Shown here: positions 1 to 64,000 of the stretch, in pieces
How positions within the stretch are numbered: the stretch's first letter is position 1
How the letters are laid out: every line of letters starts with the position of its first letter
Source: Escherichia phage JoYop
Length of the DNA stretch: 64,000 bases
Sequence record: OR769032.1
Reading direction: 5' to 3' (one strand)
Notes under the pieces: generated by a model
Seen by the model: only the letters and a program-made list of their open reading frames with translations
Told to the model about the DNA's origin: nothing
Database searches by the model: none
Position numbers and translations under genes: made by a program

Positions 1-40
1 CTTCTAGTTTAATGACAATCTCCTGGATAACATTTTCCAT
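1..40 (-). CDS. 5' end of an ORF downstream of uvsX (T4 gene 40 position); continues past the window start
   Basis: Minus-strand ATG at 38-40 translating MENVIQEIVIKLE... and running off the window edge. Confidence 0.3.
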   Translation of the reverse strand, partial: MENVIQEIVIKLE

Positions 41-96
41 AGCGGATTTAATTATCTTAAGAGATTCATTAAAAAGACGTTCTTTTCTTTCTTCTT

Positions 97-114
97 CCCC
101 CTCCGAAGAGGGGG
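97..114 (-). terminator. UUCG-tetraloop hairpin between uvsX and the downstream gene
   Basis: ccccctc-cgaa-gaggggg on plus strand, i.e. CCCCCUC-UUCG-GAGGGGG on the transcribed strand. Confidence 0.4.
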
Positions 115-152
115 ATTCATCGATAATTTCTAGATCTAAATCTAAATCATCT

Positions 153-1334
153 TTATTCATTAAATTCTTCCATATCACTTAACTGATCTAGGTCAGTTTC
201 TAAATCAGCTGCTGATTTACTTTTACTTTCTGGAAATTTAAATTTTTCAACCTTTGAGTTAATTAATTCATCAACTTCAGCTTCAACAATTTCATTACTA
301 TCAATAGCACCTAACTGATAAGCACGTTTAATAGCATCTCGGAATGGTTGATGCTTAAATAAAGGACCCCAGAATGTAGTACAGTTGGTATCTTTTGCAC
401 GCCAAGATTTTTCTTCGCGAATCATCTCGCCGGTTTCTTCATCAAGAAATTCACGAGCATACCAACCATTTTTAGGTTTTACTACAAATCCTAATTCTAG
501 AGCCATATCTAACAATCCAGAATAAGGATCGATACCACCGTCAAATTTAACATCAATAAAGAATTTACTTTTTTCTTTAACGGTACGAGATTTTTCTACA
601 TTTAGAACAAATTGATACCCCTGAAGATCAGAACCATCTTTAATCTGGCGCTTACCGATAATGAATACGGTATCAGCCGAATACATTACGCCTGTACCAC
701 CTGTCATCACGGTTTTACTAAACATTTCAATTGTTTCAATTGTATGGTTAACCGCAACACATGGAATATTTTTAATGCTAAAATAAGGAGTAACAATACG
801 GAATAATGACTTCAGCGATTTAGCACGAGTCATATCTGCCACAGATTTTTCATTCAAGGCATCTTCCGTTTCTTTCTTAGAAGCCATATTACCGATTGAG
901 TCGATGAAAACAATAACCTTTTCACCACGCTCAATAGCTTCAAGCTGATTCACCATATCAATTTTCAGTTGTTCAACTGACTGAATTGGTGTATGAATTA
1001 CTCGTTCCGGGTCAACACCCATGGATCGCAAATAAGCTGGAGTAATACCAAATTCGCTATCATAAAATAGACAAACCGCGTCAGGATATTTGTTCAAATA
1101 CGCCGCAACCATAGTCAAAGACATATTTGATTTAAAGTGTTTAGAAGGACCTGCAAAAATAGTTAAACCAGACTGCATACCACCATCAATCGCACCAGAA
1201 ATAGCGATATTAAGCATTGGGATTTTTGTGCGAATTACATCCTTTTCATTAAAGAATTTAGATGTAGTCAGTTCAGCAGTCATTTTAGAAGTGGAAGCTT
1301 TAATCAAACGGGATTTTAAATCTGCAATAGACAT
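153..1334 (-). CDS. uvsX: UvsX RecA-like recombinase
   Basis: 393 aa; N-terminus MSIADLKSRLIKASTSK and full-length resemblance to T4 UvsX as recalled; RecA-type ATPase core. Confidence 0.95.
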   Translation of the reverse strand: MSIADLKSRLIKASTSKMTAELTTSKFFNEKDVIRTKIPMLNIAISGAIDGGMQSGLTIFAGPSKHFKSNMSLTMVAAYLNKYPDAVCLFYDSEFGITPAYLRSMGVDPERVIHTPIQSVEQLKIDMVNQLEAIERGEKVIVFIDSIGNMASKKETEDALNEKSVADMTRAKSLKSLFRIVTPYFSIKNIPCVAVNHTIETIEMFSKTVMTGGTGVMYSADTVFIIGKRQIKDGSDLQGYQFVLNVEKSRTVKEKSKFFIDVKFDGGIDPYSGLLDMALELGFVVKPKNGWYAREFLDEETGEMIREEKSWRAKDTNCTTFWGPLFKHQPFRDAIKRAYQLGAIDSNEIVEAEVDELINSKVEKFKFPESKSKSAADLETDLDQLSDMEEFNE

Positions 1335-1411
1335 TCATTTTTTCCATAGGCATCATTATATTTTCCTCACTGGTTAAAGATAAAGTAATTATAACACAAT
1401 AAATTTAGGCA

Positions 1412-2260
1412 TTAATCAACTGCTATTGGATGAATAGCATTAAACTTATGAAATGCTTCTGATTTTTCTTTACGCGAAACACACATGCGAAGAACCTTTA
1501 ATGGCTCGTCTTCTTCACCCAACGATTTTCGCTTTTCAATATTAGATGTTTTCCAACGAGCTTGCTCTGGAAACTCTTTATTAATTTGCTCAAGCGCTCT
1601 ATTATGTTTAGAATTACTACGAATTGAACTACACCCACCCGGAGCCTGTGCTTTTCCAGATACAACCAGATATTTGAACAAGGCCAAATGCGGATAACCT
1701 TGATTAATTAAATTGAGAAATGCATACATATCTTCGCATAAATCAATTTTTCCATACCCAATTTGTTCTGTCGTAAGTTTTCCGAGGTCATACCATGTAT
1801 TCGTGAATCCATATGAATTTTCACGATAATTACCCCAAGATGAAGTAATTTTAAAAATTGGTAGACGAGCATGGCCATGATAATACCCACAATCCATAGC
1901 ATCTTCAACGTATTGAATTAATTCGTAGAATTGTTCACGGGTTAATTGATTGACTTTATCTACACAACGACGATCGTCTCTTTTTCGCATTGAGCTCATA
2001 CGAATCGTAGTATCATCGTCAATCATCCAGATTCGTTGACCTGCATACATATCAGTAATTGCTTTACGAGTACCAGCAATTCCATTTACATCATCAGGAA
2101 TGGTTATAATTTTAGCTCTAGACCCGTAAGCGTCATAATAAGCTTTTTCTTCATGTTCACGTACTACGATATGAGGTTCATAATCAGTCGGAAACATATC
2201 AAGGGCAGAAACTGCCCCTACGCGTTGATAGCTTGGAATTACAAATTGAATCATTTCCAC
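1412..2260 (-). CDS. GT-A fold glycosyltransferase in the beta-gt position (T2/T6-type beta-glucosyl-HMC-alpha-glucosyltransferase candidate)
   Basis: 282 aa; FVIPSYQR N-terminal GT-A signature and DDD motif (WMIDDDTTI); sits between uvsX and gene 42 where T4 has beta-gt; does not match T4 beta-gt as recalled. Confidence 0.7.
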   Translation of the reverse strand: MEMIQFVIPSYQRVGAVSALDMFPTDYEPHIVVREHEEKAYYDAYGSRAKIITIPDDVNGIAGTRKAITDMYAGQRIWMIDDDTTIRMSSMRKRDDRRCVDKVNQLTREQFYELIQYVEDAMDCGYYHGHARLPIFKITSSWGNYRENSYGFTNTWYDLGKLTTEQIGYGKIDLCEDMYAFLNLINQGYPHLALFKYLVVSGKAQAPGGCSSIRSNSKHNRALEQINKEFPEQARWKTSNIEKRKSLGEEDEPLKVLRMCVSRKEKSEAFHKFNAIHPIAVD

Positions 2261-2991
2261 TCACCGTTATAATCTTTTTTCATAATATGAGTTTCGCCAG
2301 TATTCCACCAATGATCAACCAAGTAAAAATGACGGGAATATACATGAAGACTTCCAACATTCCATATAATAGAACCTGCTTTATACTGACGAGTTGAATC
2401 GCCTGCATTCAAATCAGATACTAATTTATCTAGTACGTATTTTTGCCATGCATAGTCATTACGGAATCCGAAGACCACGTCATTTGAGCGCATGCTAACA
2501 ACTGCATTGATTTTCTTGTCACGAATCAAGTATTGTACTGTATTCGTGCACATGAAATCTGACATACCATCTTTATTGTAGTCAAATTGCATGGATGGAC
2601 GAGTATAAATCATGATACCACGTCGAGAATCAGGATTTTGACCAAGTTCAGCTAAGCACATATCATACTGGGCATAGTTATCTTCTGACCAGATAGCCCA
2701 ACCATAATTCGAGTTAATTTCGCCTTTAGAAGATGCTACCTGTTGCCAAATCTTTGGTGTTTCACCTGGAATATCTTTAACAAACAGGCTTTGAGACTTG
2801 TACCATTCAAGTTCACGCTGAATGTATTCATCATTAAGAGCACCAAAAATAAAGGGTTCATCTGCTACAAATGATGCGCCAATAATTTCAATAGTTTTAA
2901 CACCAGTTTTATCAATTACGAAATCTTTTTCCTTTAATGCAGTTCCCAAATAAAGACGGATTTCTTCAACTGTCATAGAGTCATTAATCAT
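2251..2991 (-). CDS. 42: dCMP hydroxymethylase
   Basis: 246 aa; near-identical to T4 gp42 as recalled (MI.DSMTVEEIRL...GASFVADEPFIFGALNDEYIQRELEWYKS). Confidence 0.95.
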   Translation of the reverse strand: MINDSMTVEEIRLYLGTALKEKDFVIDKTGVKTIEIIGASFVADEPFIFGALNDEYIQRELEWYKSQSLFVKDIPGETPKIWQQVASSKGEINSNYGWAIWSEDNYAQYDMCLAELGQNPDSRRGIMIYTRPSMQFDYNKDGMSDFMCTNTVQYLIRDKKINAVVSMRSNDVVFGFRNDYAWQKYVLDKLVSDLNAGDSTRQYKAGSIIWNVGSLHVYSRHFYLVDHWWNTGETHIMKKDYNGEWK

Positions 2992-2998
2992 TTAAACC

Positions 2999-3148
2999 TC
3001 AATTGATGCATTCATATTTAAATTGTAACAGTAATAAACCCCACCCTATGATAAGAGTTGGAATCATAACAGGAACTGTTACGCTATAGTATATACTTAT
3101 TATAACCATCAAGATTAAAAGCAACACTGCTATAATTTTGCTTTTCAT
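2999..3148 (-). CDS. small membrane peptide (imm.1 position)
   Basis: 49-aa hydrophobic ORF MKSKIIAVLLLILMV...; start overlaps the imm stop (ATGA); not in the supplied ORF track (<60 aa). Confidence 0.45.
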   Translation of the reverse strand: MKSKIIAVLLLILMVIISIYYSVTVPVMIPTLIIGWGLLLLQFKYECIN

Positions 3149-3396
3149 TCTTTCTCTCTGATGATAATTACTTGATTTGGCTGTGCAGACTTTTTGGTTT
3201 CACCCGCAATTGACCAAATAAATGTAATAAACCAACCGATAATTGACCAGTTAAACAGTAAAGACGTGAAAAAGATTCCTACTGTCGATTTTGACCCACG
3301 CATCAAGGCAATGAACCATGGAAGCATGTATATAATAATAGCCAACACGCCTGAAACTAAAACCATAAAAATTGAACCTGCTACTAAAGTTTCCAT
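3145..3396 (-). CDS. imm: Imm-like two-helix membrane protein (superinfection immunity)
   Basis: 83 aa, two hydrophobic segments, located between gene 42 and gene 43 as in T4. Confidence 0.65.
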   Translation of the reverse strand: METLVAGSIFMVLVSGVLAIIIYMLPWFIALMRGSKSTVGIFFTSLLFNWSIIGWFITFIWSIAGETKKSAQPNQVIIIREKE

Positions 3397-3403
3397 ATTT
3401 TCC

Positions 3404-3784
3404 TCACTTAGTCAAATTTTTTACACATGAATTATAAGAATTCACCACATACTCCATCGGAGCATTTTTACCTGTACGCCATTGGTAATTATTAGCCCAA
3501 TTTGCCCAAAGTTCAGCGCAATAATTTTCAATTTTTTCTTCGTGTGTAATTACATCTGAATTACGATATGCTTGAGCAGATTCATCTGGGCGAATAGCTT
3601 CGTCAAAATTCGCCTGCATTTGTTCTACTGTCTGCTTTGGAGCTTCTTTATAACACTTGACATTAGGATTATAAAATTTGCTTGAGCAGTTTACAATTTT
3701 TCCTACATCAGATTGATTTACTACCGGTCCTTGAGCTACACAACCAGTAAGACCCAATGCAATAACCAAAATAGCGATTTTCAT
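3404..3784 (-). CDS. predicted lipoprotein, unknown function
   Basis: 126 aa; signal peptide with lipobox (ALGLTGC); several Cys; no T4 counterpart recalled at this position. Confidence 0.6.
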   Translation of the reverse strand: MKIAILVIALGLTGCVAQGPVVNQSDVGKIVNCSSKFYNPNVKCYKEAPKQTVEQMQANFDEAIRPDESAQAYRNSDVITHEEKIENYCAELWANWANNYQWRTGKNAPMEYVVNSYNSCVKNLTK

Positions 3785-3794
3785 AACAATTTCC

Positions 3795-4031
3795 TCAAAT
3801 GCAAGTAGTAATTACACCTGTAGTGCTCACACATGTATTCCCTAATTGAACACCTAAAGATCCGTTAGTATTCATATGAAGATTATCACCAATTTTAGTT
3901 GATACTTTCCCATTCATATGAATAATAACACTAGATTCAATAGGAGTCTGAATATCATTTTCAACATCAATAAATGGAATTGTTGCTAATGCAACTAAAC
4001 AAACTGCTAAGCAACCATAAACAATTTTCAT
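3795..4031 (-). CDS. small secreted protein, unknown function
   Basis: ATG at 4029-4031 (track start 4043 is a TTG); MKIVYGCLAVCLVALA signal peptide; RBS GGAG upstream; directly behind an early promoter. Confidence 0.5.
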   Translation of the reverse strand: MKIVYGCLAVCLVALATIPFIDVENDIQTPIESSVIIHMNGKVSTKIGDNLHMNTNGSLGVQLGNTCVSTTGVITTCI

Positions 4032-4053
4032 TTTGTTCTCCAAATCCGTATCA

Positions 4054-4095
4054 GTTGATAGTTGTATAGTACCATGGAAGAACAGTGATGTAAAC
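4054..4095 (-). promoter_or_regulatory. T4-type early promoter
   Basis: On transcribed strand GTTTAC (4090-4095) then conserved GGTACTATACAACTATCAAC block (4054-4074); same module repeated at 29261, 31396, 34972, 47296. Confidence 0.6.
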
Positions 4096-4182
4096 AGTTT
4101 TGTGAAAAAATTTTCAATGAATTCTAAAGACCCAGAATCATCTGTTTTTCACAAGTATAGATTTATATTACTTGTATGAAAA

Positions 4183-4200
4183 AGGGACCCGGAGGTCCCT
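4183..4200 (-). terminator. hairpin downstream of gene 43
   Basis: agggacc-cgga-ggtccct, 7-bp stem. Confidence 0.45.
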
Positions 4201-4212
4201 AGATTTATTCTA

Positions 4213-6909
4213 TCAGCCAAACAGGAAGTCTAACGAAGCTTTTTCTTCATAGTCCATACCTGCCGATTCACACATACCTGCAAGTGGTTTAACAAACGAT
4301 TTTTGGAACAAAGTTGAGTAGTCAATCCAAGATAGTACGTCAGAACGAATTTCCTTTGGAAGTTCTGTTCCCGATGGCCAAGCAATACACTTATCACCAA
4401 ATGGGTTTCCTTCACGTAATGGAAGAACCATTACTTTATTTCCATCCAAAATTGGAGCTACACCTAAACCGCTAACAGCTCGACGATAAGTTAGCACACC
4501 ACGAATATGGAACGGGCATTTAAATCCTGGCCAACCTTTATCATCGTATTTCGCTATATCGTTCGCAGTTTTTACTTCAGCAATAACTTTATAGTCAAGT
4601 TGACGATATTCTTTCTCAAAGTTCTTGTAATATTCTTGGACAGACTCTTCACCTTCCTGAAGAATACGACGAATACTTTCTTCGAGAGCTTCTTGTACTG
4701 CTTTTGGTGTTGAACTCTGTTGAGTTTCCATACCCATGATTTTTAGATGCGGTTCAGCAAATCGCTTATCTTCCATATCATAAACGTTCAGAGCATAACG
4801 CTTTTTCGCTTTCCAAAAACCACCGACACCCTTTGAACCAAGTGGAGGACAAGAAATAGCTTCACGGTCCATATGCATCAGATGCTCGCGGTTATTCATA
4901 TAATCACATAACTCACGATATGCAACATCAATCATAGGTTCCATCTTTTTCTTACCGAACTGATTCATGAATTCAACTAAATCATTTTGTTCTTTAAAGC
5001 GGTCAAGACCTACTTTTTCAATAACTTTATCTACGCAAACATATACCGAATCAGTGTCACCAGCTGCGATGAAGTCTTCACCATTAGTTCCACACACTTT
5101 ATTCAGATACTCATTAATTTTACGAGCAATCCACTGAATACCAACTTGGCCGAAAATTGTGATAGCAGTAGCATTTCGCAAATCATAGTAACGGAAATGA
5201 ATATTACCAAGAGCACCATAAAGACTGTTAATAAGAATTTTACGGTTCAGCTGATTTGTATTAGCAAGTGTAGCAGCTTTTTCACATTCTTCAATCAAAC
5301 TATTGAGAACAGATTCAGTATAATTCGATAGTTCATTTAAGAAATCATCACTGAACTTAACATATCGTTCAACTTCCGGTTTAGTTGAACAAGTCCCTGC
5401 GCCTTTCATAATAATTTTTTTAATAGCTTCGGCATTCATTTCTTCTGCGAACATTTTCTTTTTCCAGTCTTTACGTTGGAAAAATACTTTAGCGATTTCC
5501 TTTGGAATGATACCTTCTTGGTGCTTATCATACATCCATCCATTCGGAGAGCAAGAATATTCATCACTTGGCTTAGGAGCTGTTCCTGCGATATATTCAT
5601 GAATTGGATGAACTTTAAACTGACCACGAATAGTCTCAGGACTAATGTTAACCTGACGAATAATGCTCGGATACAGAGAAGTTAAGTCAAAACTCATAAT
5701 ATACCGACGAGCAATCGGTTTAGGTTCAAACACAAATGCACCCGGAAAACTCTGCTTAACGTGTGAACCTTGCTGAGGAATAACCTTATGTTCACCTTTC
5801 AGTGAGTTAAAAATAATAGCATCCCAAGTTTTAATAGGACTCATTACGCCAGAAAAAGGCATTTTAGCGTAATAAGACATACTTAAAACCAGATCGATAA
5901 ACCCACGAATTTTATCGATTGCTTGAACTGATTCTACGTCAATGATGTTATAACTAATGTATCGTTGATGATTAGTCTCACGAAGTTTATTAATAGGACC
6001 ATCGTACGGTAATTTACCTTTTTTGGTTTCATGTTGAGCAACTGATTCCAAAGAGAATGACGGCAAATTAGTAAACGCGAATTTCTTATACAAATCTAAA
6101 TAATCAAGAATAGATACGCCATCAATAGAATAAATTTCTTTGCTACCGTACATGTTTTGAATTAGTTTAGATTTTACTCGACCGATTGGGGAGAAGCGTT
6201 TCATACTGCGTTCACCAAGAACCATTTTAACACGATTCATGATATACGGAACGTCAAATCCCTCAATATTCCAACCAGTAAAAATAGCAGGTCGTTTCTG
6301 TTCCCAGAGATTAATATATTCCATGAGCATATCACGCTCATTATCAAATGGCATATAAATTACTCGGTCAAGAATTTCTTGAGGAACTTCATCACCACCT
6401 TCACAGTCAAGCTTAGCAGCTAATTTTGCATCCCATTTTGATACTGAGCCATACATTGAATTCAACAAATCAAAGACGTAAAAACGGTCGTCAATTGAAT
6501 CATAATGAGTGATAGCATCAATTTCATATTCTGCTTTCATTGGGTCAGGAAATTTATCACCAGTAACCTCAATGTCACAGTTAGCTACACGAACAAATTT
6601 TCGGTCATAAACAATTTCCGAACCGTATGTATCACTGATATAAGCGAGTTTAAAATCGTTCATACCGAGAGCTTCGAGACCGATGTCTTCCATTCGCTTC
6701 ATCCAGTCTCGTGCATCTTTCATTGATGGAAATTTTTGAGGAGCGCAGTTTTTACCATAGATGTCTTTGTATTTTGACTCTTCCTTACAATGCCTAAACA
6801 TAGTCGGAAGATATTCTACTTCACGAGTACGTTCCTTTCCATTTTCATCAATATAACGCTCAACAATGTTATTTCCGACTGTTTCGATAGAGATATAAAA
6901 TTCTTTCAT
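4213..6909 (-). CDS. 43: DNA polymerase (family B)
   Basis: 898 aa; same length and extensive identity to T4 gp43 as recalled (MKEFYISIETVGNNIVERYIDENGKER..., DTDS motif). Confidence 0.97.
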   Translation of the reverse strand: MKEFYISIETVGNNIVERYIDENGKERTREVEYLPTMFRHCKEESKYKDIYGKNCAPQKFPSMKDARDWMKRMEDIGLEALGMNDFKLAYISDTYGSEIVYDRKFVRVANCDIEVTGDKFPDPMKAEYEIDAITHYDSIDDRFYVFDLLNSMYGSVSKWDAKLAAKLDCEGGDEVPQEILDRVIYMPFDNERDMLMEYINLWEQKRPAIFTGWNIEGFDVPYIMNRVKMVLGERSMKRFSPIGRVKSKLIQNMYGSKEIYSIDGVSILDYLDLYKKFAFTNLPSFSLESVAQHETKKGKLPYDGPINKLRETNHQRYISYNIIDVESVQAIDKIRGFIDLVLSMSYYAKMPFSGVMSPIKTWDAIIFNSLKGEHKVIPQQGSHVKQSFPGAFVFEPKPIARRYIMSFDLTSLYPSIIRQVNISPETIRGQFKVHPIHEYIAGTAPKPSDEYSCSPNGWMYDKHQEGIIPKEIAKVFFQRKDWKKKMFAEEMNAEAIKKIIMKGAGTCSTKPEVERYVKFSDDFLNELSNYTESVLNSLIEECEKAATLANTNQLNRKILINSLYGALGNIHFRYYDLRNATAITIFGQVGIQWIARKINEYLNKVCGTNGEDFIAAGDTDSVYVCVDKVIEKVGLDRFKEQNDLVEFMNQFGKKKMEPMIDVAYRELCDYMNNREHLMHMDREAISCPPLGSKGVGGFWKAKKRYALNVYDMEDKRFAEPHLKIMGMETQQSSTPKAVQEALEESIRRILQEGEESVQEYYKNFEKEYRQLDYKVIAEVKTANDIAKYDDKGWPGFKCPFHIRGVLTYRRAVSGLGVAPILDGNKVMVLPLREGNPFGDKCIAWPSGTELPKEIRSDVLSWIDYSTLFQKSFVKPLAGMCESAGMDYEEKASLDFLFG

Positions 6910-6927
6910 AGATATTCCTTAGTTTAT

Positions 6928-6945
6928 AGCCCGAGTTATTAGGCT
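6928..6945 (-). promoter_or_regulatory. gene 43 translational operator hairpin
   Basis: Transcribed strand AGCC-UAAUAACUCG-GGCU just 5' of the gene 43 RBS; matches the recalled T4 gp43 autoregulatory operator (short stem, AAUAACUC loop). Confidence 0.55.
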
Positions 6946-6967
6946 CTTGATATATTATACTCCAAAT

Positions 6968-6985
6968 AAGGGGCCGAAGCCCCTT
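6968..6985 (-). terminator. UUCG-tetraloop hairpin
   Basis: aaggggc-cgaa-gcccctt. Confidence 0.45.
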
Positions 6986-6987
6986 GC

Positions 6988-7209
6988 TTAAATTAGTACT
7001 ATTTGTCGGGTGAAAATTGTCAATCCATTTGCATCAATTGACTTAACGACTGCAGTAAAGTGTTTTTGTTCTGGGTGAATTAATTTTTGAAATTCTACCT
7101 GAAATTTTAGTTGGAGGTTTTCTGGTAAATCAAAAAGTGTTTCTGTCGCAGAAAGATTGTATTTTTCTTTAAGAGACGCCATGTATTCTTGCGGAGTTAT
7201 AGCAGTCAT
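6988..7209 (-). CDS. hypothetical small protein between regA and gene 43
   Basis: 73 aa from ATG at 7207-7209 (MTAITPQEY...), 2 nt after the regA stop; no obvious RBS. Confidence 0.35.
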   Translation of the reverse strand: MTAITPQEYMASLKEKYNLSATETLFDLPENLQLKFQVEFQKLIHPEQKHFTAVVKSIDANGLTIFTRQIVLI

Positions 7210-7210
7210 A

Positions 7211-7579
7211 TTAATTACCAATCGTATATTTAGGAACGAGTTTCCATTCATGTTTTTGTTTAAAAGAAATAACTCGGAAGTTATTAGTTAAATCTTTCAT
7301 AAAAGTTCTTTGGCCAGGAGCGATTTCAATCAGTCCCCAATCTTCTAACAGCCACGCAATCGAATCACGACGAATTTCATCTTCTTCTGTCATTTCAACT
7401 TGGCGACCATCCATGCGAAGCATTTCTTTAAAATGAACGATATAGTATAGTCCTTTTTTCTGGAGAATATGACAGGACTGATACAGAACTTTATCTTTGT
7501 TATTAGCAATTCCCATACGAGTCAAAGTTTCTTTTACTTTCAGAAAATCTTCAGGTTTTTTAAGAGTAATTTCAATCAT
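7211..7579 (-). CDS. regA: RegA translational repressor
   Basis: 122 aa; matches T4 RegA as recalled; order regA-62-44-45 conserved. Confidence 0.9.
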   Translation of the reverse strand: MIEITLKKPEDFLKVKETLTRMGIANNKDKVLYQSCHILQKKGLYYIVHFKEMLRMDGRQVEMTEEDEIRRDSIAWLLEDWGLIEIAPGQRTFMKDLTNNFRVISFKQKHEWKLVPKYTIGN

Positions 7580-7580
7580 T

Positions 7581-8144
7581 TTACCATTCCAATGCTAGTT
7601 TTTTGAGTTGTTTCTGTTCTTTTACGTTCTTAGTCACTTCTTTCAAAAAATCATCCGTGACTAAACCTTTTAGTTCTTTTAATACTAAAGGAAGTTTTCC
7701 ATTTTTAGTAAGAATTGATTTATAGTTAATTGCATCATTCGTATTAACTTGATACCGCTTAGCAAGTAACTTAATAATCAATACTTCGGTAGAATCTTCA
7801 ACCAGTTTCGCCCATTTACCATATCTTTTACCACGAGGAACTGCAGCCATTAGATAATTAAAATGAGCTTCATCACTTAATCCAGAACCGATTAAATTCA
7901 TTGCATACACTGCCGGCATGCACTCCGGAAATTGTGATAGTGCATTTTCAACCATGAATTTTGAATAATCTTTTTGAGCAATAGAGCATTTAGTTTTATT
8001 ATTAATAGCTCCAATTATTTCAAAAAATTCATTTTCAGCTTTTTCTTTAAAAGAATCAGCAGCAGATTGGACAGCTGTCCAATCTTTTGAATACCAAGCA
8101 ACTTGATGCTCGTTTAATTGAATATCATCTTCAAATAAGCTCAT
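7581..8144 (-). CDS. 62: clamp loader small subunit
   Basis: 187 aa; position and length match T4 gp62. Confidence 0.9.
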
Positions 8145-8145
8145 A

Positions 8146-9105
8146 TCACTTCCACTGCATTTCGCATGCTAATTGAATGAAAAGATAAGCTAAATGTAAT
8201 TCCGTGTTAGCTGCAATTCCATGATACTGGTTATTTTCACCGACAATTTCATACATGCGAATAATACTCTGTGGAGTTACACGTGAATAAATTTCTTCGG
8301 CAAGTTTACCAACGAACCAAGAATAATCAGCCGCATATTTTGGTGCTAAAGCTCTGAGTTGTTTAACATCTTTATTTTTGAGAGACTCAAGAACATCATC
8401 AATAGCACCACGATCGTTAGTAACCAGTGATAAAATACCAGCATCCAAAACACCTTTAGATGAATAACTATCGAGCTCACCAATAGTTTTACGAAAATCA
8501 GGAAAATTCTTTTTAACCAAAGCTGCTACAACTTTCATATCAGCTATAGCAATTCCTTCATGCTTGCAGATTTCAGTCAATCGACGAATCATCTGCTTCA
8601 TCATTTCAATTTTATCTTCATCGGTCGGTTGACCGAACGTAATAACTCGGCAGCGTGACTGAAGTGGTTTAATAATACCATCAATATTGTTAGCAGTAAT
8701 AATAATACTACAGTTTGAACTATAAGCTTCCATAAAGGAACGAAGATGCCGCTGAGACTCTGCTAACCCTGAACGGTCAAATTCATCAATAACGATTACT
8801 TTTTGACGACCATCAAATGAAGCTGCACTGGCAAAATTAGTCAAAGGACCACGAACGAAATCAATTTTACAATCTGACCCATTCACAAACATCATATCAG
8901 CATTTACATCATGGCACAATGCTTTTGCTACGGTTGTTTTACCTGTTCCTGGAGAAGGAGAATGAAGAATAATATGTGGAATCTTACCTTTACTTGTAAT
9001 AGATTTAAAGGTTTCTTTATCAAAGGCGGGAAGAATACATTCATCGATAGTAGATGGACGATATTTCTGTTCAAGAATGTGTTCTTTTTCATTTACAGTA
9101 ATCAT
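8146..9105 (-). CDS. 44: clamp loader large subunit (AAA+)
   Basis: Start taken at MITVNEKEH (319 aa); Walker A SPGTGKTT; matches T4 gp44 as recalled. Confidence 0.93.
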
Positions 9106-9137
9106 AATTTCCTCATTCAAGTTTTAGTGTAAATTAT

Positions 9138-9155
9138 AAAGGGCCGAAGCCCTTT
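9138..9155 (-). terminator. UUCG-tetraloop hairpin between genes 45 and 44
   Basis: aaagggc-cgaa-gcccttt. Confidence 0.45.
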
Positions 9156-9156
9156 A

Positions 9157-9843
9157 TTAAAAGTCGTGGGTAGAATCAGCTTCAAGAGCTACTACATAAT
9201 TCGCATGTTCACCTTCAAATTTAGCAGCACCTTGTTTACCTTTTGCCCAAAGCAGAAGTTTATAATTTCCTGGTTGCATTTTCATATTTGCCATATTGAT
9301 AATGAAATTAAATGTATTTTCACCATCATAATCACCAAGAGTCAAAGAATATTTAACACGAGTCAAAGCAGAATCTTCTACTTTATTAAAACCGTTAATT
9401 ACGATTTTACCTTCTTTTACTGTGATAGCAATTGTATCAATCTGCAGACCACGAGATACACGCAACAGCTGTTGAAGGTCTTCAGCTTTAATTTCAGTAA
9501 CAACAGATGCTACCGGGAATGGAATTGGTTTATTAGGAGCAACTACTGTACTTGGATCGGCTGCTGGCCAAAAAATTGTTGAGCGGGCATCAGCAATTTT
9601 AATATTTCCATCTTCTGACTGGGAAATTTCTGCATCATCATTAACTAAGGACAGAATACCAAGAAAACCGTTCAAATCGTAAATTGCTACATCAAAATCA
9701 ATAACGTCAGAAATATTTGCTTCCGCATAAGTTGTACCATTAACTGCGCGAGTCATAATAAATTGACCTGATTTAAGCATAATACCGGAGTTAATAGTAG
9801 CGAAATTTTTAAGCAGAGCAGTAGTATCTTTAGACAGTTTCAT
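9157..9843 (-). CDS. 45: sliding clamp
   Basis: 228 aa; length and position match T4 gp45. Confidence 0.93.
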   Translation of the reverse strand: MKLSKDTTALLKNFATINSGIMLKSGQFIMTRAVNGTTYAEANISDVIDFDVAIYDLNGFLGILSLVNDDAEISQSEDGNIKIADARSTIFWPAADPSTVVAPNKPIPFPVASVVTEIKAEDLQQLLRVSRGLQIDTIAITVKEGKIVINGFNKVEDSALTRVKYSLTLGDYDGENTFNFIINMANMKMQPGNYKLLLWAKGKQGAAKFEGEHANYVVALEADSTHDF

Positions 9844-9898
9844 GTAATTTCCTTCAATTCAAATGAGATTTAATTTTATAACTAATTTAATAAAGCAA

Positions 9899-10288
9899 TT
9901 AACGATTAAAATCAGAAGCAATTGTTTCTGCAACAATTTGAGCAGCAACAATTAGACGTTCATCTGCATTACCGCAATAATCATCTTCAAGGCGTTCACC
10001 ACATGAAGTCATAATAAATTTAGCACCAGCATTTAGGGATTCTGCAGTATGTTTACGCATTAGTTCAATCCATTTATCACTTACTTCACGATCGATAGCT
10101 TCATAATACGCATGACGAGCTGGAGCAGATTTAATTTTATCCTGAATAATTTCCATTGCGTTTTCAGAAAGAGACAAAACCCATGCTCGACGAATTTTAT
10201 TTTGGTTTTGCGGATTTGAGTCAGAACGCACGTGTTTTGGCTGAATATCTTTTACATCAACGTTATAATTCACAGTAATTTTAGTCAT
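9899..10288 (-). CDS. rpbA: RNA polymerase binding protein RpbA
   Basis: 129 aa directly downstream of gene 45 as in T4. Confidence 0.75.
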
Positions 10289-10297
10289 AATACACCT

Positions 10298-10486
10298 TTA
10301 GTCATAATAATCAGTAACAGTCCAAGCTTCATTTCTGTTGGACATTATTTTTGTATATTCTGATTTAAATGCATTCTTAAGCATAGATTCAGTAACTATA
10401 TGCTCTTCATTAGAAAAATTATTTCTCAGAATATATCGTTTTATTTCAGGAAAAGTTAATAAATGCTGTCCAGTTGAATATTCCAT
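10298..10486 (-). CDS. hypothetical protein (T4 45.2 position)
   Basis: 62-aa ORF between gene 46 and rpbA. Confidence 0.5.
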   Translation of the reverse strand: MEYSTGQHLLTFPEIKRYILRNNFSNEEHIVTESMLKNAFKSEYTKIMSNRNEAWTVTDYYD

Positions 10487-10541
10487 GTTTTTCCTCCATA
10501 GAGATTATACTCTAATAAATTAAAGCATAATCTCTTGTAAA

Positions 10542-12224
10542 TTAAGCCATTACAGTAAATCGACCAACTTTCTTCATTTGAAGATGCTGACCATATTCTT
10601 GTGGGTCATGGTCTTTATGCGAAATTATAAAAACATTAGTATTTTTCATTGAATTTATAATATTCGCTACACCTTTAATACCTTCGGCATCAAATGACCC
10701 ATCAAACACTTCATCGAGTATTAATGTACTAATACTAACACCAGATACAATAGAAGCAATATCACGCCAAGTAAATAAAAGAGCAATATCAATTCTTGCC
10801 TTTTCACCTTCACTAAATGAAGCATAACTAAAATCTTCACGACCGCGGGATTTAATTGTCTCATTAAATTCTTCATCTAATGTAAACACATAATCCGCTT
10901 CCATTATTTTAAGATAATGGTTAATCTGCTTATTGAATAATGGAATGTACTTTTTAATAATAGCACCTTTAATACCAGAATCTTTGAGCATATCAGTCAA
11001 AATTCCTCGGTGGTATTTTTCCATTACTAAATTAGTTTTTGTCTTAACAATTTTATCAAGTTCTTCTTGAAGCAGTGCTATTTCATCAGCATGGTCAATA
11101 AACTCAGAAGATGCTTTTTCTATAGCCGCTTTAACCTTTTTAGCTTTATCTACCGTCGTGATTAAAGATTGCTTTTTATTGCGAATATCATTTGCCAACG
11201 ACTGCTGGGTTTTAATATTATCTCGATATTCATCAACAAGAACTTTTAAATTATCACGATGTGTTGAAAGCTGTTCAAACGAATGCGTGCATTCAGAAAC
11301 TTTATCTTTAATTTTAGAAACAACTTTGTCACCGGAACTTAATTGTGACAAACAGGTTGGACATAATCCACCTTCGTGATACATATTAATGACTTTATTA
11401 TACGAGTCAATTTTTGATTTAATTAAAAATGCTTCTTGACCGATTTTATTAAATGCATCAGTCGGGTCTTCATCTAAAACAATATTAACTAATCTTTCAT
11501 TAGCTTCTTCAATTTCTGATTTTAGCGTTCTAGCTTCTTTTGCTAAATCATCATACATATTCTGCAGACGAGTAAGGTTGTCACCAGTTAATTTTTTCTG
11601 GCGTTCAACGTTATCATTATATATTTTAATTTGTTGGATAATACTATCTTTTTTAACGTCAAGCACTTGGTTTTGTGAATTTAATTCACGTATTAGTGCT
11701 TTATTAAGCTTATCCATTTCAGCTAATGTTCCTACCTCGAGCAGGTCTTCCACAAGCTTTCTTCGCGCAGGGGTCGACAAACCCATGAAAGGGGTATACC
11801 CTGCTGTACCAAGGACAACAATCTGCTTGAAACTGGCATATGACATTCCGATAAGCTGTTCAAATTCTGCTTGGAAATCTTTACTGCTGGCAGATTCATT
11901 AAGACGTGTACCGTTAACGGTGATTTCGAAAACGTTTGGTTTTTGTCCTCTTTTGATATAGTACTTTTTCTCATCATATTCCATCCACAGTTCAACTAAA
12001 AGTTCTTTCTTATTTGTGCTGTTTATTAATTGGCCTTTCTTTACATCGCGAAATGGCTTGCCAAAAAGCCCAAATGTGATGGCTTCTAACATAGTAGACT
12101 TACCACCGCCATTTCGTCCAGTAATAAGAGTTTTTTGAACCTTATCTAATTGAATGTCAATAGGATTTTGTCCAACTGACATTATATTTTTATATTTTAC
12201 TCTGTTAAGTTTAAAATTCTTCAC
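10542..12224 (-). CDS. 46: recombination nuclease subunit, SbcC/Rad50-like ATPase
   Basis: 560 aa; Walker A GRNGGGKST, coiled-coil middle, CPTC zinc hook; matches T4 gp46. Confidence 0.95.
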   Translation of the reverse strand: MKNFKLNRVKYKNIMSVGQNPIDIQLDKVQKTLITGRNGGGKSTMLEAITFGLFGKPFRDVKKGQLINSTNKKELLVELWMEYDEKKYYIKRGQKPNVFEITVNGTRLNESASSKDFQAEFEQLIGMSYASFKQIVVLGTAGYTPFMGLSTPARRKLVEDLLEVGTLAEMDKLNKALIRELNSQNQVLDVKKDSIIQQIKIYNDNVERQKKLTGDNLTRLQNMYDDLAKEARTLKSEIEEANERLVNIVLDEDPTDAFNKIGQEAFLIKSKIDSYNKVINMYHEGGLCPTCLSQLSSGDKVVSKIKDKVSECTHSFEQLSTHRDNLKVLVDEYRDNIKTQQSLANDIRNKKQSLITTVDKAKKVKAAIEKASSEFIDHADEIALLQEELDKIVKTKTNLVMEKYHRGILTDMLKDSGIKGAIIKKYIPLFNKQINHYLKIMEADYVFTLDEEFNETIKSRGREDFSYASFSEGEKARIDIALLFTWRDIASIVSGVSISTLILDEVFDGSFDAEGIKGVANIINSMKNTNVFIISHKDHDPQEYGQHLQMKKVGRFTVMA

Positions 12225-12436
12225 AAAAGATTCCTTTTAATGTATCTTTTAGACCATTCTATCATATCATCATAATCTAAAAAGTATTCATCAAATTCAG
12301 CCATACAAACAACGCCTTGTGCTGCTTTTGATGTGATATAAATTATTCCAACATATCTAGAATCTTCTTCGGTGTAATCAATATTTGCTATGAATTCATC
12401 ATTAATGTCAAATGTCGAAAACTTCACAGTATGCAT
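12221..12436 (-). CDS. hypothetical protein (46.1 position)
   Basis: ORF with internal ATG at 12434-12436; overlaps gene 46 start. Confidence 0.4.
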   Translation of the reverse strand: MHTVKFSTFDINDEFIANIDYTEEDSRYVGIIYITSKAAQGVVCMAEFDEYFLDYDDMIEWSKRYIKRNLL

Positions 12437-12671
12437 CCTTAATACAAGATACAGCCATATCTTGTAATGATTTAGGTGTATCATTATCTAAAATGTTGAA
12501 GTTAAAAGATACAGCCCAGTCAGTGCAGACTGTAACCTTTTTAATACAATTATCTTCAACCTCTAGCGGTTCAAACCAGTATTCAATAATATCTTTATGA
12601 CCAATATCATCTTTTACTTCGCATTCAAAATGCTGACTCATCATAACATTTTTAAATTCATCAAAAGTCAT
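12408..12671 (-). CDS. hypothetical protein (46.2 position)
   Basis: 87-aa ORF; start overlaps gene 47 stop. Confidence 0.45.
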   Translation of the reverse strand: MTFDEFKNVMMSQHFECEVKDDIGHKDIIEYWFEPLEVEDNCIKKVTVCTDWAVSFNFNILDNDTPKSLQDMAVSCIKDAYCEVFDI

Positions 12672-13687
12672 TGTGTTGCCTCTACATATAACTGATTTGC
12701 ATATTGAATAAGTGCTTCACGGTCAGAATCAGTGATGTCTGGAATTGCATTAATATACTCTTCCATCAACGTCTGAAGCGATTGAACTTCAACTTCTTCA
12801 CTATCATCTGACTCGACAGAGTTATCAATCTTTGACACAACTCGTAATGAATGCACAACTTTTTCTAGCTCAGATTCGAACTTCGTCAGATTTTTGTCTA
12901 CCTCAGTTACTATAACACGTACTGATAGATTTGTAAAATCTTTATAATCAATTTTTCCCTTAAATGGATATTGAATTCGACGATGCCAAGTAGTATTGTT
13001 TGGAATAAATTCCATTCGTTCTGTTTCTGTGTCAAACATCCAGAACCCACGAGGGTCATTCTCGTCACCTGCAGTTAGTGTCCATGGTGTCCCAATATAT
13101 TTGACGTTTGCAGCCTCAGAAATAGTATGGAAGTGACCAGACCACACTTCTTTATAAGTCTTAAGGAAATCAGGTTCAAGACCGTGAGATTTCATTCCTT
13201 TATAAAAATAAAATCCATTCAGTTCCCAGTGACCGACACAAAAAGAAGCAGATGAAGTTTTGATATGCTCAAGAATTTCACCAGTATTTTCTTCGCACAT
13301 CCAAGGAATCAAATCAATCAAACATCCGTCAAAATCTACTGTAGTAGGCTTATCATATACTTTAACATTAGGATATTTAGCCAAAAGCTCAGTAGAGGCA
13401 TTTGGAGTTAAAGTATTTTTGAAGTGCATATCATGGTTTCCTACAATAGTATGTAGGGTAATACCAGCATCATCAAGCATTTGAACTATTTCACGAGCGA
13501 ACTCCATAGTTTTATGCGTGATTGCTTTTCGCACATCAAAAATATCGCCGTATTGAATCCAGGTAGTAATTCCATTTTTCTTAGAATATTCTATAGCTTG
13601 CTTAATTCCATCCAGCTGAATGGATTGAACCCACTCATCATCGGCTTTAACGCCTAAATGCCAATCACCTAAATTTAAAATTTTCAT
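12668..13687 (-). CDS. 47: recombination nuclease subunit, SbcD/Mre11-like phosphoesterase
   Basis: 339 aa; calcineurin-like motifs (GDWHLG, GNHD); matches T4 gp47. Confidence 0.95.
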   Translation of the reverse strand: MKILNLGDWHLGVKADDEWVQSIQLDGIKQAIEYSKKNGITTWIQYGDIFDVRKAITHKTMEFAREIVQMLDDAGITLHTIVGNHDMHFKNTLTPNASTELLAKYPNVKVYDKPTTVDFDGCLIDLIPWMCEENTGEILEHIKTSSASFCVGHWELNGFYFYKGMKSHGLEPDFLKTYKEVWSGHFHTISEAANVKYIGTPWTLTAGDENDPRGFWMFDTETERMEFIPNNTTWHRRIQYPFKGKIDYKDFTNLSVRVIVTEVDKNLTKFESELEKVVHSLRVVSKIDNSVESDDSEEVEVQSLQTLMEEYINAIPDITDSDREALIQYANQLYVEATQ

Positions 13688-13824
13688 ATATCAAGAACCG
13701 TCATTGAAATGCAAAATAAAATTATTGAAATAAATCCATCTGGAGTGTTAAAAAACCCAATCCAACATGCTCTAGCGAATAGATAAAATGCAAGAAAAAG
13801 TATCACATATCCAAGAAATATCAT
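13684..13824 (-). CDS. small hydrophobic peptide
   Basis: 46 aa MIFLGYVILFLAFYLF...; stop overlaps gene 47 start (ATGA); hand-translated, not in ORF track. Confidence 0.35.
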   Translation of the reverse strand: MIFLGYVILFLAFYLFARACWIGFFNTPDGFISIILFCISMTVLDI

Positions 13825-13847
13825 TATATCAAACTCCGTATAAAGCT

Positions 13848-13865
13848 AAAGGGCCGAAGCCCTTT
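13848..13865 (-). terminator. UUCG-tetraloop hairpin downstream of alpha-gt
   Basis: aaagggc-cgaa-gcccttt. Confidence 0.45.
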
Positions 13866-15066
13866 ATTTTGTAATAATGTCAAACTGTTCTTTAAAACAG
13901 AAGCTTGAATCTTGGTGCTGATACAAAAATTCATAAGCTTTTTCACGTTCACGATCATAAAGAGCTCGGTCAGATGACAGTTCTTTAATTCGTTCAAATG
14001 TTGATTCCATGTCATTTTCATCAAACCAAACGATACCGCTATCATGCGAAATTAACGGAGTATTATCAACACGGAATTTTAAATTTTCGCCAGTAGATTT
14101 CCAAAATACCGGAATTGTTCCGCACGCACCAAGCTCGAGATGAGTATATTCTAAAGAACGTTGTAGATATTTTTTGTCCAACTTACTCAGCTGATAACCA
14201 AATCCGGATTTACTCATGCGTTCAAGCATTTCGCTATTTACATAACGGTCAAGAATTTGCGTTGGCAAATTAGGAGCAATTTTAATTTGGTCTACTTGAT
14301 GAAGACGATAATACTCGTATGGAATTCCTTTTTCTTTAATAGGAATGAATGCCGGAGAACGTTCCAGACCTTCCATAATAGTACTTAGTCCTGCAGGTTT
14401 AAGATGTTTTTCGTGAAAATCAAACATCTGATAAAAACCTTTCCACGTAGTTGTACGACCAATCCAACGGTTGATATTCATGTTAATTTCAGAAACATCT
14501 TTCCAGTAAGTTGATCGAACCTTCGCAATATCCATAGGAGGCTGAAAGTTATATACGGTCGGTGCTTCTTCAATATCATCAAACAAAGAAACTGTTTCTG
14601 GATACCATTCTTTCATCAAAACTTTATTAAAGTCACCATTATCAGAATGACTAAAAATAACATCAGCTCGACGAACAGTTTCTTCTAATCCCAAATTTCG
14701 GCGTAAAGAAAGAGAAGAATGGTCATGTTGATAAACTACAACACGAACAGAAGGTTTAATGTTATCAATAATTTTTTTATAGTTATTAATTGTGTCTTCT
14801 TCAACTGAAGTAGCAGGAACTGAATTGATAACTAGAATATCACAATCATTTACCAGCTTAAGTGTTTTATCGTATTCTTTTGCCAATAAAACTGGAATTG
14901 AAAATGACTTATAATCATGCGCGCAATTACGAGTAAATGATTTATCTTTAGCATAAACCAAAGTTACTTCATGACCATTTTTAATAAACCAATCACGCTG
15001 CTCAAGAGAAAATTTAGTTACGCCACAACCTTCAAGACCTCGAGCCATAAAAATGCATACTTTCAT
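13864..15066 (-). CDS. agt: DNA alpha-glucosyltransferase
   Basis: 400 aa; near-identical to T4 alpha-gt as recalled (M..CIFMARGLEGCGVTKFSLEQRDWFIKNGHEVTLVYAKDKSF). Confidence 0.95.
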   Translation of the reverse strand: MKVCIFMARGLEGCGVTKFSLEQRDWFIKNGHEVTLVYAKDKSFTRNCAHDYKSFSIPVLLAKEYDKTLKLVNDCDILVINSVPATSVEEDTINNYKKIIDNIKPSVRVVVYQHDHSSLSLRRNLGLEETVRRADVIFSHSDNGDFNKVLMKEWYPETVSLFDDIEEAPTVYNFQPPMDIAKVRSTYWKDVSEINMNINRWIGRTTTWKGFYQMFDFHEKHLKPAGLSTIMEGLERSPAFIPIKEKGIPYEYYRLHQVDQIKIAPNLPTQILDRYVNSEMLERMSKSGFGYQLSKLDKKYLQRSLEYTHLELGACGTIPVFWKSTGENLKFRVDNTPLISHDSGIVWFDENDMESTFERIKELSSDRALYDREREKAYEFLYQHQDSSFCFKEQFDIITK

Positions 15067-15117
15067 TTAATATCCTCATTGTTTTGGTTTATTTTACCAA
15101 AAATTTATAAAGCAATA

Positions 15118-15135
15118 TAGGAGCCGAAGCTCCTA
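15118..15135 (-). terminator. UUCG-type hairpin
   Basis: taggagc-cgaa-gctccta. Confidence 0.4.
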
Positions 15136-15306
15136 TCCGCATAATACGCCATACAGAGGCTCATTAGAACTTCTAAATTTTATACGCTTATATTTTATAG
15201 TTCCTTCTGCTTTAGCTTTATCATGAGACTCTTTAAAGCGTCTCATCATTTCTTCTTTAGAGGAACGAATTTTATTATAATCTATTTCAGAGGTCTGGGC
15301 GTTCAT
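15133..15306 (-). CDS. hypothetical small protein
   Basis: 57-aa minus ORF MNAQTSEIDYNKIRSSKEEMMRRF...; weak RBS. Confidence 0.3.
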   Translation of the reverse strand: MNAQTSEIDYNKIRSSKEEMMRRFKESHDKAKAEGTIKYKRIKFRSSNEPLYGVLCG

Positions 15307-15309
15307 CTT

Positions 15310-15516
15310 TCACAGTTGCCACCATTTTTTGACTTGATAAGAATCAACCCACACTTTCATATTAGGGTCTGCTCTTACAATAGGAGGATTAACTTCTTTA
15401 ATTGAACTATCATGGTATTCTTTTTCAGAAATTTTCACACAAAGATGACCATTCAAAGATTCAGTAAATCCTGCATTAATTTTAAGACGCTTGAATTTTA
15501 CGTGTGTAAGCATCAA
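15310..15516 (-). CDS. hypothetical protein
   Basis: 68-aa ORF in the alpha-gt to 55 interval. Confidence 0.45.
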   Translation of the reverse strand: MMLTHVKFKRLKINAGFTESLNGHLCVKISEKEYHDSSIKEVNPPIVRADPNMKVWVDSYQVKKWWQL

Positions 15517-15799
15517 TCATATCCTCAATCTGTGATCTAGTAGTCTTCCAAAGAATACTAATGAGTTCATCGTTATATGGCTGTTTAAGAATATCCCGAC
15601 TTTTCTTGATAGCATATTCGTACTGAGCAAAATTATTATTTTCAGCTGCAATCTGAGCGTGCTTGTAAAGACGGTTCAGTTCGCGTTTGTTTTTAGACAA
15701 TAACTTGTTTGCTTTTCTTTCTGCTTCAAGACGGTTCTTTTCTTCAATAGAAGAAATAAGCTTTTCCACTTCATCATTAATTTCGGGTTTATCAGTCAT
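15482..15799 (-). CDS. hypothetical protein
   Basis: 105-aa charged, helical ORF. Confidence 0.5.
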   Translation of the reverse strand: MTDKPEINDEVEKLISSIEEKNRLEAERKANKLLSKNKRELNRLYKHAQIAAENNNFAQYEYAIKKSRDILKQPYNDELISILWKTTRSQIEDMIDAYTRKIQAS

Positions 15800-15800
15800 A

Positions 15801-16019
15801 TTATTTCTCTAATATAAAATAAAAATCATCATCTGTTAAATGATACCGATAGTTTAATTCTACACCATTAGATTTAAAAGCGGTATCATACGGATTTTCT
15901 GGGTCAATATCAATGTCAAGAGCTAAAACTTCCCTGAGATACATTTTAAGTAAATAGGGAATAGCTTCAACTTCAGGTATTTCTTCCAAGAATCCGGAGA
16001 GGTTAATCGTTAGCCTCAT
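15801..16019 (-). CDS. hypothetical protein
   Basis: 72-aa ORF, stop adjacent to previous ORF start. Confidence 0.5.
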
Positions 16020-16560
16020 ATAAAAAATCCAAACTAGGAGAATCGTCTACAACACTTTTCTTTTCAGCCCCCGGTGTTCTATAGGTTGATTCTTCGTAAT
16101 GCGTCATTTTATCGTAGATATCTTGAATAAAAGTTTCATCTACTAACGCAACCATATCGTCGTCACGACTGTCATAGACATTGTGAACGAAGTAACTATA
16201 TTTCTTTGCAACTTCCTTACGCTCTTTTTTAATACGTTGGACGAATGCATTAAAACAAGCTTGAGTTATATATGCATGTGGGTTTTTATATTTCGTTTCA
16301 TCAAAATTATGAAGCCCCTTAATAGAAGCTTCTATACCATCTGCAATCATTTCTTGTTTCCAAGACTGGGTGTATCCTGAAAAGTTGAAACGTTTAGATA
16401 AGCCTTCTGCAATAAGCATAATGGCTAATCCGATAGTATCATTCTGACGAACTACTTTATTTGGGTCTTTATTATTTGCTAATTCTGTTTTCCAATCAAT
16501 AATAGCTTGTAAAAGCTCTTTATTGTTTACGTAATTATATTTAGGCTTAGTTTCTGACAT
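16003..16560 (-). CDS. 55: late-transcription sigma factor
   Basis: Start at [23 protein letters not shown] (185 aa); matches T4 gp55 as recalled. Confidence 0.93.
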
Positions 16561-16638
16561 TTTCACCTCTTAGCTCAATTCATAGATCTATTATATCATA
16601 ATATTTGAAGACCTATCTTAAAGCATAGAGGATATCAG

Positions 16639-16908
16639 TTATCTAAGTAAGCAGTATGCTTGGAACACTTTCTCCATCATCTTTTTAAATTCATGAATAT
16701 CTATATAATGACTAGTTAAATCAGCATGATATAAAAAGTCTAAAAACTTTTCATGTGTGCTAACATATTCACTTTCATTTAATTCAGAAACATGACTTTC
16801 CCAATATCCAACACCAGTCTTATTTGGGAAAAATGAAATTTTCATGTATTGGTCAACATAGAAAATTCCATAATTTTCAATAGTAATAGAAATATTAATT
16901 AATTTCAT
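16639..16908 (-). CDS. hypothetical protein (55.x)
   Basis: 89-aa ORF. Confidence 0.45.
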   Translation of the reverse strand: MKLINISITIENYGIFYVDQYMKISFFPNKTGVGYWESHVSELNESEYVSTHEKFLDFLYHADLTSHYIDIHEFKKMMEKVFQAYCLLR

Positions 16909-17120
16909 GCATTCATCAACTTAGCCGCTCCAAGAGCTGCATCTAGTGAATCAAATTGGTCAACATATTCAATCAATTCGCCGTAATTGGCGTATAACCA
17001 CCATTGATTGAATTCATACTCAAGGATGAATCCATTTCCTTCAATTTGAGTTAAACCAATGCCATTTGTATTTACTTCATATCCAGCAAGGCGTAAATCG
17101 TTAATAAGAGCTTCGTTCAT
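16905..17120 (-). CDS. hypothetical protein (55.x)
   Basis: 71-aa ORF, coupled to neighbours. Confidence 0.45.
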   Translation of the reverse strand: MNEALINDLRLAGYEVNTNGIGLTQIEGNGFILEYEFNQWWLYANYGELIEYVDQFDSLDAALGAAKLMNA

Positions 17121-17122
17121 AA

Positions 17123-17449
17123 TTATGCCTTAGTAATTTTCAGGTCTGCAAATTTTTTCTTGCGTTGATTTTTCATGCGACGAATAGTTTTATCAGAAAT
17201 TTCATGCTTTTGATAAGCTTTCGATTCTACACCAAAGGCTTTAACATCAAATTCTGACAAGATATATTGAACCAGCAATTCACGGACAGTATTGCGTCCA
17301 ATCTTCTGATCATTCTGTTTCATCGTCTGATGAAGCTCTTTTTCCCAGTTATCCAAAATTTGAGGAGTTACAATATCGCCTTTTTCTAGCAAAGAAACTA
17401 CTTTATCATATGCATAAGAATTAATGGCGTTTTTAATTTGAATAGTCAT
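17123..17449 (-). CDS. hypothetical protein (55.x)
   Basis: 108-aa ORF. Confidence 0.5.
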   Translation of the reverse strand: MTIQIKNAINSYAYDKVVSLLEKGDIVTPQILDNWEKELHQTMKQNDQKIGRNTVRELLVQYILSEFDVKAFGVESKAYQKHEISDKTIRRMKNQRKKKFADLKITKA

Positions 17450-17501
17450 ACATTATCCTCAATTGCGTTAAAATTTTATTATCCAAAAAGGGCCGAAGCC
17501 C

Positions 17502-17702
17502 TTAGCTAAACTGTTTGGCGCCCTTCCAGCCTTCGTACATCATTGCAGCTGATATTAATATTGCTCCTGCGCATTTTGAATATTTGTGATTCCAAAACCA
17601 GTTCAGAAAAACTTCGTCATCAATACCTTGGGCTATCATATTTTCAAAGAACTGACGACGAGCTTCGGCAATTCGTTGTGATAATTTAGATTCAGGATTC
17701 AT
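17502..17702 (-). CDS. hypothetical protein (55.x)
   Basis: 66-aa ORF following a UUCG hairpin at about 17488-17504. Confidence 0.45.
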   Translation of the reverse strand: MNPESKLSQRIAEARRQFFENMIAQGIDDEVFLNWFWNHKYSKCAGAILISAAMMYEGWKGAKQFS

Positions 17703-17841
17703 TTAAATTTTCCAGTTACCATTTTCATCAATAAATTTAATCCAGTCATTTACTGACCACTTAGTTGTATCACCTTTTGGAGTAACATTTAAAGTGTATA
17801 ACCCCTGCTTAAAAAGCATTCGTTTGATATTCATATTTTCC

Positions 17842-18135
17842 TCAGCTGTAACGATAACACTCGTTTGATTTACGTTTAGCAACTCGTTGAGAAGTATTAT
17901 AATCAAAATCATCATCAATGTAAATTGATTTTTTCAACTTTCTTACTTCACCACGTAATTGGCGATTTAGCTCATCTTTAACTTCTGAATCAATGCCTTT
18001 CATTCTACGCCATTTATCTGAGCGAAAAATGTTTTCAACCATATCTTTATGACTTACACCATCAGGAGCTTTACGCTTTCCGAAATAGTCATAATCACGA
18101 ACTTTCAAGTCTTTACGACGATACGTTTTACCCAT
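17842..18135 (-). CDS. hypothetical basic protein (55.x)
   Basis: ATG at 18133-18135 with RBS AGGAAA (MGKTYRRKDLK...); 97 aa. Confidence 0.5.
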   Translation of the reverse strand: MGKTYRRKDLKVRDYDYFGKRKAPDGVSHKDMVENIFRSDKWRRMKGIDSEVKDELNRQLRGEVRKLKKSIYIDDDFDYNTSQRVAKRKSNECYRYS

Positions 18136-18310
18136 GGAGTTTAATTTCCTTAGCAACTGAACTAAATACAGCACGGTCACAAATCATCTGTTTATTTAAC
18201 TTAAGTATAAGATAATAAACTTCAAAACCGTTTACATAAGTAACACGAACAACATTACCATTAATAAGATAATATTGTCCCTTTTTAATTTCTTTATCAA
18301 CCACAACCAT
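18128..18310 (-). CDS. hypothetical protein
   Basis: 60-aa ORF immediately downstream of an early promoter. Confidence 0.4.
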   Translation of the reverse strand: MVVVDKEIKKGQYYLINGNVVRVTYVNGFEVYYLILKLNKQMICDRAVFSSVAKEIKLHG

Positions 18311-18334
18311 ATCAATTCCTCAAAGGCAATTCAT

Positions 18335-18372
18335 ATGTTAATAATACCACGGTTTGAACTCGTTGTAAACAA
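18335..18372 (-). promoter_or_regulatory. T4-type early promoter
   Basis: GTTTAC at 18365-18370 on transcribed strand with ggtattatta -10 region. Confidence 0.45.
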
Positions 18373-18449
18373 CTTTGTGAAAATTTTTAGGGAATGATAA
18401 GAAGGGAACGATAGCTTAGAATGGTAATATACAGAATGTGAGAAAGAAA

Positions 18450-18463
18450 GGCCCAGAGGGCCC
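18450..18463 (-). terminator. hairpin downstream of nrdH
   Basis: ggccc-agag-gggcc followed by U-rich tract on the transcribed strand. Confidence 0.45.
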
Positions 18464-18466
18464 GTC

Positions 18467-18775
18467 TTAGTCTTCTATGATATCTCTATCATATCCAAGT
18501 GAAATGAGAGTTTCTTTGAAGTGTTTAATGTTCTTTTGTCTAGAATCATTAATGAAAATGACTGGATAACGAATGTTAAGAGATGTGAATCCAGCGCGTT
18601 TAGCAAGAGATACAATCAGCGGACGATCATACTCAATCTTACCGTTATTTGTAAGAACTTTATAGAAAGTAAAAGGAGCATTAAGCTCCTTTAGAAGTTT
18701 TGTAACTGATTGACATCCAGGACAACGACCTACTTCTTCAGGGATACCATAAATCTCAATTAAGTTTTGACCCAC
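18467..18775 (-). CDS. nrdH: glutaredoxin-like protein
   Basis: 102 aa; CPGC redox motif near the N-terminus; T4 nrdH position. Confidence 0.7.
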   Translation of the reverse strand: MGQNLIEIYGIPEEVGRCPGCQSVTKLLKELNAPFTFYKVLTNNGKIEYDRPLIVSLAKRAGFTSLNIRYPVIFINDSRQKNIKHFKETLISLGYDRDIIED

Positions 18776-19067
18776 AGGAAATTACCCCCTGATAGTTCCA
18801 GGTTTTTAGAACTTCTTCGCAAACAGCTTCTTCATCAACGGTTTCATAAGGAACATAAACCTGGATAAGGAATCCGGTATCGTCGAAGCTGAAATAAACT
18901 GTAGGCTTAATACCATGAATCTCAGACAATGCATAGATGTCTTTAAGGTCGTCTTCTTTACCCACAAAGAACTCTGGATTCAGGTCACAATCATGGAAAT
19001 ACCATTCATCACCGAACTTGTCCCATGCATTCCAGTTTGTTACAACATATTCTTCAAATCTAATCAT
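18756..19067 (-). CDS. hypothetical protein
   Basis: 103-aa ORF. Confidence 0.5.
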   Translation of the reverse strand: MIRFEEYVVTNWNAWDKFGDEWYFHDCDLNPEFFVGKEDDLKDIYALSEIHGIKPTVYFSFDDTGFLIQVYVPYETVDEEAVCEEVLKTWNYQGVISCGSKLN

Positions 19068-19069
19068 AA

Positions 19070-19309
19070 TTAAGCCTTTTTATCAAGAACAGAATTCAGC
19101 TTATTAGTAATTTTATCCAGACGCGCATTGAACTCGCTAGAAGACAGTCCTTTTTCTGGAGAAATCAAACTAATCACGAAAAATATAACAATAAAAGGAA
19201 TAAGGAAAATAGCTCCAACTGCCATAAACAGAAAGAATGTTACAGTTGTAAGAAAATCAGCTAAACCTTTACGAAATTTATACATATTTACCCTTAATTG
19301 ATTAACCAA
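19070..19309 (-). CDS. small membrane protein
   Basis: 79 aa with one long hydrophobic helix. Confidence 0.5.
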   Translation of the reverse strand: MVNQLRVNMYKFRKGLADFLTTVTFFLFMAVGAIFLIPFIVIFFVISLISPEKGLSSSEFNARLDKITNKLNSVLDKKA

Positions 19310-19399
19310 GCATTGATAAGCACTAAACTATATTGTGAATAAAATTCTGGACCAAAATGAAAAATCATATCATTTATAGTATCCATAATATAATTCAAT

Positions 19400-19870
19400 T
19401 TAATCATGTTTCCACACCCCATCGGTATTTGACCAAAGTCGCTGATTATCTGATCCTCGCCACAGCTTTTTGGTAGGAAGATTTTTCTCATACTTCCCAT
19501 CAATAATAACATCAACATATTTAAGCATTTCTAGTTGTTTAATATCTTCAAACTTATACCCTGTCCACAACCAAATGCTTTTATTGGGATAAAGATTTTT
19601 AATAGTTTGTACCACAGAGTGAATCACGTCTCTGTTATCAGGATAGAGAGGGTCTCCTCCAGTTATAGTTAATCCTTCTATATAATCATTATTCAAACAT
19701 TCAATTAATTGTTCTAGTGTTTCACCAGTGAATGGAATACCGTTTCTAGCATTCCATGTTGATTTATTATAACACCCTTCGCATTTATGCAAACATCCAG
19801 TAACAAAAAGAACGGTCCTGCACCCAGGACCATTAACAAAATCACAAGGATAAATTCTATCGTAATTCAT
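19400..19870 (-). CDS. nrdG: anaerobic ribonucleotide reductase activating protein (radical SAM)
   Basis: 156 aa; Cys cluster CLHKCEGC; directly downstream of nrdD. Confidence 0.9.
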   Translation of the reverse strand: MNYDRIYPCDFVNGPGCRTVLFVTGCLHKCEGCYNKSTWNARNGIPFTGETLEQLIECLNNDYIEGLTITGGDPLYPDNRDVIHSVVQTIKNLYPNKSIWLWTGYKFEDIKQLEMLKYVDVIIDGKYEKNLPTKKLWRGSDNQRLWSNTDGVWKHD

Positions 19871-21684
19871 TGATGCTTAACCCTATGCATGATTTCTTTA
19901 TTTTTGCCGAGATTAAATCCGCGTTCATTCGGATTTCCCAAATAGCCGCATGTTCTTCTTATGGTATTCATCTTTTTAGGATCAGTTTCTCCACAAATAG
20001 AACAAACAAATCCATTTTCAGTCGGAGTCATTTCATGGGTACTTCCGCATGTAAAACACTTATCTACTGGCATGTTAACACCAAAATAATCTAAATGCTG
20101 TGCAGCATAATCCCATACAGCCTCAAGACCTTTTAGGTTGTTTTTCATATCAGGAAGTTCAACATAAGAAATGTGACCACCTGTCGCAATGAAATGATAT
20201 GGTGCTTCACGAGAAATCTTTTCAAACGGAGTAATATTTTCTTCTACTGAAACATGGAAACTGTTAGTGTACCATCCTTTATCAGTAACATCCTTTACAC
20301 TTCCATATTTTTCGGTATCGAGTTTACAGAAGCGATAACAAAGGTTTTCAGCAGGAGTAGAATACAAGCTAAAAGCAAATCCGGTTCTTTCTGTCCACTG
20401 CTTAAGACGAGCATTCATTTTAGTTAAAATTTCTTGTCCAATATCACGACCAACAAGAATATTCAATTCGTGAATACCAATGTATCCTAGGGACACTGAA
20501 CTTCTACCGTTTTTAAATAACTCAATTATATCGTCATCAGGTTTAAGACGAACCCCGAATGCACCTTCTTGGTAAAGAATAGGAGCAACAGTCGCTTTAA
20601 CTCCTTTTAAGGAACTAATTCTACACATCAATGCTTCAAAACACAAATCCATTCGCTCATTGAATAATTCGGCAAATTTCTGTTCATTGAACTGTGTTCC
20701 AATATAAGAATCTAGCGCAATGCGAGGAAGATTCAGTGTTACAACACCAAGATTATTACGTCCATCAAGAATTTCATTACCAGTCGAATCTTTCCATACA
20801 CTCAAGAAACTGCGGCAACCCATCGGAGAAACAGGAATAGATGAACCGGTGATAGCTTTATTATTCTTAGCTGAAATAATATCAGGATACATCCTTTTGC
20901 TTGCGCACTCTAGAGCAAGCTGCTTAATATCATAGTTCGGATCGTCTTTGTAAAGATTAACGCCTTCTTCGACGAACATAACAAGCTTAGGAAAAATAGG
21001 AGTTATCCCATCACGACCAAGACCTTTAATACGATTTTTCAGAATTGCTTTCTGAATCATTCGTTCAGTCCAGTCAGTTCCCGTACCAAATGTAATTGTT
21101 ACAAAAGGCGTTTGCCCGTTTGAACTAAAGAGAGTATTTACTTCATATTCATAAGCTTGGAATGCATCGTATACGTCTTTTTCTGTTTTAGATTGAGCAT
21201 AATTCAACGCATCAGCGATTTGCCATTTTTCTGCATCCTCGATATGTTTTGCATAGGTGCGTTTAACATAAGGAGAAAGTACTTTATCTACATTCGCAAA
21301 AGTCGTTCCGCCATATTGATGAGAAGCAACTTGTGCAGTAATTTGTGCCATAATTGCAGTAGCAACGCCAATTGATTTAGGAGTTTCAATCTGCGCATTA
21401 CCAAGCTTAAATCCATTCTCAAGCATTCCTTTTAAATCTACTAAACAGCAATTAGTAAATGGAAGAGCAGGTGAATAATCAATATCATGAAAATGGATAA
21501 TTCCGCTTTCATGCGCTTTCATAATAAAAGACGGGACCATATTTTTGGCAATGTGTTTAGACACAATACCAGCCATAAGGTCCCGTTGAGTTGGAAAAAC
21601 ACGAGAATCTTTATTAGCATTCTCGTTTAAAAGGTCTTTATTAGTTTTATGAATTAATCCTTCAATTTCTTTTTCAATTGTCAT
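19867..21684 (-). CDS. nrdD: anaerobic ribonucleotide reductase, glycyl-radical enzyme
   Basis: 605 aa single ORF; C-terminal Cys cluster and RTCGYLG glycyl-radical motif; no intron interruption. Confidence 0.95.
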   Translation of the reverse strand: MTIEKEIEGLIHKTNKDLLNENANKDSRVFPTQRDLMAGIVSKHIAKNMVPSFIMKAHESGIIHFHDIDYSPALPFTNCCLVDLKGMLENGFKLGNAQIETPKSIGVATAIMAQITAQVASHQYGGTTFANVDKVLSPYVKRTYAKHIEDAEKWQIADALNYAQSKTEKDVYDAFQAYEYEVNTLFSSNGQTPFVTITFGTGTDWTERMIQKAILKNRIKGLGRDGITPIFPKLVMFVEEGVNLYKDDPNYDIKQLALECASKRMYPDIISAKNNKAITGSSIPVSPMGCRSFLSVWKDSTGNEILDGRNNLGVVTLNLPRIALDSYIGTQFNEQKFAELFNERMDLCFEALMCRISSLKGVKATVAPILYQEGAFGVRLKPDDDIIELFKNGRSSVSLGYIGIHELNILVGRDIGQEILTKMNARLKQWTERTGFAFSLYSTPAENLCYRFCKLDTEKYGSVKDVTDKGWYTNSFHVSVEENITPFEKISREAPYHFIATGGHISYVELPDMKNNLKGLEAVWDYAAQHLDYFGVNMPVDKCFTCGSTHEMTPTENGFVCSICGETDPKKMNTIRRTCGYLGNPNERGFNLGKNKEIMHRVKHQ

Positions 21685-22154
21685 TTTAAACTCTTTCTAA
21701 GCTGCTTCTTAAATGAAGCTATTAATTGTGTTTTAGTGTCAGATTCATTATATTCAAATCCTCTTTGAAGCATCTCGGCCATCATTTCCTCTTTTCCTAA
21801 ACGAGAAAATTCCTTTGATTTATCTCCAACAAAGTTAGGGTGAATATTATTTTGGGTGTAATCGGATTTTAAATAAGTGAGTAAATTTTCTAACCATTCA
21901 AGATAATCAACGCCTTGTCCCTTTAAACCAGAACGATTAAATTTGTGCTTCATTTGACCTTCTGCAGCATTACACAGATTACATAACAATCCACGTACCT
22001 TTCCTGCTTTCGGTCCATTTAATTCATGGTCATGATCGAGGTGATTAGCTTGAACATCAGGATTTAATTCTCGTTGGCAAATTAAGCATTTACCATTTTG
22101 TGCATTATAAAATTTTTGTTTTTCTTCTTTGTATAATTTGCCAGTCAATAACAT
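21681..22154 (-). CDS. 49: endonuclease VII (Holliday junction resolvase)
   Basis: 157 aa; matches T4 gp49 as recalled. Confidence 0.9.
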   Translation of the reverse strand: MLLTGKLYKEEKQKFYNAQNGKCLICQRELNPDVQANHLDHDHELNGPKAGKVRGLLCNLCNAAEGQMKHKFNRSGLKGQGVDYLEWLENLLTYLKSDYTQNNIHPNFVGDKSKEFSRLGKEEMMAEMLQRGFEYNESDTKTQLIASFKKQLRKSLK

Positions 22155-22203
22155 AATAAAACCCTTACCTTAAATAGATAAGGGTATTTATTATTTTCAA
22201 GTA

Positions 22204-22668
22204 TTAAAACGCTCGGTCAGAAAAAGAAATTTGAGTTTCAAGCCATTCAATGTACTCTGCAGCAGCTTGCATCAAATTTCCTTCATAGCCATCGTTATTT
22301 TCTTGTGAAGCTAATTTAGCTAATGCATATGAAATACGTTCACCTTGAAAAGCGGCTTTAGGCTTCTGGGCAGCTTGATCAATTCGTTCTACAACTTCTT
22401 CAATTTCGCCATTTTCTGCGGATTCAGTATTCCACAAGCACCAATACGTAATTGGCTTATCATAGATGTTAATAATCTTTCCATCAGAAAGTTCAATTTC
22501 AATAATTCCAGTATCAGGTTCTATATCATCTTCACATTCTTTTGCAAGTTCACGAACTTTAAAGACAGTACCTGCACTAAGTTCCGGCCAATAATTACAC
22601 AGCCCTTTATCAGCACGATTAATTCTAAACCACTTATCTACTGCAATCATGTCCCATCTCCATATCAA
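22204..22668 (-). CDS. hypothetical protein (T4 pin position)
   Basis: 154-aa ORF; identity to T4 Pin not verified. Confidence 0.5.
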   Translation of the reverse strand: MIWRWDMIAVDKWFRINRADKGLCNYWPELSAGTVFKVRELAKECEDDIEPDTGIIEIELSDGKIINIYDKPITYWCLWNTESAENGEIEEVVERIDQAAQKPKAAFQGERISYALAKLASQENNDGYEGNLMQAAAEYIEWLETQISFSDRAF

Positions 22669-22773
22669 TTAAGTCATTTATTGTTGGTTCATTATATACT
22701 GTTTCTTCATCAGTGTAAACCGGTTCTTCCGGCTCTGGCTCTACAGTTTCCCATCTAGCCGCCCACCAAGGTT

Positions 22774-23094
22774 TTATAGCGTAATCCATTCTCGTACTGT
22801 CTGAGTTACTACACGTTCACGGGGCTCGACTAATTCAACAGTCGGAACTGCATAATACCAGTCAGAATGATAAGAACCTGATCGAGATTCATTTACCGCT
22901 ACATGTACATTATGTTTTGGACTAAAGTAAACACACTGACGATATTGGCATTTACCATCTTGCACCCAATCTTCTATTTCGACAGGTTTAAGATAATCCG
23001 AAAAATCGAAATCATAATTTTCTGAAAATGCATCGTGGTCTTCAATAATTTCACTCAGAACTGCATCAACATCTAATTTATTTTCAATAGTCAT
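22774..23094 (-). CDS. hypothetical protein
   Basis: 106-aa ORF. Confidence 0.5.
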   Translation of the reverse strand: MTIENKLDVDAVLSEIIEDHDAFSENYDFDFSDYLKPVEIEDWVQDGKCQYRQCVYFSPKHNVHVAVNESRSGSYHSDWYYAVPTVELVEPRERVVTQTVREWITL

Positions 23095-23104
23095 TTGTCA
23101 CCAC

Positions 23105-23314
23105 TTAATTTCGCAATTTATTAAGTTCTTCATAATCAATCCAGGATTCTAATCCTGATGGCAAATCAGATTCAATTTCCCAAAGAAGTTCTTCAATTTT
23201 CTGAAGACGATCCAATTCTTCAGCTGGAATAGTAACCATTGCCGGAGCTCTTGCTGCACTAATATCGTAAATCATATTTACCCCAGTTTGACCATGCAAT
23301 CGCCATATTTCCAC
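23105..23314 (-). CDS. hypothetical protein
   Basis: 69-aa ORF. Confidence 0.4.
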   Translation of the reverse strand: MEIWRLHGQTGVNMIYDISAARAPAMVTIPAEELDRLQKIEELLWEIESDLPSGLESWIDYEELNKLRN

Positions 23315-23492
23315 TTAGAAATAGACTTTTCGTCATTAGAATAATAAACTTCGAGTTTAGCACGGTTATTTTAATTTGAATAACCTTAGCTGTCATTAAA
23401 GTTCCATACCCATAGTAAACTGCAACTTCATCACCTACATATACCGCGCTTCCGCGGTAGTCATGGATATAATCAGTTCCTTCGAGCATCAT
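23259..23492 (-). CDS. hypothetical protein
   Basis: 77-aa ORF overlapping the nrdC stop. Confidence 0.4.
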   Translation of the reverse strand: MMLEGTDYIHDYRGSAVYVGDEVAVYYGYGTLMTAKVIQIKITVLNSKFIILMTKSLFLSGNMAIAWSNWGKYDLRY

Positions 23493-23752
23493 TTAAAGTA
23501 TTCCCGCAATTGGTCAAATCCACCAATATGACTTCCATCAGGAGCAAATACTTGAGGCATCGTCAAGCCGATTTGAGTATCACGACCTAGTTTCGTCAGA
23601 AGCTCAGCAATTTTCTCATCATCAAAAACACCTTTTTCCGGCATAATGTTGATAAATTCAAACGGCTGCTTCTTCACGGTCAAAAGACGTTTTGCATTAT
23701 CGCAATACACACATTTATGGATGTTGCTATCATAACCGTATACTTTAAACAT
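23489..23752 (-). CDS. nrdC: thioredoxin/glutaredoxin
   Basis: 87 aa; CVYC active site; matches T4 NrdC as recalled. Confidence 0.9.
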   Translation of the reverse strand: MFKVYGYDSNIHKCVYCDNAKRLLTVKKQPFEFINIMPEKGVFDDEKIAELLTKLGRDTQIGLTMPQVFAPDGSHIGGFDQLREYFK

Positions 23753-23753
23753 A

Positions 23754-24011
23754 TTATTCCTTAATTCCTAGTACTTGTTTAAAAGTCTCATCGTAATCAA
23801 GACTTTGGCCCGTTTGTTCTTTATGTTTGTATATAATATCACTTACTTCTGATAGCATATTTTTATATGAACGAGTTAAAGCAGATTTAAGAACGCTGTA
23901 TCTATCAGGAAATTTACCATGTTCATTATAATAAGCTATTGCTAATTCACGGACTGCCTTTTCAGCAGCCTCCATATATTCTTTACGCTTGGTCATTTTC
24001 TTCTCGGTCAA
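23754..24011 (-). CDS. hypothetical protein
   Basis: 85-aa ORF. Confidence 0.5.
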
Positions 24012-24300
24012 ATCGGTGTTTACAATGGCGACATTTATAACGAAGATTACTATTCTGCCAATGAACTAATTGTACCTGTTCAGTGCCGCACTTTGGGCAA
24101 TTAGGAATATTCTTAGAAGCTCTTTCACGTCGTTCAACCATGGCCATAATAGCATCCCATGCTGGAGGTTTAAAATCTAAATCGTCGCAACCATGAATCT
24201 TTCCACGCATTTCCATATCATCTTCCTCACCAGCCATAATAATTTTAATTAAACTGGAATTACTTGAAGCTGCGATGTCTTCTAATAAACGCTTTTTCAT
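23983..24300 (-). CDS. zinc-ribbon protein
   Basis: CPKCG...CRHCKH four-Cys motif; true start may be the internal MAGEEDD. Confidence 0.5.
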
Positions 24301-25226
24301 TTCAATACCTCGATGGCATTACGTAAACCATTTGCTTTGGCGGTTAAAGCCTTAAGAACTTTAGTATGCTCTTCAATTTGTTTTTCAACTTCAGCCAAAC
24401 GTATATTGAGATATTCACGTTCTTCGCTCAGATTATCAACCTTTTCTACTTTAGGTTCTTTTATAACTGACTTATATGTATTAGGGTTCTTCAGTTTAAT
24501 TAGAATGCGTGAACTATATAACATTGAACCATTATCTTCGGTTTCGTCATACATTTCTACTACGTCCATGATTTTTAACATCATGCGGAGTTTATAAGAC
24601 AACGAACGAATAGTTTTGTTGTGCTTATTAATTTCTCTAGAGTTCATGGTGCCGAGATTACGTGAGTAATAATAAGGAACCTGGATATTAATTAATACTG
24701 ATGAACCACCTGGCTTGTGTGTTACTTCATCAGCAATAACCCAGTCCTTAACATGAACTGTATTTGTACGATCATCGCCCGCGGTGAACAGTTTGCGAGC
24801 ATGCTTAAAAAGCATATTCACTTGGTCATTGAATTGGCAAGCAAATTTATCAGCAAATTTGGTTTCAGGAATGGTAGAAAACCAATCAGCCAAATGAGTC
24901 TTTTTAACATCATTAACAATAGTAAATTCAACCAAATCGGTTATAGATGTCTCAGATTTAATGAAGCTCGGCTTCATAAAGTTTTTAATGTTCTCATGAG
25001 CTACAGTAGAAGATAACATACGAGAACGTTTAAACCATTCAAGCAAATTGCCTAACGAATGAGAATAAGCGTTTTGAGTATCTTTACAGATATGATTTTC
25101 CTGTCCAACATATTGAAGGAAATCACGAAGAATATTATTAACTACTGCTCTGTGTCCTATCTGATAATTGCGATGTTTAGTAATAAGACTGTCAAAATAA
25201 TCAATATAATGTTTACGAGTTTTCAT
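24297..25226 (-). CDS. coiled-coil protein A of a four-gene tandem set
   Basis: 309 aa; ATG 25224-25226 with RBS; C-terminal heptad-rich helix. Confidence 0.65.
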   Translation of the reverse strand: MKTRKHYIDYFDSLITKHRNYQIGHRAVVNNILRDFLQYVGQENHICKDTQNAYSHSLGNLLEWFKRSRMLSSTVAHENIKNFMKPSFIKSETSITDLVEFTIVNDVKKTHLADWFSTIPETKFADKFACQFNDQVNMLFKHARKLFTAGDDRTNTVHVKDWVIADEVTHKPGGSSVLINIQVPYYYSRNLGTMNSREINKHNKTIRSLSYKLRMMLKIMDVVEMYDETEDNGSMLYSSRILIKLKNPNTYKSVIKEPKVEKVDNLSEEREYLNIRLAEVEKQIEEHTKVLKALTAKANGLRNAIEVLK

Positions 25227-25280
25227 ATTCTTCTCACTTAGTTAATGATTTATGCTCCAAGCCATCCTTGGCTTTAAATT

Positions 25281-26282
25281 TTACTTAATTAACTGTAAAG
25301 CTTGTTCAAGACGATCAAGACGATTAACAGATTCTTCCCAAATCCTTTTAGCCTGTTCATATTCTTTCTGTGCTTTATTAGAAATTTCTAGAACTTCTTT
25401 ATAAGCTTTTTCTAGTGCAATAACTTCTGGACGAATTTCTACCGGTTCAGGTGAATCATCAAGACATTCTATTAGTTCCTCAAGAGTAGTTTCTTCTTTA
25501 GGAGTATTCACAATTTCCTCGCATTTTTGTTGATAAATTTCTTTATCAGTCGGTGAGTACGCGCATTTCACTTCACGAAGGCTAATTATAATTTTATATC
25601 CTTCCCAACCACATATATTTTTGAAAGGATACGTATGAATACTTTTTACAGTTTCCATACAGCCCAAAGCCGCCTCTAACTGATGGGTTATAGTACTAGC
25701 AATTGAGAAAAATTTATTAATATTCTTTTGGTTAACTTCCGGTGTAAAAAATCCATAATTCACAAAAATAGCTACTTTATTTTTATCAAGCTCATATTCT
25801 TTTACGATAATCATATCAGAAGCTAAAGGATGAATTTGACGATAATCACCATAACATAATTTAGAAGCTGATTTTAAAATTTGTCCTTTAAAAAGTCTGA
25901 AATTACTAATCCAACGACGAGTAAAAATATTCTCAGGGTCTTCTTTATTATTAAGATGATAAGAATTAACATCACCGAACCAATTATATCCTACTACATC
26001 TTTGGTTCGTTTAATTTCTTTCCCAAATTTACCAAAAATATCCCGATTAACCAAATATGAAAGAAGACGAGACCCTTTAAAGGTTTCCTTAATATCATCT
26101 TTATCTACACGGCTAGAAATTTTACAAACTTCATGAATAAATTTACTTGAAGAAACTATACTTGCATCAATACTATTGAGCCATTGATTGATAATAGAAA
26201 GAACACCGTGATGACTAGACATGGGTTTAACTTTATCATCAATAACGCTATTGAATGATTTGATATATTCGTTACGAGTCAT
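25281..26282 (-). CDS. coiled-coil protein B of the tandem set
   Basis: Start at ATG 26280-26282 (MTRNEYIKSF) with RBS GAGGAG; 334 aa; C-terminal coiled coil. Confidence 0.65.
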   Translation of the reverse strand: MTRNEYIKSFNSVIDDKVKPMSSHHGVLSIINQWLNSIDASIVSSSKFIHEVCKISSRVDKDDIKETFKGSRLLSYLVNRDIFGKFGKEIKRTKDVVGYNWFGDVNSYHLNNKEDPENIFTRRWISNFRLFKGQILKSASKLCYGDYRQIHPLASDMIIVKEYELDKNKVAIFVNYGFFTPEVNQKNINKFFSIASTITHQLEAALGCMETVKSIHTYPFKNICGWEGYKIIISLREVKCAYSPTDKEIYQQKCEEIVNTPKEETTLEELIECLDDSPEPVEIRPEVIALEKAYKEVLEISNKAQKEYEQAKRIWEESVNRLDRLEQALQLIK

Positions 26283-26307
26283 AATAATCTCCTCAGTAGA
26301 AAGTAAG

Positions 26308-26340
26308 AACATTATACCACATTCTTGTGGCAAAGTAAAC
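26308..26340 (-). promoter_or_regulatory. early promoter candidate upstream of protein B
   Basis: GTTTAC at 26335-26340 and tggtataat-like -10 on the transcribed strand. Confidence 0.4.
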
Positions 26341-27347
26341 TAGTTCAGTGCATTTAGTGCATTGTTCAGTTTAGAACGTTGTTTTGTCAGATTTTGAACC
26401 CTTGACTGTGCTTGTTCTAACACCTTTTCAGCTTCTAACATTTCATTAGTTGCTTTAACAAGTTCATCATCTACTGCTTTAAGAGACTTCTCAATCGCAT
26501 CGGCGTGCCATTTTTCTACAGGTTTAAAATTTGAATTTTCAGTAGGAAGAAAACTCACTTTATTAAGTTTCCATGCATCTGTACTACTTGAACTGTACAT
26601 CCAACATTTAGGATCGTTGGATGAGCGATTAGTTTGAGGTTCAGGTTTTTTCTCTTGCGTAACTTCATCCTTTCTCAAATAATCATATTTAAATGAAACG
26701 ACCATATCAAGTTCATATGTTGTCGTATCTAATTTAAATCGTTCGAAATGCTGCGAAATCTTAGACTGAACAGCGGAAACAACATCCATATACTTAAATG
26801 CTTCTGTCAATTGTGATTTAAGGCATTCACAGATTGAAAGAGAATTTTTTGTATTAGGTTTAAAGCTAATTCGTGCAGTTCTGTTATTTTCTTTTAATGG
26901 TCTTACTTCCATCTGAAGAGTATAACCATCAAATTTCAGATTCTTTAAGTTAATGTCAGAGCCTTTTAATCGACTAGCTGTGGACAAAATTTGCTTTAGT
27001 TGTTTACGAAATAGAGCAATAAATCTCCATTCAATACGATAATGATTTGGATTGAAAAATCCAGATGATAAATCGACCTTACTTTGACCAACGCCTTGAA
27101 CAAATAGAGGATTTTTATAATCAATAGTTTTACAGAAATCAACGAGTTGTTCACGAGCAGTCATTTGTGTAATATACCCCGCTTTACTAAAATGACGTAA
27201 CCATTCACTGCTATTCAGATGCTTAAAGGCATGAATGGAACAATTAACTTTACCAAGGTCTAAATTATTTTCGCACAAAAATGTCATAACATCACGAGTA
27301 TAACTGGCATTACGAACAATATCTTCAATTTGAGAACGAGTTTTCAT
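26340..27347 (-). CDS. coiled-coil protein C of the tandem set
   Basis: 335 aa; ATG 27345-27347 with RBS AAGGAA; C-terminal coiled coil. Confidence 0.65.
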   Translation of the reverse strand: MKTRSQIEDIVRNASYTRDVMTFLCENNLDLGKVNCSIHAFKHLNSSEWLRHFSKAGYITQMTAREQLVDFCKTIDYKNPLFVQGVGQSKVDLSSGFFNPNHYRIEWRFIALFRKQLKQILSTASRLKGSDINLKNLKFDGYTLQMEVRPLKENNRTARISFKPNTKNSLSICECLKSQLTEAFKYMDVVSAVQSKISQHFERFKLDTTTYELDMVVSFKYDYLRKDEVTQEKKPEPQTNRSSNDPKCWMYSSSSTDAWKLNKVSFLPTENSNFKPVEKWHADAIEKSLKAVDDELVKATNEMLEAEKVLEQAQSRVQNLTKQRSKLNNALNALN

Positions 27348-27355
27348 AGTATTCC

Positions 27356-28246
27356 TTAAGATTTAAGTAAATCAACAATTTTAATTAACTTTTCACGCTC
27401 AGATTTAGCTTTACTACTCAATCCAGATAGTCTAAAAATTTCATCATCATATTGTTGAATAGAAATATTCAGTTCTTCAATCTGTTTATTAAAATAATCA
27501 ATTTGTTCAGAATGTTTTTCGTTACTACGAACTGGTACAGGTTTTGTAGGCAATTCAATTGAACTGGATTCATCCGGGCGATAAATTAAAATACAACTTG
27601 AACCAATTGGGCATTTTGCACCAGATGAATATTCTAATGTTCCAGCTTCTTTTAAAACTTCAAAAGCTAAGCAGAGATGATGCCCCATATTAACATAATC
27701 TGTAGAGCGAGCTCTAATGTAATAATCAATTCCACGAGTACTAAATTTAAAGCATTTAAGGTCTTCTGTATTATTAGTCTTAAAAATCATTTGTTTATCT
27801 AGACCTTTAGCCAATCGAGCGCCTAATGCTAATAATCGTCGTTGATTTTCCCACAAATCTGTAATCATTTGATCGAATGATAATTTCGGCATTAGTCGAC
27901 CATAAAGGTCATATCCTTTATTATAATTGCGAAGGATTTCACTCGCGTTAATACGAGACAATGCTCCAATTTTATTAAGGGCTTTCATAATGCGATTAGA
28001 TAAACTCATTCCAGACCCATTTGTTCGCTGTAAATGTTTTTCTAATCCAAATCCAATATCAATTTTAAATTTATCTAAAATTTCAGCATGAACATCTCTG
28101 TCAATAACATTCAAATCCAAAGTTGGGTTAAATCTATGAAAAAATTTATCTGGCTCTCCACGACGAAATACAGTCCATTCATTCATCATTTTTTTATTAA
28201 CTAAAGATTTAATTACTGCATTGACATTATTAATTACTACTGACAT
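27356..28246 (-). CDS. coiled-coil protein D of the tandem set
   Basis: Start at ATG 28244-28246 (MSVVINNVNAV) with RBS GAGGA; 296 aa; C-terminal coiled coil. Confidence 0.6.
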   Translation of the reverse strand: MSVVINNVNAVIKSLVNKKMMNEWTVFRRGEPDKFFHRFNPTLDLNVIDRDVHAEILDKFKIDIGFGLEKHLQRTNGSGMSLSNRIMKALNKIGALSRINASEILRNYNKGYDLYGRLMPKLSFDQMITDLWENQRRLLALGARLAKGLDKQMIFKTNNTEDLKCFKFSTRGIDYYIRARSTDYVNMGHHLCLAFEVLKEAGTLEYSSGAKCPIGSSCILIYRPDESSSIELPTKPVPVRSNEKHSEQIDYFNKQIEELNISIQQYDDEIFRLSGLSSKAKSEREKLIKIVDLLKS

Positions 28247-28253
28247 ATTTTCC

Positions 28254-28661
28254 TCACTCAATTTCAATTTTACTAAATACACAGAATATGATTGAACAGA
28301 CTACATAAGCACCACACACAGATTGAACTAATACCATCCCAAAGAACCAAACAATATTATCAAACAGTGTCTGTTTTACGTCGAAAGGACGTAAACTTAC
28401 AGTAATATTATCACCTTTTTCTATTGAAGAATACATCTCTGGGGAAATATATTCACTAAATCTATAACCGTCTTTGAGTTCATATACGGCAATAAACGAT
28501 AAACTAGACCCTTTTCCTTGTGTTCCTGTAATAGTATTAACTACAGTAACATCATAATCTTTATAATGCATATAATCATTAATAGCATAATAACCATATG
28601 CAACTACTATACATAAACAACATATCAATAAATTCAATCTTTTAATTATCAACTGTTTCAT
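28254..28661 (-). CDS. membrane protein
   Basis: 135 aa; N- and C-terminal hydrophobic helices. Confidence 0.55.
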   Translation of the reverse strand: MKQLIIKRLNLLICCLCIVVAYGYYAINDYMHYKDYDVTVVNTITGTQGKGSSLSFIAVYELKDGYRFSEYISPEMYSSIEKGDNITVSLRPFDVKQTLFDNIVWFFGMVLVQSVCGAYVVCSIIFCVFSKIEIE

Positions 28662-28716
28662 AATAATCTCAATTAAAAGGGCTTAGAACCATTATACCAT
28701 CCTTGGTATAAAGCGG

Positions 28717-29244
28717 TTATGCGAGTACCGTCTTTAACCGTTCTTCAAACTTCCGAAGAGTATTTTGGCGTTCAGCTCTTTGCTTTTTGTAAGTTTCAAT
28801 ACGCTCTGAAATGAGAGTGTATCGTTCATTCACTGATTCTTTCATAAAATCAGGAATTTCACGAGAAGCTTTAATCTCGTCAAATTTATCAATAACAGCT
28901 TGCTCTTCAGCAATTAAGTTATCATACATTAAAATATCTTTCTTGATGAACTCAATATCTTCTTGAGTTACACGAGATAATTTAGATGCTTTATCCTTTT
29001 TGTACTGTTCGTTAGTATCACGAGACCAGTGTAATGTACGATTTTTATTCGTATTTTTGTAAATTTCTACAATACCAATCTCATCAATAATAACGATCCA
29101 ATTCCAACGGGATTTGTAAATCTGTCCTCCATCAACCGTAATTTCACCTCCGATTGAGATGTCATTAAAGAACTTGCTTTGTGCTTCTGACTTAAATTTA
29201 CCATCGTTGTAATTTACCAGGTTGAAAATATCTTTAGCATTCAT
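28717..29244 (-). CDS. hypothetical protein
   Basis: Start at ATG 29242-29244 (MNAKDIF) with RBS GGAGG; track ORF over-extended into the promoter. Confidence 0.6.
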   Translation of the reverse strand: MNAKDIFNLVNYNDGKFKSEAQSKFFNDISIGGEITVDGGQIYKSRWNWIVIIDEIGIVEIYKNTNKNRTLHWSRDTNEQYKKDKASKLSRVTQEDIEFIKKDILMYDNLIAEEQAVIDKFDEIKASREIPDFMKESVNERYTLISERIETYKKQRAERQNTLRKFEERLKTVLA

Positions 29245-29260
29245 TTTCTGTTCCTCCGTA

Positions 29261-29302
29261 GTTGATAGTTGTATAGTACCACAGAGGAACAGTCTTGTAA
29301 AC
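29261..29302 (-). promoter_or_regulatory. T4-type early promoter
   Basis: GTTTAC 29297-29302 plus the conserved -10 block 29261-29281. Confidence 0.6.
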
Positions 29303-29304
29303 AA

Positions 29305-29619
29305 CTAAAAGAAACTTCTTTCACAATTTTTTCCACTGAACCAGGCGCTCACTGCTTTCTTAGTCTCGGGAGCAGTGTTATCCATAAACCATTCAAAGGC
29401 AGCCTTTTTATGATTCTGGAGGGCTTCTCGGGCTTTAATCTGCTCACGGTCTATTAACACTAACATATGAGCCTTTCTTGTCACCATGGGCTTCTTATGA
29501 TTTTTTGAATACTCCCAATCATTTGTCCATCGCATTGTCGTTGCGAATTGAAGTACAGCTTCTTTAATTTTAGTTTCGTAAATTTCACGAGCCTTTGAGT
29601 ATAACATTATTACCTCCAT
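29305..29619 (-). CDS. hypothetical protein
   Basis: 104-aa ORF. Confidence 0.5.
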   Translation of the reverse strand: MEVIMLYSKAREIYETKIKEAVLQFATTMRWTNDWEYSKNHKKPMVTRKAHMLVLIDREQIKAREALQNHKKAAFEWFMDNTAPETKKAVSAWFSGKNCERSFF

Positions 29620-29689
29620 TCACCAGTTTAATTCTAGTCATCTTTTCGATGGCAGTCCATATAATCTATTTCTGAACTGCCTTTTTGTC

Positions 29690-30409
29690 TTACGATTCTT
29701 CTAAATGTCTTTTCTGAAAAGTTGATACCATACTACGATATGGTTCATTTGGATACCCGTGTTTTATAGCTTCCTTTGTAAATTTTCTCCATCCATATTT
29801 GGTTTCTTTCCAAAGCTCGAATAATTCATCTTCATATTGCCATATAGTTAAATGAGAACGCTTTGCAGCTTTAATTCCATTAATGTGCTTTTCTTTTACT
29901 GTAGGATTGCTTAGTGTCTTTTTAATAATATTACTAACTTTTCTAACAAAAGCTGGGTCCTTATATCGTTGTGAAGTTTTTATTGAAGTGTTTAATTTAG
30001 CTTCCGGCGTGGATGTGACCTCTTTCATCTTTTTCTTCATATGCTGTATATGATTAGGATTTTTCCATAAATTTATAGAATGCTTTTTACATTTTATCCT
30101 AGTTTCATCTGCAACCTTTCCTCCTTCACCCCCATATGACAGGTTAACACAGTTTTTTCCATATTTCAATTTACCTGCCATGATATATAATATTTCAGCT
30201 TGTACCATTTTATCATAATTATCAAAAACTTCTAAAACCGTTTTTGATAATATGTGGTCATTTGACACTTTTACACGTTCTATATAATTTCCACTACCAA
30301 CATATGAATCATTGATGTTATTAGTTATATGTCGACCATAATAGTATTTCTTAATACCTGTCTTTAAATTTAATATTTCAGTTTTATAGATAGTAAAATA
30401 TTTTTTCAT
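29690..30409 (-). CDS. GIY-YIG-type homing endonuclease candidate (Seg-like)
   Basis: 239 aa; N-terminal TIYKTEILNLKTGIKKYYYGRH...YVGSG resembling the GIY...YIG core; lysine-rich C-terminal half typical of DNA-binding modules. Confidence 0.55.
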   Translation of the reverse strand: MKKYFTIYKTEILNLKTGIKKYYYGRHITNNINDSYVGSGNYIERVKVSNDHILSKTVLEVFDNYDKMVQAEILYIMAGKLKYGKNCVNLSYGGEGGKVADETRIKCKKHSINLWKNPNHIQHMKKKMKEVTSTPEAKLNTSIKTSQRYKDPAFVRKVSNIIKKTLSNPTVKEKHINGIKAAKRSHLTIWQYEDELFELWKETKYGWRKFTKEAIKHGYPNEPYRSMVSTFQKRHLEES

Positions 30410-31374
30410 TTTAATAATACCGTTTCAGCAATTTCTTCCCAATGGTTTTTGTCGGTCATAATAAAGTCAGCAAGATAAAGAGCAGTACGCAGTGAAACAT
30501 TGCGTAAACGATTAACATTAACTTTCATCCATGATAATGCTTTATAAGTTTCTTCATCAGAAAGACCACGTTTTTGCATCATGTCAGTTGAAAGAATAAC
30601 ATCTTCAACCCTGACCATAATTTCTTCATTAGTGTGAACACCTAAATCTAAATAAACTGAGCGGGACACTAATGCTTGTAAATGTGGAGCAAGTTTAGTT
30701 CCACGGTCTAATTCACGGTCAATGTCAACGTTTGTGATAAAAACAATCGTTCCTTTAAATTCAAACTCACGCTCAATGCCTTTTTCTTCTAAGTAAGAAG
30801 ATGCAGTGCTCCAGCAGACTTTACGGGTCTCTCCAGTGTCCAGAGCAGCTTTTAGAAGATTAAGAATGTCCATATCAGAGAAAACATCCACATCATCAAT
30901 TAAAAGGACAGAATTCTCTTCACGATTATTCCAGAGCTGCTCATAAAGACCGATACCAGAGATTTTACCATTAATGCTTTTATATTCAATGTATCCAACA
31001 TCATTTGCTTTATTTAAAGCTTTATCTAAAGAATACGTTTTACCAATACCTGCCGCACCAGAGATAATTAATGAACGAATGTTTCCGTTAATAATACCAT
31101 TCGTCATCATTCCCATAACATTAAATCTTTTATTAATGCGGGTTTTCATATCTTCATATGATTCTTTAACTTCTTCAACTTTTACACCATCATATGAAAT
31201 ATCTGATTTGTAAACCCAAACACCGCGACGCTTACCGTCAATTTCAACAAAAACTTTACCATCTCCTTGTGCATCTACCGGAGCATTATCTGGGAACCAT
31301 TCACCTAAGAGCTCAAAAGTTCCAGAGATTTCTTTACCGAAGTAGATACCCTTATTGATAGTTACAGTTTTCAT
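30406..31374 (-). CDS. P-loop NTPase
   Basis: Start at ATG 31372-31374 (MKTVTINKG); Walker A GAAGIGKT, Walker B LLIDDVD. Confidence 0.7.
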   Translation of the reverse strand: MKTVTINKGIYFGKEISGTFELLGEWFPDNAPVDAQGDGKVFVEIDGKRRGVWVYKSDISYDGVKVEEVKESYEDMKTRINKRFNVMGMMTNGIINGNIRSLIISGAAGIGKTYSLDKALNKANDVGYIEYKSINGKISGIGLYEQLWNNREENSVLLIDDVDVFSDMDILNLLKAALDTGETRKVCWSTASSYLEEKGIEREFEFKGTIVFITNVDIDRELDRGTKLAPHLQALVSRSVYLDLGVHTNEEIMVRVEDVILSTDMMQKRGLSDEETYKALSWMKVNVNRLRNVSLRTALYLADFIMTDKNHWEEIAETVLLK

Positions 31375-31395
31375 TTTGTTCTCCAAATCCGTATC

Positions 31396-31438
31396 AGTTG
31401 ATAGTTGTATAGTACCATAAAGCTTTATGCTTGTAAAC
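31396..31438 (-). promoter_or_regulatory. T4-type early promoter
   Basis: GTTTAC 31433-31438 plus conserved -10 block 31396-31416; 49 nt at 31368-31416 identical to 4026-4074. Confidence 0.6.
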
Positions 31439-31469
31439 TGTTTTGTGAAAAATTTTTAAAAATAAAAAA

Positions 31470-31487
31470 GGGAGCCCGAAGGCTCCC
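31470..31487 (-). terminator. UUCG-tetraloop hairpin
   Basis: gggagcc-cgaa-ggctccc. Confidence 0.5.
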
Positions 31488-31489
31488 TA

Positions 31490-32503
31490 TCATTTATAAT
31501 AACTTCGGTGGTTTTCAAGATAAACCTTCTCAAGGAAGTCATCCCAGAAACTCATGTCTACTTTTTGCTGCATACCGTTCTTAGAAGCTTCAGTAGATGC
31601 TGCTTCTACTTGATCGACCACATCTTCCAAAAACTCTTGAACCGTTTTAAACGGATGCTTACCCAACTTCACGTCGAGAATAAATGGAGCATCTTTGAGT
31701 GGATAGACCAAGTCACCAGTTTTGTAAATTTCCAATAGTTGGAGTCCACCACGACAAGCATGACTTAGTGCTTTCCAGTCAATACCTTCATTGGCTTCAG
31801 CCTTACGAGCACGTTCACCGTATTCAGCATCTAATTTGTTCAGTGACTGCTTAAGCTCAATAAGAGAAAGCGTTGTCTGATATTTACGACCCAACACAGT
31901 GTAGAACGTTTGAGGGCCTGTTTTCTCATGATTATGGAATACCCATTCACAGAATTCGTTTTCTGGAAGACGATGCTTAATATCTTCAACCTTGGTACGA
32001 CGCTGCTTAATATAACCATCTTCTTGATAGTCAACCCACTGATCAGGGATTTGATTAACTACTTTCAATACATCACGTAATGCAGCCAAACGAGAACCCT
32101 TAACGCCATATTTAGAAGCTTGCTTACGAACATATCCTAAATAGGATTTCATGTTAGTCGTATAAAAACGAGAACGGTTGTCTTGAATAAACTTCCATAC
32201 GTCAGGCAAATCAGATTTAACCACTAGTTCAGGTGGAGTGTGAAGCATATCTAATGCTACAGTTTCACCATCTGCTGCTAATTTAAAGAAATACTTAAGA
32301 CTATACAATTCGTGGTCAATATCATCTTTAGTGTTTTTAGATGATGTGTTGTTAGTGTTTTTACTCATGTGCTCTTTAACGTTTCCGATAAGAATATCAC
32401 GAGCAGGAGGAACAAAAATTTCTTTAAAATCTACATCAGATTCTGGAGTAGAAGTTCCATAAAGATGACTACCAAAATAGCTTTTCATTACTGTTTTCAT
32501 CAT
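31490..32503 (-). CDS. Pol-beta-superfamily nucleotidyltransferase-like protein
   Basis: 337 aa; N-terminal GSHLYGTSTPESDVDF (GS-x9-11-DxD motif) followed by a helical domain. Confidence 0.6.
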   Translation of the reverse strand: MMKTVMKSYFGSHLYGTSTPESDVDFKEIFVPPARDILIGNVKEHMSKNTNNTSSKNTKDDIDHELYSLKYFFKLAADGETVALDMLHTPPELVVKSDLPDVWKFIQDNRSRFYTTNMKSYLGYVRKQASKYGVKGSRLAALRDVLKVVNQIPDQWVDYQEDGYIKQRRTKVEDIKHRLPENEFCEWVFHNHEKTGPQTFYTVLGRKYQTTLSLIELKQSLNKLDAEYGERARKAEANEGIDWKALSHACRGGLQLLEIYKTGDLVYPLKDAPFILDVKLGKHPFKTVQEFLEDVVDQVEAASTEASKNGMQQKVDMSFWDDFLEKVYLENHRSYYK

Positions 32504-32961
32504 TCAGCCTTATATTCAATAACAGGACATACTTTAGCTTTACGCGCTTTTAAAAATTCGATAATAAGAGATTTCTTGGGTTGAATAGGAGGTAAATCTT
32601 TATACGCTCTATTAATATTTTCTACGTGTAAAGCATAATCCTTTTTCCATTTATAATTTTTATATTTTTCACGCAAATGCGCAGGAATAACAAATGAACC
32701 GATAATAAGTAAAACAACCAAAAGAGCAAGTATAAATGCCGATGGAAGAAGAGTCCATAAACTACCGAAAATAAGCCAACGTTGTAGACTTTCTGCACAA
32801 ATAATTGTTAGCCCTACGAGTATAGCACACCCAAAAATAGAAACGAAAAATGTAGGGATAGCAATAGACCAAAAGTATGCACATAGTGTCTTAGGTCGTT
32901 GCCATTCGTCGTTAAACAATTTGAACAATTTATAGTGCCAGGAGTTTTCATTAATAATCAT
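32500..32961 (-). CDS. multi-pass membrane protein
   Basis: 153 aa; three or four hydrophobic segments. Confidence 0.55.
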   Translation of the reverse strand: MIINENSWHYKLFKLFNDEWQRPKTLCAYFWSIAIPTFFVSIFGCAILVGLTIICAESLQRWLIFGSLWTLLPSAFILALLVVLLIIGSFVIPAHLREKYKNYKWKKDYALHVENINRAYKDLPPIQPKKSLIIEFLKARKAKVCPVIEYKAE

Positions 32962-32963
32962 AA

Positions 32964-33485
32964 TTATCCTTTCATTGAAGGTGTAACAGTTGTTAAATAC
33001 TTAATCATAGCTTCAGCTTCTGATTTTGATAATGAAATTTCTCCATTGTTTTGACGAATAGAAATAAAATCCGGATGACGGTCACCACCAGCTTTTAAAA
33101 CACACATATAAGTATCAGTTTCATCTTCAATATCTGAAATGATTGAAGCAGTTCCGCATGAATGCGGTTTTTGATAAATCAATACAGCTTTTCTTCCACC
33201 GTTTGACTGTTCATAAACTTTTAATACATCAAACAAATCAGTTCTTTTATCAATAGCTAAAATGTTATTTTCATCTTCAATGTTAAATCCTTCGGATACT
33301 TCATAAAGCGTTACCCATAAATCGCCAATATCAATAACAGCATTTACGTTTCCACGACTTTCAAGAGTATGACAAATTTTCTTGATTTCATCATAACTCA
33401 TTTTAATAATATCATCTCCTTGAATAAGGAAAATATCATTTTTAAATTCAACACGAATTAAACCACTTTCACTTGAAATATACAT
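32964..33485 (-). CDS. hypothetical protein, paralog 1
   Basis: 173 aa; C-terminus ISIRQNNGEISLSKSEAEAMIKYLTTVTPSMKG resembles the next gene. Confidence 0.55.
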   Translation of the reverse strand: MYISSESGLIRVEFKNDIFLIQGDDIIKMSYDEIKKICHTLESRGNVNAVIDIGDLWVTLYEVSEGFNIEDENNILAIDKRTDLFDVLKVYEQSNGGRKAVLIYQKPHSCGTASIISDIEDETDTYMCVLKAGGDRHPDFISIRQNNGEISLSKSEAEAMIKYLTTVTPSMKG

Positions 33486-33491
33486 ATTTCC

Positions 33492-34037
33492 TCACTTTGA
33501 AATCATAGTTGGAATGACAGAATCAAGATAAGTCTTTAGCGCAATAGCTTCGTCTTTGTTTAATGTAATGATATGTGATCGAAAATCGTCAATTTGACGA
33601 ATAGATACTACATCTCCCTCTTCATAGCATTTTGACACATTTAAAATAGTTTCATCATTCTGATTACAGGAGTTAGTAATAATAGCATTACATTTTTTAA
33701 ACCATTTTAAATTATGTTTTCTTTTAGTAGAATCATAAAAATATTTAATCTTAGTTATAAAATTATCCCAATTATTAATTGATAAGCATATTGACTCGCT
33801 TTCAATGTTAAATCCTGGGCATAAAGAATAAAAATGAATTTTATGCTCATCATTAATGCTTACAATTTTATCAGTATAAGGATTTTCAATTTGGGTTAAA
33901 TGAATGATTTCACTAGGCGTAAAATATAGCATATCGTCTTCTTGCGTCAAACGATACATATTATTTACTTTTTCTATAGCCAATTCACCAAAAAGTGAAC
34001 TAACTTCTAATACTAATCGTTTCGCCTCTCCCATCAT
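33492..34037 (-). CDS. hypothetical protein, paralog 2
   Basis: 181 aa; C-terminus VSIRQIDDFRSHIITLNKDEAIALKTYLDSVIPTMISK. Confidence 0.55.
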   Translation of the reverse strand: MMGEAKRLVLEVSSLFGELAIEKVNNMYRLTQEDDMLYFTPSEIIHLTQIENPYTDKIVSINDEHKIHFYSLCPGFNIESESICLSINNWDNFITKIKYFYDSTKRKHNLKWFKKCNAIITNSCNQNDETILNVSKCYEEGDVVSIRQIDDFRSHIITLNKDEAIALKTYLDSVIPTMISK

Positions 34038-34201
34038 TACATACTCCTCTGAATCATATCAATAATGTTGTTCACCAAATTATAAGTAAACATTGGGTAA
34101 TTATATTGAATCATCACATACACAACAAGCAAAACTTTCATTCTCTTCTCCTTGGCAGTTGACAAGATTACTATACCATAACCTTGCCAACTTGTAAACC
34201 A

Positions 34202-34375
34202 TTAAATGACGTTTTCGATAAAATTCTGAAGCTTTGTGTGAGCATCAACCATGATTTTCATTTCTTCTTTGGCGAAAGCTGTACCTCTTTCCCGAGAAGA
34301 ATATTCATAGTCAGAAACTGCATTAGCATATTCTTCAATTAGCTTCATTAAAAACATCTGCTTTTCAGTTTTCAT
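34202..34375 (-). CDS. hypothetical small protein
   Basis: 57-aa minus ORF MKTEKQMFLMKLIEEYANAV... with RBS AGGTGG; hand-translated. Confidence 0.35.
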   Translation of the reverse strand: MKTEKQMFLMKLIEEYANAVSDYEYSSRERGTAFAKEEMKIMVDAHTKLQNFIENVI

Positions 34376-34559
34376 TATTCCACCTAATCATTTCAAGATA
34401 TTGAACTAACTTAGCTTTGGATTTATCCAAATCCTTTTTAGCTGCTTCTATACCGTCGTATGAATATCCTTCACAATGCTCAACTGCTAATTGGTATGAA
34501 TCTATTTCAATATCACGTGCTAATTTAATGATTTTTTCAAACTGTTCACGTGTCAGCAT
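34365..34559 (-). CDS. hypothetical protein
   Basis: 64-aa ORF. Confidence 0.45.
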   Translation of the reverse strand: MLTREQFEKIIKLARDIEIDSYQLAVEHCEGYSYDGIEAAKKDLDKSKAKLVQYLEMIRWNNEN

Positions 34560-34561
34560 AC

Positions 34562-34801
34562 TTAAACTCTCGTATTATGATCGATAATTTCATCAAGAAA
34601 CATATCTAAAGCTTCTACAGCATTATCAACTTTAGCTTCAAATTCATCAATACCTTTATTTGCAATACCAGATGAAGCCCAAGCAAAGTCGCTAAGTTCC
34701 TCATCTGCTTTACGAATTAAAGCTACTAATTCTTTAATCTTATCCGCTTGTTCGATACTAATCATTATTCCACCACATATGAAAGAGAGAATATTGCACA
34801 C
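34562..34801 (-). CDS. hypothetical protein
   Basis: 79-aa ORF. Confidence 0.45.
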
Positions 34802-34953
34802 GCCATGTGAGTTGCAACTTCATCACACATATTATAGCGTTTCTTAAGAAGTTCTACAAGTTCTTCACTAGTAACTTCATCCATGTCGACGAAAAAATCA
34901 CCATTAATGATGACGTAGATATTTCCTTCTTGATTGAGTGCTTCAATTTTCAT
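34765..34953 (-). CDS. hypothetical protein
   Basis: Start at ATG 34951-34953 ([10 protein letters not shown]) with RBS GAGGAG; 62 aa. Confidence 0.5.
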
Positions 34954-34971
34954 GATGTTCTCCTCTTTATC

Positions 34972-35011
34972 TGATAGTTGTATAGTACCACAGCTCAAAC
35001 GGAAAGTAAAC
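34972..35011 (-). promoter_or_regulatory. T4-type early promoter
   Basis: GTTTAC 35006-35011 plus conserved -10 block 34972-34990. Confidence 0.55.
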
Positions 35012-35026
35012 CGGTAAAATGAAAAA

Positions 35027-35044
35027 AGTCTCCCGAAGGAGACT
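35027..35044 (-). terminator. UUCG-tetraloop hairpin
   Basis: agtctcc-cgaa-ggagact. Confidence 0.45.
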
Positions 35045-35048
35045 AATG

Positions 35049-35435
35049 TTATTCGAGGGAAAGAAGATATTTACTTTGATAAAACATTCCAGTAATATCA
35101 TCTATCGTGCTTTGAATGGCTGGAGGCATTTCTTTATAAATGCTGTTAGATTGGTCTAGTATGTGATCAATCATTTTAATTGTATCGGTAGGAAGTTTAC
35201 TAGCATCTGGAATTGAAGGAGTGTATTTTCTACCAGAATACCCCAAATACTGCTCACCAAATTTGTCAATCAAATCTGGTAACTCAGAAAAAATAAAATC
35301 GTATGCTTTGTGTCTAGCATAGCTTTTAGTTTCAAAATGTGCAGAATGAAAATAAGCTTGTGCAGCCATTAATAAACCTAAGTATTCATCTGCCTTTGAA
35401 GGTTTTCCACTTTGTGAAAAGTCGCTGAATTTCAT
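35049..35435 (-). CDS. hypothetical protein (rI.-1 position)
   Basis: 128-aa ORF immediately upstream of rI. Confidence 0.55.
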
Positions 35436-35725
35436 TCAGTCTCCAATTTAATGTTCATAATTCTAGCGTATGATTGTGCCATCTCCGCGCCTCGTTCTAT
35501 ACATTCAAAATCAGAAGAGCACGGGTCATTTTTATAGGTCGTTCTCATAAAACTATAGAATTGTTCAGACGATTCTACGCTTTTGTTTTCAAAAAGTGTA
35601 TAAACATGTCTAATACCAGATTCCATAAATTTATCAAAATGAGGATCGACATTCGCTTCAATAGATGGAGATAAAACAAATGACAATCCTAGCATGGCAA
35701 ATAGTGCCGTTGCTTTTAAGGCCAT
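35432..35725 (-). CDS. rI: lysis inhibition regulator rI
   Basis: 97 aa; signal-anchor start MALKATALFAMLGLSFVLSPS; matches T4 RI as recalled. Confidence 0.88.
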   Translation of the reverse strand: MALKATALFAMLGLSFVLSPSIEANVDPHFDKFMESGIRHVYTLFENKSVESSEQFYSFMRTTYKNDPCSSDFECIERGAEMAQSYARIMNIKLETE

Positions 35726-35737
35726 AAAGGCCTCCTA

Positions 35738-35950
35738 TCATTTTTGTCCTGTATTTACTTTATGCCGATGCACGGCCTTAACTTTATCAAGGTATTTTTC
35801 AAAATTTCGCAATCTGGTATAGTCTGCCGGAGATTGGTTGATTGATACTTCTCGACGCAAAGCTGAAATAACATTTCCAACTTCTCTACGAATTTCATCT
35901 AATTGAAGCACAGTAAGATTGCGAAGTTGCTTTTCAGTTAATTGTAGCAT
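35738..35950 (-). CDS. hypothetical protein (rI.1 position)
   Basis: 70-aa ORF. Confidence 0.5.
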
Positions 35951-35992
35951 ATATACCCCTTTAGTTAGATAAACCTATTTATAACTTTTGCG

Positions 35993-36574
35993 CTAATCTA
36001 GCTTTTTAGTTAATTCGTTCCAATGTTTTCTACATAAAGATACGTAAATTTCATCACCAATACAAATTTGATCGCCTTCTTTAACTGGGGTTCCATCTTC
36101 CATTAATCGAGCGGTCATAATAGCTTTTTTACCACAGTGACAAACCGCTTTAAGCTCAATAAGTTTATCAGCAATCGCCAAAAGTTCTTTAGAACCTTCA
36201 AATAACTTTCCTGCGAAATCAGTTCTTAATCCATAAGCCATAACAGGAACATTATATGTATCAACAATTCGGCTTAATTGGTGTACTTGTTCAGTTTTTA
36301 AAAACTGAGCTTCATCTACAAATACGCAATGAATATCTTTTTGTGCTTCAGCCCATTTATAGAACTCGAAAATATCCATATCATCCGTAATAATATTCGC
36401 TTCCTGTTTAATTCCAATGCGAGAAACAACTTCACAAACAGAATCGCGAGTATCAATAGCAGGTTTAAGAACTAATACACCCATTCCACGTTCTTTATAA
36501 TTATGCGCAGCAGTCAAAAGAGAAGCAGATTTTCCAGCATTCATTGCTGCATAAGTAAAAATTAAACTCGCCAT
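35993..36574 (-). CDS. tk: thymidine kinase
   Basis: 193 aa; P-loop AAMNAGKS; matches T4 Tk as recalled. Confidence 0.93.
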   Translation of the reverse strand: MASLIFTYAAMNAGKSASLLTAAHNYKERGMGVLVLKPAIDTRDSVCEVVSRIGIKQEANIITDDMDIFEFYKWAEAQKDIHCVFVDEAQFLKTEQVHQLSRIVDTYNVPVMAYGLRTDFAGKLFEGSKELLAIADKLIELKAVCHCGKKAIMTARLMEDGTPVKEGDQICIGDEIYVSLCRKHWNELTKKLD

Positions 36575-36583
36575 ATCACCTTC

Positions 36584-36769
36584 TTAAAGCGTATTCACAT
36601 AAGCTATTAATTCATTTTCTTTCTTATCAAACCGATCAGCAAATTCTTCCTGCTGTTCGGGAGATAGCGGGCCGTATTCATCATAAAAGGTGTTTGCTTC
36701 TGTATGCTCATCTAGAAGTTCATGGATAAGCTCAAACAATTTATCTTTTTGTTCTTTACTTAGGCTCAT
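36584..36769 (-). CDS. hypothetical acidic protein
   Basis: 61-aa ORF. Confidence 0.45.
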   Translation of the reverse strand: MSLSKEQKDKLFELIHELLDEHTEANTFYDEYGPLSPEQQEEFADRFDKKENELIAYVNTL

Positions 36770-36935
36770 ATATTAATTTCCAAAAGTTTTAAAATAATTC
36801 GCTTTTGCTTAAATATTTCCATAGTTAAATGATCAGTATCTTTTTGACCAATTCCAATAGCAAAACCTTTATTAACAGCGAGTTCAATCAAATTATCAAT
36901 TTCACGCAACACTTCATATTGCATCTCAGAATTAT

Positions 36936-37142
36936 TCATTTCGGTTTGCCTTCTTTAACGAAATCTGGATAAGGATAAAACCCCGAATAAAATCCTTCAC
37001 CTTTATGATTGATGCATCCTTTATTAGAACAATAGCACCAATAATCAAAATCACAAGCCATTTCATCATTACATAAAGCAAAGACAACTGGCCATTTACA
37101 CTTTCCACAATGGGCATTTTTAAGAATACTAGTTTGGCTCAT
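36936..37142 (-). CDS. cysteine-rich small protein
   Basis: About 68 aa from MSQTSILK; multiple CxxC-type pairs (CGKCKW...CYCSNKGC). Confidence 0.45.
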   Translation of the reverse strand: MSQTSILKNAHCGKCKWPVVFALCNDEMACDFDYWCYCSNKGCINHKGEGFYSGFYPYPDFVKEGKPK

Positions 37143-37351
37143 AACCATGTAACCTTTAAGCAATATTCTTCTACGTGTTGTTTACGACCTTTCTTATCAA
37201 TAAAAGTATATTCAACGAATGTTCCAATATAGTCTTTATCTACATCATGTGGACTATTAATTGGGCATTTAGTACGGCAAATGCGTTCCCATTGACGAAT
37301 AATTTCCACTTTGTTTTTAGGGTCAAATGGATGCGGGTAATGTGCTTTCAT
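37139..37351 (-). CDS. hypothetical protein
   Basis: 70-aa ORF. Confidence 0.45.
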   Translation of the reverse strand: MKAHYPHPFDPKNKVEIIRQWERICRTKCPINSPHDVDKDYIGTFVEYTFIDKKGRKQHVEEYCLKVTWL

Positions 37352-37802
37352 AATCTACCACTATTAAATCAATATCAGGAGTAAACATGTCGATTAATTT
37401 AGAAACCTTATCCCAATCACCGCCAGCAATACCACAACCTATACGTGGAATGTAAATTACCGGTTTAAACAAAAGGGTTTCTGCCTGCAGATTTAATTCT
37501 ATCATACAGTTTACTAAAGCACCATAATCAAGATTAGGACCTGGTTCATATTGCGTATACAGGTTGTAACATATGCCAAAACCATTAGGTTTATGTTTAA
37601 AAACTATAGACATATCACCGAGTTTTTCACGCGAACCATATTCAGTTGTAGTCTTATCTATTTCTAAAATTTTAGGATAAGCCCTTGCTAATTGACCAGC
37701 TACACCACTGCCCATCGTATGAAAACAGTTGCACCCGTGCGCAATAATATTACCTTCAAGAAAGAGGGCGACAATATCGCCCTTGATATATTTTACAATC
37801 AT
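37323..37802 (-). CDS. macro-domain-like protein (putative ADP-ribose binding or hydrolase)
   Basis: 159 aa; KGDIVALFLEGNIIAHGCNCFHTMGSGVAG and later IPRIGCGIAGGDW parallel the macro-domain GDIT...NAAN...GGGV and ...GxGxxG blocks. Confidence 0.5.
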   Translation of the reverse strand: MIVKYIKGDIVALFLEGNIIAHGCNCFHTMGSGVAGQLARAYPKILEIDKTTTEYGSREKLGDMSIVFKHKPNGFGICYNLYTQYEPGPNLDYGALVNCMIELNLQAETLLFKPVIYIPRIGCGIAGGDWDKVSKLIDMFTPDIDLIVVDYESTLPASI

Positions 37803-38146
37803 CTAGTACTCAATCCTCGATTATAAGAATCTACTAAACGGTCAACCATTGAACGACAAGCGGCTTTGTCTTTTTCCTCCGCAACTGAACATTCTAAGGT
37901 ATTCCACTTTTTAGCATATCGTTTTAATAATGTATCGTTTTTGTATCTACTTGTTTTATCTCTTTCTCCGTCTTTATATGCATATATTAATTTCTGCGCA
38001 AACTCAGATTGACATGCTTTATTTTTCCCACAATAATCTGCCGCAGTGCGGTTCACATACTCCCTAATTTCAGTATATGATGTATCTGCTGACGCATAAG
38101 CAGAAAATGAAATTAATCCTATACATAAAACCAAAATTTTAGTCAT
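37799..38146 (-). CDS. secreted cysteine-containing protein (T4 vs position)
   Basis: 115 aa; N-terminal signal peptide MTKILVLCIGLISFSAYASA; four Cys. Confidence 0.55.
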   Translation of the reverse strand: MTKILVLCIGLISFSAYASADTSYTEIREYVNRTAADYCGKNKACQSEFAQKLIYAYKDGERDKTSRYKNDTLLKRYAKKWNTLECSVAEEKDKAACRSMVDRLVDSYNRGLSTR

Positions 38147-38684
38147 TTACTATTTCCAAAAGTTTATTATTTTTAAGGTAATTAGCCTTTTCTAGGACTT
38201 CAGAAGCATATTTAGAACCTGCTTTAACATTCCATCCCGAATTATAAGAGGATATTGCTTTTCTTATATCGCCCTTATGTATATTTAACCAATAAGAAAG
38301 TTCAATGTACGCCCATGAAGCTGAATTGGATCGTTTATTCAACATTCTTTTTATTTCAGCATCGGTCATATTATAACCAAGTTCCTTAACTCTTGCTCTC
38401 ATAGTAGGCAAATAATTTTGGAACATTCCATAAGCGTGATGCTTTGGTTTAGATTTTAAATTAACTCCGCCAGAGCTTTCTTGCCATAAAATGGCTGCCA
38501 TTATATGACCTAATCCACTCTTATGAACATTTTGGTGTGTTTTATATTTTCCATCCTTAGAAAACTGTTCCCCGAATTGATACGCGTAACGCATGTTATC
38601 GAGTTGGACATTACTGAAAGTATGCTCGGAGCTATGTGCCATCATTGAAATGGCCAATAGACCAGCGAGTAGTGCTTTTCTCAT
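38139..38684 (-). CDS. secreted lytic-transglycosylase-like protein
   Basis: 181 aa; signal peptide; AAILWQESSGG resembles the SLT catalytic Glu-Ser block. Confidence 0.55.
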   Translation of the reverse strand: MRKALLAGLLAISMMAHSSEHTFSNVQLDNMRYAYQFGEQFSKDGKYKTHQNVHKSGLGHIMAAILWQESSGGVNLKSKPKHHAYGMFQNYLPTMRARVKELGYNMTDAEIKRMLNKRSNSASWAYIELSYWLNIHKGDIRKAISSYNSGWNVKAGSKYASEVLEKANYLKNNKLLEIVND

Positions 38685-38691
38685 GTTTGCC

Positions 38692-39153
38692 TCATTGAGT
38701 TTTAATTACTGCTTTAGAAGCCTTTCCTGGTAAACGACGACTGTTGATAATTGCCATCCTGCATTGAAGTGACGGGTCTTTGAACTTCTCATTAGGTTTA
38801 CAAACCGTAAATCCAAGCCAAAGATTTCCATCAGTGATTTCTAAACGTCCAGGGCGATATTCAATTCCATCGATAAAATCTTCATCAATATCAGGACGCG
38901 GAGGCATACTCAGGAATTCATTAACTTCTAAAACATGGTCTTTTATTTTATGGAATAATTCAAAAACATATGTCTCATCAATCTCCCGTTGAATTGCACG
39001 ATCAAGAAGATGCTGAGAATATTTTAGATGAAACGATGAGACCCCTGCTGCTTTTGATGCCTCACGAATCTCATTGTTAATTTGACGAAACTCCGACTCA
39101 AAGTGACGACGAAGCTTATTTCGACGGATAAAAACTTCTGTGTTGATAGTCAT
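38692..39153 (-). CDS. regB: RegB site-specific endoribonuclease
   Basis: 153 aa; matches T4 RegB in length and position; sequence consistent with recall. Confidence 0.85.
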   Translation of the reverse strand: MTINTEVFIRRNKLRRHFESEFRQINNEIREASKAAGVSSFHLKYSQHLLDRAIQREIDETYVFELFHKIKDHVLEVNEFLSMPPRPDIDEDFIDGIEYRPGRLEITDGNLWLGFTVCKPNEKFKDPSLQCRMAIINSRRLPGKASKAVIKTQ

Positions 39154-39179
39154 GTTATTCTCCTCTTAACTGATAGAAA

Positions 39180-39210
39180 AATTATACCACAGTCAAGAGG
39201 AAAAGTAAAC
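39180..39210 (-). promoter_or_regulatory. T4-type early promoter upstream of regB
   Basis: GTTTAC 39205-39210 with tggtataat-like -10. Confidence 0.5.
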
Positions 39211-39212
39211 AG

Positions 39213-39491
39213 TTATTCTTTAAATCTGATCAATTTATTCATAGACTTTGAAACTTCTGCACGAACCTCATGCAGATTTTTGAGCTGTTCAAGACGCTGC
39301 GTATAGTAAGCAATTTCATCTTCTTCAAGACAGTCCTGCGAATCTTCTTTAAGATAGCGTGCATAATCCTGGAAAGCATTACGAATTACTTCTTGGAAGT
39401 CATCAAGACTTTGAATTTTCTTAGGAGCGGCAGATACACGACGAGGTGCAGTATAATACTCATAACCAAACCCTGCGCTTAATTGAGCCAT
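39213..39491 (-). CDS. hypothetical protein (vs.3 position)
   Basis: About 92 aa from [13 protein letters not shown]. Confidence 0.5.
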
Positions 39492-39793
39492 TAGTATTTT
39501 TCCTCTGGTTGGAACACAGCACGGCAAGCCCACATACTTGCTTCTTTGAGTTTCGTTTTAGCAATAGTTAACTGATCGAGGCTTTCGGCGTAATTCTTCG
39601 CGAGTTCATCATCTTCACAGCTATCAAATGCTTCCCAAAATTCATCGTATAAAGCATCAAAGATAAGTCCTAAACGAACTTCAGCGTCTTTGATAGCATT
39701 TACTTTACCGATTTTTTCGTCGGTATGTGGCTTATAACCTTTAATATCTTCAATCATATTTGACTTCCTCACCAGTGCATAAATCGTATTCAA
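39491..39793 (-). CDS. hypothetical small helical protein (vs.4 position; Acb2-type sponge candidate)
   Basis: 100 aa; second gene after regB, the position of T4 vs.4. Confidence 0.45.
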
Positions 39794-39971
39794 CTAAACG
39801 AATAGGTTCATGAATGCCATATCCTTGAACAGATATTTCTGTCGTAGGATAAATTCCATCAATATCACCCATATTCCACGCTTCATTAAATTGCTGTTCG
39901 CCTGAATTACTAAACCACTCGGCGAAAGCATTTAGCACATCTTTAGAACCTTCAATAATTATCTTTGCCAT
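39750..39971 (-). CDS. hypothetical protein
   Basis: 73-aa ORF. Confidence 0.45.
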   Translation of the reverse strand: MAKIIIEGSKDVLNAFAEWFSNSGEQQFNEAWNMGDIDGIYPTTEISVQGYGIHEPIRLVEYDLCTGEEVKYD

Positions 39972-40333
39972 TACAGACTCTCGGTAAAGGTACGAGCGAT
40001 AACGTCGCGCTGCTGTTCCGGAGTCAGAGAGTTAAAGCGAACTGCATAACCTGATACACGGATGGTCAGCTGCGGATATTTTTCCGGATGCTTAACTGCA
40101 TCTTCCAGAGTTTCACGACGCAGAACGTTAACGTTCAGGTGCTGACCACCTTCAATTTTAACTGTAGGCTGTGGCTCAATTTCAATTTCACGGGCATGCA
40201 AACCATAGAAAATTTCTGGGTCTACAAAAGAGTCCTCTTTAAAGGTTTTAGAAACGATAATTCGTGCTTGAATACCATCTTCAAAATAAATAGTACCTTT
40301 GTGCGTGCCTTCAAGAATTTGATATGCTTTCAT
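39971..40333 (-). CDS. autonomous glycyl-radical cofactor (GrcA/YfiD-like)
   Basis: 120 aa; C-terminal [28 protein letters not shown] carries the RVSGY glycyl-radical motif. Confidence 0.8.
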
Positions 40334-40340
40334 ATAAACC

Positions 40341-40721
40341 TCAATTAGAAAATAAATTTATCCAAGATTGTTCTTTAATTAAAAATGGCTCAGAATCATA
40401 TGCCATTAAACTCTGGGTAATTAATCCTTTAAATGGTCCATCAATAAATTCCATTGTAAAATATGGAATTTTATTCATTAACCGTGCATTAGGAGCAGTG
40501 CACAAAACTCTGCATCCTTTGAATACGCCTTTCTGCAATTTATACTGCTTAGGATAAAATTCGCTCAAAATGTTGTTATTTGCCAAAATTTCAAAATGAT
40601 TCACCAATTTATTTTTAATAGTTTTTGGCGAAAAATAAAGATATTCGAAAAGCTGTGCATCTGTCATCATTGCATTCCGATTACGAAAAACTGTGGACGA
40701 GTAATACCACCAATGCAGCAT
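40341..40721 (-). CDS. hypothetical protein
   Basis: 126-aa ORF; true start uncertain. Confidence 0.45.
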
Positions 40722-41206
40722 TTACTTTTACAGCAATGTTGCACAGTGTCAATATGAATGTCGTAAATCTTATCCATATCAGGAGATTTAACGGGCTCAT
40801 CAATTATATACAAAATTCGTGAAAGCGATAAACCTCTGAACTTGCTTCCTTTATTACCAATAAAACTGCGCACAGAATCAGTAAATAAACGAAAACGTAT
40901 ATCATCGTTAGAATAACGCGAAAATTCCTTTTTAATGTTATTTGCAGAAATTTTAGCGTAAGCTGAAGTATTAGAAAGAACAATAACTGTTCCGCCATCA
41001 TACAACCAATTGGCAGCAAAATTAGTCACAGCAATTGATTTACCGGATTGACGTCCACCGTCAAGTCGAAGTGTGCAGTACTGTTTAAGTAAGTCTTCAA
41101 ATGGCGGGATATATTCGTTTTTACAAATTTCTTCTACTCTAGCATCAGAATGGTGTGTAAAAGCATTCATCAGGGATAGATAAGGACCAGTCAAAAATGT
41201 TCTCAT
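40667..41206 (-). CDS. small P-loop protein
   Basis: Start at ATG 41204-41206 (MRTFLTGPY); Walker A-like GGRQSGKS and Walker B-like ILYIIDEP. Confidence 0.5.
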   Translation of the reverse strand: MRTFLTGPYLSLMNAFTHHSDARVEEICKNEYIPPFEDLLKQYCTLRLDGGRQSGKSIAVTNFAANWLYDGGTVIVLSNTSAYAKISANNIKKEFSRYSNDDIRFRLFTDSVRSFIGNKGSKFRGLSLSRILYIIDEPVKSPDMDKIYDIHIDTVQHCCKSKCCIGGITRPQFFVIGMQ

Positions 41207-41270
41207 TTTGTTCTCTCTAGATTTGGGCCATTCCATGGCGCATGAATTGTCCATTCCTGTATTTACCCCT

Positions 41271-41316
41271 CCAAGTAATTATGAATATACTATCACAATT
41301 CTAGGAGAAAGTAAAC
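41271..41316 (-). promoter_or_regulatory. T4-type early promoter
   Basis: GTTTAC 41311-41316 with a -10 block in 41271-41295. Confidence 0.45.
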
Positions 41317-41318
41317 TG

Positions 41319-41621
41319 TTATTTACCTTTAATTACTTTAGCTGCTTCGATAGCCGCTTGCTGAAGGTCATCCATAGACATACCGAATTTAGAAGCAAAG
41401 TTATCAATTTTCTTTTCGACAGCATTCAAAGGCTTGGCCTGTTTACCTTCATTAGCGCCAGGAAGAGCGAGAATACGCTCTTTGTCAATATAAAGGCTTA
41501 CAAGTTTCTTACGGTCTTTATCGGACAAATCATGAAATGAATGGGCCTTTTTATTTATAGCGGCTTCTAATTTACCTGCACTCACTCGCGCTTCAGTAAT
41601 AAATTCTTGATAGGTTTTCAT
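41319..41621 (-). CDS. ipII: internal protein II-like
   Basis: 100 aa; N-terminal capsid-targeting sequence MKTYQEFITEA; length matches T4 IPII. Confidence 0.75.
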   Translation of the reverse strand: MKTYQEFITEARVSAGKLEAAINKKAHSFHDLSDKDRKKLVSLYIDKERILALPGANEGKQAKPLNAVEKKIDNFASKFGMSMDDLQQAAIEAAKVIKGK

Positions 41622-41661
41622 ATGTTTCCTTTAATGTAAATAGATTTGAGTATTCGTTTTA

Positions 41662-42240
41662 TTAGGAATTACGGGCTGCATTAGCAACGGCGTAAGCGTA
41701 CTGAATATTGACGTCTTTAAACGTACCTTTGGAGGTATCTATTTCTGCCTTAAAGCCGCCTTTAGTCATAACATCGGCAAATTCTTTACGGAAAGCCATT
41801 GCATCAAGACCTTTCCATGATGATTTATGCTTAGCAAATTCAAGACCAGCGTAGTTGACAGCCTTAGCTAATTTATTATCAATAACCCATTTACCGGCTT
41901 TAGGTACAAACACTGGGCCTTTCTGTTTAGAGAATAGTTTTAAATTCCAACGACGAAGGTCACCGTCAGCTTTAACAAAAGCTGCGTCCAAGTTACTAGC
42001 AACAACATCTTGAATATGGCCAAATTTAAGCCCATCAACTTCAATATTTAGATCAGTACGCCAGCGAAGTCCTTCCCAAGCGAAAGCTTTAAAGTCAGAA
42101 GCTTTTGTAGCTAAGTACCGTTCAATAGGAGCCGTTTTAGGGTCAAAGCCGTTTCCCGATCGATAGGTCCACTCATCTTTATTAATGCCTTTGGCCTTTT
42201 CCACAGAAGCTTCAGCGATAAATTCTTTATACGTTTTCAT
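41662..42240 (-). CDS. ipIII: internal protein III-like
   Basis: 192 aa; N-terminus MKTYKEFIAEA; length matches T4 IPIII. Confidence 0.75.
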   Translation of the reverse strand: MKTYKEFIAEASVEKAKGINKDEWTYRSGNGFDPKTAPIERYLATKASDFKAFAWEGLRWRTDLNIEVDGLKFGHIQDVVASNLDAAFVKADGDLRRWNLKLFSKQKGPVFVPKAGKWVIDNKLAKAVNYAGLEFAKHKSSWKGLDAMAFRKEFADVMTKGGFKAEIDTSKGTFKDVNIQYAYAVANAARNS

Positions 42241-42259
42241 GTGTTTCCTTGTTTGTTTT

Positions 42260-42298
42260 GATAGAGTAATTATACCATATTAATACTTAAGCGTAAAC
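42260..42298 (-). promoter_or_regulatory. T4-type early promoter
   Basis: GTTTAC 42293-42298 with tggtataat -10. Confidence 0.45.
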
Positions 42299-42301
42299 TG
42301 T

Positions 42302-42562
42302 TTAAGCTTTACCGCCAGAAATAATTCCGAAGTTGTTAAAATCGTATCCAATATCGTCAACATCTACTTTAGGGCTTGCTACAACATAAGCAATTTCACT
42401 ACGTTTTGCATAGGTGTTTATTTCTTTACCATCACCGCCTAGGAAAGAATACCCATTACGTTTTAATGAGCCAAAGTCTTCCGCATCACCAATGAAAGCT
42501 TTAACTTTAAATTTAGGACCTTTGGCATCTGCTTCAGTGATAAATTCTTGATACATTTTCAT
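42302..42562 (-). CDS. internal-protein-like small protein
   Basis: 86 aa; N-terminus MKMYQEFITEA matches the IP capsid-targeting motif. Confidence 0.6.
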   Translation of the reverse strand: MKMYQEFITEADAKGPKFKVKAFIGDAEDFGSLKRNGYSFLGGDGKEINTYAKRSEIAYVVASPKVDVDDIGYDFNNFGIISGGKA

Positions 42563-42568
42563 TTTTCC

Positions 42569-42982
42569 TTAGTAAATTGATTTACCATAGTATTTGTACC
42601 AAGTAGGACGTTGAGCAATTTTTTCGTCTAAGCGTGCTTGACTTATCGCAATGGACGCTTCGGACGGGACATAATTATTACGAAATTCGGCAGGGATGTC
42701 AGAAATATCCTGGACAGATGTGTCCTTGATTTTGAAACCACGTTTCAAGCATTCGGCGATTAGCTCGATTTGACGTAAACGTAAAAATTCAAGTTTGTCG
42801 TAAAAGAATGTTACATGACCTGTGCCTAAGATAAATGTTGGAGAGATTTTAAAATCCTTTACACGTTTACCGTTTTGAACATGTTTACGGACTGCACCAA
42901 ATACGCGTGGTAATTCACGATACTCAGCCATAAGATGTTGGTCGGTCAGTTCAGAAACAAGTGTTAAATTGATACGAGTCAT
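42569..42982 (-). CDS. denV: endonuclease V (pyrimidine dimer DNA glycosylase)
   Basis: Start at [12 protein letters not shown] (138 aa); matches T4 DenV as recalled. Confidence 0.92.
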
Positions 42983-42997
42983 AATTTCCTCCAAGTA

Positions 42998-43039
42998 GTT
43001 GATGAATGTATAGTATCAAAGTCCTTGGAGGAAGTAAAC
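42998..43039 (-). promoter_or_regulatory. T4-type early promoter upstream of denV
   Basis: GTTTAC 43034-43039 with a -10 block at 42998-43018. Confidence 0.45.
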
Positions 43040-43040
43040 A

Positions 43041-43322
43041 CTATTTTTCTGAAGCGCCTGAAATATATTTTTCAAGACGTTGTTTCATCAGCGAGCCGTT
43101 CTTAGCGATTTCTTCCGGTTTATCGCACATACGCAACAAAGCTTCAAGCTTAACGATATCACTGGTACGTTCAAATTTGCGAGTATCTATCTTACTAGCA
43201 AGTTCAGAAATACGTGCTAATAGACTTTCGGCTTCAACCAAAGCTGCACCTAGCTTAGTTGCAAATGTGTCAGTAGCTTCGTTAAGAATAGATTCTGATA
43301 AAAATTCACTATATGTTTTCAT
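43041..43322 (-). CDS. internal-protein-like small protein
   Basis: ATG 43320-43322 ([11 protein letters not shown]), overlapping the e stop; 93 aa. Confidence 0.6.
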
Positions 43323-43807
43323 ATATACGCTTTCCAAGTTCCTGTTTTAAATGTTGAGATTACGCGTTTCGCGCGATTAGGTGTCTGACGGTACCATTTA
43401 GATTGGGCTAGATTTACTGCCGCTTCATCCCAACGTTTCTGTTGAAGCATACGAAGAGAATTAGTAAAACCAGCGACGCCTGCTACACCCATTTGGAAGA
43501 CCATATTGACCAACGCACATCGACGAACTGCATCTAAAGAATCATATACCGGTTTAAGTTTAGCATTACCCAAGATTCCGCGAACGGCTTTATCAACGTC
43601 TTCATTAAATAGCTTTTCAGCCTCATCAAGGGTAATTGTACCGTTGCATTTACGTCCGATCATTCTGTCAAGTTCAGCTTTAGCTACGGCTAAAGACGGG
43701 TTCTTTGTTACTAAATGGCCTATGCCAATCGTCCAAAAGCCTTCAGTGTCTTTGTATAAAGTCAGTCTAAGACCTTCATCTATACGTAACATTTCAAATA
43801 TATTCAT
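43319..43807 (-). CDS. e: lysozyme (endolysin)
   Basis: 162 aa; [15 protein letters not shown]...TIGIGH; near-identical to T4 lysozyme as recalled. Confidence 0.95.
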
Positions 43808-43843
43808 AATACCTCCTAAGTATTTATAGAAGGTATTTATAAA

Positions 43844-44284
43844 TTAAAAGAGGCTGTTCATTATTCGGTAAAGTGAAGGACCCATCACATATTGCCACTG
43901 AGTACGAGGAATAAGAGCAAAAGCGTCCATCTCTGGAATCATAACGCCATCTTTATTTTCAAAATAAGACTCACAATGGCAATTTCTGAACATCTCATGC
44001 TCTACTGGAATCATATAATAAAATAGCTGTAAGTCTTTATTACTAGAATATTTAAATACACCTAGGTCTTCTAGAAGGTCTGGATTATAATTACTAAAAC
44101 CAGTCTCTTCTAAGCATTCTCTTCGTGCTGCATCTAGTGCGTTTAAATCAGAATTTTCTACACGGCCCTTTGGAATATCCCAACGATGTGCCATCATTCC
44201 AGGCTTACGAGAACCAGTAACCCGACCCATAAATAAATCTTTATCTTCTGTCATAAAGATAATACCAGCTGATAATGTTTTCAT
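43844..44284 (-). CDS. nudE: Nudix hydrolase
   Basis: Nudix box GRVENSDLNALDAARRECLEETGF; follows e as in T4. Confidence 0.85.
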   Translation of the reverse strand: MKTLSAGIIFMTEDKDLFMGRVTGSRKPGMMAHRWDIPKGRVENSDLNALDAARRECLEETGFSNYNPDLLEDLGVFKYSSNKDLQLFYYMIPVEHEMFRNCHCESYFENKDGVMIPEMDAFALIPRTQWQYVMGPSLYRIMNSLF

Positions 44285-44784
44285 TTTAATTTCCTGCATT
44301 CAGTGATAAAGTTATTTAAATTTTGAGTATATTTCTTTTCATCAAAAATCTTTTGCTGCCTACGTAAACGCCATGGCATTTCAATGAACACGCACCATAT
44401 TCCTGATAATATTGCTGCAGTAAAAATATTAACAAATATAGTACAAAGAGCCCAATCTCCTATTCTGTCCATTGGATTTTTTCCAAAGAAGTAAAATACG
44501 AATGATGACACAGGAAGACTGATAATATACCACAGAAGCATATTCTTGTCTGTAAACCAATCAGCGTTCGTTAACTTAGCGCGACCATTATGAATACACA
44601 CGAATTTATCATCTGTTACAGTAGATGGCTTAACTGGTTGATATCCCATTCTAAACTCCCTAATTAAACAGTTTTTCATATCTTCGGAACAGCCATTCCA
44701 GTCAACTCTATCAACTGAAATGCCATCATCCCCATCATCTAAATCATACCAACGAGTTTTTAAAATCATCTGATTTTCCTGCAA
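44281..44784 (-). CDS. membrane protein, junction-motif family member 1
   Basis: 167 aa; two hydrophobic helices; C-terminus NNFITECRKLK. Confidence 0.55.
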   Translation of the reverse strand: MQENQMILKTRWYDLDDGDDGISVDRVDWNGCSEDMKNCLIREFRMGYQPVKPSTVTDDKFVCIHNGRAKLTNADWFTDKNMLLWYIISLPVSSFVFYFFGKNPMDRIGDWALCTIFVNIFTAAILSGIWCVFIEMPWRLRRQQKIFDEKKYTQNLNNFITECRKLK

Positions 44785-45128
44785 TCACTCACAAACTCTT
44801 TCATTGATTCATTTTCAATATAAGACATGTAGCTGTTATATTCTTTTAATTGTATTTTGTAATCCTTTTTTCTTTGCCAATTTATTTTAAAATTATCATA
44901 ATGAAAATATAACATGATACCAAAGAATGAAAATGATGAAATCGCTATAGTATAATGAAGTTCACTCCAAACTTCTGTTATAATTACTGTGCCATCGATG
45001 TTTAAAATAAAACAGTCAATTAACAATCCAATAAGACTACCCGCAAGAGCTGCAGCCAACGCCACAGCAAAAATTAAAAATGACTCAGGAAACGAATATT
45101 TGACTTTATTTAGTTTTGGCTTTTGCAT
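44766..45128 (-). CDS. membrane protein, junction-motif family member 2
   Basis: 120 aa; two helices; C-terminus KEFVSDCRKIR; overlaps the downstream gene by 19 nt. Confidence 0.55.
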   Translation of the reverse strand: MQKPKLNKVKYSFPESFLIFAVALAAALAGSLIGLLIDCFILNIDGTVIITEVWSELHYTIAISSFSFFGIMLYFHYDNFKINWQRKKDYKIQLKEYNSYMSYIENESMKEFVSDCRKIR

Positions 45129-45523
45129 CGTGATTCCTTAACAAATTTCATAATTTCATCAAATTCATACGCAGCAAGTTTAAGCTGGTGTTCCTTTTTA
45201 ATCTTTTTACACTGTGCTTTCCAATCGCGTATGCGTTTACGATAATGTCTTCCTTGATACCAGTATCCTACCCAATTTACAGGTACTAATAAAAATGGAA
45301 CTATCATTGGAAGAATTAATGTTGACGCAAATATTATATTAGATTCAATATCAGTCATAACATCTATAACTATTCCAACCCCCAGTAGAATTACAAATGA
45401 TACAGCTATTACAGGACCTATTAATACATCAGTAGAAATTAGCTGGCGCTTTAATTCATACTTCAACGGTTTACTTGGAAGATACATTGATGGCTTTGAC
45501 ATATTCTCTACATTCCTTAACAA
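45110..45523 (-). CDS. membrane protein, junction-motif family member 3
   Basis: 137 aa; two helices; C-terminus MKFVKESRCKSQN. Confidence 0.55.
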   Translation of the reverse strand: MLRNVENMSKPSMYLPSKPLKYELKRQLISTDVLIGPVIAVSFVILLGVGIVIDVMTDIESNIIFASTLILPMIVPFLLVPVNWVGYWYQGRHYRKRIRDWKAQCKKIKKEHQLKLAAYEFDEIMKFVKESRCKSQN

Positions 45524-46079
45524 ATTTTTCTAATAATAAATCGCTTTCAAAATTAGGATTTTCCACGAATTTATCAAAAAGATCATCAACAATGGTTAAA
45601 ATATTCTTTTTGCTAAGAATACGTTTATTTTCATGCTTCGTTTCAGAATCAACTATAAGAGTAAAGAAATATTTCTTGCCACGAAATTTTACAGTAGTAT
45701 CAATATAAAATAAATTTGACTTTTGTAAATTACGTTTAAACCATGCGTCACTTAAACTATAAATGCCAAGATAATCATAATCGTCATTTAAATAACAAAC
45801 TGTCCATTCAGGAGAAATGAAATCAGTAAATTCAACATCAAAATCGCATGTCAATGAATGAATTGATTCAATACTTTTAATGAGTATTCCAGGACGTATT
45901 AAAGACTTTTTACCTCTACAAAATCTTCCAGAAAGGCTTTCATCAGTTTCATATGAAGACCCCCAATAGTAATTACGTCCTTCTGCCATGCGTTTAAGAG
46001 CATTTAGTAATTGGTCTGGAACATCAACCTGTCTTTGGAACTCTTCAAACATTGAATTGAAATCACTTTGCATTTTCAT
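45471..46079 (-). CDS. hypothetical protein, junction-motif family member 4
   Basis: 202 aa, soluble; C-terminal EKFVKECREYVK. Confidence 0.55.
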   Translation of the reverse strand: MKMQSDFNSMFEEFQRQVDVPDQLLNALKRMAEGRNYYWGSSYETDESLSGRFCRGKKSLIRPGILIKSIESIHSLTCDFDVEFTDFISPEWTVCYLNDDYDYLGIYSLSDAWFKRNLQKSNLFYIDTTVKFRGKKYFFTLIVDSETKHENKRILSKKNILTIVDDLFDKFVENPNFESDLLLEKFVKECREYVKAINVSSK

Positions 46080-46099
46080 TCCTATTTACTCCAAGTAAT

Positions 46100-46115
46100 A
46101 GGGGCCGAAGCCCCT
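46100..46115 (-). terminator. UUCG-tetraloop hairpin
   Basis: aggggc-cgaa-gcccct. Confidence 0.45.
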
Positions 46116-46120
46116 TATCA

Positions 46121-46714
46121 TTATTTCAGAGAATTAATGTATTCCTGAACATCGGCAGAGGTGGTTTCAACCCCAGAAATATTACCGTTAAAGGTTTCAA
46201 CTCGAGCAAGAGTATCTTCAATATCAACCTTAGTCAGTGCTGCAATTTCAACTACATCATCAGCAGTACTAATTCCAAGGGCATTCGCTGCACGAGTTTC
46301 ACGGATATATTCCAATTTAACTGCAAGTTCTTGGCGAGCATCATCTAACTCAACTACTTTCTTGGCGATTTCAATTCGCATTTCAGCATAACCATCAGCT
46401 TTAGTAGTTAACTGTTCAGCTGTTCGACGATATAACAAGCCGAGTTTAGCATGCATTGTTACATCTTGACCTTCGGAAAGAAGCTTACGAATTTCACGCT
46501 CTTTTGATTCGGCCTGCTTATTCTTTTCGACAATAAGTTCACGAATACGTTTTTCTTCATTAATAGATTTAACAGAAGCAGTTTTTAGGTCTTTAATTTT
46601 ATCAAGTAGTTTTGCTGCTGCAGCAGTATACTGTTCTTCAACAGATAGATTTTTAGCCATAGCAGAACCAAGTTTAGTGCGAATAAACTCAACAATTTTC
46701 TTCAGTGTGTTCAT
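46121..46714 (-). CDS. long alpha-helical coiled-coil protein (PspA/IM30-like candidate)
   Basis: 197 aa; charged heptad-rich sequence throughout; similarity to PspA judged by composition only. Confidence 0.5.
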
Positions 46715-46757
46715 AGTATTTCCTTAGGTTAATTAAGATTTAAAATCCATGAGAGTA

Positions 46758-46934
46758 TTATACTCCGGATAGTTTGTAAACTATTTTAACATCGCCTTTT
46801 GCTGCTTTATAACCTTCAGCCCAAGATACAACCGAGTTTTTATCTGAAGATTCAAATTCTGGCATTGGGCTTTCACCAATGTTCACACAATATGTTTCTT
46901 CATTTTCGTCGAACCAAATAGTTAAAGTAGTCAT
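46758..46934 (-). CDS. hypothetical small protein
   Basis: 58-aa minus ORF MTTLTIWFDENEETY...; hand-translated. Confidence 0.3.
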   Translation of the reverse strand: MTTLTIWFDENEETYCVNIGESPMPEFESSDKNSVVSWAEGYKAAKGDVKIVYKLSGV

Positions 46935-47002
46935 TTATTTCTCCGTTTCTATATTTGTTTTGATAAGTCTATAATAACACCGTCCTTGGTGTTTGTACAC
47001 AA

Positions 47003-47266
47003 TTATTTCATATTATTGAAATATTCTTCTGCGATTTCGTCGTTATCATGGTAAACTTTAGAAGACAGCTTAACATAACCTTCAGCAGTGAACATGTTAA
47101 TCACAACCTTTACAGTATACCACTGACCGTCTTCATTACCCATTACTGCATAGGTTTCAAACATCGGATGGTCAGGACCGATAACTTTAATATCATTCAC
47201 CGTACGACCAAAATCTTCTGAAACACATTTCATAAAGAAGTTGAACAGTTCACCGTAATTATCCAT
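47003..47266 (-). CDS. hypothetical protein
   Basis: Start at ATG 47264-47266 (MDNYGELF) with RBS GGAG; 87 aa; directly behind an early promoter. Confidence 0.55.
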   Translation of the reverse strand: MDNYGELFNFFMKCVSEDFGRTVNDIKVIGPDHPMFETYAVMGNEDGQWYTVKVVINMFTAEGYVKLSSKVYHDNDEIAEEYFNNMK

Positions 47267-47295
47267 TTCGTTCTCCAAGTTGTTTTCTGTATCAG

Positions 47296-47337
47296 TAGTT
47301 GATAGTTGTATAGTACCACAGAAGAACAGGGATGTAA
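47296..47337 (-). promoter_or_regulatory. T4-type early promoter
   Basis: GTTTAC 47332-47337 plus conserved -10 block 47296-47316. Confidence 0.6.
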
Positions 47338-47472
47338 ACAGTTTTGTGAAAAAATTTTTAAAAAGTTTTGGGGAATTCTAGGGCAGGGAGGGGCAATTAA
47401 AGGATAGGATAATATATTATAAAGGGTAGAAACTAAATGATGCCTAGAGAGGCCCGGAAAGGCCTAGATATC

Positions 47473-47497
47473 AAAAACCCCAACCTTTCGGCTGAGG
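47473..47497 (-). terminator. rho-independent terminator downstream of the IP-like gene
   Basis: On minus strand CCUCAGCC-GAAA-GGUUGGGG plus U-run; pairing needs G-U wobbles so works only on the minus transcript. Confidence 0.6.
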
Positions 47498-47506
47498 CTA
47501 AGAATG

Positions 47507-47980
47507 TTATTTGATTTGTTTAGCAGACCAAATGCGGTCTTTAATAATTTTTTGGATGTCTTCAACATACTCAAGAGAGTGAACATGCGGGTTATCTTTG
47601 AAACTATAAGCACGAGCTAGCTTTTGGCCTTCAGTTTTGATTACTAAAAGCTCTTTAAGGATAGCTTCATATTTGGAAATAATTCCTTTAACAATATTTT
47701 TCTCTTGTGCGACTTTAGGATCTGCTTTAGGAGCAGGTTTACCTGAAGCTTTTGCAAAAGCAGCTCCAGTAGCAACTAAACTTTTCCAAGCCATACTAAC
47801 TGCATTTCCCGTAAATCCTTCTGCTTTCATATCGCGAGCAAATTGGAATCGCGATTCATCAGAAGCATCTTTATAGGAATATTTACCCGCGGCAATGGCA
47901 GCTTTTGCGACAGCTTGAATTTCGGTGCTAGATGCTTCATTTAACACCGCTTCATTTAAAAATTGAGCATATGATTTCAT
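47507..47980 (-). CDS. internal-protein-like protein with capsid-targeting N-terminus
   Basis: 157 aa; MKSYAQFLNEA; RBS AGGAAA; own late promoter upstream; bounded by terminators on both sides. Confidence 0.65.
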   Translation of the reverse strand: MKSYAQFLNEAVLNEASSTEIQAVAKAAIAAGKYSYKDASDESRFQFARDMKAEGFTGNAVSMAWKSLVATGAAFAKASGKPAPKADPKVAQEKNIVKGIISKYEAILKELLVIKTEGQKLARAYSFKDNPHVHSLEYVEDIQKIIKDRIWSAKQIK

Positions 47981-48016
47981 CTTATTTCCTGTTTTAATTC
48001 GGGGTTTTAATATACT

Positions 48017-48024
48017 TATTTATA
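48017..48024 (-). promoter_or_regulatory. T4-type late promoter (TATAAATA)
   Basis: tatttata on plus = TATAAATA on minus, about 37 nt upstream of the ATG at 47980. Confidence 0.5.
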
Positions 48025-48026
48025 CT

Positions 48027-48053
48027 AAAAAGCCCCAACCTTTCGGTTGGGGC
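48027..48053 (-). terminator. rho-independent terminator
   Basis: Minus strand GCCCCAACC-GAAA-GGUUGGGGC followed by UUUUU. Confidence 0.7.
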
Positions 48054-48059
48054 TAAGCC

Positions 48060-48385
48060 TTGCGGCAACCTTGTCGGGGTTCCACCTGCTAAGGCAAGTG
48101 TTTGTACGAAACGCCGGGATTCGAACCCGGTTATCAAGCAGTTGACGCTACTCAATATTTTTAAAAGGCCATATCTCGACCATATCCGAACGTTCCGTCA
48201 AAAACGCTACTCGGCTTACGGCAAAGATATTTCCTCGAATCGATAATTCGGTGCGCCGTTTCTGCTGTGATATAAGGGAACATTAACAGATCGTAAAGAT
48301 TTGTTAATGCCGGTCCTTAAACAGGGAGCATCAGTCCGACGACTTACCGGTAGCGACCCGGTTTCTTAATATTCTTTTAAAGCAT
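48060..48385 (-). ncRNA. structured non-coding RNA region distal to the tRNA cluster (possible T4 stable-RNA homolog)
   Basis: No convincing ORF; tRNA-like T-arm gggattcgaacccgg at 48116-48130; bounded by terminator and tRNA-Arg side gene. Confidence 0.35.
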
Positions 48386-48389
48386 CAAT

Positions 48390-48716
48390 TTATTCACAGC
48401 GTTTACGCCATAAATCAATTGCTTCATAAGCGGATTCAGCATTTCGAATTAGCCGGCATTTATGTAAAGACTTATGATTTTGATATTGTGTAGATAATGG
48501 AATTGTATCTAAAAGGTCTTTACGATCAAAGTATTCGTAACCATCTAAACCAAATGAACGATTTTTGAGAAATTGCCAATGGCCAAATTCATTTTCAACA
48601 TAAACATAATCTGCATGCTGATAAAGCAAATTAATTACGCGTTCAGAAATAACAGTATCATTATGATTAAAATAAAATGTTAAATCATGAACTACTAAAT
48701 AAACATTACCTTTCAT
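48390..48716 (-). CDS. hypothetical protein inside the tRNA/ncRNA region
   Basis: ATG 48714-48716 with RBS GAGGA (MKGNVYLVVHDL...); 108 aa; track ORF over-extended into tRNA-Arg. Confidence 0.55.
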   Translation of the reverse strand: MKGNVYLVVHDLTFYFNHNDTVISERVINLLYQHADYVYVENEFGHWQFLKNRSFGLDGYEYFDRKDLLDTIPLSTQYQNHKSLHKCRLIRNAESAYEAIDLWRKRCE

Positions 48717-48734
48717 ATTTTCCTCACTTATAAT

Positions 48735-48811
<77 letters not shown>

Positions 48812-48815
48812 TATT

Positions 48816-48890
48816 TGGCGGACATGCATGGATTCGAACCATGGACCAATTGATTAACAGTCAACTGCTCTACCACTGAGCTACACATCC
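48816..48890 (-). tRNA. tRNA-Asn (anticodon GUU)
   Basis: GGATGTG...GCTCAGTGGTAGAGC D-arm, loop CTGTTAA, T-arm CATGGTTCGAATCCATG, CCA end. Confidence 0.8.
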
Positions 48891-48894
48891 AAAT

Positions 48895-48981
48895 TGGTGG
48901 GGAGTGATGGAGTCGAACCACCCGAGTCGCAATGACAATGGATTTACAGTCCACACCGCTACCTCTACGGGATAACTCCCC
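48895..48981 (-). tRNA. tRNA-Tyr (anticodon GUA), long variable arm
   Basis: Loop CTGTAAA; class II variable arm; acceptor GGGGAGT/ACTCCCC; CCA end. Confidence 0.75.
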
Positions 48982-48994
48982 TTAATTCTTAATT

Positions 48995-49069
48995 TGGTGG
49001 CCCTGGGTGGAATTGAACCACCATCTGGCGATTATGAGTCGCTTGCTTGAACCTTCCAGCTACAGGGCC
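48995..49069 (-). tRNA. tRNA with CAU anticodon (Met, or Ile if the wobble C is modified as in T4)
   Basis: Loop CTCATAA; acceptor GGCCCTG/CAGGGCC; T-arm GGTGGTTCAATTCCACC. Confidence 0.75.
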
Positions 49070-49070
49070 T

Positions 49071-49146
49071 TGGTGCTGATTGACGGAATCGAACCGCCGA
49101 CCTTCTCATTACAAGTGAGTTGCTCTACCTACTGAGCTAAATCAGC
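49071..49146 (-). tRNA. tRNA-Thr (anticodon UGU)
   Basis: Loop CTTGTAA; acceptor GCTGATT/AATCAGC; T-arm GGCGGTTCGATTCCGTC. Confidence 0.8.
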
Positions 49147-49150
49147 AAAA

Positions 49151-49241
49151 CTGGCGGAGGCGATAGGATTTGAACCTATGAGTCGCCGGAGCGACTGCCG
49201 GTTTTCAAGACCGGTGCATTAAACCACTCTGCCACGCCTCC
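49151..49241 (-). tRNA. tRNA-Ser (anticodon UGA), long variable arm
   Basis: Loop CTTGAAA in CCGGT/ACCGG stem; class II variable arm; acceptor GGAGGCG/CGCCTCC. Confidence 0.8.
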
Positions 49242-49243
49242 AG

Positions 49244-49317
49244 TCTCCATACAAGGATTTGAACCTTGGACCTCCTGATCCCAAATCAGGCGCTCTACCA
49301 AACTGAGCTACACGGAG
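49244..49317 (-). tRNA. tRNA-Pro (anticodon UGG), CCA not encoded
   Basis: Loop TTTGGGA; C1-G72 acceptor; 3' end abuts tRNA-Ser without CCA. Confidence 0.75.
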
Positions 49318-49327
49318 TAAATTAAAT

Positions 49328-49401
<74 letters not shown>

Positions 49402-49406
49402 AAATT

Positions 49407-49493
49407 TGGTGCGAGAAGTGGGACTCGAACCCACAAGGAAATCATTCCGCAGCATTTTAAGTGCTGTGCCTTTACCAATTTGACCATTCTCGC
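49407..49493 (-). tRNA. tRNA-Leu (anticodon UAA), long variable arm
   Basis: Loop CTTAAAA in CAGCA/TGCTG stem; class II variable arm; T-arm GTGGGTTCGAGTCCCAC. Confidence 0.8.
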
Positions 49494-49499
49494 GCTATA

Positions 49500-50132
49500 T
49501 TATTTATTACGTGAAAAAGACTGTTCTATCAATTCTGGACACTTTCGTTCTATCCATTTTCTAGCTTTTTGTGGGCTTATACCTATTATTTTAGCAGCTT
49601 TACTAACCCATCCAAATTTAGAATAATCGATTTTAACTAATTCTTCGTAAATTTCATCAGTTAAAATCTTTTCATTAATATTTACCAGTAAATGATATAA
49701 TTTATTATCATTAGCAATTTTAATGAATCTTTTATAGTTTCCGCCTTTACTTAAACCTAATGAAGTAATTGCAGATGATATAGTAGCCGAATTTAATAGT
49801 GCGTTTAAAATTTCTTCATCACTAACATTATAACGCTTTTTATTATTTTTAATATTTTTACCAGCAAAAGTATCAGTTTGCGAATGGCAATTTGGACATA
49901 ATAATCTTAAATTTGATTTAAGATGATTTTTGTTATTTCCATCAATATGATCTAATTGCAGAACAATATGCTTATTTTGCCATTTTGAAATTTTACAAAT
50001 TGCACACTCATATGGAAAAATATTTTCTTTTATTATTTTGTCTTTCAGCTTTCCTGTACTAAAATTTGGATGTTTTCCTTCAAAAATTTCAGCTAATTTA
50101 GTATCCATAATATAATTCCCAATTATTAACAA
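49500..50132 (-). CDS. HNH homing endonuclease
   Basis: 210 aa; HNH core LQLDHIDGNNKNHLKSNLRLLCPNCHSQ; sits at the 5' head of the tRNA cluster. Confidence 0.75.
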   Translation of the reverse strand: MLIIGNYIMDTKLAEIFEGKHPNFSTGKLKDKIIKENIFPYECAICKISKWQNKHIVLQLDHIDGNNKNHLKSNLRLLCPNCHSQTDTFAGKNIKNNKKRYNVSDEEILNALLNSATISSAITSLGLSKGGNYKRFIKIANDNKLYHLLVNINEKILTDEIYEELVKIDYSKFGWVSKAAKIIGISPQKARKWIERKCPELIEQSFSRNK

Positions 50133-50218
50133 AGGCTCTCAAGCAAGAACCCTTGATGATAGAGGGTATTAATCAGTGCGATATGAGTTAATAATAACAA
50201 ATAATTCTTAAAGCATAT

Positions 50219-50506
50219 TTACCATTTATGCCGATACGTATTTACGATACATTCAAGACCCAAAGGATTCTTGAAAACATCATATTCAAGAGGACCTTTT
50301 TCTGTTTCAATAAAGAAATCAAAATTTACTATATTAAATTTACGGTCTTCCTTTACTAATTTAACTTGAGAAGATGAACGGTCAATGTAAACCTTTTCAA
50401 CTTCAAAACATGTTAAAATGCCATAATCATCAATCAAGGCTTTAGCTGCTTCTTGATCATATTTATATCCATTTTCAACGGATGATACTTTCGCATAAAG
50501 AATCAT
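50219..50506 (-). CDS. hypothetical protein
   Basis: 95-aa ORF. Confidence 0.5.
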   Translation of the reverse strand: MILYAKVSSVENGYKYDQEAAKALIDDYGILTCFEVEKVYIDRSSSQVKLVKEDRKFNIVNFDFFIETEKGPLEYDVFKNPLGLECIVNTYRHKW

Positions 50507-50508
50507 TA

Positions 50509-50889
50509 TCAGCCTTCATCAACAATAGTGTGCGTATTGGCATTTACAATTTGCCACCAATCAAAGCGATTAGAACCATACATTGGTTTGTTCTCATTTT
50601 CTTTAATGATATCACGGAGTTCATCTTCGGTAGCAGCTTTCGCGATTAAATCGGCATATCCACCACGAGGATAATAATTATCACCTGCAAAAAGTAAAAA
50701 ATTTGGTGTAATATTATTAAACTCTTCAAGAGTAATAACTGTTCCACCAGGTTGAACAATTTCTACATATTTATATCCTAATTTTTGAGCAGCATCTACT
50801 GCTTCAAGCAGGGTATCATGGGCCCATCCAATTTGGCAATCTGGCTTTTCAGATGGATTAGCCTGATAATCCGCGTACACTTTATACAT
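50509..50889 (-). CDS. hypothetical protein
   Basis: Start taken at MYKVYADYQANP; about 126 aa. Confidence 0.5.
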   Translation of the reverse strand: MYKVYADYQANPSEKPDCQIGWAHDTLLEAVDAAQKLGYKYVEIVQPGGTVITLEEFNNITPNFLLFAGDNYYPRGGYADLIAKAATEDELRDIIKENENKPMYGSNRFDWWQIVNANTHTIVDEG

Positions 50890-50890
50890 T

Positions 50891-51076
50891 CTATTCACCT
50901 TTAGAAATTTTATCCATAACAATAGCGATTAAACCAATTAAAAATGCTACTACAAGTGAAAAAACATTTTCTGCTGTAGTTAATAATCCGCATATAAATC
51001 CAACAAACATTGAAAAACTAAAAGCAGAAGCAGAAATTGCAATAGCAACATTTCGAATTAATTCACAACGTTTCAT
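50891..51076 (-). CDS. small membrane protein
   Basis: 61 aa; two hydrophobic segments; directly behind an early promoter. Confidence 0.5.
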   Translation of the reverse strand: MKRCELIRNVAIAISASAFSFSMFVGFICGLLTTAENVFSLVVAFLIGLIAIVMDKISKGE

Positions 51077-51090
51077 TTTATTCTCCTCGG

Positions 51091-51134
51091 TAGTTGATAG
51101 GGTAATAGTATCACTACCCCATCTAAAAGTAAAC
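51091..51134 (-). promoter_or_regulatory. T4-type early promoter
   Basis: GTTTAC 51129-51134 with -10 block ggtagtgatactattaccc on the transcribed strand. Confidence 0.45.
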
Positions 51135-51144
51135 AGTTTATAAA

Positions 51145-51453
51145 CTATTTTATTCCGCGTGATGCAATTGTATTCTGTCGTTTAACACTAGTTTGTTTAA
51201 AGTCATGATTGTCGATTTGATCGGTACGAGCAACCCCGAATGATGATTTAATCTTAGCTTTAGATCCTTTAGTTATAGAAATAAACATCTCGGAAGCCCC
51301 TTTCTTAAAGTCAGAAGCGATTACTTCAACACCGTTCTTAGCAAGTGACCCCAGAATTGCCTCCGCATACTCATCGTCAAGACTAGCCTGAGTATTAATA
51401 ACGAATGTCTTTGGTGCAACTGCTTCATTGATAAATTCTTTGAAAGTTTTCAT
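51145..51453 (-). CDS. internal-protein-like protein at the ipI locus
   Basis: 102 aa; N-terminus MKTFKEFINEA; adjacent to 57B as T4 ipI is; body differs from what I recall of T4 IPI. Confidence 0.6.
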   Translation of the reverse strand: MKTFKEFINEAVAPKTFVINTQASLDDEYAEAILGSLAKNGVEVIASDFKKGASEMFISITKGSKAKIKSSFGVARTDQIDNHDFKQTSVKRQNTIASRGIK

Positions 51454-51480
51454 TTTATTTTCCTAATTAATTTTGATGAG

Positions 51481-51513
51481 ATAATAGTATCACTACCTCA
51501 TCAGTATGTAAAC
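51481..51513 (-). promoter_or_regulatory. T4-type early promoter upstream of the ipI-locus gene
   Basis: GTTTAC 51508-51513. Confidence 0.45.
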
Positions 51514-51525
51514 AACTTTGTGAAA

Positions 51526-52222
<697 letters not shown>

Positions 52223-52223
<1 letters not shown>

Positions 52224-52936
52224 TATAGTACCTTTAGTGTATTTTTAATTTTAGAAAAAAGTTCTTCAAGAGAACCATCGTTTGTAATTACTAAATCGCC
52301 ATCACGAATTGGCAATCCAGCTTCTGTAATATGTGTATCATTGGATTTTTGACCAGGACGAACTACATGAATTACTGTAGCACCCATCGCCCTAGCCGCA
52401 TCCATTTCATGATCTTGACGAGTATCAGGAACGATATAATAATCATAACCTGAGTTAAATTTATCAAGATAATCTAAAGCAAATAATTTTACCCAATACA
52501 TGCGATCGAAGTTATTAACAATCAAATCCGTACCTAGGGCTTGCATCAGACGACGGACTGACCATTGATCTTCAATAGTATTTATAACGTCAGCAATCTT
52601 GTTAAATGCTACGAAATTAACTGCGTCATCAAAAACAAACACACCTTTAATCGGGCTTTTACTATTAAGATAGCAAAATGCTTGTTCCATAATCGTGATT
52701 ACTTCTAATTTAGTCAGATTTAAATTAGTCTCACGATCATAGTCAATTCCTTCAAACTCTTTACGAGTTAAGCAAGGATAGCCAGTGTTTGCTGCAAATA
52801 CACCCCATGCATAAGCTAATGCGTCCTTAATAGGACCAGCAAGTTGGTATTTAACTGCAGAATAATTGCTCATTATAAAATCAGCAGTAGTATCTTTTCC
52901 ACTGCGCTTTACACCGCTTAAAAAGATTAGTTTCAT
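52223..52936 (-). CDS. 1: deoxynucleoside monophosphate kinase
   Basis: Start at MKLIFLSGVKRSGKDTTADF; P-loop GVKRSGKDT; matches T4 gp1 as recalled. Confidence 0.9.
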
Positions 52937-52985
52937 GTGTTTCTCCTCAAATTTAATTAAGATTATAACACACAAAACTGAAGCA

Positions 52986-53516
52986 TTAAACTTCTGCTAT
53001 AATTTTACCATCTTTTTCTACTTGAAAATAGGTGTAAGGAATCGTTGCAGTACATACTAAAGCCGGGTCTGAATCTTCTGTGTAGCTAAATTCTACTTCA
53101 GATAGGTCAGAAACCCAAGGCTTATAAAAATTTATTGACATCACGATTTCGGTTTTGCTATTATCTAAGATGTAAAGCGTAATGTACTCAGGACCAGTTT
53201 TTTGAGCAGTATTTTCACCTGTAAGATAGTTGCTAGTTCCTAGCATCCATTCATACATTCCTATCCATGACTTAAGTTCTTCATCAACTATAAATCTCAC
53301 GATGAGTGGATCGTATTCAAATGTAACACCTGGACGTTGTGCTCGGCCTAGTCCAAACGGCCCAGTCACGGTATCAGTAACAGGTATTCTAATTCCTGGA
53401 ATAGGAACTGACTGAGCATTTAAAGTAAAAGCAGATGTAGTATTACTATGTGGTATTGATATTACAAAGTTAGTTGTATTTGCTTGGTTAAAAATTTGTT
53501 GCAGAGCTTGCGACAT
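52986..53516 (-). CDS. 3: tail completion / sheath stabiliser protein
   Basis: Start at MSQALQQIFNQANTTNF (176 aa); matches T4 gp3 as recalled. Confidence 0.9.
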   Translation of the reverse strand: MSQALQQIFNQANTTNFVISIPHSNTTSAFTLNAQSVPIPGIRIPVTDTVTGPFGLGRAQRPGVTFEYDPLIVRFIVDEELKSWIGMYEWMLGTSNYLTGENTAQKTGPEYITLYILDNSKTEIVMSINFYKPWVSDLSEVEFSYTEDSDPALVCTATIPYTYFQVEKDGKIIAEV

Positions 53517-53622
53517 ATATTCCTCATAATGCTTTATAACTGTTGGTGGTATAATGGGTCTAAGTCCCTTCCATTCAATTCCATTTAGAACAAACAACAG
53601 AAAAGAATGGAAGATAATAGAA

Positions 53623-54447
53623 TTAAATATTTGACCAGACTTTGTTTGCAGAGAAACGTTTTCCTTTTGAAACGAACTGCTGAAGTGGCATCAACACAAC
53701 GTTCGCCCAGTCTTTCGGGGCGATTTCAACAAGGCTACCCATAATATTACCAGGTATATATGCCTTAATCATTTGGTCTGCACCCCTAAATCCTTTCACT
53801 TGACTCCAATCAATTTTTAATCTTGTTTTGTTAGTAATAGTAGGTGTATTTGAATATTGCTTTAAAAGCTCTTCTAGAAACTGTTGACGAGCTTTAGGTG
53901 GAATATAGTGCAAGTTCAATCCATACATTAAATTATGTTTACCTAAACCAAGGTAAATTATCAAAGGAAATTTATCCCAGTAAGGAAGAGTTTCCTTGTG
54001 TTTAGCATCATAAGCAAAAGCATATATTCGTCCCGGCTGCGGGCGAACAACTTTATGTCCTTTTACTTGCTTAATAGTTTCAGCAAACCACTTTCTGGTT
54101 TTATTATTAATTGCTGCGCCTTCATTACGAATTTTATCGCGTAATGATTGTCTGAATGAATTTATCATAAGCAGTTGTCTTTCTTGCTTATTGAGTTTAT
54201 TCATTGGTTTTGATTCAAGCTTTTGAATCTTTTCGGCAGTTTTAATTCCTGAAGCATATTTTGACATTGCTGAAGTAAATGTAGAGTATTTGATTCCTCT
54301 TTCTTCGGCAAATTGCTTTCCTGTCATTCCTTTTGCTTTGGCCTTTTTATATTCAAGACCTATCTGAATCCATTTCTTTTCGTTTAATGATTGCTTAACC
54401 TTTGGAACTTGGGGAGTGCTTTCATTAATTATCTGAAAAATAGCCAT
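53623..54447 (-). CDS. 2: DNA end protector protein
   Basis: 274 aa; length and position match T4 gp2. Confidence 0.88.
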
Positions 54448-54899
54448 TATGCCCCCTTAAAGCCAAGAGCTCGTAATCCATCTTCTGTTAGAATTCTAAA
54501 TTTTATTCCACGCTTTTCAGCTAACGATTGTGCTGCTTTCCATTTGTCAGTGTTAACAGAATATGTATAAATTTCATTCATAAATCTTTTCTTCGCTGCG
54601 GTTGTTAGATGTGCTGGTTTAACTGGTGGTTGTGTTTCTTTTTTAGGTTTTATTTCAATAAAAAATTCTTGTCCAGAAGAATCTTTCATCCAAATATCCA
54701 TGAAGTATCTACGTTTTTTCCCTTCTGCATTACAAAAATAAGGAATTACTGCTGTTTCACTACCCCACGCAATAATTTCTGGATTTTTATCTAACCATTC
54801 AAAAAAGAATTTTTCCCAATTTGATCTATACGTAATTTTTTTAGGGTCACCTCTATATTTTGATATATTTTTAGGAACCCATTTTCCAGAATATGCCAT
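54447..54899 (-). CDS. 4: head completion protein
   Basis: 150 aa; length and position match T4 gp4; start overlaps gp2 stop. Confidence 0.88.
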
Positions 54900-54910
54900 T
54901 GGATTCTCCT

Positions 54911-54918
54911 TATAAATA
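54911..54918 (+). promoter_or_regulatory. T4-type late promoter (TATAAATA) for gene 53
   Basis: TATAAATA about 29 nt upstream of the gene 53 ATG at 54947. Confidence 0.55.
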
Positions 54919-54925
54919 GATAATA

Positions 54926-54933
54926 TATTTATA
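54926..54933 (-). promoter_or_regulatory. T4-type late promoter (TATAAATA) for gene 4
   Basis: tatttata on plus; divergent partner of the gene 53 promoter. Confidence 0.5.
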
Positions 54934-54946
54934 AACAGGAGGGCCC

Positions 54947-55537
54947 ATGCTCTTTACATTTTTTGACCCGATTGAATATGCGGCCAAAACGGTGAATAAA
55001 AACGCGCCGACTATTCCTATGACAGATATTTTTAGAAACTATAAAGACTATTTTAAGCGTGCTCTTGCGGGATATCGCTTACGTACTTATTACATTAAAG
55101 GTTCACCACGCCCGGAAGAATTAGCAAATGCTATATATGGAAATCCACAACTGTATTGGGTTTTATTGATGTGTAATGATAATTATGACCCGTATTATGG
55201 ATGGATTACTTCACAAGAAGCTGCTTATCAAGCATCTATACAAAAATACAAAAATGTAGGTGGAGACCAAATAGTATACCATGTGAATGAGAATGGTGAA
55301 AAATTTTATAATTTAGTATCATACGATGATAATCCATATGTTTGGTATGATAAAGGTGATAAAGCAAGAAAATATCCTCAATATGAAGGAGTGCTTGCTG
55401 CGGTCGATACGTATGAAGCTGCTGTTCTTGAAAATGAAAAACTTCGTCAAATAAAAATAATAGCAAAATCAGACATCAATTCATTTATGAACGACCTTAT
55501 ACGTATAATGGAGAAATCTTATGGAAATGATAAGTAA
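54947..55537 (+). CDS. 53: baseplate wedge protein
   Basis: 196 aa; length and position match T4 gp53. Confidence 0.9.
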   Translation: MLFTFFDPIEYAAKTVNKNAPTIPMTDIFRNYKDYFKRALAGYRLRTYYIKGSPRPEELANAIYGNPQLYWVLLMCNDNYDPYYGWITSQEAAYQASIQKYKNVGGDQIVYHVNENGEKFYNLVSYDDNPYVWYDKGDKARKYPQYEGVLAAVDTYEAAVLENEKLRQIKIIAKSDINSFMNDLIRIMEKSYGNDK

Positions 55538-57248
55538 TAACCTTAATTGGTTTGTTGGTGTTGTTGAAGATAGAATGGACCCATTAAAATTAGGCCGTGT
55601 TCGTGTTCGTGTAGTTGGTTTGCATCCACCTCAACGAGCGCAAGGTGATGTAATGGGTATTCCAACCGATAAATTACCATGGATGTCAGTTATTCAACCT
55701 ATAACTTCGGCAGCTATGTCTGGAATTGGAGGTTCTGTTACTGGACCAGTAGAAGGAACTAGAGTTTATGGTCATTTTTTAGACAAATGGAAAACTAACG
55801 GAATTGTCCTTGGCACGTATGGTGGAATAGTTCGTGAGAAACCTAATAAACTTGAAGGATTTTCTGATCCAACTGGGCAATATCCTAGACGTTTAGGAAA
55901 TGATACGAACGTATTAAACCAAGGCGGAGAAGTAGGATATGATTCCTCTTCTAACATTATCCAAGATAGCAACTTAGACACTGCAATAAATCCAGATGAT
56001 AGACCACTATCAGAGATTCCAACTGATGATAATCCAAATATGTCAATGGCTGAAATGCTTCGCCGTGATGAAGGATTAAGACTAAAAGTTTACTGGGATA
56101 CTGAAGGATATCCAACAATTGGTATTGGTCATCTTATCATGAAGCAACCAGTTCGTGATATGACTCAAATTAATAAAGTTTTATCAAAACAAGTTGGTCG
56201 TGAAATTACTGGAAATCCTGGTTCCATTACAATGGAAGAAGCGGTAGCTTTATTTGAACGTGATTTGGCTGATATGCAACGCGACATTAAATCACATTCT
56301 AAAGTAGGACCGGTTTGGAAAGCTGTCAACCGTTCTCGCCAAATGGCATTAGAAAATATGGCATTTCAAATGGGTGTTGGCGGTGTAGCTAAATTTAACA
56401 CAATGCTAACTGCCATGTTAGCAGGGGATTGGGAAAAAGCATATAAAGCCGGTCGTGATTCATTGTGGTATCAACAAACAAAGGGTCGTGCATCCCGTGT
56501 TACTATGATTATTCTTACGGGAAATTTGGAATCATACGGTATTGAAGTTAAAACTCCAGCTAGGTCTTTGTCGGCAATGGCTGCTACTGTGGCGAAGTCT
56601 TCTGATCCAGCTGACCCTCCTATTCCAAATGACTCGAGAATTTTATTCAAAGAACCAGTTTCTTCGTATAAAGGCGAATATCCTTATGTGCATACAATGG
56701 AAACTGAGAGCGGTCATATCCAAGAATTTGATGATACTCCCGGGCAAGAACGATATAGATTAGTTCATCCTACGGGAACTTATGAAGAAGTATCACCGTC
56801 AGGAAGAAGAACAAGAAAAACTGTCGATAATTTGTATGACATAACAAATGCTGATGGTAACTTTTTGGTAGCCGGTGATAAAAAGACTAACGTCGGTGGT
56901 TCAGAAATTTATTACAACATGGATAATCGTCTTCACCAAATAGATGGAAGCAATACAATATTTGTGCGTGGCGATGAAACTAAGACGGTTGAAGGTAATG
57001 GAACTATCCTAGTTAAAGGTAATGTTACTATTGTAGTTGAAGGTAATGCTGACATTACAGTTAAAGGAGATGCTACCACTTTAGTTGAAGGAAATCAAAC
57101 TAATACAGTAAATGGAAATCTTTCTTGGAAAGTTGCTGGGACAGTTGATTGGGATGTTGGTGGCGATTGGACAGAAAAAATGGCATCTATGAGTTCTATT
57201 TCATCTGGTCAATACACAATTGATGGATCGAGGATTGACATTGGCTAA
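55521..57248 (+). CDS. 5: baseplate hub and tail lysozyme
   Basis: 575 aa; central lysozyme domain (LRLKVYWDTEGYPTIGIGH); C-terminal VxGxxxxx beta-helix repeats. Confidence 0.95.
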   Translation: MEMISNNLNWFVGVVEDRMDPLKLGRVRVRVVGLHPPQRAQGDVMGIPTDKLPWMSVIQPITSAAMSGIGGSVTGPVEGTRVYGHFLDKWKTNGIVLGTYGGIVREKPNKLEGFSDPTGQYPRRLGNDTNVLNQGGEVGYDSSSNIIQDSNLDTAINPDDRPLSEIPTDDNPNMSMAEMLRRDEGLRLKVYWDTEGYPTIGIGHLIMKQPVRDMTQINKVLSKQVGREITGNPGSITMEEAVALFERDLADMQRDIKSHSKVGPVWKAVNRSRQMALENMAFQMGVGGVAKFNTMLTAMLAGDWEKAYKAGRDSLWYQQTKGRASRVTMIILTGNLESYGIEVKTPARSLSAMAATVAKSSDPADPPIPNDSRILFKEPVSSYKGEYPYVHTMETESGHIQEFDDTPGQERYRLVHPTGTYEEVSPSGRRTRKTVDNLYDITNADGNFLVAGDKKTNVGGSEIYYNMDNRLHQIDGSNTIFVRGDETKTVEGNGTILVKGNVTIVVEGNADITVKGDATTLVEGNQTNTVNGNLSWKVAGTVDWDVGGDWTEKMASMSSISSGQYTIDGSRIDIG

Positions 57249-57258
57249 TATAATTCCA

Positions 57259-57777
57259 ATGAGCACTGATTTAGGGGAATCCATGGAAGGTTCTTCTATC
57301 GACGTCACCTTTACTGCTCAATTAGAAACAGGTGAAACGTTAGTATCTATAAATATAACTAGTTACGAAGAAACTCCGGGAGTTTCAGTAGAAGAAAACC
57401 GCTTATATGGAACGTATGAATCTGTATTTGGTTTTGGAAGTGACGCATTAAAATATCGTTTAGGCGATGAATTTAAAACTGCTTCTTCATGGGAAGAACT
57501 TCCAACTGATTCTAATACTCAGTTGTATTTATGGAAAGCTCCCCAAAACCTCCAGAAGACATTCACATATGAAGTAACATTAATATATGACTATCAAGAA
57601 CAAAGTGAATCTGGAGGTTCTGGCAGTAATTCTAGGTCATCTTCTGATACTACTGAACCGACAGACCCTCCTGCTCCAGTAAGAAAAACTCTTGTTAAAA
57701 ATTATACTAAAACTATAGTTGGAAATTGGAGTCGTTGGGCTAATAAATTAAGAAGCTATGTGTATGAGAGGCCATAA
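57259..57777 (+). CDS. hypothetical protein (5.1 position)
   Basis: ATG at 57259 ([11 protein letters not shown]); 172 aa; track ORF extended upstream into gene 5. Confidence 0.6.
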
Positions 57778-58071
57778 ATGTCAGGATTAAGTTATGATAA
57801 ATGTGTTACTGCTGGTCATGAAGCATGGCCTCCAACAGTTGTGAATGCTACACAGAGTAAAGTATTCACTGGAGGAATTGCTGTTCTCGTAGCAGGCGAT
57901 CCAATTACAGAACATACAGAAATCAAAAAGCCATATGAAACACATGGCGGAGTGACACAACCTAGAACATCTAAGGTATATGTCACGGGAAAGAAAGCTG
58001 TTCAAATGGCTGATCCAATATCATGCGGCGATACTGTGGCTCAGGCATCATCTAAAGTATTCATTAAATAG
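57778..58071 (+). CDS. 5.4: PAAR-repeat baseplate spike tip protein
   Basis: 97 aa; PAAR-like repeats; immediately before gene 6. Confidence 0.85.
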
Positions 58072-58079
58072 GATTTAAA

Positions 58080-60062
58080 ATGGCAAATACCCCTGTAAAT
58101 TATCAATTAACAAGAACAGCAAATGCTATTCCCGAGATATTCGTCGGGGGTACATTTGCTGAAATAAAACAAAACCTGATTGAATGGCTTAATGGCCAAA
58201 ATGAGTTTTTGGATTATGATTTTGAAGGCTCAAGATTAAACGTTCTGTGTGACCTTTTGGCTTATAATACATTATACATTCAGCAGTTTGGTAATGCTGC
58301 TGTGTATGAAAGCTTCATGCGTACTGCTAACTTACGAAGTTCAGTTGTTCAGGCTGCACAAGATAACGGATATTTACCTACTTCAAAATCAGCTGCACAG
58401 ACTGAAATTATGTTAACATGTACAGACGCATTGAATAGAAACTATATCACCATTCCACGTGGCACTCGTTTTTTAGCATATGCAAAAGACACTTCCGTTA
58501 ATCCATATAACTTCGTTTCTACCGAAGACGTTATTGCTATTCGTGATAAAAATAACCAATATTTTCCACGTTTAAAACTTGCTCAGGGACGTATAGTAAG
58601 AACCGAAATCATTTATGATAAATTGACACCTATTATCATTTATGATAAAAATATTGATAGAAACCAAGTTAAATTATATGTTGATGGAGCGGAATGGATC
58701 AACTGGACAAGAAAATCAATGGTTCATGCTGGTTCTACATCAACAATTTACTACATGCGTGAAACTATTGATGGAAATACTGAATTTTATTTTGGTGAAG
58801 GTGAGATTTCCGTTAATGCGGCAGAAGGAGCTCTAACTGCTAACTATATTGGAGGTCTTAAACCTACTCAGAACTCAACTATCGTTATTGAATATATCAG
58901 TACTAATGGTGCAGATGCGAATGGCGCAGTCGGATTTTCATATGCAGATACATTGACAAATATAACTGTCATCAATATTAATGAAAATCCAAATGATGAC
59001 CCAGATTTTGTTGGTGCTGATGGCGGTGGTGATCCAGAAGATATTGAACGTATTCGTGAATTGGGTACTATTAAGCGTGAAACTCAGCAGCGATGCGTAA
59101 CTGCGACAGATTATGATACATTTGTCTCAGAAAGATTTGGTTCTATTATTCAAGCTGTCCAGACTTTCACTGATTCTACTAAACCTGGTTATGCATTTAT
59201 TGCTGCTAAACCAAAATCAGGACTGTATTTGACTACTGTACAACGTGAAGATATTAAAAATTATCTCAAAGATTATAATTTAGCACCTATTACACCATCA
59301 ATTATTTCTCCTAATTATCTTTTCATTAAGACTAATTTAAAAGTCACATATGCTTTAAATAAGCTGCAAGAATCTGAACAGTGGCTTGAAGGTCAAATAA
59401 TTGATAAAATTGATCGCTATTATACTGAAGATGTAGAAATTTTTAACTCATCTTTCGCTAAGTCTAAGATGTTAACTTATGTAGATGATGCAGATCATTC
59501 TATCATTGGTTCATCAGCGACTATTCAAATGGTTCGTGAAGTACAAAACTTCTATAAAACGCCTGAAGCTGGTATTAAATACAATAATCAAATAAAAGAC
59601 CGTTCTATGGAATCTAATACGTTTTCATTTAATTCTGGACGAAAAGTTGTAAATCCTGATACTGGTTTAGAAGAAGATGTATTATACGATGTTCGTATAG
59701 TATCAACAGACCGAGATTCTAAAGGAATTGGTAAAGTTATTATCGGTCCATTTGCTTCTGGCGATGTTACAGAAAATGAAAATATTCAGCCATACACAGG
59801 AAATGATTTTAACAAATTAGCAAACTCCACAGGACGCGACAAATACTATGTTATTGGTGAAATAAACTATCCAGCTGACACAATTTACTGGAATATCGCT
59901 AAAATTAATTTAACATCTGAAAAATTTGAAGTTCAGACTATTGAATTATATTCTGACCCAACAGATGATGTTATCTTTACTCGCGATGGTTCACTGATTG
60001 TATTTGAAAATGACTTACGTCCACAATACTTAACTATCGATTTGGAGCCTATATCACAATGA
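58080..60062 (+). CDS. 6: baseplate wedge protein
   Basis: 660 aa; length and position match T4 gp6. Confidence 0.92.
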   Translation: MANTPVNYQLTRTANAIPEIFVGGTFAEIKQNLIEWLNGQNEFLDYDFEGSRLNVLCDLLAYNTLYIQQFGNAAVYESFMRTANLRSSVVQAAQDNGYLPTSKSAAQTEIMLTCTDALNRNYITIPRGTRFLAYAKDTSVNPYNFVSTEDVIAIRDKNNQYFPRLKLAQGRIVRTEIIYDKLTPIIIYDKNIDRNQVKLYVDGAEWINWTRKSMVHAGSTSTIYYMRETIDGNTEFYFGEGEISVNAAEGALTANYIGGLKPTQNSTIVIEYISTNGADANGAVGFSYADTLTNITVININENPNDDPDFVGADGGGDPEDIERIRELGTIKRETQQRCVTATDYDTFVSERFGSIIQAVQTFTDSTKPGYAFIAAKPKSGLYLTTVQREDIKNYLKDYNLAPITPSIISPNYLFIKTNLKVTYALNKLQESEQWLEGQIIDKIDRYYTEDVEIFNSSFAKSKMLTYVDDADHSIIGSSATIQMVREVQNFYKTPEAGIKYNNQIKDRSMESNTFSFNSGRKVVNPDTGLEEDVLYDVRIVSTDRDSKGIGKVIIGPFASGDVTENENIQPYTGNDFNKLANSTGRDKYYVIGEINYPADTIYWNIAKINLTSEKFEVQTIELYSDPTDDVIFTRDGSLIVFENDLRPQYLTIDLEPISQ

Positions 60063-63000
60063 CAGTAAAAGCACCTTCAGTCACTAGTCTCAGAATTTCC
60101 AAGTTATCCGCAAATCAGGTGCAAGTACGCTGGGATGACGTTGGTGCTAATTTCTACTATTTTGTAGAAATCGCTGAGACAAAAACAGACTCGGGGGAAA
60201 ATCTCCCGAGCGATCAATATCGTTGGATTAATTTAGGATATACAGCAAATAATAGTTTCTTTTTTGATGACGCTGATCCACTTACATCGTATGTTATTAG
60301 AGTAGCTACGGCGGCTCAAGATTTTGAGCAGTCTGACTGGATTTATACTGAAGAGTTTGAAACTTTTGCTACGAATGCTTACACATTTCAAAATATGATT
60401 GAAATGCAATTAGCTAATAAATTCATTCAGGAAAAGTTCACTCTTAATAATTCTGATTATGTTAATTTTAATAATGACACCATAATGGCTGCATTGATGA
60501 ATGAATCGTTCCAATTCAGCCCATCGTATGTTGATGTCTCATCAATCAGTAATTTTATTATTGGCGAAAATGAGTATCATGAAATACAAGGTTCTATTCA
60601 GCAAGTATGTAAGGATATTAACCGAGTTTATTTGATGGAATCGGAAGGTATTCTATATCTTTTTGAGCGCTATCAACCCGTAGTTAAAGTATCTAATGAT
60701 AAAGGACAAACCTGGAAAGCTGTAAAGCTCTTCAATGACCGTGTAGGGTATCCTTTATCTAAGACTGTATATTACCAATCTGCAAACACAACATACGTTC
60801 TAGGATACGACAAGATTTTCTATGGCCGTAAATCGACTGACGTTAGATGGTCAGCAGATGATGTCAGATTCAGTTCACAGGATATAACATTTGCTAAATT
60901 AGGAGACCAACTTCATTTAGGATTCGATGTTGAAATCTTCGCTACTTATGCTACTTTACCAGCGAATGTATATCGTATAGCTGAGGCTATTACTTGCACG
61001 GATGATTATATCTATGTTGTTGCCAGAGATAAAGTTAGATACATAAAAACGAGTAATGCACCCATAGATTCTGATCCATTATCTCCAACATACTCGGAAA
61101 GACTTTTTGAACCTGACACAATGACTATAACCGGAAATCCTAAAGCAGTATGCTATAAAATGGATTCTGTCGGTGATAAAGTTTTTGCTCTTATTATTGG
61201 TGAAGTTGAAACATTAAATGCCAATCCTAGAACATCAAAAATAATTGATTCCGCTGATAAAGGAATATATGTTTTAAACCATGATACGAAAACATGGAAA
61301 AGAGTTTTTGGTAATACCGAAGAAGAGAGAAGACGTATTCAACCTGGATATGCGAATATGTCAACTGATGGTAAATTAGTTTCTCTGTCTTCAAGTAATT
61401 TTAAATTTTTAAGTGATAACGTTGTTAATGACCCTGAAACTGCGGCAAAATATCAGTTAATTGGTGCTGTTAAATATGAATTTCCTCGCGAATGGTTAGC
61501 TGATAAACATTATCACATGATGGCGTTTATAGCGGATGAAAAATCTGATTGGGAGACTTTTACTCCTCAGCCGATGAAATACTACGCAGAACCATTCTTT
61601 AACTGGTCTAAAAAATCTAACACACGCTGTTGGATAAACAACTCTGATAGAGCTGTAGTAGTTTATGCGGATTTAAAATACACCAAAGTTATAGAAAATA
61701 TTCCGGAAACATCACCAGATAGATTAGTACATGAATACTGGGATGATGGCGATTGCACTATAGTAATGCCAAATGTTAAATTCACTGGATTTAAAAAATA
61801 TGCATCTGGGATGCTTTTCTATAAAGCCTCTGGCGAAATAATTTCTTATTATGATTTTAACTATCGTGTGAGAGATACAGTAGAAATTATTTGGAAGCCA
61901 ACCGGGGTATTTTTAAAAGCGTTTTTACAAAATCAGGAGCATGAAACTCCTTGGTCACCGGAAGAAGAGCATGGATTAGCTGACCCTGATTTAAGACCAT
62001 TAATTGGCACAATGATGCCTGATTCTTATTTGTTACAGGATTCGAATTTTGAGGCATTTTGCGAAGCATATATTCAATATCTTTCTGATGGATACGGAAC
62101 TCAGTATAATAATTTGCGAAATTTAATTCGTAATCAGTATCCACGAGAAGAGCATGCATGGGAATATTTGTGGTCAGAGATATATAAAAGAAACATTTAT
62201 TTAAATGCTGACAAACGCGATGCTGTTGCAAGATTCTTTGAATCACGTAGTTATGATTTTTATTCTACTAAAGGAATTGAAGCATCATACAAATTTCTTT
62301 TTAAAGTTCTTTATAATGAAGAAGTTGAAATTGAAATTGAATCGGGAGCAGGTACTGAATATGATGTAATCATTCAATCTGATTCTCTTACAGAAGATTT
62401 AGTAGGACAGACTATCTATACTGCAACCGGAAGATGCAATGTTACTTATATAGAAAGAAGTTATTCTAATGGTAAATTGCAATGGACTGTGACTATACAT
62501 AATCTTTTGGGGCGTTTAATAGCAGGACAAGAAGTTAAAGCAGAAAGACTTCCGGGATTTGAAGGCGAAATTATTCGTGGTGTTAAAGGAAAGGATTTGC
62601 TTCAAAATAATATAGACTATATTAATAGAAGTCGGTCATACTACGTAATGAAAATTAAATCCAATTTACCTTCTTCCCGCTGGAAATCTGACGTTATTCG
62701 TTTTGTTCACCCAGTAGGATTTGGATTTATAGCAATTACACTTTTAACTATGTTTATTAATGTCGGTTTAACTCTTAAACATACAGAGACAATAATTAAT
62801 AAATATAAAAACTACAAATGGGATTCTGGATTGCCTACTGAATATGCTGATAGAGTAGCTAAATTAACTCCTACCGGTGAAATTGAACACGATTCAGTAA
62901 CAGGCGAAGCAATTTATGAACCTGGTCCAATGGCTGGTGTAAAATATCCTCTTCCTGATGACTATAATGCTGAAAATAATAATTCAATGTTTCAAGGTCA

Positions 63001-63157
63001 ATTGCCGTCTGAACGACGTAAATTAATGAGTCCTCTATTTGATGCATCTGGAACAACATTTGCGCAATTTAGAGATTTAGTTAATAAACGTCTAAAAGAT
63101 AATATAGGAAATCCAAGAGACCCTGAAAATCCAACACAGGTTAAAATAGATGAATGA
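60059..63157 (+). CDS. 7: baseplate wedge initiator
   Basis: 1032 aa; length and position match T4 gp7. Confidence 0.92.
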   Translation: MTVKAPSVTSLRISKLSANQVQVRWDDVGANFYYFVEIAETKTDSGENLPSDQYRWINLGYTANNSFFFDDADPLTSYVIRVATAAQDFEQSDWIYTEEFETFATNAYTFQNMIEMQLANKFIQEKFTLNNSDYVNFNNDTIMAALMNESFQFSPSYVDVSSISNFIIGENEYHEIQGSIQQVCKDINRVYLMESEGILYLFERYQPVVKVSNDKGQTWKAVKLFNDRVGYPLSKTVYYQSANTTYVLGYDKIFYGRKSTDVRWSADDVRFSSQDITFAKLGDQLHLGFDVEIFATYATLPANVYRIAEAITCTDDYIYVVARDKVRYIKTSNAPIDSDPLSPTYSERLFEPDTMTITGNPKAVCYKMDSVGDKVFALIIGEVETLNANPRTSKIIDSADKGIYVLNHDTKTWKRVFGNTEEERRRIQPGYANMSTDGKLVSLSSSNFKFLSDNVVNDPETAAKYQLIGAVKYEFPREWLADKHYHMMAFIADEKSDWETFTPQPMKYYAEPFFNWSKKSNTRCWINNSDRAVVVYADLKYTKVIENIPETSPDRLVHEYWDDGDCTIVMPNVKFTGFKKYASGMLFYKASGEIISYYDFNYRVRDTVEIIWKPTGVFLKAFLQNQEHETPWSPEEEHGLADPDLRPLIGTMMPDSYLLQDSNFEAFCEAYIQYLSDGYGTQYNNLRNLIRNQYPREEHAWEYLWSEIYKRNIYLNADKRDAVARFFESRSYDFYSTKGIEASYKFLFKVLYNEEVEIEIESGAGTEYDVIIQSDSLTEDLVGQTIYTATGRCNVTYIERSYSNGKLQWTVTIHNLLGRLIAGQEVKAERLPGFEGEIIRGVKGKDLLQNNIDYINRSRSYYVMKIKSNLPSSRWKSDVIRFVHPVGFGFIAITLLTMFINVGLTLKHTETIINKYKNYKWDSGLPTEYADRVAKLTPTGEIEHDSVTGEAIYEPGPMAGVKYPLPDDYNAENNNSMFQGQLPSERRKLMSPLFDASGTTFAQFRDLVNKRLKDNIGNPRDPENPTQVKIDE

Positions 63158-64000
63158 TTCAAGTGTTATCTATCGTGCGATAGTTACTTCAAAATTTAGA
63201 ACAGAAAAAATGTTGAATTTTTATAATTCAATTGGAAGTGGTCCGGATAAAAACACTATCTTTATCACATTTGGAAGATCAGAACCGTGGTCATCAAATG
63301 AAAATGAGGCGGGCTTTGCCCCGCCTTATCCCACTGATTCTGTATTAGGTGTAACTGATATGTGGACGCATATGATGGGAACTGTAAAGGTTCTTCCATC
63401 GATGCTCGATGCAGTTATTCCTCGTCGAGATTGGGGAGATACTAGATATCCGGATCCATACACGTTTAGAATTAATGATATTGTAGTGTGTAACTCAGCT
63501 CCTTACAATGCTACTGAATCAGGCGCGGGTTGGTTAGTGTATCGCTGTTTAGATGTTCCTGATACTGGAATGTGCTCAATAGCATCTTTAACTAATAAGG
63601 ATGAATGTCTTAAATTAGGTGGAAAATGGACACCTTCTGTTAGGTCAATGACTCCTCCTGAAGGTCGAGGAGATGCTGAAGGAACAATTGAACCCGGAGA
63701 CGGATATGTGTGGGAATATCTTTTTGAGATTCCGCCTGATGTATCTATAAATAGATGCACGAATGAATATATCGTGGTTCCTTGGCCTGAGGAATTAAAA
63801 GAAAACCCGACTAGATGGGGATATGAAGATAATCTCACTTGGCAACAAGACGATTTTGGATTAATTTATCGTGTTAAAGCTAATACAATTCGCTTTAAAG
63901 CATATTTAGACTCAGTTTATTTTCCTGAAGCTGCACTGCCAGGAAATAAAGGGTTTAGACAAATATCGATAATTACAAATCCTCTTGAAGCCAAAGCTCA
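63150..64000 (+). CDS. 8: baseplate wedge protein, 5' portion (runs off window end)
   Basis: ATG 63150 overlapping gene 7 stop; MNDSSVIYRAIVTSKFRTEKMLNFYNS matches T4 gp8 as recalled. Confidence 0.9.
   Translation, partial: MNDSSVIYRAIVTSKFRTEKMLNFYNSIGSGPDKNTIFITFGRSEPWSSNENEAGFAPPYPTDSVLGVTDMWTHMMGTVKVLPSMLDAVIPRRDWGDTRYPDPYTFRINDIVVCNSAPYNATESGAGWLVYRCLDVPDTGMCSIASLTNKDECLKLGGKWTPSVRSMTPPEGRGDAEGTIEPGDGYVWEYLFEIPPDVSINRCTNEYIVVPWPEELKENPTRWGYEDNLTWQQDDFGLIYRVKANTIRFKAYLDSVYFPEAALPGNKGFRQISIITNPLEAKA

Follow-up and report, generated by a model that had tools for sequence, protein, structure and literature searches.

A terminator-bounded late-gene cassette beside the tRNA cluster of a T4-like phage probably encodes an unannotated family of internal proteins

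A short open reading frame (ORF) next to the tRNA cluster of a T4-like phage is enclosed by two terminators, and its product begins like the internal proteins (Ips) of the T-even head. The question raised by this locus was whether the gene encodes such a protein. The window (the whole stretch of 64,000 nucleotides analyzed) belongs to the genome of a Tequatrovirus, a T4-like phage. With a probability of about 0.7, the locus is a monocistronic late cassette for a family of T-even internal proteins that had so far gone without annotation.

Organization of the locus and reality of the gene

The elements were arranged on the minus strand in the order tRNAs, rnaD, rnaC, terminator, late promoter, ribosome-binding site, ORF, terminator and e.8. 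A sequence-only reading had described the ORF before this analysis, and its position, length and first residues were exact, as were all its other coordinates. The features are as follows (a slash within a peptide marks a predicted cleavage position).

48735-49493, minus strand: tRNA cluster of nine tRNAs
~48250-48369 and ~48105-48243 (joint 48105..48369), minus strand: rnaD-like and rnaC-like RNAs, respectively, 92–100% identical to T4 rnaD/rnaC (NC_000866)
48027..48054, minus strand: upstream intrinsic terminator (terminator scan and fold), the orthologue of the single T4 terminator
48017..48024, minus strand: T4-type late promoter, TATAAATA (exact match)
47985..47990, minus strand: ribosome-binding site AGGAAA, 4 nt 5′ of the ATG (read directly from the sequence)
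47507-47980, minus strand: ORF of 157 aa, starting MKSYAQFLNEA (ORF list and translation)
47936..47980, minus strand: putative capsid-targeting leader, codons 1-15, MKSYAQFLNE/AVLNE/ (match to the determinants of the capsid-targeting sequence, CTS)
47507..47935, minus strand: predicted mature part, residues 16-157 plus stop (AF2, composition and dN/dS)
47473..47499, minus strand: downstream intrinsic terminator (terminator scan and fold)
47003..47278, minus strand: e.8 homologue (match to T4 e.8), the first conserved gene downstream and the right edge of the variable locus

The tRNA transcription unit, upstream of the cassette, ended with the rnaD-like and rnaC-like stable RNAs, neither of which matched an Rfam family. 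The upstream terminator closes this tRNA/rnaC unit.

The ORF is a real gene under purifying selection, because its dN/dS was about 0.1 (with dS > 1) against the RB27 and PhAPEC2 alleles, the protein was encoded in 511 phage records by tblastn, and its counterpart in phage fD1 was detected by mass spectrometry (MS). Lists of ORFs are mechanical and nothing more, and a chance ORF in the spacer between two terminators would appear in them as well. However, the selection values, the full-length homologues in 467 phage records of several genera (at least 80% coverage), the MS peptides, and a ribosome-binding site and promoter in place make this explanation wholly improbable.

A search with the locus itself returned 726 matching records, 419 of which covered at least 80% of it, and the gene was missing from roughly 40% of related records. 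It was thus non-essential by its distribution and polymorphic among close relatives. Truncated and fused variants of the family also existed. The family adjoined tRNA genes in Tequatrovirus, Mosigvirus, Jiaodavirus and one Yersinia T4-like phage. An exhaustive profile search over 1.84 billion representatives yielded 13 proteins, all of the same family and from T4-like phages, and none of them was annotated. Two phages of the BASEL collection, Bas45 PaulHMueller and Bas42 AndreasVesalius, were carriers of the gene.

Terminators, late promoter and exchange of the cassette

Both terminators consisted of a 10-bp stem with a GAAA loop. The upstream one formed a stem-loop (48031-48054; -20.6 kcal/mol, z = -4.5) ahead of a U run, with the composition AGCCCCAACC-GAAA-GGTTGGGGCT plus UUUU, and it was the left copy of a direct repeat (~48022-48057). 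The downstream one started seven bases past the stop codon of the ORF, formed a stem-loop (47476-47499; -15.2 kcal/mol, z = -3.5) ahead of a U run, had the composition AGCCTCAGCC-GAAA-GGTTGGGGTT plus UUU, and was the right copy (~47468-47502). The sequence-only reading had called the two near-identical. Scan and fold found both of them, and the word was slightly generous, since the pair was equal at 24 of 28 aligned positions. A 14-nt core, CCGAAAGGTTGGGG, was identical in both and occurred at these two sites only in 64 kb, against a chance expectation of 0. A genome-wide repeat was considered and rejected on the same count of two copies within the 64-kb window.

The direct repeat, of ~35 bp, flanked a 555-bp block. 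In RB27, it extended through TTTTTGGTAT, the final three bases of which were the first three of the late promoter. The terminators on both sides of the cassette carried CCCCA(A/G)CC in the window and in RB27, and both carried the CCCCTTCC variant in PhAPEC2 (Mosigvirus), so that the two copies co-varied within a genome.

The late promoter had also been proposed from the sequence. It was present, 36 nt upstream of the ATG of the ORF, but a promoter call from the octamer TATAAATA alone was rejected, as the octamer stood at chance frequency in this AT-rich window (12 found vs 10.8 expected). The promoter is credible because its position was conserved in distant relatives, not because of the octamer itself. 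The same octamer lay about 30–36 nt 5′ of the ATG in RB27, Klebsiella phiKp_22 and Yersinia fHe-Yen9-01, where it preceded two tandem paralogues; its counterpart was AATAAATA in PhAPEC2 and CATAAATA in a metagenomic relative. In these five further lineages, the promoter always came directly past a terminator, and the sequence around it, terminator stems included, differed among the loci. The position was therefore kept in four named genera or lineages (Tequatrovirus, Mosigvirus, Jiaodavirus and the lineage of the Yersinia phage) and in the metagenomic relative. These conserved signals suggest that the gene would be made late, at the time of prohead assembly.

The rnaC-e.8 interval of T4 contained no gene, nor did the same interval in T2 and T6, which agreed with the earlier suggestion that T4 has no such gene here. 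In T4, rnaC was followed by a single terminator and then by GGTATCTAAGCC. This terminator matched the upstream copy of the window, and the bases after its T run matched the flank of the downstream copy: the 3′ flank of the downstream terminator, GATATCTAGGCC, ran on as the sequence after T4's single terminator. The window thus differed from T4 by a 555-bp block that held the gene with its late promoter and one of the terminator copies. The comparison across T-even genomes that the sequence-only reading had put forward as a check gave T4, T2 and T6 without the gene and RB27 with a diverged allele. Between the window and RB27, identity was 93–100% in rnaD/rnaC and e.8 (92–100% in the entry for e.8 itself) and fell to 67–87% exactly between the terminators. 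This confinement indicated that the cassette was swapped as a unit among otherwise near-identical genomes.

The position of the gene beside tRNAs in several genera makes its presence look ancestral. The state in T4, T2 and T6 looks like a deletion between the repeats, and these three phages would then carry an empty site. We propose that recombination, acting at the doubled terminator and in the conserved sequence on either side, may add, remove or swap the cassette as a unit. The anatomy of the cassette accounts for its patchy distribution, and the locus is a clean example of loss and swapping of T-even accessory genes via repeated terminators.

The PeSL elements, reported by Arbiol and colleagues in 2010, are said to be stem-loop-bounded mobile cassettes of T4-type genomes. 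PeSLs combine an early promoter with a stem-loop. The present cassette resembled them in having a single accessory gene between repeated stem-loops, in its variable presence among close relatives, and in repeats that supply the homology for gain, loss and exchange. It differed from them in that the repeat was an intrinsic terminator, its last bases overlapping the start of a late promoter, and in that two copies were present in the 64-kb window.

Leader and mature part of the protein

Mutagenesis of the IPIII CTS (MKTYQEFIAE) showed that targeting depends mainly on residues 4 and 7, and processing on residues 8 and 10; gp21 cleaves after L/I-x-E, and the propeptides of Ips span 10–19 residues (PMC9026906). 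The N-terminus of the present protein had been likened to that of the internal proteins, and the likeness held at each of these determinants: the leader had Y4, F7, L8 and E10 followed by Ala. Two sites of gp21 type were predicted, L8-N9-E10/A11 and L13-N14-E15/A16. The sequence from A11 was AVLNEASSTEIQAVAK, and that from A16 was ASSTEIQAVAK.

These positions were retained far beyond the close relatives. M1, Y/F4, F7 and L8 were kept in 12 of 12 aligned family sequences, the most distant of which were 25–37% identical, and all 12 had a Glu either at position 10 or, where a short stretch was inserted, a few residues on (aligned with E15). Among 42 close variants, the same leader positions were kept in 41, the exception being N-terminally truncated; positions 1, 2, 4, 7 and 8 were essentially fixed, positions 3, 5, 6 and 9 were free, and both one-site and two-site leaders were found. 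The leaders at 25–37% identity read MLKFNEFLAE/G, MINFSDFLNE/G, MKSFSSFLNE/G and MLEYSEFLKE..., and in each relative a site of the form (L, F, I or M)-x-E before a small residue closed the leader at the same place. At ~25% identity, Mosigvirus, Jiaodavirus and a T4-like Yersinia phage still had these leader residues. AF2 modelled the leader outside the fold with a pLDDT of 53–63, which suggested that it is a conserved signal and not a structural part.

Six ORFs of the window, each of them on the minus strand, matched a regular expression for the leader. Besides the present ORF, these were the following five, assigned by leader and PHROG, all of which belonged to PHROGs annotated as internal head or virion protein.

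41319-41621, minus strand: IPII
41662-42240, minus strand: IPIII
42302-42562, minus strand: Ip-type ORF
43041-43322, minus strand: Ip5-like ORF
51145-51453, minus strand: Ip7

Scored with a matrix derived from the leaders of seven named Ips, the present ORF ranked 6th of 522 Met-starts, after the five other Ip-type ORFs. Its score of 6.2 bits was the lowest of the six, with 17.6–29.9 for the other five and 1.4 for the next-best Met-start, and its leader was the most divergent of them (S3, A5 and Q6). A score so far under those of the other Ips would suit a late accessory protein that stays unpackaged in the cytoplasm, its leader being a relic of recombination from an ip gene or a chance likeness, and the unspecific virion MS (below) would suit it as well. 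However, a relic would decay, and positions 1, 4, 7 and 8 together with the cleavage Glu were the best-kept part of the N-terminus at 25–37% identity. The cleavage site before a small residue always closed the leader, and the leader was unstructured in the AF2 model. We thus considered an unpackaged protein quite unlikely, and the reading as an internal protein was preferred.

Beyond the leader, the likeness to named internal proteins ended. With hhalign against IPII, IPIII, Ip4-7 and the window's own Ips, the alignments covered residues 1-10, residues 1-13 or, weakly, residues 1-44, and a BLASTP search with residues 16-157 as query, run on Ip1-7 and the Ips of the window, gave no match with E < 0.1. 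Overall, similarity to these proteins ended between residues 10 and 31. The mature part resembled no named Ip among Ip1-7; Ip8 onward were compared by name only. The Ip class has been described likewise, with a common leader and a differing remainder (PMC3012670). That T-even phages carry diverse Ips joined by a common leader is well established (Repoila 1994, cited in PMC12373910; PMC3012670).

The precursor had a mass of 17.3 kDa, and the product predicted after a cut at E15 had 15.5 kDa and a pI of 9.6; the protein contained 24 K+R and no Cys. T4 IPII and IPIII, in the same comparison of composition, had a pI of 9.3–9.5 and were also Cys-free. The AF2 model (mean pLDDT 76.7) comprised a three-helix N-domain (16-78), a Lys/Pro/Ala linker (79-92) and a C-terminal helical hairpin (93-157). 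The N-domain evolved faster, with a dN of 0.21–0.28 vs 0.04–0.05 in the C-domain (4–7 times) and a mean column entropy of 0.53 vs 0.14. The faster-evolving N-domain is likely the target-binding module.

Searches of databases placed the protein with its own family. Foldseek against BFVD returned this family only, so the fold offered no functional clue. Pfam gave nothing significant, its best E of 0.12 falling far short of the curated cut-offs, and NCBIfam gave no match. The only PHROG was phrog_2280, of "unknown function", which differed from the PHROGs of the named and window Ips (7857, 5341, 2667, 3499 and 3155). The names of ~118 cluster members were all "hypothetical" or "uncharacterized", none being an Ip name, and a literature search by locus tags (RB32ORF132c, ar1_137, PhAPEC2_134 and others) found nothing relevant. 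The gene thus likely represents a new, unannotated Ip family at a third locus, present in about 500 sequenced phages and lacking homology to the named Ips (Ip1-7).

Predicted packaging and possible targets

The Yersinia phage fD1 carried at the same locus a protein, Gp140, that was 97.5% identical to the present one (4 of 157 residues differed). Gp140, which has no T4 counterpart, was classified as particle-associated at the strict threshold by LC-MS/MS of purified virions (PMC8309999, Table S3). The same preparations also contained 113–137 of 277 phage proteins (41–49%) and 672 host proteins (PMC8309999). In a proteome of such low specificity, the detection of Gp140 was weakly consistent with packaging. 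Of the outcomes that the sequence-only reading had named as refuting it, none was encountered, and its interpretation is supported. The virion proteome of SH7, with 13 proteins detected only, was too shallow for comparison, and the publication on fPS-65 contains none.

Based on these observations, the following course was proposed. Late in infection, gp55-directed RNA polymerase would start at TATAAATA and stop at the second terminator, as the conserved signals suggest, giving an mRNA of ~540 nt. The 17.3-kDa precursor would enter the prohead core via its CTS of 10–15 residues, judging from the match at the determinant residues. There, gp21 would cut after Glu10 and/or Glu15 (L-N-E/A) and release a basic, Cys-free, all-helical protein of 15.5–16 kDa. 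The freed protein may then remain with the DNA in the head, as may be supposed from its near-identical counterpart in virion preparations, and would be injected alongside the DNA in the following infection, where it could act before phage gene expression. Leader, cleavage sites and late promoter, together with the precedent of the class, make packaging, processing and injection quite likely.

One precedent is T4 IPI* (Ip1), the prototype of the Ips, which is processed and injected (PMC3012670; PMC12373910) and belongs to the same leader-bearing class. Once injected, IPI* inhibits GmrSD, the type IV restriction enzyme of E. coli CT596. It differs from the present protein in being an alpha/beta protein of 76 residues with a propeptide of 19 residues, encoded at the 57B-tRNA.4 locus, whereas the present protein is predicted to be all-helical, twice as large and unrelated in sequence. 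The resemblance to T4 IPIII and IPII began at the N-terminus, where M-K-(T/S)-Y-x-x-F-(I/L)-x-E is followed by Ala with a gp21 L/I-x-E site, and extended to a basic Cys-free product (pI 9.3–9.6) and accessory status; IPII also has a second L-x-E/A a few residues on (KLE19/A). However, the similarity to both ended by residues 1-10/15. The present gene is located at rnaC-e.8 and not beside e/denV, and it has its own late promoter and terminator. IPII and IPIII fall in phrog_5341 and phrog_7857 ("internal virion protein"), as against the unannotated PHROG 2280. The window had its own IPII and IPIII orthologues as well (41319-42240), and no TATAAATA was found within 90 nt upstream of either gene.

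T2 Ip4, encoded next to e, has the same length (157 aa) and leader class, and T4 is without either gene. Identity of the present protein with T2 Ip4 was rejected, since the two belonged to phrog_2280 and phrog_3155, respectively, shared no BLAST similarity past the leader and lay at different loci. Another leader-bearing protein, Bas37_0260 of the ipI locus, was recognized as an Ip via its N-terminal signal with no other homology, and it shows that the targets of Ips reach beyond GmrSD (HIDEN-SEQ preprint, 10.1101/2025.11.20.689424). It is encoded at another locus and is likened to the present protein by leader class alone, not by mature sequence.

Injected proteins act ahead of any phage gene expression, and the present protein is, by analogy with the class, a good candidate for an injected anti-defence protein. 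Ip1-3 are inhibitors of GmrSD type IV enzymes, each with an enzyme of its own and no cross-protection (PMC12373910), and Bas37_0260 inhibits McrBC (bioRxiv 10.1101/2025.11.20.689424), so the four T-even Ips of known target all disarm type IV restriction enzymes. By the same analogy, the likeliest task of the present protein would be to inhibit a host nuclease directed against modified T-even DNA, namely a type IV restriction enzyme; we hold this possible, at somewhat less than even odds. No reproducible target was found for ip4-10 against synthesized GmrSD groups (PMC12373910), and restriction inhibition is thus not a rule for Ips.

The distribution of the family also bears on the target. A family kept across genera whose DNA modifications reportedly differ fits poorly with a strictly glucosyl-hmC-specific target. 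RB69 is here taken to be a Mosigvirus. Its DNA is arabinosylated (PMC6024577).

A packaged Ip with a purely physical role was weighed as well: a Lys-rich, DNA-associated filler that neutralizes charge, or that organizes and escorts the DNA inside the head and on ejection, with no specific host target. Its basic character (24 K+R, pI 9.6), the Lys/Pro/Ala linker and the highly conserved Lys-rich C-terminal hairpin are in keeping with such a role, and lysines of T4 internal proteins touch DNA phosphates in heads (PMC3012670). The retention of the family across genera whose DNA is modified differently and the lack, overall, of a sign of positive selection point the same way. However, the gene is dispensable, being missing from T4, T2, T6 and roughly 40% of related records. 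The N-domain, which diverges 4–7 times faster than the C-domain, and the swapping of alleles suit an effector in an arms race better, and all four Ips of known function are specific enzyme inhibitors. A filler was therefore considered unlikely, and an injected effector was preferred.

A fuller reading joins these lines. The gene would be the founding member of an unusually old and widespread Ip family. Its target would be a general host defence or process and not a modification-specific GmrSD, as the synteny of the family across genera with reportedly differing DNA modifications suggests. The N-domain would bind the target, the near-invariant C-terminal hairpin would ride with or on the DNA, and the gene would travel in a self-sufficient cassette whose terminator repeats drive loss and allele exchange. 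As a whole, we regard this reading as speculative and rather doubtful.

The kind of gene is unsurprising, yet it offers a concrete and easily testable candidate effector. Its carriers include many candidates for therapy or biocontrol, and no database name that was read marks the family as an internal protein. The absence of the gene from T2, T4 and T6 makes its addition to these phages simple, and Bas45 and Bas42 are suited to its deletion.

Genes with the internal-protein leader in the window

The N-terminal capsid-targeting leader of T-even internal proteins (Ip) was also found on five ORFs besides 47507-47980, which lie on the minus strand at 41319-43322 and 51145-51453:

41319-41621, minus strand, IPII
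41662-42240, minus strand, IPIII
42302-42562, minus strand, Ip of 86 aa
43041-43322, minus strand, Ip5-like protein of 93 aa
51145-51453, minus strand, Ip7

Together with ORF 47507-47980, these five leader-bearing ORFs therefore bring the candidate injected proteins of this phage to six. The gene order in the window was e - Ip5-like - denV - 86-aa Ip - ipIII - ipII, whereas that of T4 was denV - ipII - ipIII - e.

Duplication, breakage and flanking terminators in the family of ORF 47507-47980

Two paralogues (189 and 178 aa) of the family to which the product of ORF 47507-47980 belongs were arranged in tandem in Yersinia phage fHe-Yen9-01 (locus L008, 2422-3537). Each possessed a separate leader (MLQYNEFLKESLISE|A and MLEYSEFLKE...), and one terminator plus TATAAATA preceded both. 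This pair is an Ip gene that was duplicated locally. A metagenomic protein (P0014, 94 aa) and cluster members P0006, P0026, P0040, and P0042 (93–111 aa) comprised shortened forms and one chimera, in which the last ~30 residues of the family were joined to an unrelated N-terminus. Some lineages are evidently breaking or deleting the gene.

The terminators flanking the cassette (late promoter and ORF) displayed the same stem variant in both copies of one genome:

L003 2425-3003, PhAPEC2 flanking terminators, stem variant CCCCTTCC
L005 around 2440-3010, RB27 flanking terminators, stem variant CCCCA(A/G)CC
47468-48057, window flanking terminators, stem variant CCCCA(A/G)CC

Either both terminator copies seem to have undergone concerted evolution, or the cassette seems to have moved whole with both of them.

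The tRNA cluster and nearby genes

49500-50132, minus strand, 210-aa ORF with the HNH-type motif LDHIDGNNKNH...CPNCH
48390-48764, minus strand, ORF with a listed TTG start, overlapping tRNA-Arg (48735-48811)
~48105-48369, minus strand, rnaD (species 2) and rnaC (species 1) homologues, 92–100% identical to the T4 stable RNAs
46121-46714, minus strand, e.6 homologue of 197 aa, long, helical, and coiled-coil-like in sequence

The tRNA cluster of T4 holds the GIY-YIG endonuclease gene segB; the window instead had the HNH-motif ORF, immediately upstream of tRNA-Leu. The tRNA set was also unlike that of T4: Asn, Tyr, and Met were found, and Gln and Ile received no call. ORF 48390-48764 in fact probably starts at an internal Met, position 48716; this ORF, between tRNA-Arg and rnaD, was the counterpart of RB69ORF150c and RB51ORF141 in relatives. 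The rnaD and rnaC homologues matched no Rfam family, even at a permissive E-value threshold. The e.6 homologue was kept in all examined relatives.

Follow-up and report, generated by a model that had tools for sequence, protein, structure and literature searches.

The tRNA transcription unit of Escherichia phage JoYop ends in orthologues of the T4 small stable RNAs rnaD and rnaC

Introduction

Downstream of the tRNA genes of Escherichia phage JoYop lies a stretch of about 320 nt (positions 48060-48385) that does not look like a gene. It forms part of a 64,000-nt segment of record OR769032.1, referred to here as the window, whose source is a tequatroviral (T4-like) genome. What does this stretch encode? 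An initial annotation, made without database searches, described it as a structured region without convincing coding capacity that is located between a terminator and tRNA-Arg and contains a perfect T-arm-like element, and proposed that it might be the counterpart of the two small stable RNAs that T4 encodes next to its tRNA genes. Here, we identify the RNAs encoded by the interval, describe their structures and their distribution among phages, and weigh the explanations that can be given for them.

Results

Genetic context of the interval

The window contains nine tRNA genes, detected by ARAGORN and Rfam, at 49493->48735 on the minus strand. Their order is Leu, Gly, Pro, Ser, Thr, Met(CAU), Tyr, Asn and Arg, and all features near the interval 48060-48385 are transcribed from the same strand. 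Late-promoter consensus sites, TATAAATA, are present at 50467 and 50775. The position given in the initial annotation is correct as far as the terminator (48054->48031) is concerned, and tRNA-Arg, the last gene of the cluster, is located upstream of the interval. This position needs refinement on one point, as a 108-aa ORF (48716->48390, minus strand; phrog_3355) separates tRNA-Arg from the interval. The ORF was absent from the initial description; it intervenes at the same place in phages RB68, RB51 and Lutter.

All ORFs present within 48060-48385 are short (≤53 aa) and they are found on both strands, which confirms that the interval has no convincing coding capacity. A string search of the window located gggattcgaacccgg at positions 48116-48130 of the plus strand. 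Read on the minus strand (48130->48114), the sequence is CCGGG-UUCGAAU-CCCGG, in which a stem of 5 bp carries a canonical T-loop of 7 nt. The T-arm-like element is therefore as perfect as had been claimed, and it belongs to only one of the two RNAs described below, rnaC.

The interval encodes orthologues of rnaD and rnaC of T4

A megablast search with the region 47950-48800 gave matches in 775 phage records, nearly all of them of Tequatrovirus, with Kha5h, RB51 and RB68 as the top matches (96-97% identity). Matches to the 341-nt interval alone were obtained in 799 phage records. The features annotated beneath these matches are rnaC, rnaD, tRNA-Arg and a terminator, and in megablast/blastn alignments the interval matched the annotated rnaC and rnaD of T4 (NC_000866), T4 GT7, RB68, RB6 and Kha5h. 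In NC_000866, rnaC is annotated as “small, stable RNA; species 1 RNA” (70908-71046, 139 nt) and rnaD as “species 2 RNA” (71053-71171, 119 nt), with tRNA-Arg starting one base beyond.

Pairwise alignment of rnaC with its T4 counterpart showed 136 identical bases out of 139 over the full length. For rnaD, 116 of the 119 nt of the T4 RNA were aligned (T4 nt 4-119); identity is complete over the first 38 and the last 23 of these positions, and the sequences diverge in between. A covariance model of rnaC had a single match in the 64-kb window, at 48105-48243 of the minus strand, with a score of 157 bits (E = 2e-38). The alignments and the model match bear out the proposal that the region is the counterpart of the two T4 RNAs.

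The interval is the 3' end of the tRNA transcription unit and encodes orthologues of rnaD and rnaC. The features are listed below in the order of transcription; the ends of both RNAs were carried over from T4 by alignment, and the 5' end of rnaD is possibly off by ~3 nt.

~48250..48369, minus strand: rnaD orthologue (T4 species 2 RNA), ~120 nt, placed by alignment with T4
48244..48249, minus strand: 6-nt spacer GAAUUA between rnaD and rnaC (AAAUUA in T4)
48105..48243, minus strand: rnaC orthologue (T4 species 1 RNA), 139 nt, placed by identity with T4 and by the covariance model
48055..48104, minus strand: conserved 3' trailer of ~50 nt, near-identical in T4 and removed from mature rnaC
48083-48100, minus strand: trailer hairpin CACUUGC-CUUA-GCAGGUG
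48026..48054, minus strand (48054->48031): strong intrinsic terminator of the tRNA/rnaD/rnaC unit, consisting of a 10-bp stem, a GAAA loop and a U-run; also annotated as a terminator in Kha5h

The strand and the order (rnaD, spacer, rnaC, trailer, terminator) are the same in T4, and so is the predicted fold of rnaC. Of the three substitutions that distinguish the two rnaC sequences, two are located in arm II, at pairs that vary among homologues, and one in arm I; there is no difference of substance. The 5' block of rnaD, AGAAACCGGGUCGCUACCGGUAAGUCGUCGGACUGAUG, and its 3' block, AUCACAGCAGAAACGGCGCACC, are identical in T4 and JoYop, and in both phages rnaD is located directly upstream of rnaC. 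The middle hairpin, however, differs at many positions and by small indels. A second difference is that T4 rnaD starts one base past tRNA-Arg, whereas in JoYop the 108-aa ORF is inserted between them. Because of this ORF, the 5' end of JoYop rnaD must be made in another way than that of T4.

The feature is already known, as the curated T4 annotation names both RNAs. In a 2022 omics study, RNAC and RNAD of T4 were detected and placed among the late RNAs “of yet unknown functions”, and Northern blotting with a probe for RNAC served as validation (PMC9697503). Accumulation of rnaC in infected cells as a stable, processed species of ~140 nt is reported for T4. One of the two RNAC template oligonucleotides printed in that study is identical to nt 1-58 of rnaC in the window.

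Covariation supports a tRNA-like fold of rnaC

In agreement with the description of the interval as structured, the 139-nt rnaC segment (minimum free energy of -49.3 kcal/mol) and the 120-nt rnaD segment both fold better than shuffled sequences, with z-scores of -3.8 and -2.8, respectively. Secondary-structure prediction for rnaC gave a tRNA-like four-way junction composed of the following elements.

48236..48242, minus strand: 5' strand of the acceptor-like stem, CGAUUCG (nt 2-8); its third pair is A-U in 13 and G-C in 20 homologues, and the other four Watson-Crick pairs are invariant
48166..48235, minus strand: arm I, a long irregular hairpin (nt 9-78); 18 of 26 pairs in helices 2-5 changed on both sides
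48132..48157, minus strand: arm II (nt 87-112), a hairpin of 10 bp capped by a 6-nt loop; both partners changed in 9 of the 10 pairs
48114..48130, minus strand: T-arm CCGGG-UUCGAAU-CCCGG (nt 114-130); its third stem pair is U-A in 16, G-C in 15 and A-U in 1
48107-48113, minus strand: 3' strand of the acceptor-like stem, CGUUUCG (nt 131-137), which pairs with 48236..48242 over 7 positions

The acceptor-like stem contains two U.U mismatches that are invariant across homologues. Arms I and II are connected by an 8-nt A/U linker, a single base separates arm II from the T-arm, and the T-arm runs directly into the 3' strand of the acceptor-like stem. The RNA ends in the tail UA (annotated mature end ...GUA), which is followed in the genome by CAAA and not by CCA.

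Homologues were gathered from GenBank phages, IMG/VR and metagenomes. In a first set of 10 sequences from five genera, both partners had changed in 12 of 47 pairs, and 98% of the cells were paired. Covariance model R1 was then used to align 44 copies of rnaC. The 33 distinct sequences among them have lengths of 138-142 nt and come from about nine lineages: Tequatrovirus, Karamvirus, Kanagawavirus, Kagamiyamavirus, Moonvirus, Gelderlandvirus, Marfavirus, Edwardsiella phage PEi20 and Citrobacter phage Ursula. In this set, 96.4% of the cells are paired, compared with 35-49% (~41%) in controls with the partners displaced by 1-3 columns. Both partners changed in 30 of the 52 pairs. The observed covariation score was reached by none of 500 shuffles, with the alignment itself fitted to the secondary structure of the model. 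The stems of arm I have been rebuilt in Melville, Kosakonia 305, NM4.3, Ursula, PEi20 and the Marfa-type phages, and all ten pairs of its middle helix covary. While the stems change in a compensatory manner, a 45-nt apical segment is invariant across genera. Covariation shows that rnaC is a tRNA-like four-way junction with two non-tRNA arms that end in 6-nt loops.

The T-loop consensus is gone in the Kanagawavirus mime lineage (Q7622), which reads UGCAUGC at this place and has kept the remainder of rnaC; the T-loop sequence is hence not indispensable. Two other candidate motifs were rejected. The bulge of arm I is not a K-turn, as it is not followed by tandem G.A pairs, and the invariant GAGGA does not act as a Shine-Dalgarno sequence, as there is no start codon behind it and the structure prediction has it base-paired.

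The two 6-nt loops of rnaC are complementary

The loops of the two arms are as follows.

48196..48201, minus strand: apical loop of arm I, UUGACG (nt 43-48), complementary to the arm II loop in 33/33 distinct homologues
48142..48147, minus strand: loop of arm II, CGUCAA (nt 97-102), partner of the arm I loop, 100% paired

By plain arithmetic, the chance that two 6-nt loops are fully Watson-Crick complementary is ~1 in 4096, and the complementarity is perfect in every distinct homologue. The six loop-loop pairs lie outside the model used for the alignment. Counted as a pseudoknot, the loop-loop helix contains one variable pair, A-U in 28 and G-C in 5 of the 33 distinct sequences: Marfavirus-type loops, which are found in Klebsiella phages, IMG/VR and metagenome contigs, read UUGGCG/CGCCAA, so that the A4-U3' pair is replaced by G-C. 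The loops are unchanged in PEi20, Melville, Kosakonia 305, NM4.3 and Ursula, where the stems of arm I have been almost wholly rewritten.

These observations make it probable that the two loops form a kissing-loop contact. The evidence is suggestive rather than conclusive, because the covariation corresponds to one evolutionary event in one lineage. A metagenome scan gave no second, independent covariation of the loops and added only Tequatrovirus and Marfavirus-type copies. The sole additions from a loop-anchored IMG/VR pattern, L059 and L060, were rejected by the covariance model as chance matches. The pairing could take place within one molecule or between molecules. For an intramolecular contact, arm I would have to fold back at the position of its internal loop and its conserved purine-rich bulge of 3-4 nt, and an intermolecular contact would generate dimers or head-to-tail chains. 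We have not seen the complementarity of the rnaC loops reported before.

rnaD consists of an invariant scaffold and an exchangeable hairpin

A consensus structure of rnaD was derived from eight sequences. Two of its hairpins can be placed in the window.

48346..48362, minus strand: 5' hairpin H1, ACCGG-GUCGCUA-CCGGU, with an invariant 7-nt loop; the closing pair A-U is G-C in SHFML-11 and Lutter-type phages
48272..48320, minus strand: variable middle hairpin, for which at least three unrelated cassettes occur between invariant flanks

The complement of H1 gives a terminator-like match on the plus strand. An invariant closing helix, formed by GUCGUCG with CGGCG(C)AC, takes up nearly the whole 3' end of rnaD and may explain where 3' trimming stops. 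In the inner helix, one pair swaps between U-A (18 copies), A-U (9) and U.U (2) among 29 distinct copies. The middle cassettes have a mosaic distribution among phages, even inside Tequatrovirus. Covariation shows that rnaD is a scaffold in which invariant 5' and 3' blocks surround an exchangeable hairpin. Pairing of the H1 loop (CGCUAC) with GUAGCG motifs of rnaC was considered and rejected, as the conservation of GUAGCG does not extend to every rnaC lineage.

A convergent SNP in the rnaC-rnaD region (the BW1 SNP), assigned to rnaD, arose in three lines of a T4-like phage that were adapting to a semi-permissive host; the coordinates given for this SNP are internally inconsistent (PMC12685909). 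Together with the exchangeable cassette, the SNP hints at a host-specific role of rnaD.

rnaC and rnaD are independent modules

Several of the fetched loci contain rnaD and give no match to the rnaC model, namely those of Dhakavirus dhabil and VR5, Gaprivervirus UPEC07 and pEC-M719-6WT.2. In the first two of these phages, dhabil and VR5, rnaD is immediately followed by the trailer and terminator known from Tequatrovirus. Conversely, tRNA genes flank rnaC directly in the loci of Karamvirus, Moonvirus and Gelderlandvirus, and in Q7622 tRNA-Met directly precedes it; none of these copies of rnaC adjoins an rnaD. The two RNAs are independent modules. A search for the rnaC pattern in 185,579 GTDB bacterial and archaeal species genomes gave no matches.

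Relation of rnaC to tRNAs and tRNA-like RNAs

In several genera (Karamvirus, Kagamiyamavirus, Moonvirus, Gelderlandvirus), rnaC occupies a tRNA-sized slot with spacers of only a few bases, as in the arrangements Trp-[rnaC]-Gly, Phe-[rnaC]-Trp and Met-[rnaC]-Gly. For the PG7/SonariX copy, ARAGORN reports a “tRNA-Met” that covers the 3' 95 nt, and some records annotate rnaC as tRNA-Met or tRNA-OTHER. Within 48060-48385 of JoYop, neither ARAGORN nor the Rfam tRNA model RF00005, which find the nine tRNAs of the window, calls a tRNA. No Rfam family matched rnaC or rnaD at gathering thresholds anywhere in the window. Relaxing the threshold to E up to 10 for the region 47900-48800 yielded nothing beyond tRNAs and chance matches below threshold (isrK, tRNA-Sec, anti-hemB), the tRNA-Sec match having 16 bits and E = 3.2.

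Compared with a canonical tRNA (RF00005), rnaC shares the four-way junction, a 7-position acceptor-like stem and, following it, a 5-bp T-stem with a UUCGAAU loop. It differs in that it is 139 nt long, lacks a D-arm and an anticodon arm, contains two invariant U.U mismatches in the acceptor-like stem, and has a 3' tail of UA plus CAAA rather than NCCA. Arm II, 1 nt before the T-stem, holds the position of the long variable arm of class II tRNAs, which fits the observation that the only other matches of the rnaC model are weak ones (18 bits) to class II tRNA-Ser genes. A tRNA ancestry of rnaC is plausible but unproven.

tRNA-like domains are also part of the architecture of tmRNA and of the bacterial Y-RNA-like YrlA. 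Like these RNAs, rnaC combines an acceptor stem and T-arm mimic with non-tRNA helices. Unlike tmRNA, it has no tag reading frame, and ARAGORN finds no tmRNA in the window; in YrlA, the 5' and 3' ends make a Ro-binding stem and not an acceptor mimic as in rnaC. No Rfam match to the tmRNA or YrlA families was obtained, even at E = 10. Like both RNAs, rnaC is a stable RNA in T4 and is probably recognised by tRNA enzymes.

Discussion

The locus is best explained by orthologues of rnaD and rnaC that end the tRNA unit, are probably processed in a tRNA-like manner and adopt covarying folds, and we are highly confident of this explanation. How the RNAs are made can be outlined as follows. Transcription would start at promoters upstream of the tRNA cluster, proceed through the nine tRNAs, the 108-aa ORF, rnaD, rnaC and the trailer, and stop at the terminator (48054-48031). 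Judging from tRNA biology and from earlier work on T4, rnaC and rnaD would be cut from the long precursor in the same way as the tRNAs. Species 1 RNA was sequenced in the 1970s; its 5' end depends on RNase P, and it is cut by RNase III in vitro. A dimeric precursor of species 2 and species 1 RNAs has also been described.

The acceptor-like stem of rnaC, stacked on the T-arm, would serve as a handle for RNase P and 3' trimming and as a stabiliser. The tRNA-like end is best read as such a processing and stability handle, because RNase P and the 3' trimming enzymes recognise this shape and because rnaC fills tRNA slots. rnaD would then be the upstream product that is left over, trimmed back to its closing helix, and in JoYop, where an ORF precedes rnaD, its 5' end would have to be generated by endonucleolytic cleavage within the A/U-rich sequence before H1.

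What the RNAs do once they have been made is a separate question. T4 deletions of the whole tRNA region are viable on laboratory hosts, and any function of rnaC or rnaD is therefore conditional. One possibility, which we put forward tentatively from the modelled structure, is that rnaC acts as a tRNA mimic of constrained shape, to be bound by a protein whose normal role is to read tRNA architecture. We propose a partner that reads shape because the two loops pair with each other, because the U.U pairs and the apical segment are invariant, and because searches of the window and of E. coli genomes gave no antisense target. Candidate partners would be an enzyme of tRNA processing or modification, or a host nuclease directed at tRNAs and titrated by rnaC.

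The alternative that survives best, though we regard it as unlikely, is that one or both RNAs are trans-acting antisense regulators that pair with phage or host mRNAs through single-stranded segments that are conserved or through the variable rnaD hairpin. The term “small regulatory RNAs” is used in PMC9697503, an exchangeable cassette within an invariant scaffold resembles a targeting module, and the convergent BW1 SNP is located in the rnaD region (PMC12685909). The structure of rnaC points the other way: its two conserved loops are mutually complementary, covary and are probably occupied, and we infer that a compact fold of this kind argues against antisense regulation. Moreover, no complementary match of ≥13 nt to rnaC or rnaD is present elsewhere in the 64-kb window, where the 12-mers are exclusively A/T-rich and at chance level. 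When 5,426 complete E. coli genomes were searched with the interval by blastn (E up to 10), the result was also empty, but with a database of 28 Gb such a search is blind to short complementarity. Finally, according to a review, no trans-acting sRNA has been characterised in T4 (PMC3014915).

Slightly less probable is that rnaC and rnaD are cis-acting modules for the processing or stability of the tRNA operon, and accumulate only as by-products. In Tequatrovirus, the position of rnaD/rnaC at the 3' end of the tRNA transcript, just ahead of the terminator, would suit such a role, as would the retention of the trailer and terminator in phages without rnaC. However, in Karamvirus, Moonvirus, Gelderlandvirus and others, rnaC is an internal member of the tRNA cluster rather than its 3'-terminal one, and a by-product would not keep two loops and a 45-nt apical segment unchanged from genus to genus amid compensatory change of the stems.

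The two remaining explanations are contradicted by the covariation. It is very improbable that the RNAs are decayed tRNA genes, i.e., non-functional pseudogene remnants. The perfect T-arm, the acceptor-like stem, the occasional tRNA calls and the 18-bit matches to class II tRNA-Ser are what such remnants might leave, but in about nine lineages rnaC shows compensatory changes and strong purifying selection, ARAGORN and the Rfam tRNA models are silent on it in the window, and both RNAs accumulate as stable species in T4 (PMC9697503). Least credible of all is that small proteins are encoded here: the interval is overlapped by two ORFs, of 40 and 53 aa, and automatic annotation has placed hypothetical CDSs over it in many records, but substitutions are paired across helices without codon periodicity, the indels behind the homologue lengths of 138-142 nt are not multiples of three, no ORF is common in frame and strand across lineages, and the curated T4 annotation and Northern data show RNAs.

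rnaC and rnaD are to be expected in any phage of the genus of JoYop and are an ordinary feature of its genome. In most GenBank records, nevertheless, the interval is blank, lies under spurious “hypothetical protein” CDSs or is in part called a tRNA. The alignments and the rnaC model obtained here could mend both this annotation and the absence of Rfam families. Beyond exact coordinates, the present work contributes a covariation-supported structure of rnaC with its invariant U.U pairs and a probable kissing-loop contact, a structural outline of rnaD with its swappable cassette, and the modular, independent distribution of the two RNAs among phages.

A more far-reaching reading, which we consider speculative and rather unlikely to hold in full, is that rnaC is a phage-specific tRNA mimic or decoy, locked by its kissing loops, for a host factor that recognises the tRNA shape, and that the rnaD cassette tunes growth on particular hosts. 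If true, this would provide a first function for RNAs that have been known since the 1970s. The structural features of rnaC and rnaD described here indicate concrete mutants to make and phenotypes to look for.

Gene content around the small RNA genes

The following features, all on the minus strand, flank rnaD and rnaC, the orthologues of T4 species 2 and species 1 RNA.

49500-50108, minus strand, HNH endonuclease gene (phrog_14736, E = 5e-124)
48995-49069, minus strand, tRNA with anticodon CAU (ARAGORN: 'Met')
48390-48716, minus strand, 108-aa ORF beginning MKGNVYLVVHDL, between tRNA-Arg and rnaD
48017-48024, minus strand, exact match to the T4 late-promoter consensus TATAAATA, directly past the terminator
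47507-47980, minus strand, 157-aa ORF (phrog_2280, annotated unknown function)

The 3' end of the HNH endonuclease gene lies 7 bases upstream of tRNA-Leu, at the site where T4 and Kha5h have a tRNA-Gln, and ARAGORN detected no tRNA-Gln in the whole window. In related phages, different homing endonucleases are present elsewhere in the tRNA cluster, namely SegB in T4 and a truncated SegB-like gene in RB68. The tRNA with anticodon CAU was called 'Met' by ARAGORN; the tRNA at the matching cluster position is annotated tRNA-Ile-CAT in the Lutter record. The tRNA of the window may be a lysidine-dependent tRNA-Ile, which would match the tRNA-Ile slot of T4.

The junction between tRNA-Arg and rnaD consists of one base only in T4, but it contains the 108-aa ORF in the window and, likewise as an insertion, in RB68, RB51 and Lutter. 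This ORF matches phrog_3355 (E = 2e-51), a family annotated as of unknown function, and comparison with Pfam gave no matching family. Downstream of the terminator, the late-promoter consensus is located ~35 bases upstream of the 157-aa ORF, which is absent from the corresponding position of T4, where e.8 comes next instead.

Variation in rnaD

48272-48320, minus strand, variable middle hairpin of rnaD

Comparison with the homologous phage loci L015, L023, L051, L007 and L062 revealed that this hairpin is represented by at least three mutually unrelated sequence cassettes between invariant flanks. The cassettes differ among related phages, and the Tequatrovirus loci L023 and L051 carry the same one as pEC-M719-6WT.2. 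Judged from these sequences, the cassettes look as if they have been swapped by recombination.

At rnaD nucleotide 42 (48328, minus strand), the window has a C (GAUGCUCCC) and most homologues a U (GAUGUUCCC); the C converts a U.G pair of the inner helix into C-G. In lines of the T4-like phage BW1 adapting to ECOR34, the sole convergent change was a T-to-C SNP assigned to the rnaD region (PMC12685909).

The rnaC T-loop and the trailer

L005 1509-1648 (Enterobacter phage Q7622), rnaC with a UGCAUGC T-loop; also in L021, L032 and L034
48055-48104, minus strand, trailer of ~50 nt from rnaC to the terminator

The Kanagawavirus mime lineage has UGCAUGC in place of UUCGAAU as its rnaC T-loop; the T-stem and the remainder of rnaC are retained.

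The trailer, compared with L007 and L014, is conserved in Tequatrovirus and consists of the hairpin CACUUGC-CUUA-GCAGGUG, followed by GAACCCCGACAAGGUU and a second, small hairpin. The Dhakavirus trailer comes directly after rnaD and has a G-C to A-U change in this small hairpin. The trailer may constitute an independent processing signal.

Follow-up and report, generated by a model that had tools for sequence, protein, structure and literature searches.

Three internal proteins of T-even phages have been matched to variants of one restriction system: Ip1 blocks GmrSD-CT596, Ip2 blocks GmrSD-ECOR21 (BrxU), and Ip3 blocks GmrSD-ECOR17, with no cross-protection (PMC12373910). A fourth, Bas37_0260, carries a capsid-targeting sequence (CTS), is encoded in the slot between 57B and tRNA.4, and inhibits McrBC (bioRxiv 10.1101/2025.11.20.689424). 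The CTS was defined experimentally in IPIII, where positions 4 and 7 act in targeting and positions 8 and 10 in processing (PMC9026906). We compared these proteins with the gene beside 57B in Escherichia phage JoYop (sequence record OR769032.1), for which the whole stretch of 64,000 nucleotides, referred to here as the window, was analyzed.

The ip7 gene and its neighborhood

The gene beside 57B is ip7, of an internal-protein family of T4-like phages; the gene, its name, and its annotation are already public. It fills the 57B-tRNA.4 slot of T-even phages, one of two variable internal-protein loci (the other is the e/denV region), and stands here in place of T4 ipI. That the variable ipI locus encodes an internal protein targeted to the capsid, as originally predicted, is borne out by the targeting sequence and by the position. 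The order of genes on the minus strand is that of T4 (gp2, gp3, gene 1, 57A, 57B, ip7, tRNA.4, tRNA.3, tRNA.2, HNH endonuclease, and tRNA cluster), and the proteins flanking ip7 are 96 to 100% identical to their T4 counterparts, with 100% identity for tRNA.4 and, over the aligned length, for 57B; this level of identity places the window in a Tequatrovirus. The gene lies downstream of 57B, across a gap of 72 nt, and upstream of tRNA.4. It had originally been placed at 51091-51453; the open reading frame in that span is correct, but the start at 51091 takes in an extra 54 nt of 3' spacer that contains a conserved intergenic cassette. Coordinates are collected in Table 1.

Table 1. Features of the JoYop window, in window coordinates
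Feature	Position	Strand	Basis or remark
gp2	53623-54447	-	
gp3	52986-53597	-	
gene 1, dNMP kinase	52223-52975	-	
57A	51981-52223	-	
57B, Acb1 anti-CBASS phosphodiesterase, upstream neighbor	51526-51981	-	Pfam PF23474, E 2.6e-60
Upstream intergenic cassette: early-promoter-like -35 GTTTAC (51508-51513), -10 TACTAT (51484-51489), 13-bp hairpin (51474-51503)	51473-51514	-	direct repeat
Shine-Dalgarno AGGA, 7 nt before ip7 ATG	51461-51464	-	read from sequence
ip7 coding sequence	51145-51453	-	ORF list; 102 codons plus TAG stop
CTS/propeptide, residues 1-10, MKTFKEFINE	51424-51453	-	match to T4 IPII/IPIII CTS
Predicted folded core, residues 12-80, beta-alpha-beta-beta-alpha-beta	51214-51420	-	AlphaFold2 model
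Basic C-terminal tail, residues 81-102, predicted disordered, R-Q/M-N-T motif	51148-51213	-	pLDDT < 55
Downstream cassette copy, 5' of tRNA.4; hairpin 51096-51123	51094-51135	-	81% identical to upstream copy
tRNA.4, 61-aa predicted membrane protein, downstream neighbor	50891-51076	-	phrog_1692, E 6e-35
HNH homing-endonuclease-like ORF, 210 aa	49500-50132	-	phrog_14736, E 6e-124
157-aa ORF, start MKSYAQFLNEA	47507-47980	-	phrog_2280
Lysozyme e	43319-43807	-	
93-aa CTS protein, Ip5 family	43041-43322	-	phrog_3499
denV	42569-42982	-	
86-aa CTS protein, start MKMYQEFITE	42302-42562	-	phrog_2667, E 2.7e-21, residues 1-84
IPIII homologue	41662-42240	-	181/193 identical to T4 (94%)
IPII homologue	41319-41621	-	93/100 identical to T4 (93%)

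Pairwise dN/dS among six Ip7 genes ranged from 0.06 to 0.14, except for one pair without nonsynonymous differences, and selection on ip7 is purifying (dN/dS about 0.1). Together with a full-length match to phrog_2667 and homologues in 283 phage records, these ratios indicate that the gene is not a chance ORF. An Rfam scan of positions 48000 to 52500 returned only tRNAs and sub-threshold noise, with no match at ip7.

Downstream, the HNH ORF directly follows tRNA-Leu, at the position of tRNA-Gln in T4 and G8, and ARAGORN found nine tRNAs but no tRNA-Gln between 46000 and 51000. The HNH stretch is matched over 80% or more of its length by at least 63 phage records, Lutter, Ozark, and HY03 among them, and the layout at this ORF is the same in Bas37 as in JoYop.

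The second internal-protein locus (41319-43322, minus strand) is larger than that of T4 and differently ordered, the T4 order being e-ipIII-ipII-denV. JoYop encodes at least five CTS-bearing proteins. The 86-aa protein of the second locus aligned with the Ip7 profile over 42 columns, mostly targeting sequence, at a probability of 92.5%; it may be a distant paralogue of Ip7, or phrog_2667 may be heterogeneous. The 157-aa ORF starts with a CTS-like sequence that contains an L-N-E/A protease site (the slash marks the cleavage point) and, judged by this start, could encode another packaged protein, one that lies apart from the two classical loci.

Ip7 as a family separate from IPI

The start MKTFKEFINEA is present as originally described and agrees with MKTYQEFIAEA of T4 IPII and IPIII at 8 of 11 positions. 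It follows the pattern MKT[FY][KQ]EFIxE taken from PMC9026906, with an aromatic residue at position 4, Phe7, Ile8, and Glu10. In 29 Ip7 homologues, M1, E6, F7, I8, and E10 are invariant. The propeptide ends in a prohead-protease site of the (L/I)-x-E type, I-N-E/A (residues 8 to 11), which is the sole [LI]xE motif in the protein, and cleavage by gp21 is predicted between Glu10 and Ala11. From the targeting sequence and the analogy with T4 IPI-III, we infer that Ip7 is very probably packaged, cleaved, and injected. The 10-residue N-terminal sequence would carry the precursor into the prohead scaffolding core, where the prohead protease gp21 would cleave it after Glu10; the mature, basic protein (92 residues, 9.9 kDa, pI 9.5) would stay in the head until ejected along with the DNA into the cell. 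The searchable literature yielded no mass-spectrometry evidence of Ip7 in virions.

JoYop Ip7 is identical to RB15 Ip7 at 99 of 102 residues (97%, E 1e-72), with three substitutions relative to RB15 and G8 (A12V, K35G, and G89S). Its identity to Ip7 of T2, RB32, and Karamvirus CC31 is 95%, 96%, and 92%, respectively, and residues 1 to 102 match positions 1 to 101 of the phrog_2667 profile, annotated as internal head protein (E 4.3e-41). The Ip7 proteins of RB15, T2, and CC31 share with that of JoYop their length, the targeting sequence, and the 57B-tRNA.4 slot. The content of this slot varies, being ip5-ip9-ip7-ip8 in RB15, ip5-ip9-ip7 in RB32, ip5-ip7 in T2, and ip7 alone in JoYop; it is likewise ip7 alone in G8, the best DNA match (96.5%).

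The mature part of the protein was said not to look like T4 IPI, and pairwise BLASTP and profile comparisons confirm this, with no detectable homology in the mature domain. BLASTP against T4 IPI (from NC_000866) gave one weak alignment of 52 residues (33% identity, E 4e-4), in which the block match was limited to the first seven residues, MKTFKEF. In hhalign, a profile of the 29 Ip7 homologues aligned with IPI over 9 columns at a probability of 24%, and local alignment of the two proteins gave 18% identity. The propeptide of Ip7 has 10 residues, whereas that of IPI has 19 and is cleaved at I-T-E/A, with IPI* in PDB 2jub starting at residue 20; Ip7 has neither a 19-residue propeptide nor detectable homology to the IPI* mature domain. 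2jub was absent among the fold matches listed for the predicted Ip7 model. What T4 IPI/IPI* (2JUB), which inhibits GmrSD from E. coli CT596, has in common with Ip7 is the slot, the first seven residues, the protease motif, the small size, and the flanking promoter/hairpin cassette. The description of the gene as a divergent IPI therefore did not hold, as Ip7 is a separate family (phrog_2667, versus phrog_4363 for IPI) with an unrelated mature part. Neither is it a new allele: a family sequence was deposited and named in 1994, the exact 102-residue sequence is NCBI WPJ67755.1 ("internal head protein [Escherichia phage JoYop]"), and by tblastn the family occurs in 283 phage records, compared with 291 for T4 IPI, so that the two alleles are about equally frequent in sequenced phages.

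T4 IPII and IPIII have a near-identical 10-residue targeting sequence ending in xEA and basic mature proteins, as Ip7 does, but they match Ip7 over the first 11 to 20 residues only, have unrelated mature domains, lie at the other internal-protein locus, and target GmrSD-ECOR21 and GmrSD-ECOR17 (PMC12373910). Bas37_0260 of phage KarlGJung (phrog_8111) resembles Ip7 as a small CTS protein of the 57B-tRNA.4 slot with the same flanking cassettes. However, it has 77 residues, belongs to a different PHROG, and shows similarity confined to the targeting sequence. Identity of Bas37_0260 with Ip7 was ruled out on its length and PHROG, and its neighbor is Ip5; the JoYop window contains no copy of it.

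The Ip7 family is small, forming 34 clusters at 90% identity, and is confined to T4-like phages. An exhaustive HMM search of 1.84 billion representatives returned only the Ip7 family itself, with just three sequences at E < 1e-10, and two weaker, more distant relatives that carry a CTS, P0036 and P0037 (95 to 96% probability in hhalign); P0036 had no match in the phage collection. A 764-aa repetitive match from the same search, P0038, looks spurious. In Pfam nothing scored above threshold (best E 0.058, to unrelated families), and there was no significant match in NCBIfam or among PDB sequences.

An AlphaFold2 model built with 29 homologues had a mean pLDDT of 75.5, with a confident core and with the propeptide and residues 83 to 102 disordered. 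The predicted order of elements is strand 15-21, helix 27-39, strand 43-49, strand 55-62, helix 65-69, and strand 74-80. The model thus has the topology of ACT/ferredoxin-like domains, but Ip7 does not belong to Pfam ACT or related families by sequence profile. Among the matches listed, identity to ferredoxin-like domains (ACT, RAM, HMA, RRM, ribosomal S6, and subtilisin/PCSK9 prodomains) was 3 to 22%, and these matches were scattered over many unrelated superfamilies, indicating a shared fold rather than family membership. The core is predicted to be a generic ferredoxin-like fold, which gives no functional clue, and the predicted fold resembled no known inhibitor. Outside the propeptide, K15, L25, D26, I33, V44, K51, K62-G63-S64, K67, V74, and N94 are invariant in the 29 homologues; in the tail, N94 is accompanied by the nearly invariant R92 and T95. 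The calculated pI is near neutral for the core (6.5) and 11.1 for residues 82 to 102.

Flanking cassettes and exchange between genera

Two 42-nt direct repeats bracket ip7. Each consists of a T4 early-promoter-like GTTTAC(A), a 17-nt spacer, TACTAT, a hairpin of 12 to 13 bp over the -10 element, and a Shine-Dalgarno sequence downstream. The hairpins have folding energies of -14.8 kcal/mol (z -3.8) in the upstream copy and -16.1 kcal/mol (z -3.7) in the downstream copy. The gene is thus flanked by the early-promoter/stem-loop cassettes of T-even internal proteins. In an alignment of 12 spacers from this window, T4, RB15, and Bas37, the cassette precedes every internal-protein allele as well as tRNA.4, and the -35, the -10, and the GGA are invariant. 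The upstream cassette differs from the T4 57B-ipI spacer at one aligned position. The spacer 3' of ip7 is a hybrid that matches the RB15 ip7-ip8 spacer in the 5' half and the T4 ipI-tRNA.4 spacer in the 3' half, as expected from recombination inside the cassette. This agrees with a passage in PMC2839356, citing Repoila 1994, according to which promoter/stem-loop elements mediate shuffling at the internal-protein loci.

The late-promoter consensus TATAAATA does not occur in the 57B-ip7 spacer (51454-51525), and the nearest same-strand TATAAATA lies at 52579-52586, inside gene 1 and 1.1 kb upstream of ip7. Internal proteins must be produced late, during head assembly, and late expression of ip7 is presumably by read-through.

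Judging from sequence comparison across phages, ip7 is a mobile cassette that is exchanged between phage genera. Between JoYop and Karamvirus CC31, identity is 92% for Ip7 and 80% for 57B but 36 to 57% for gp3, gp1, 57A, and tRNA.4. That 57B and Ip7 of CC31 are far closer to JoYop than are the core genes suggests joint transfer of Acb1 and Ip7 as an anti-defense module. In CC31 (locus L010, 2046-2809), 57B overlaps ip7 (ATGA), and the intervening cassette is absent. Dhakavirus JS98 has an Ip7 homologue of 49% identity between denV and vs.8 (locus L006, 2001-2300) rather than at the 57B locus, and in Klebsiella phage JD18 (Jiaodavirus; locus L007, 2001-2306) a homologue lies among unannotated hypothetical genes. 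These placements indicate that Ip7 occupies different internal-protein loci in different genera. Ip7 is found in phages of Escherichia, Klebsiella (62 records), Enterobacter (27 records), Citrobacter, Salmonella, and Erwinia, whereas IPI is almost entirely limited to Escherichia/Shigella-type phages. This broad host spread suggests that the target of Ip7 is widespread in Enterobacteriaceae.

Candidate functions of Ip7

All four characterized T-even internal proteins inhibit type IV restriction, each via an unrelated mature domain, and the same activity is therefore the best guess for Ip7. The best overall explanation, in which we place balanced confidence, is that Ip7 would be a packaged, gp21-cut, and injected inhibitor of type IV restriction. 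More tentatively, the role would be directed at a type IV restriction system beyond those tested, the mature protein being specific for a subtype other than those blocked by Ip1, Ip2, Ip3, and Bas37_0260. The original prediction also suggested that the protein has a different restriction target, which is reasonable and, by analogy with these proteins, may well be so. The protection test proposed with it has been partly run: in a 2025 study, ip4-10 were expressed and screened with a panel of GmrSD variants. For Ip7, the screen covered GmrSD only and gave no positive result; an apparent ip7/CLS_011 interaction "could not be reproduced" (PMC12373910, Supplementary Fig. 9). In addition, T2 is still restricted by GmrSD-ECOR21 and GmrSD-ECOR17 (PMC12373910), and the T2 reference genome carries ip7. 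Assuming that the T2 stock carries the gene as well, Ip7 would not block these two variants.

The negative or irreproducible outcome of the GmrSD screen also fits an injected Ip7 that acts on a host defense outside type IV restriction or has some other part in early takeover, such as DNA-end protection or nucleic-acid binding through a lysine-rich surface and the basic tail. The fold class includes the ligand- and RNA-binding RRM, ACT, and HMA domains, and besides the basic tail the protein has the invariant K15, K51, K62, and K67. The host range of Ip7, wider than that of IPI, suggests a broadly distributed target, and the gene travels beside the anti-defense gene Acb1/57B. We nevertheless regard this reading as unlikely. 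The adjacency to Acb1 had also raised the idea of a nucleotide-signal sponge, which was set aside; the sponge-discovery preprint does not mention Ip7.

Alternatively, Ip7 might be a small, basic, bulk structural internal protein that helps to assemble the head or to condense or eject the DNA and acts on no particular host target. The mature protein (9.9 kDa, pI 9.5) is close to the IPII homologue of the same window (9.8 kDa, pI 9.7), internal proteins number about 360 copies in each T4 head, and heads assemble more slowly in IPIII mutants (PMC9026906). However, T4 remains viable without any of its three internal proteins (PMC9026906), the core of Ip7 is nearly neutral and strongly conserved, and the slot varies by presence and absence and is swapped between phages, which fits an accessory function and not a structural necessity. 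A purely structural role is accordingly quite improbable. Derivation of Ip7 from T4 IPI as a divergent or new allele, with a mature domain that drifted to a new target, is refuted and retains practically no probability: the shared slot and the identical MKTFKEF are outweighed by the lack of homology beyond the targeting sequence, the shorter propeptide, the different PHROG, and the 97 to 100% identity to long-known Ip7 entries.

Returning to Ip7 as an injected inhibitor, it is possible, though somewhat doubtful, that the defense it counters is one not yet tied to any internal protein. Candidates are a modification-dependent nuclease of a non-GmrSD type and some other system that acts early. 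If so, the sharing of this defense among E. coli, Klebsiella, Enterobacter, and Citrobacter would account for Ip7 being the widest-spread internal protein across Tevenvirinae genera, and also for the recent exchange of Ip7 together with Acb1 between Tequatrovirus and Karamvirus.

As a sequence feature, ip7 adds nothing new, its cassette-flanked and mobile nature being already public, and the JoYop window offers no special handle on the target beyond those of T2, G8, and RB32. Ip7 is as common as IPI and far wider across genera. Matching it to a target, as has been done for four other T-even internal proteins with type IV restriction, would add to the picture of the arms race that injected proteins wage with restriction, and would make it easier to predict which hosts T4-like phages used in therapy can infect.
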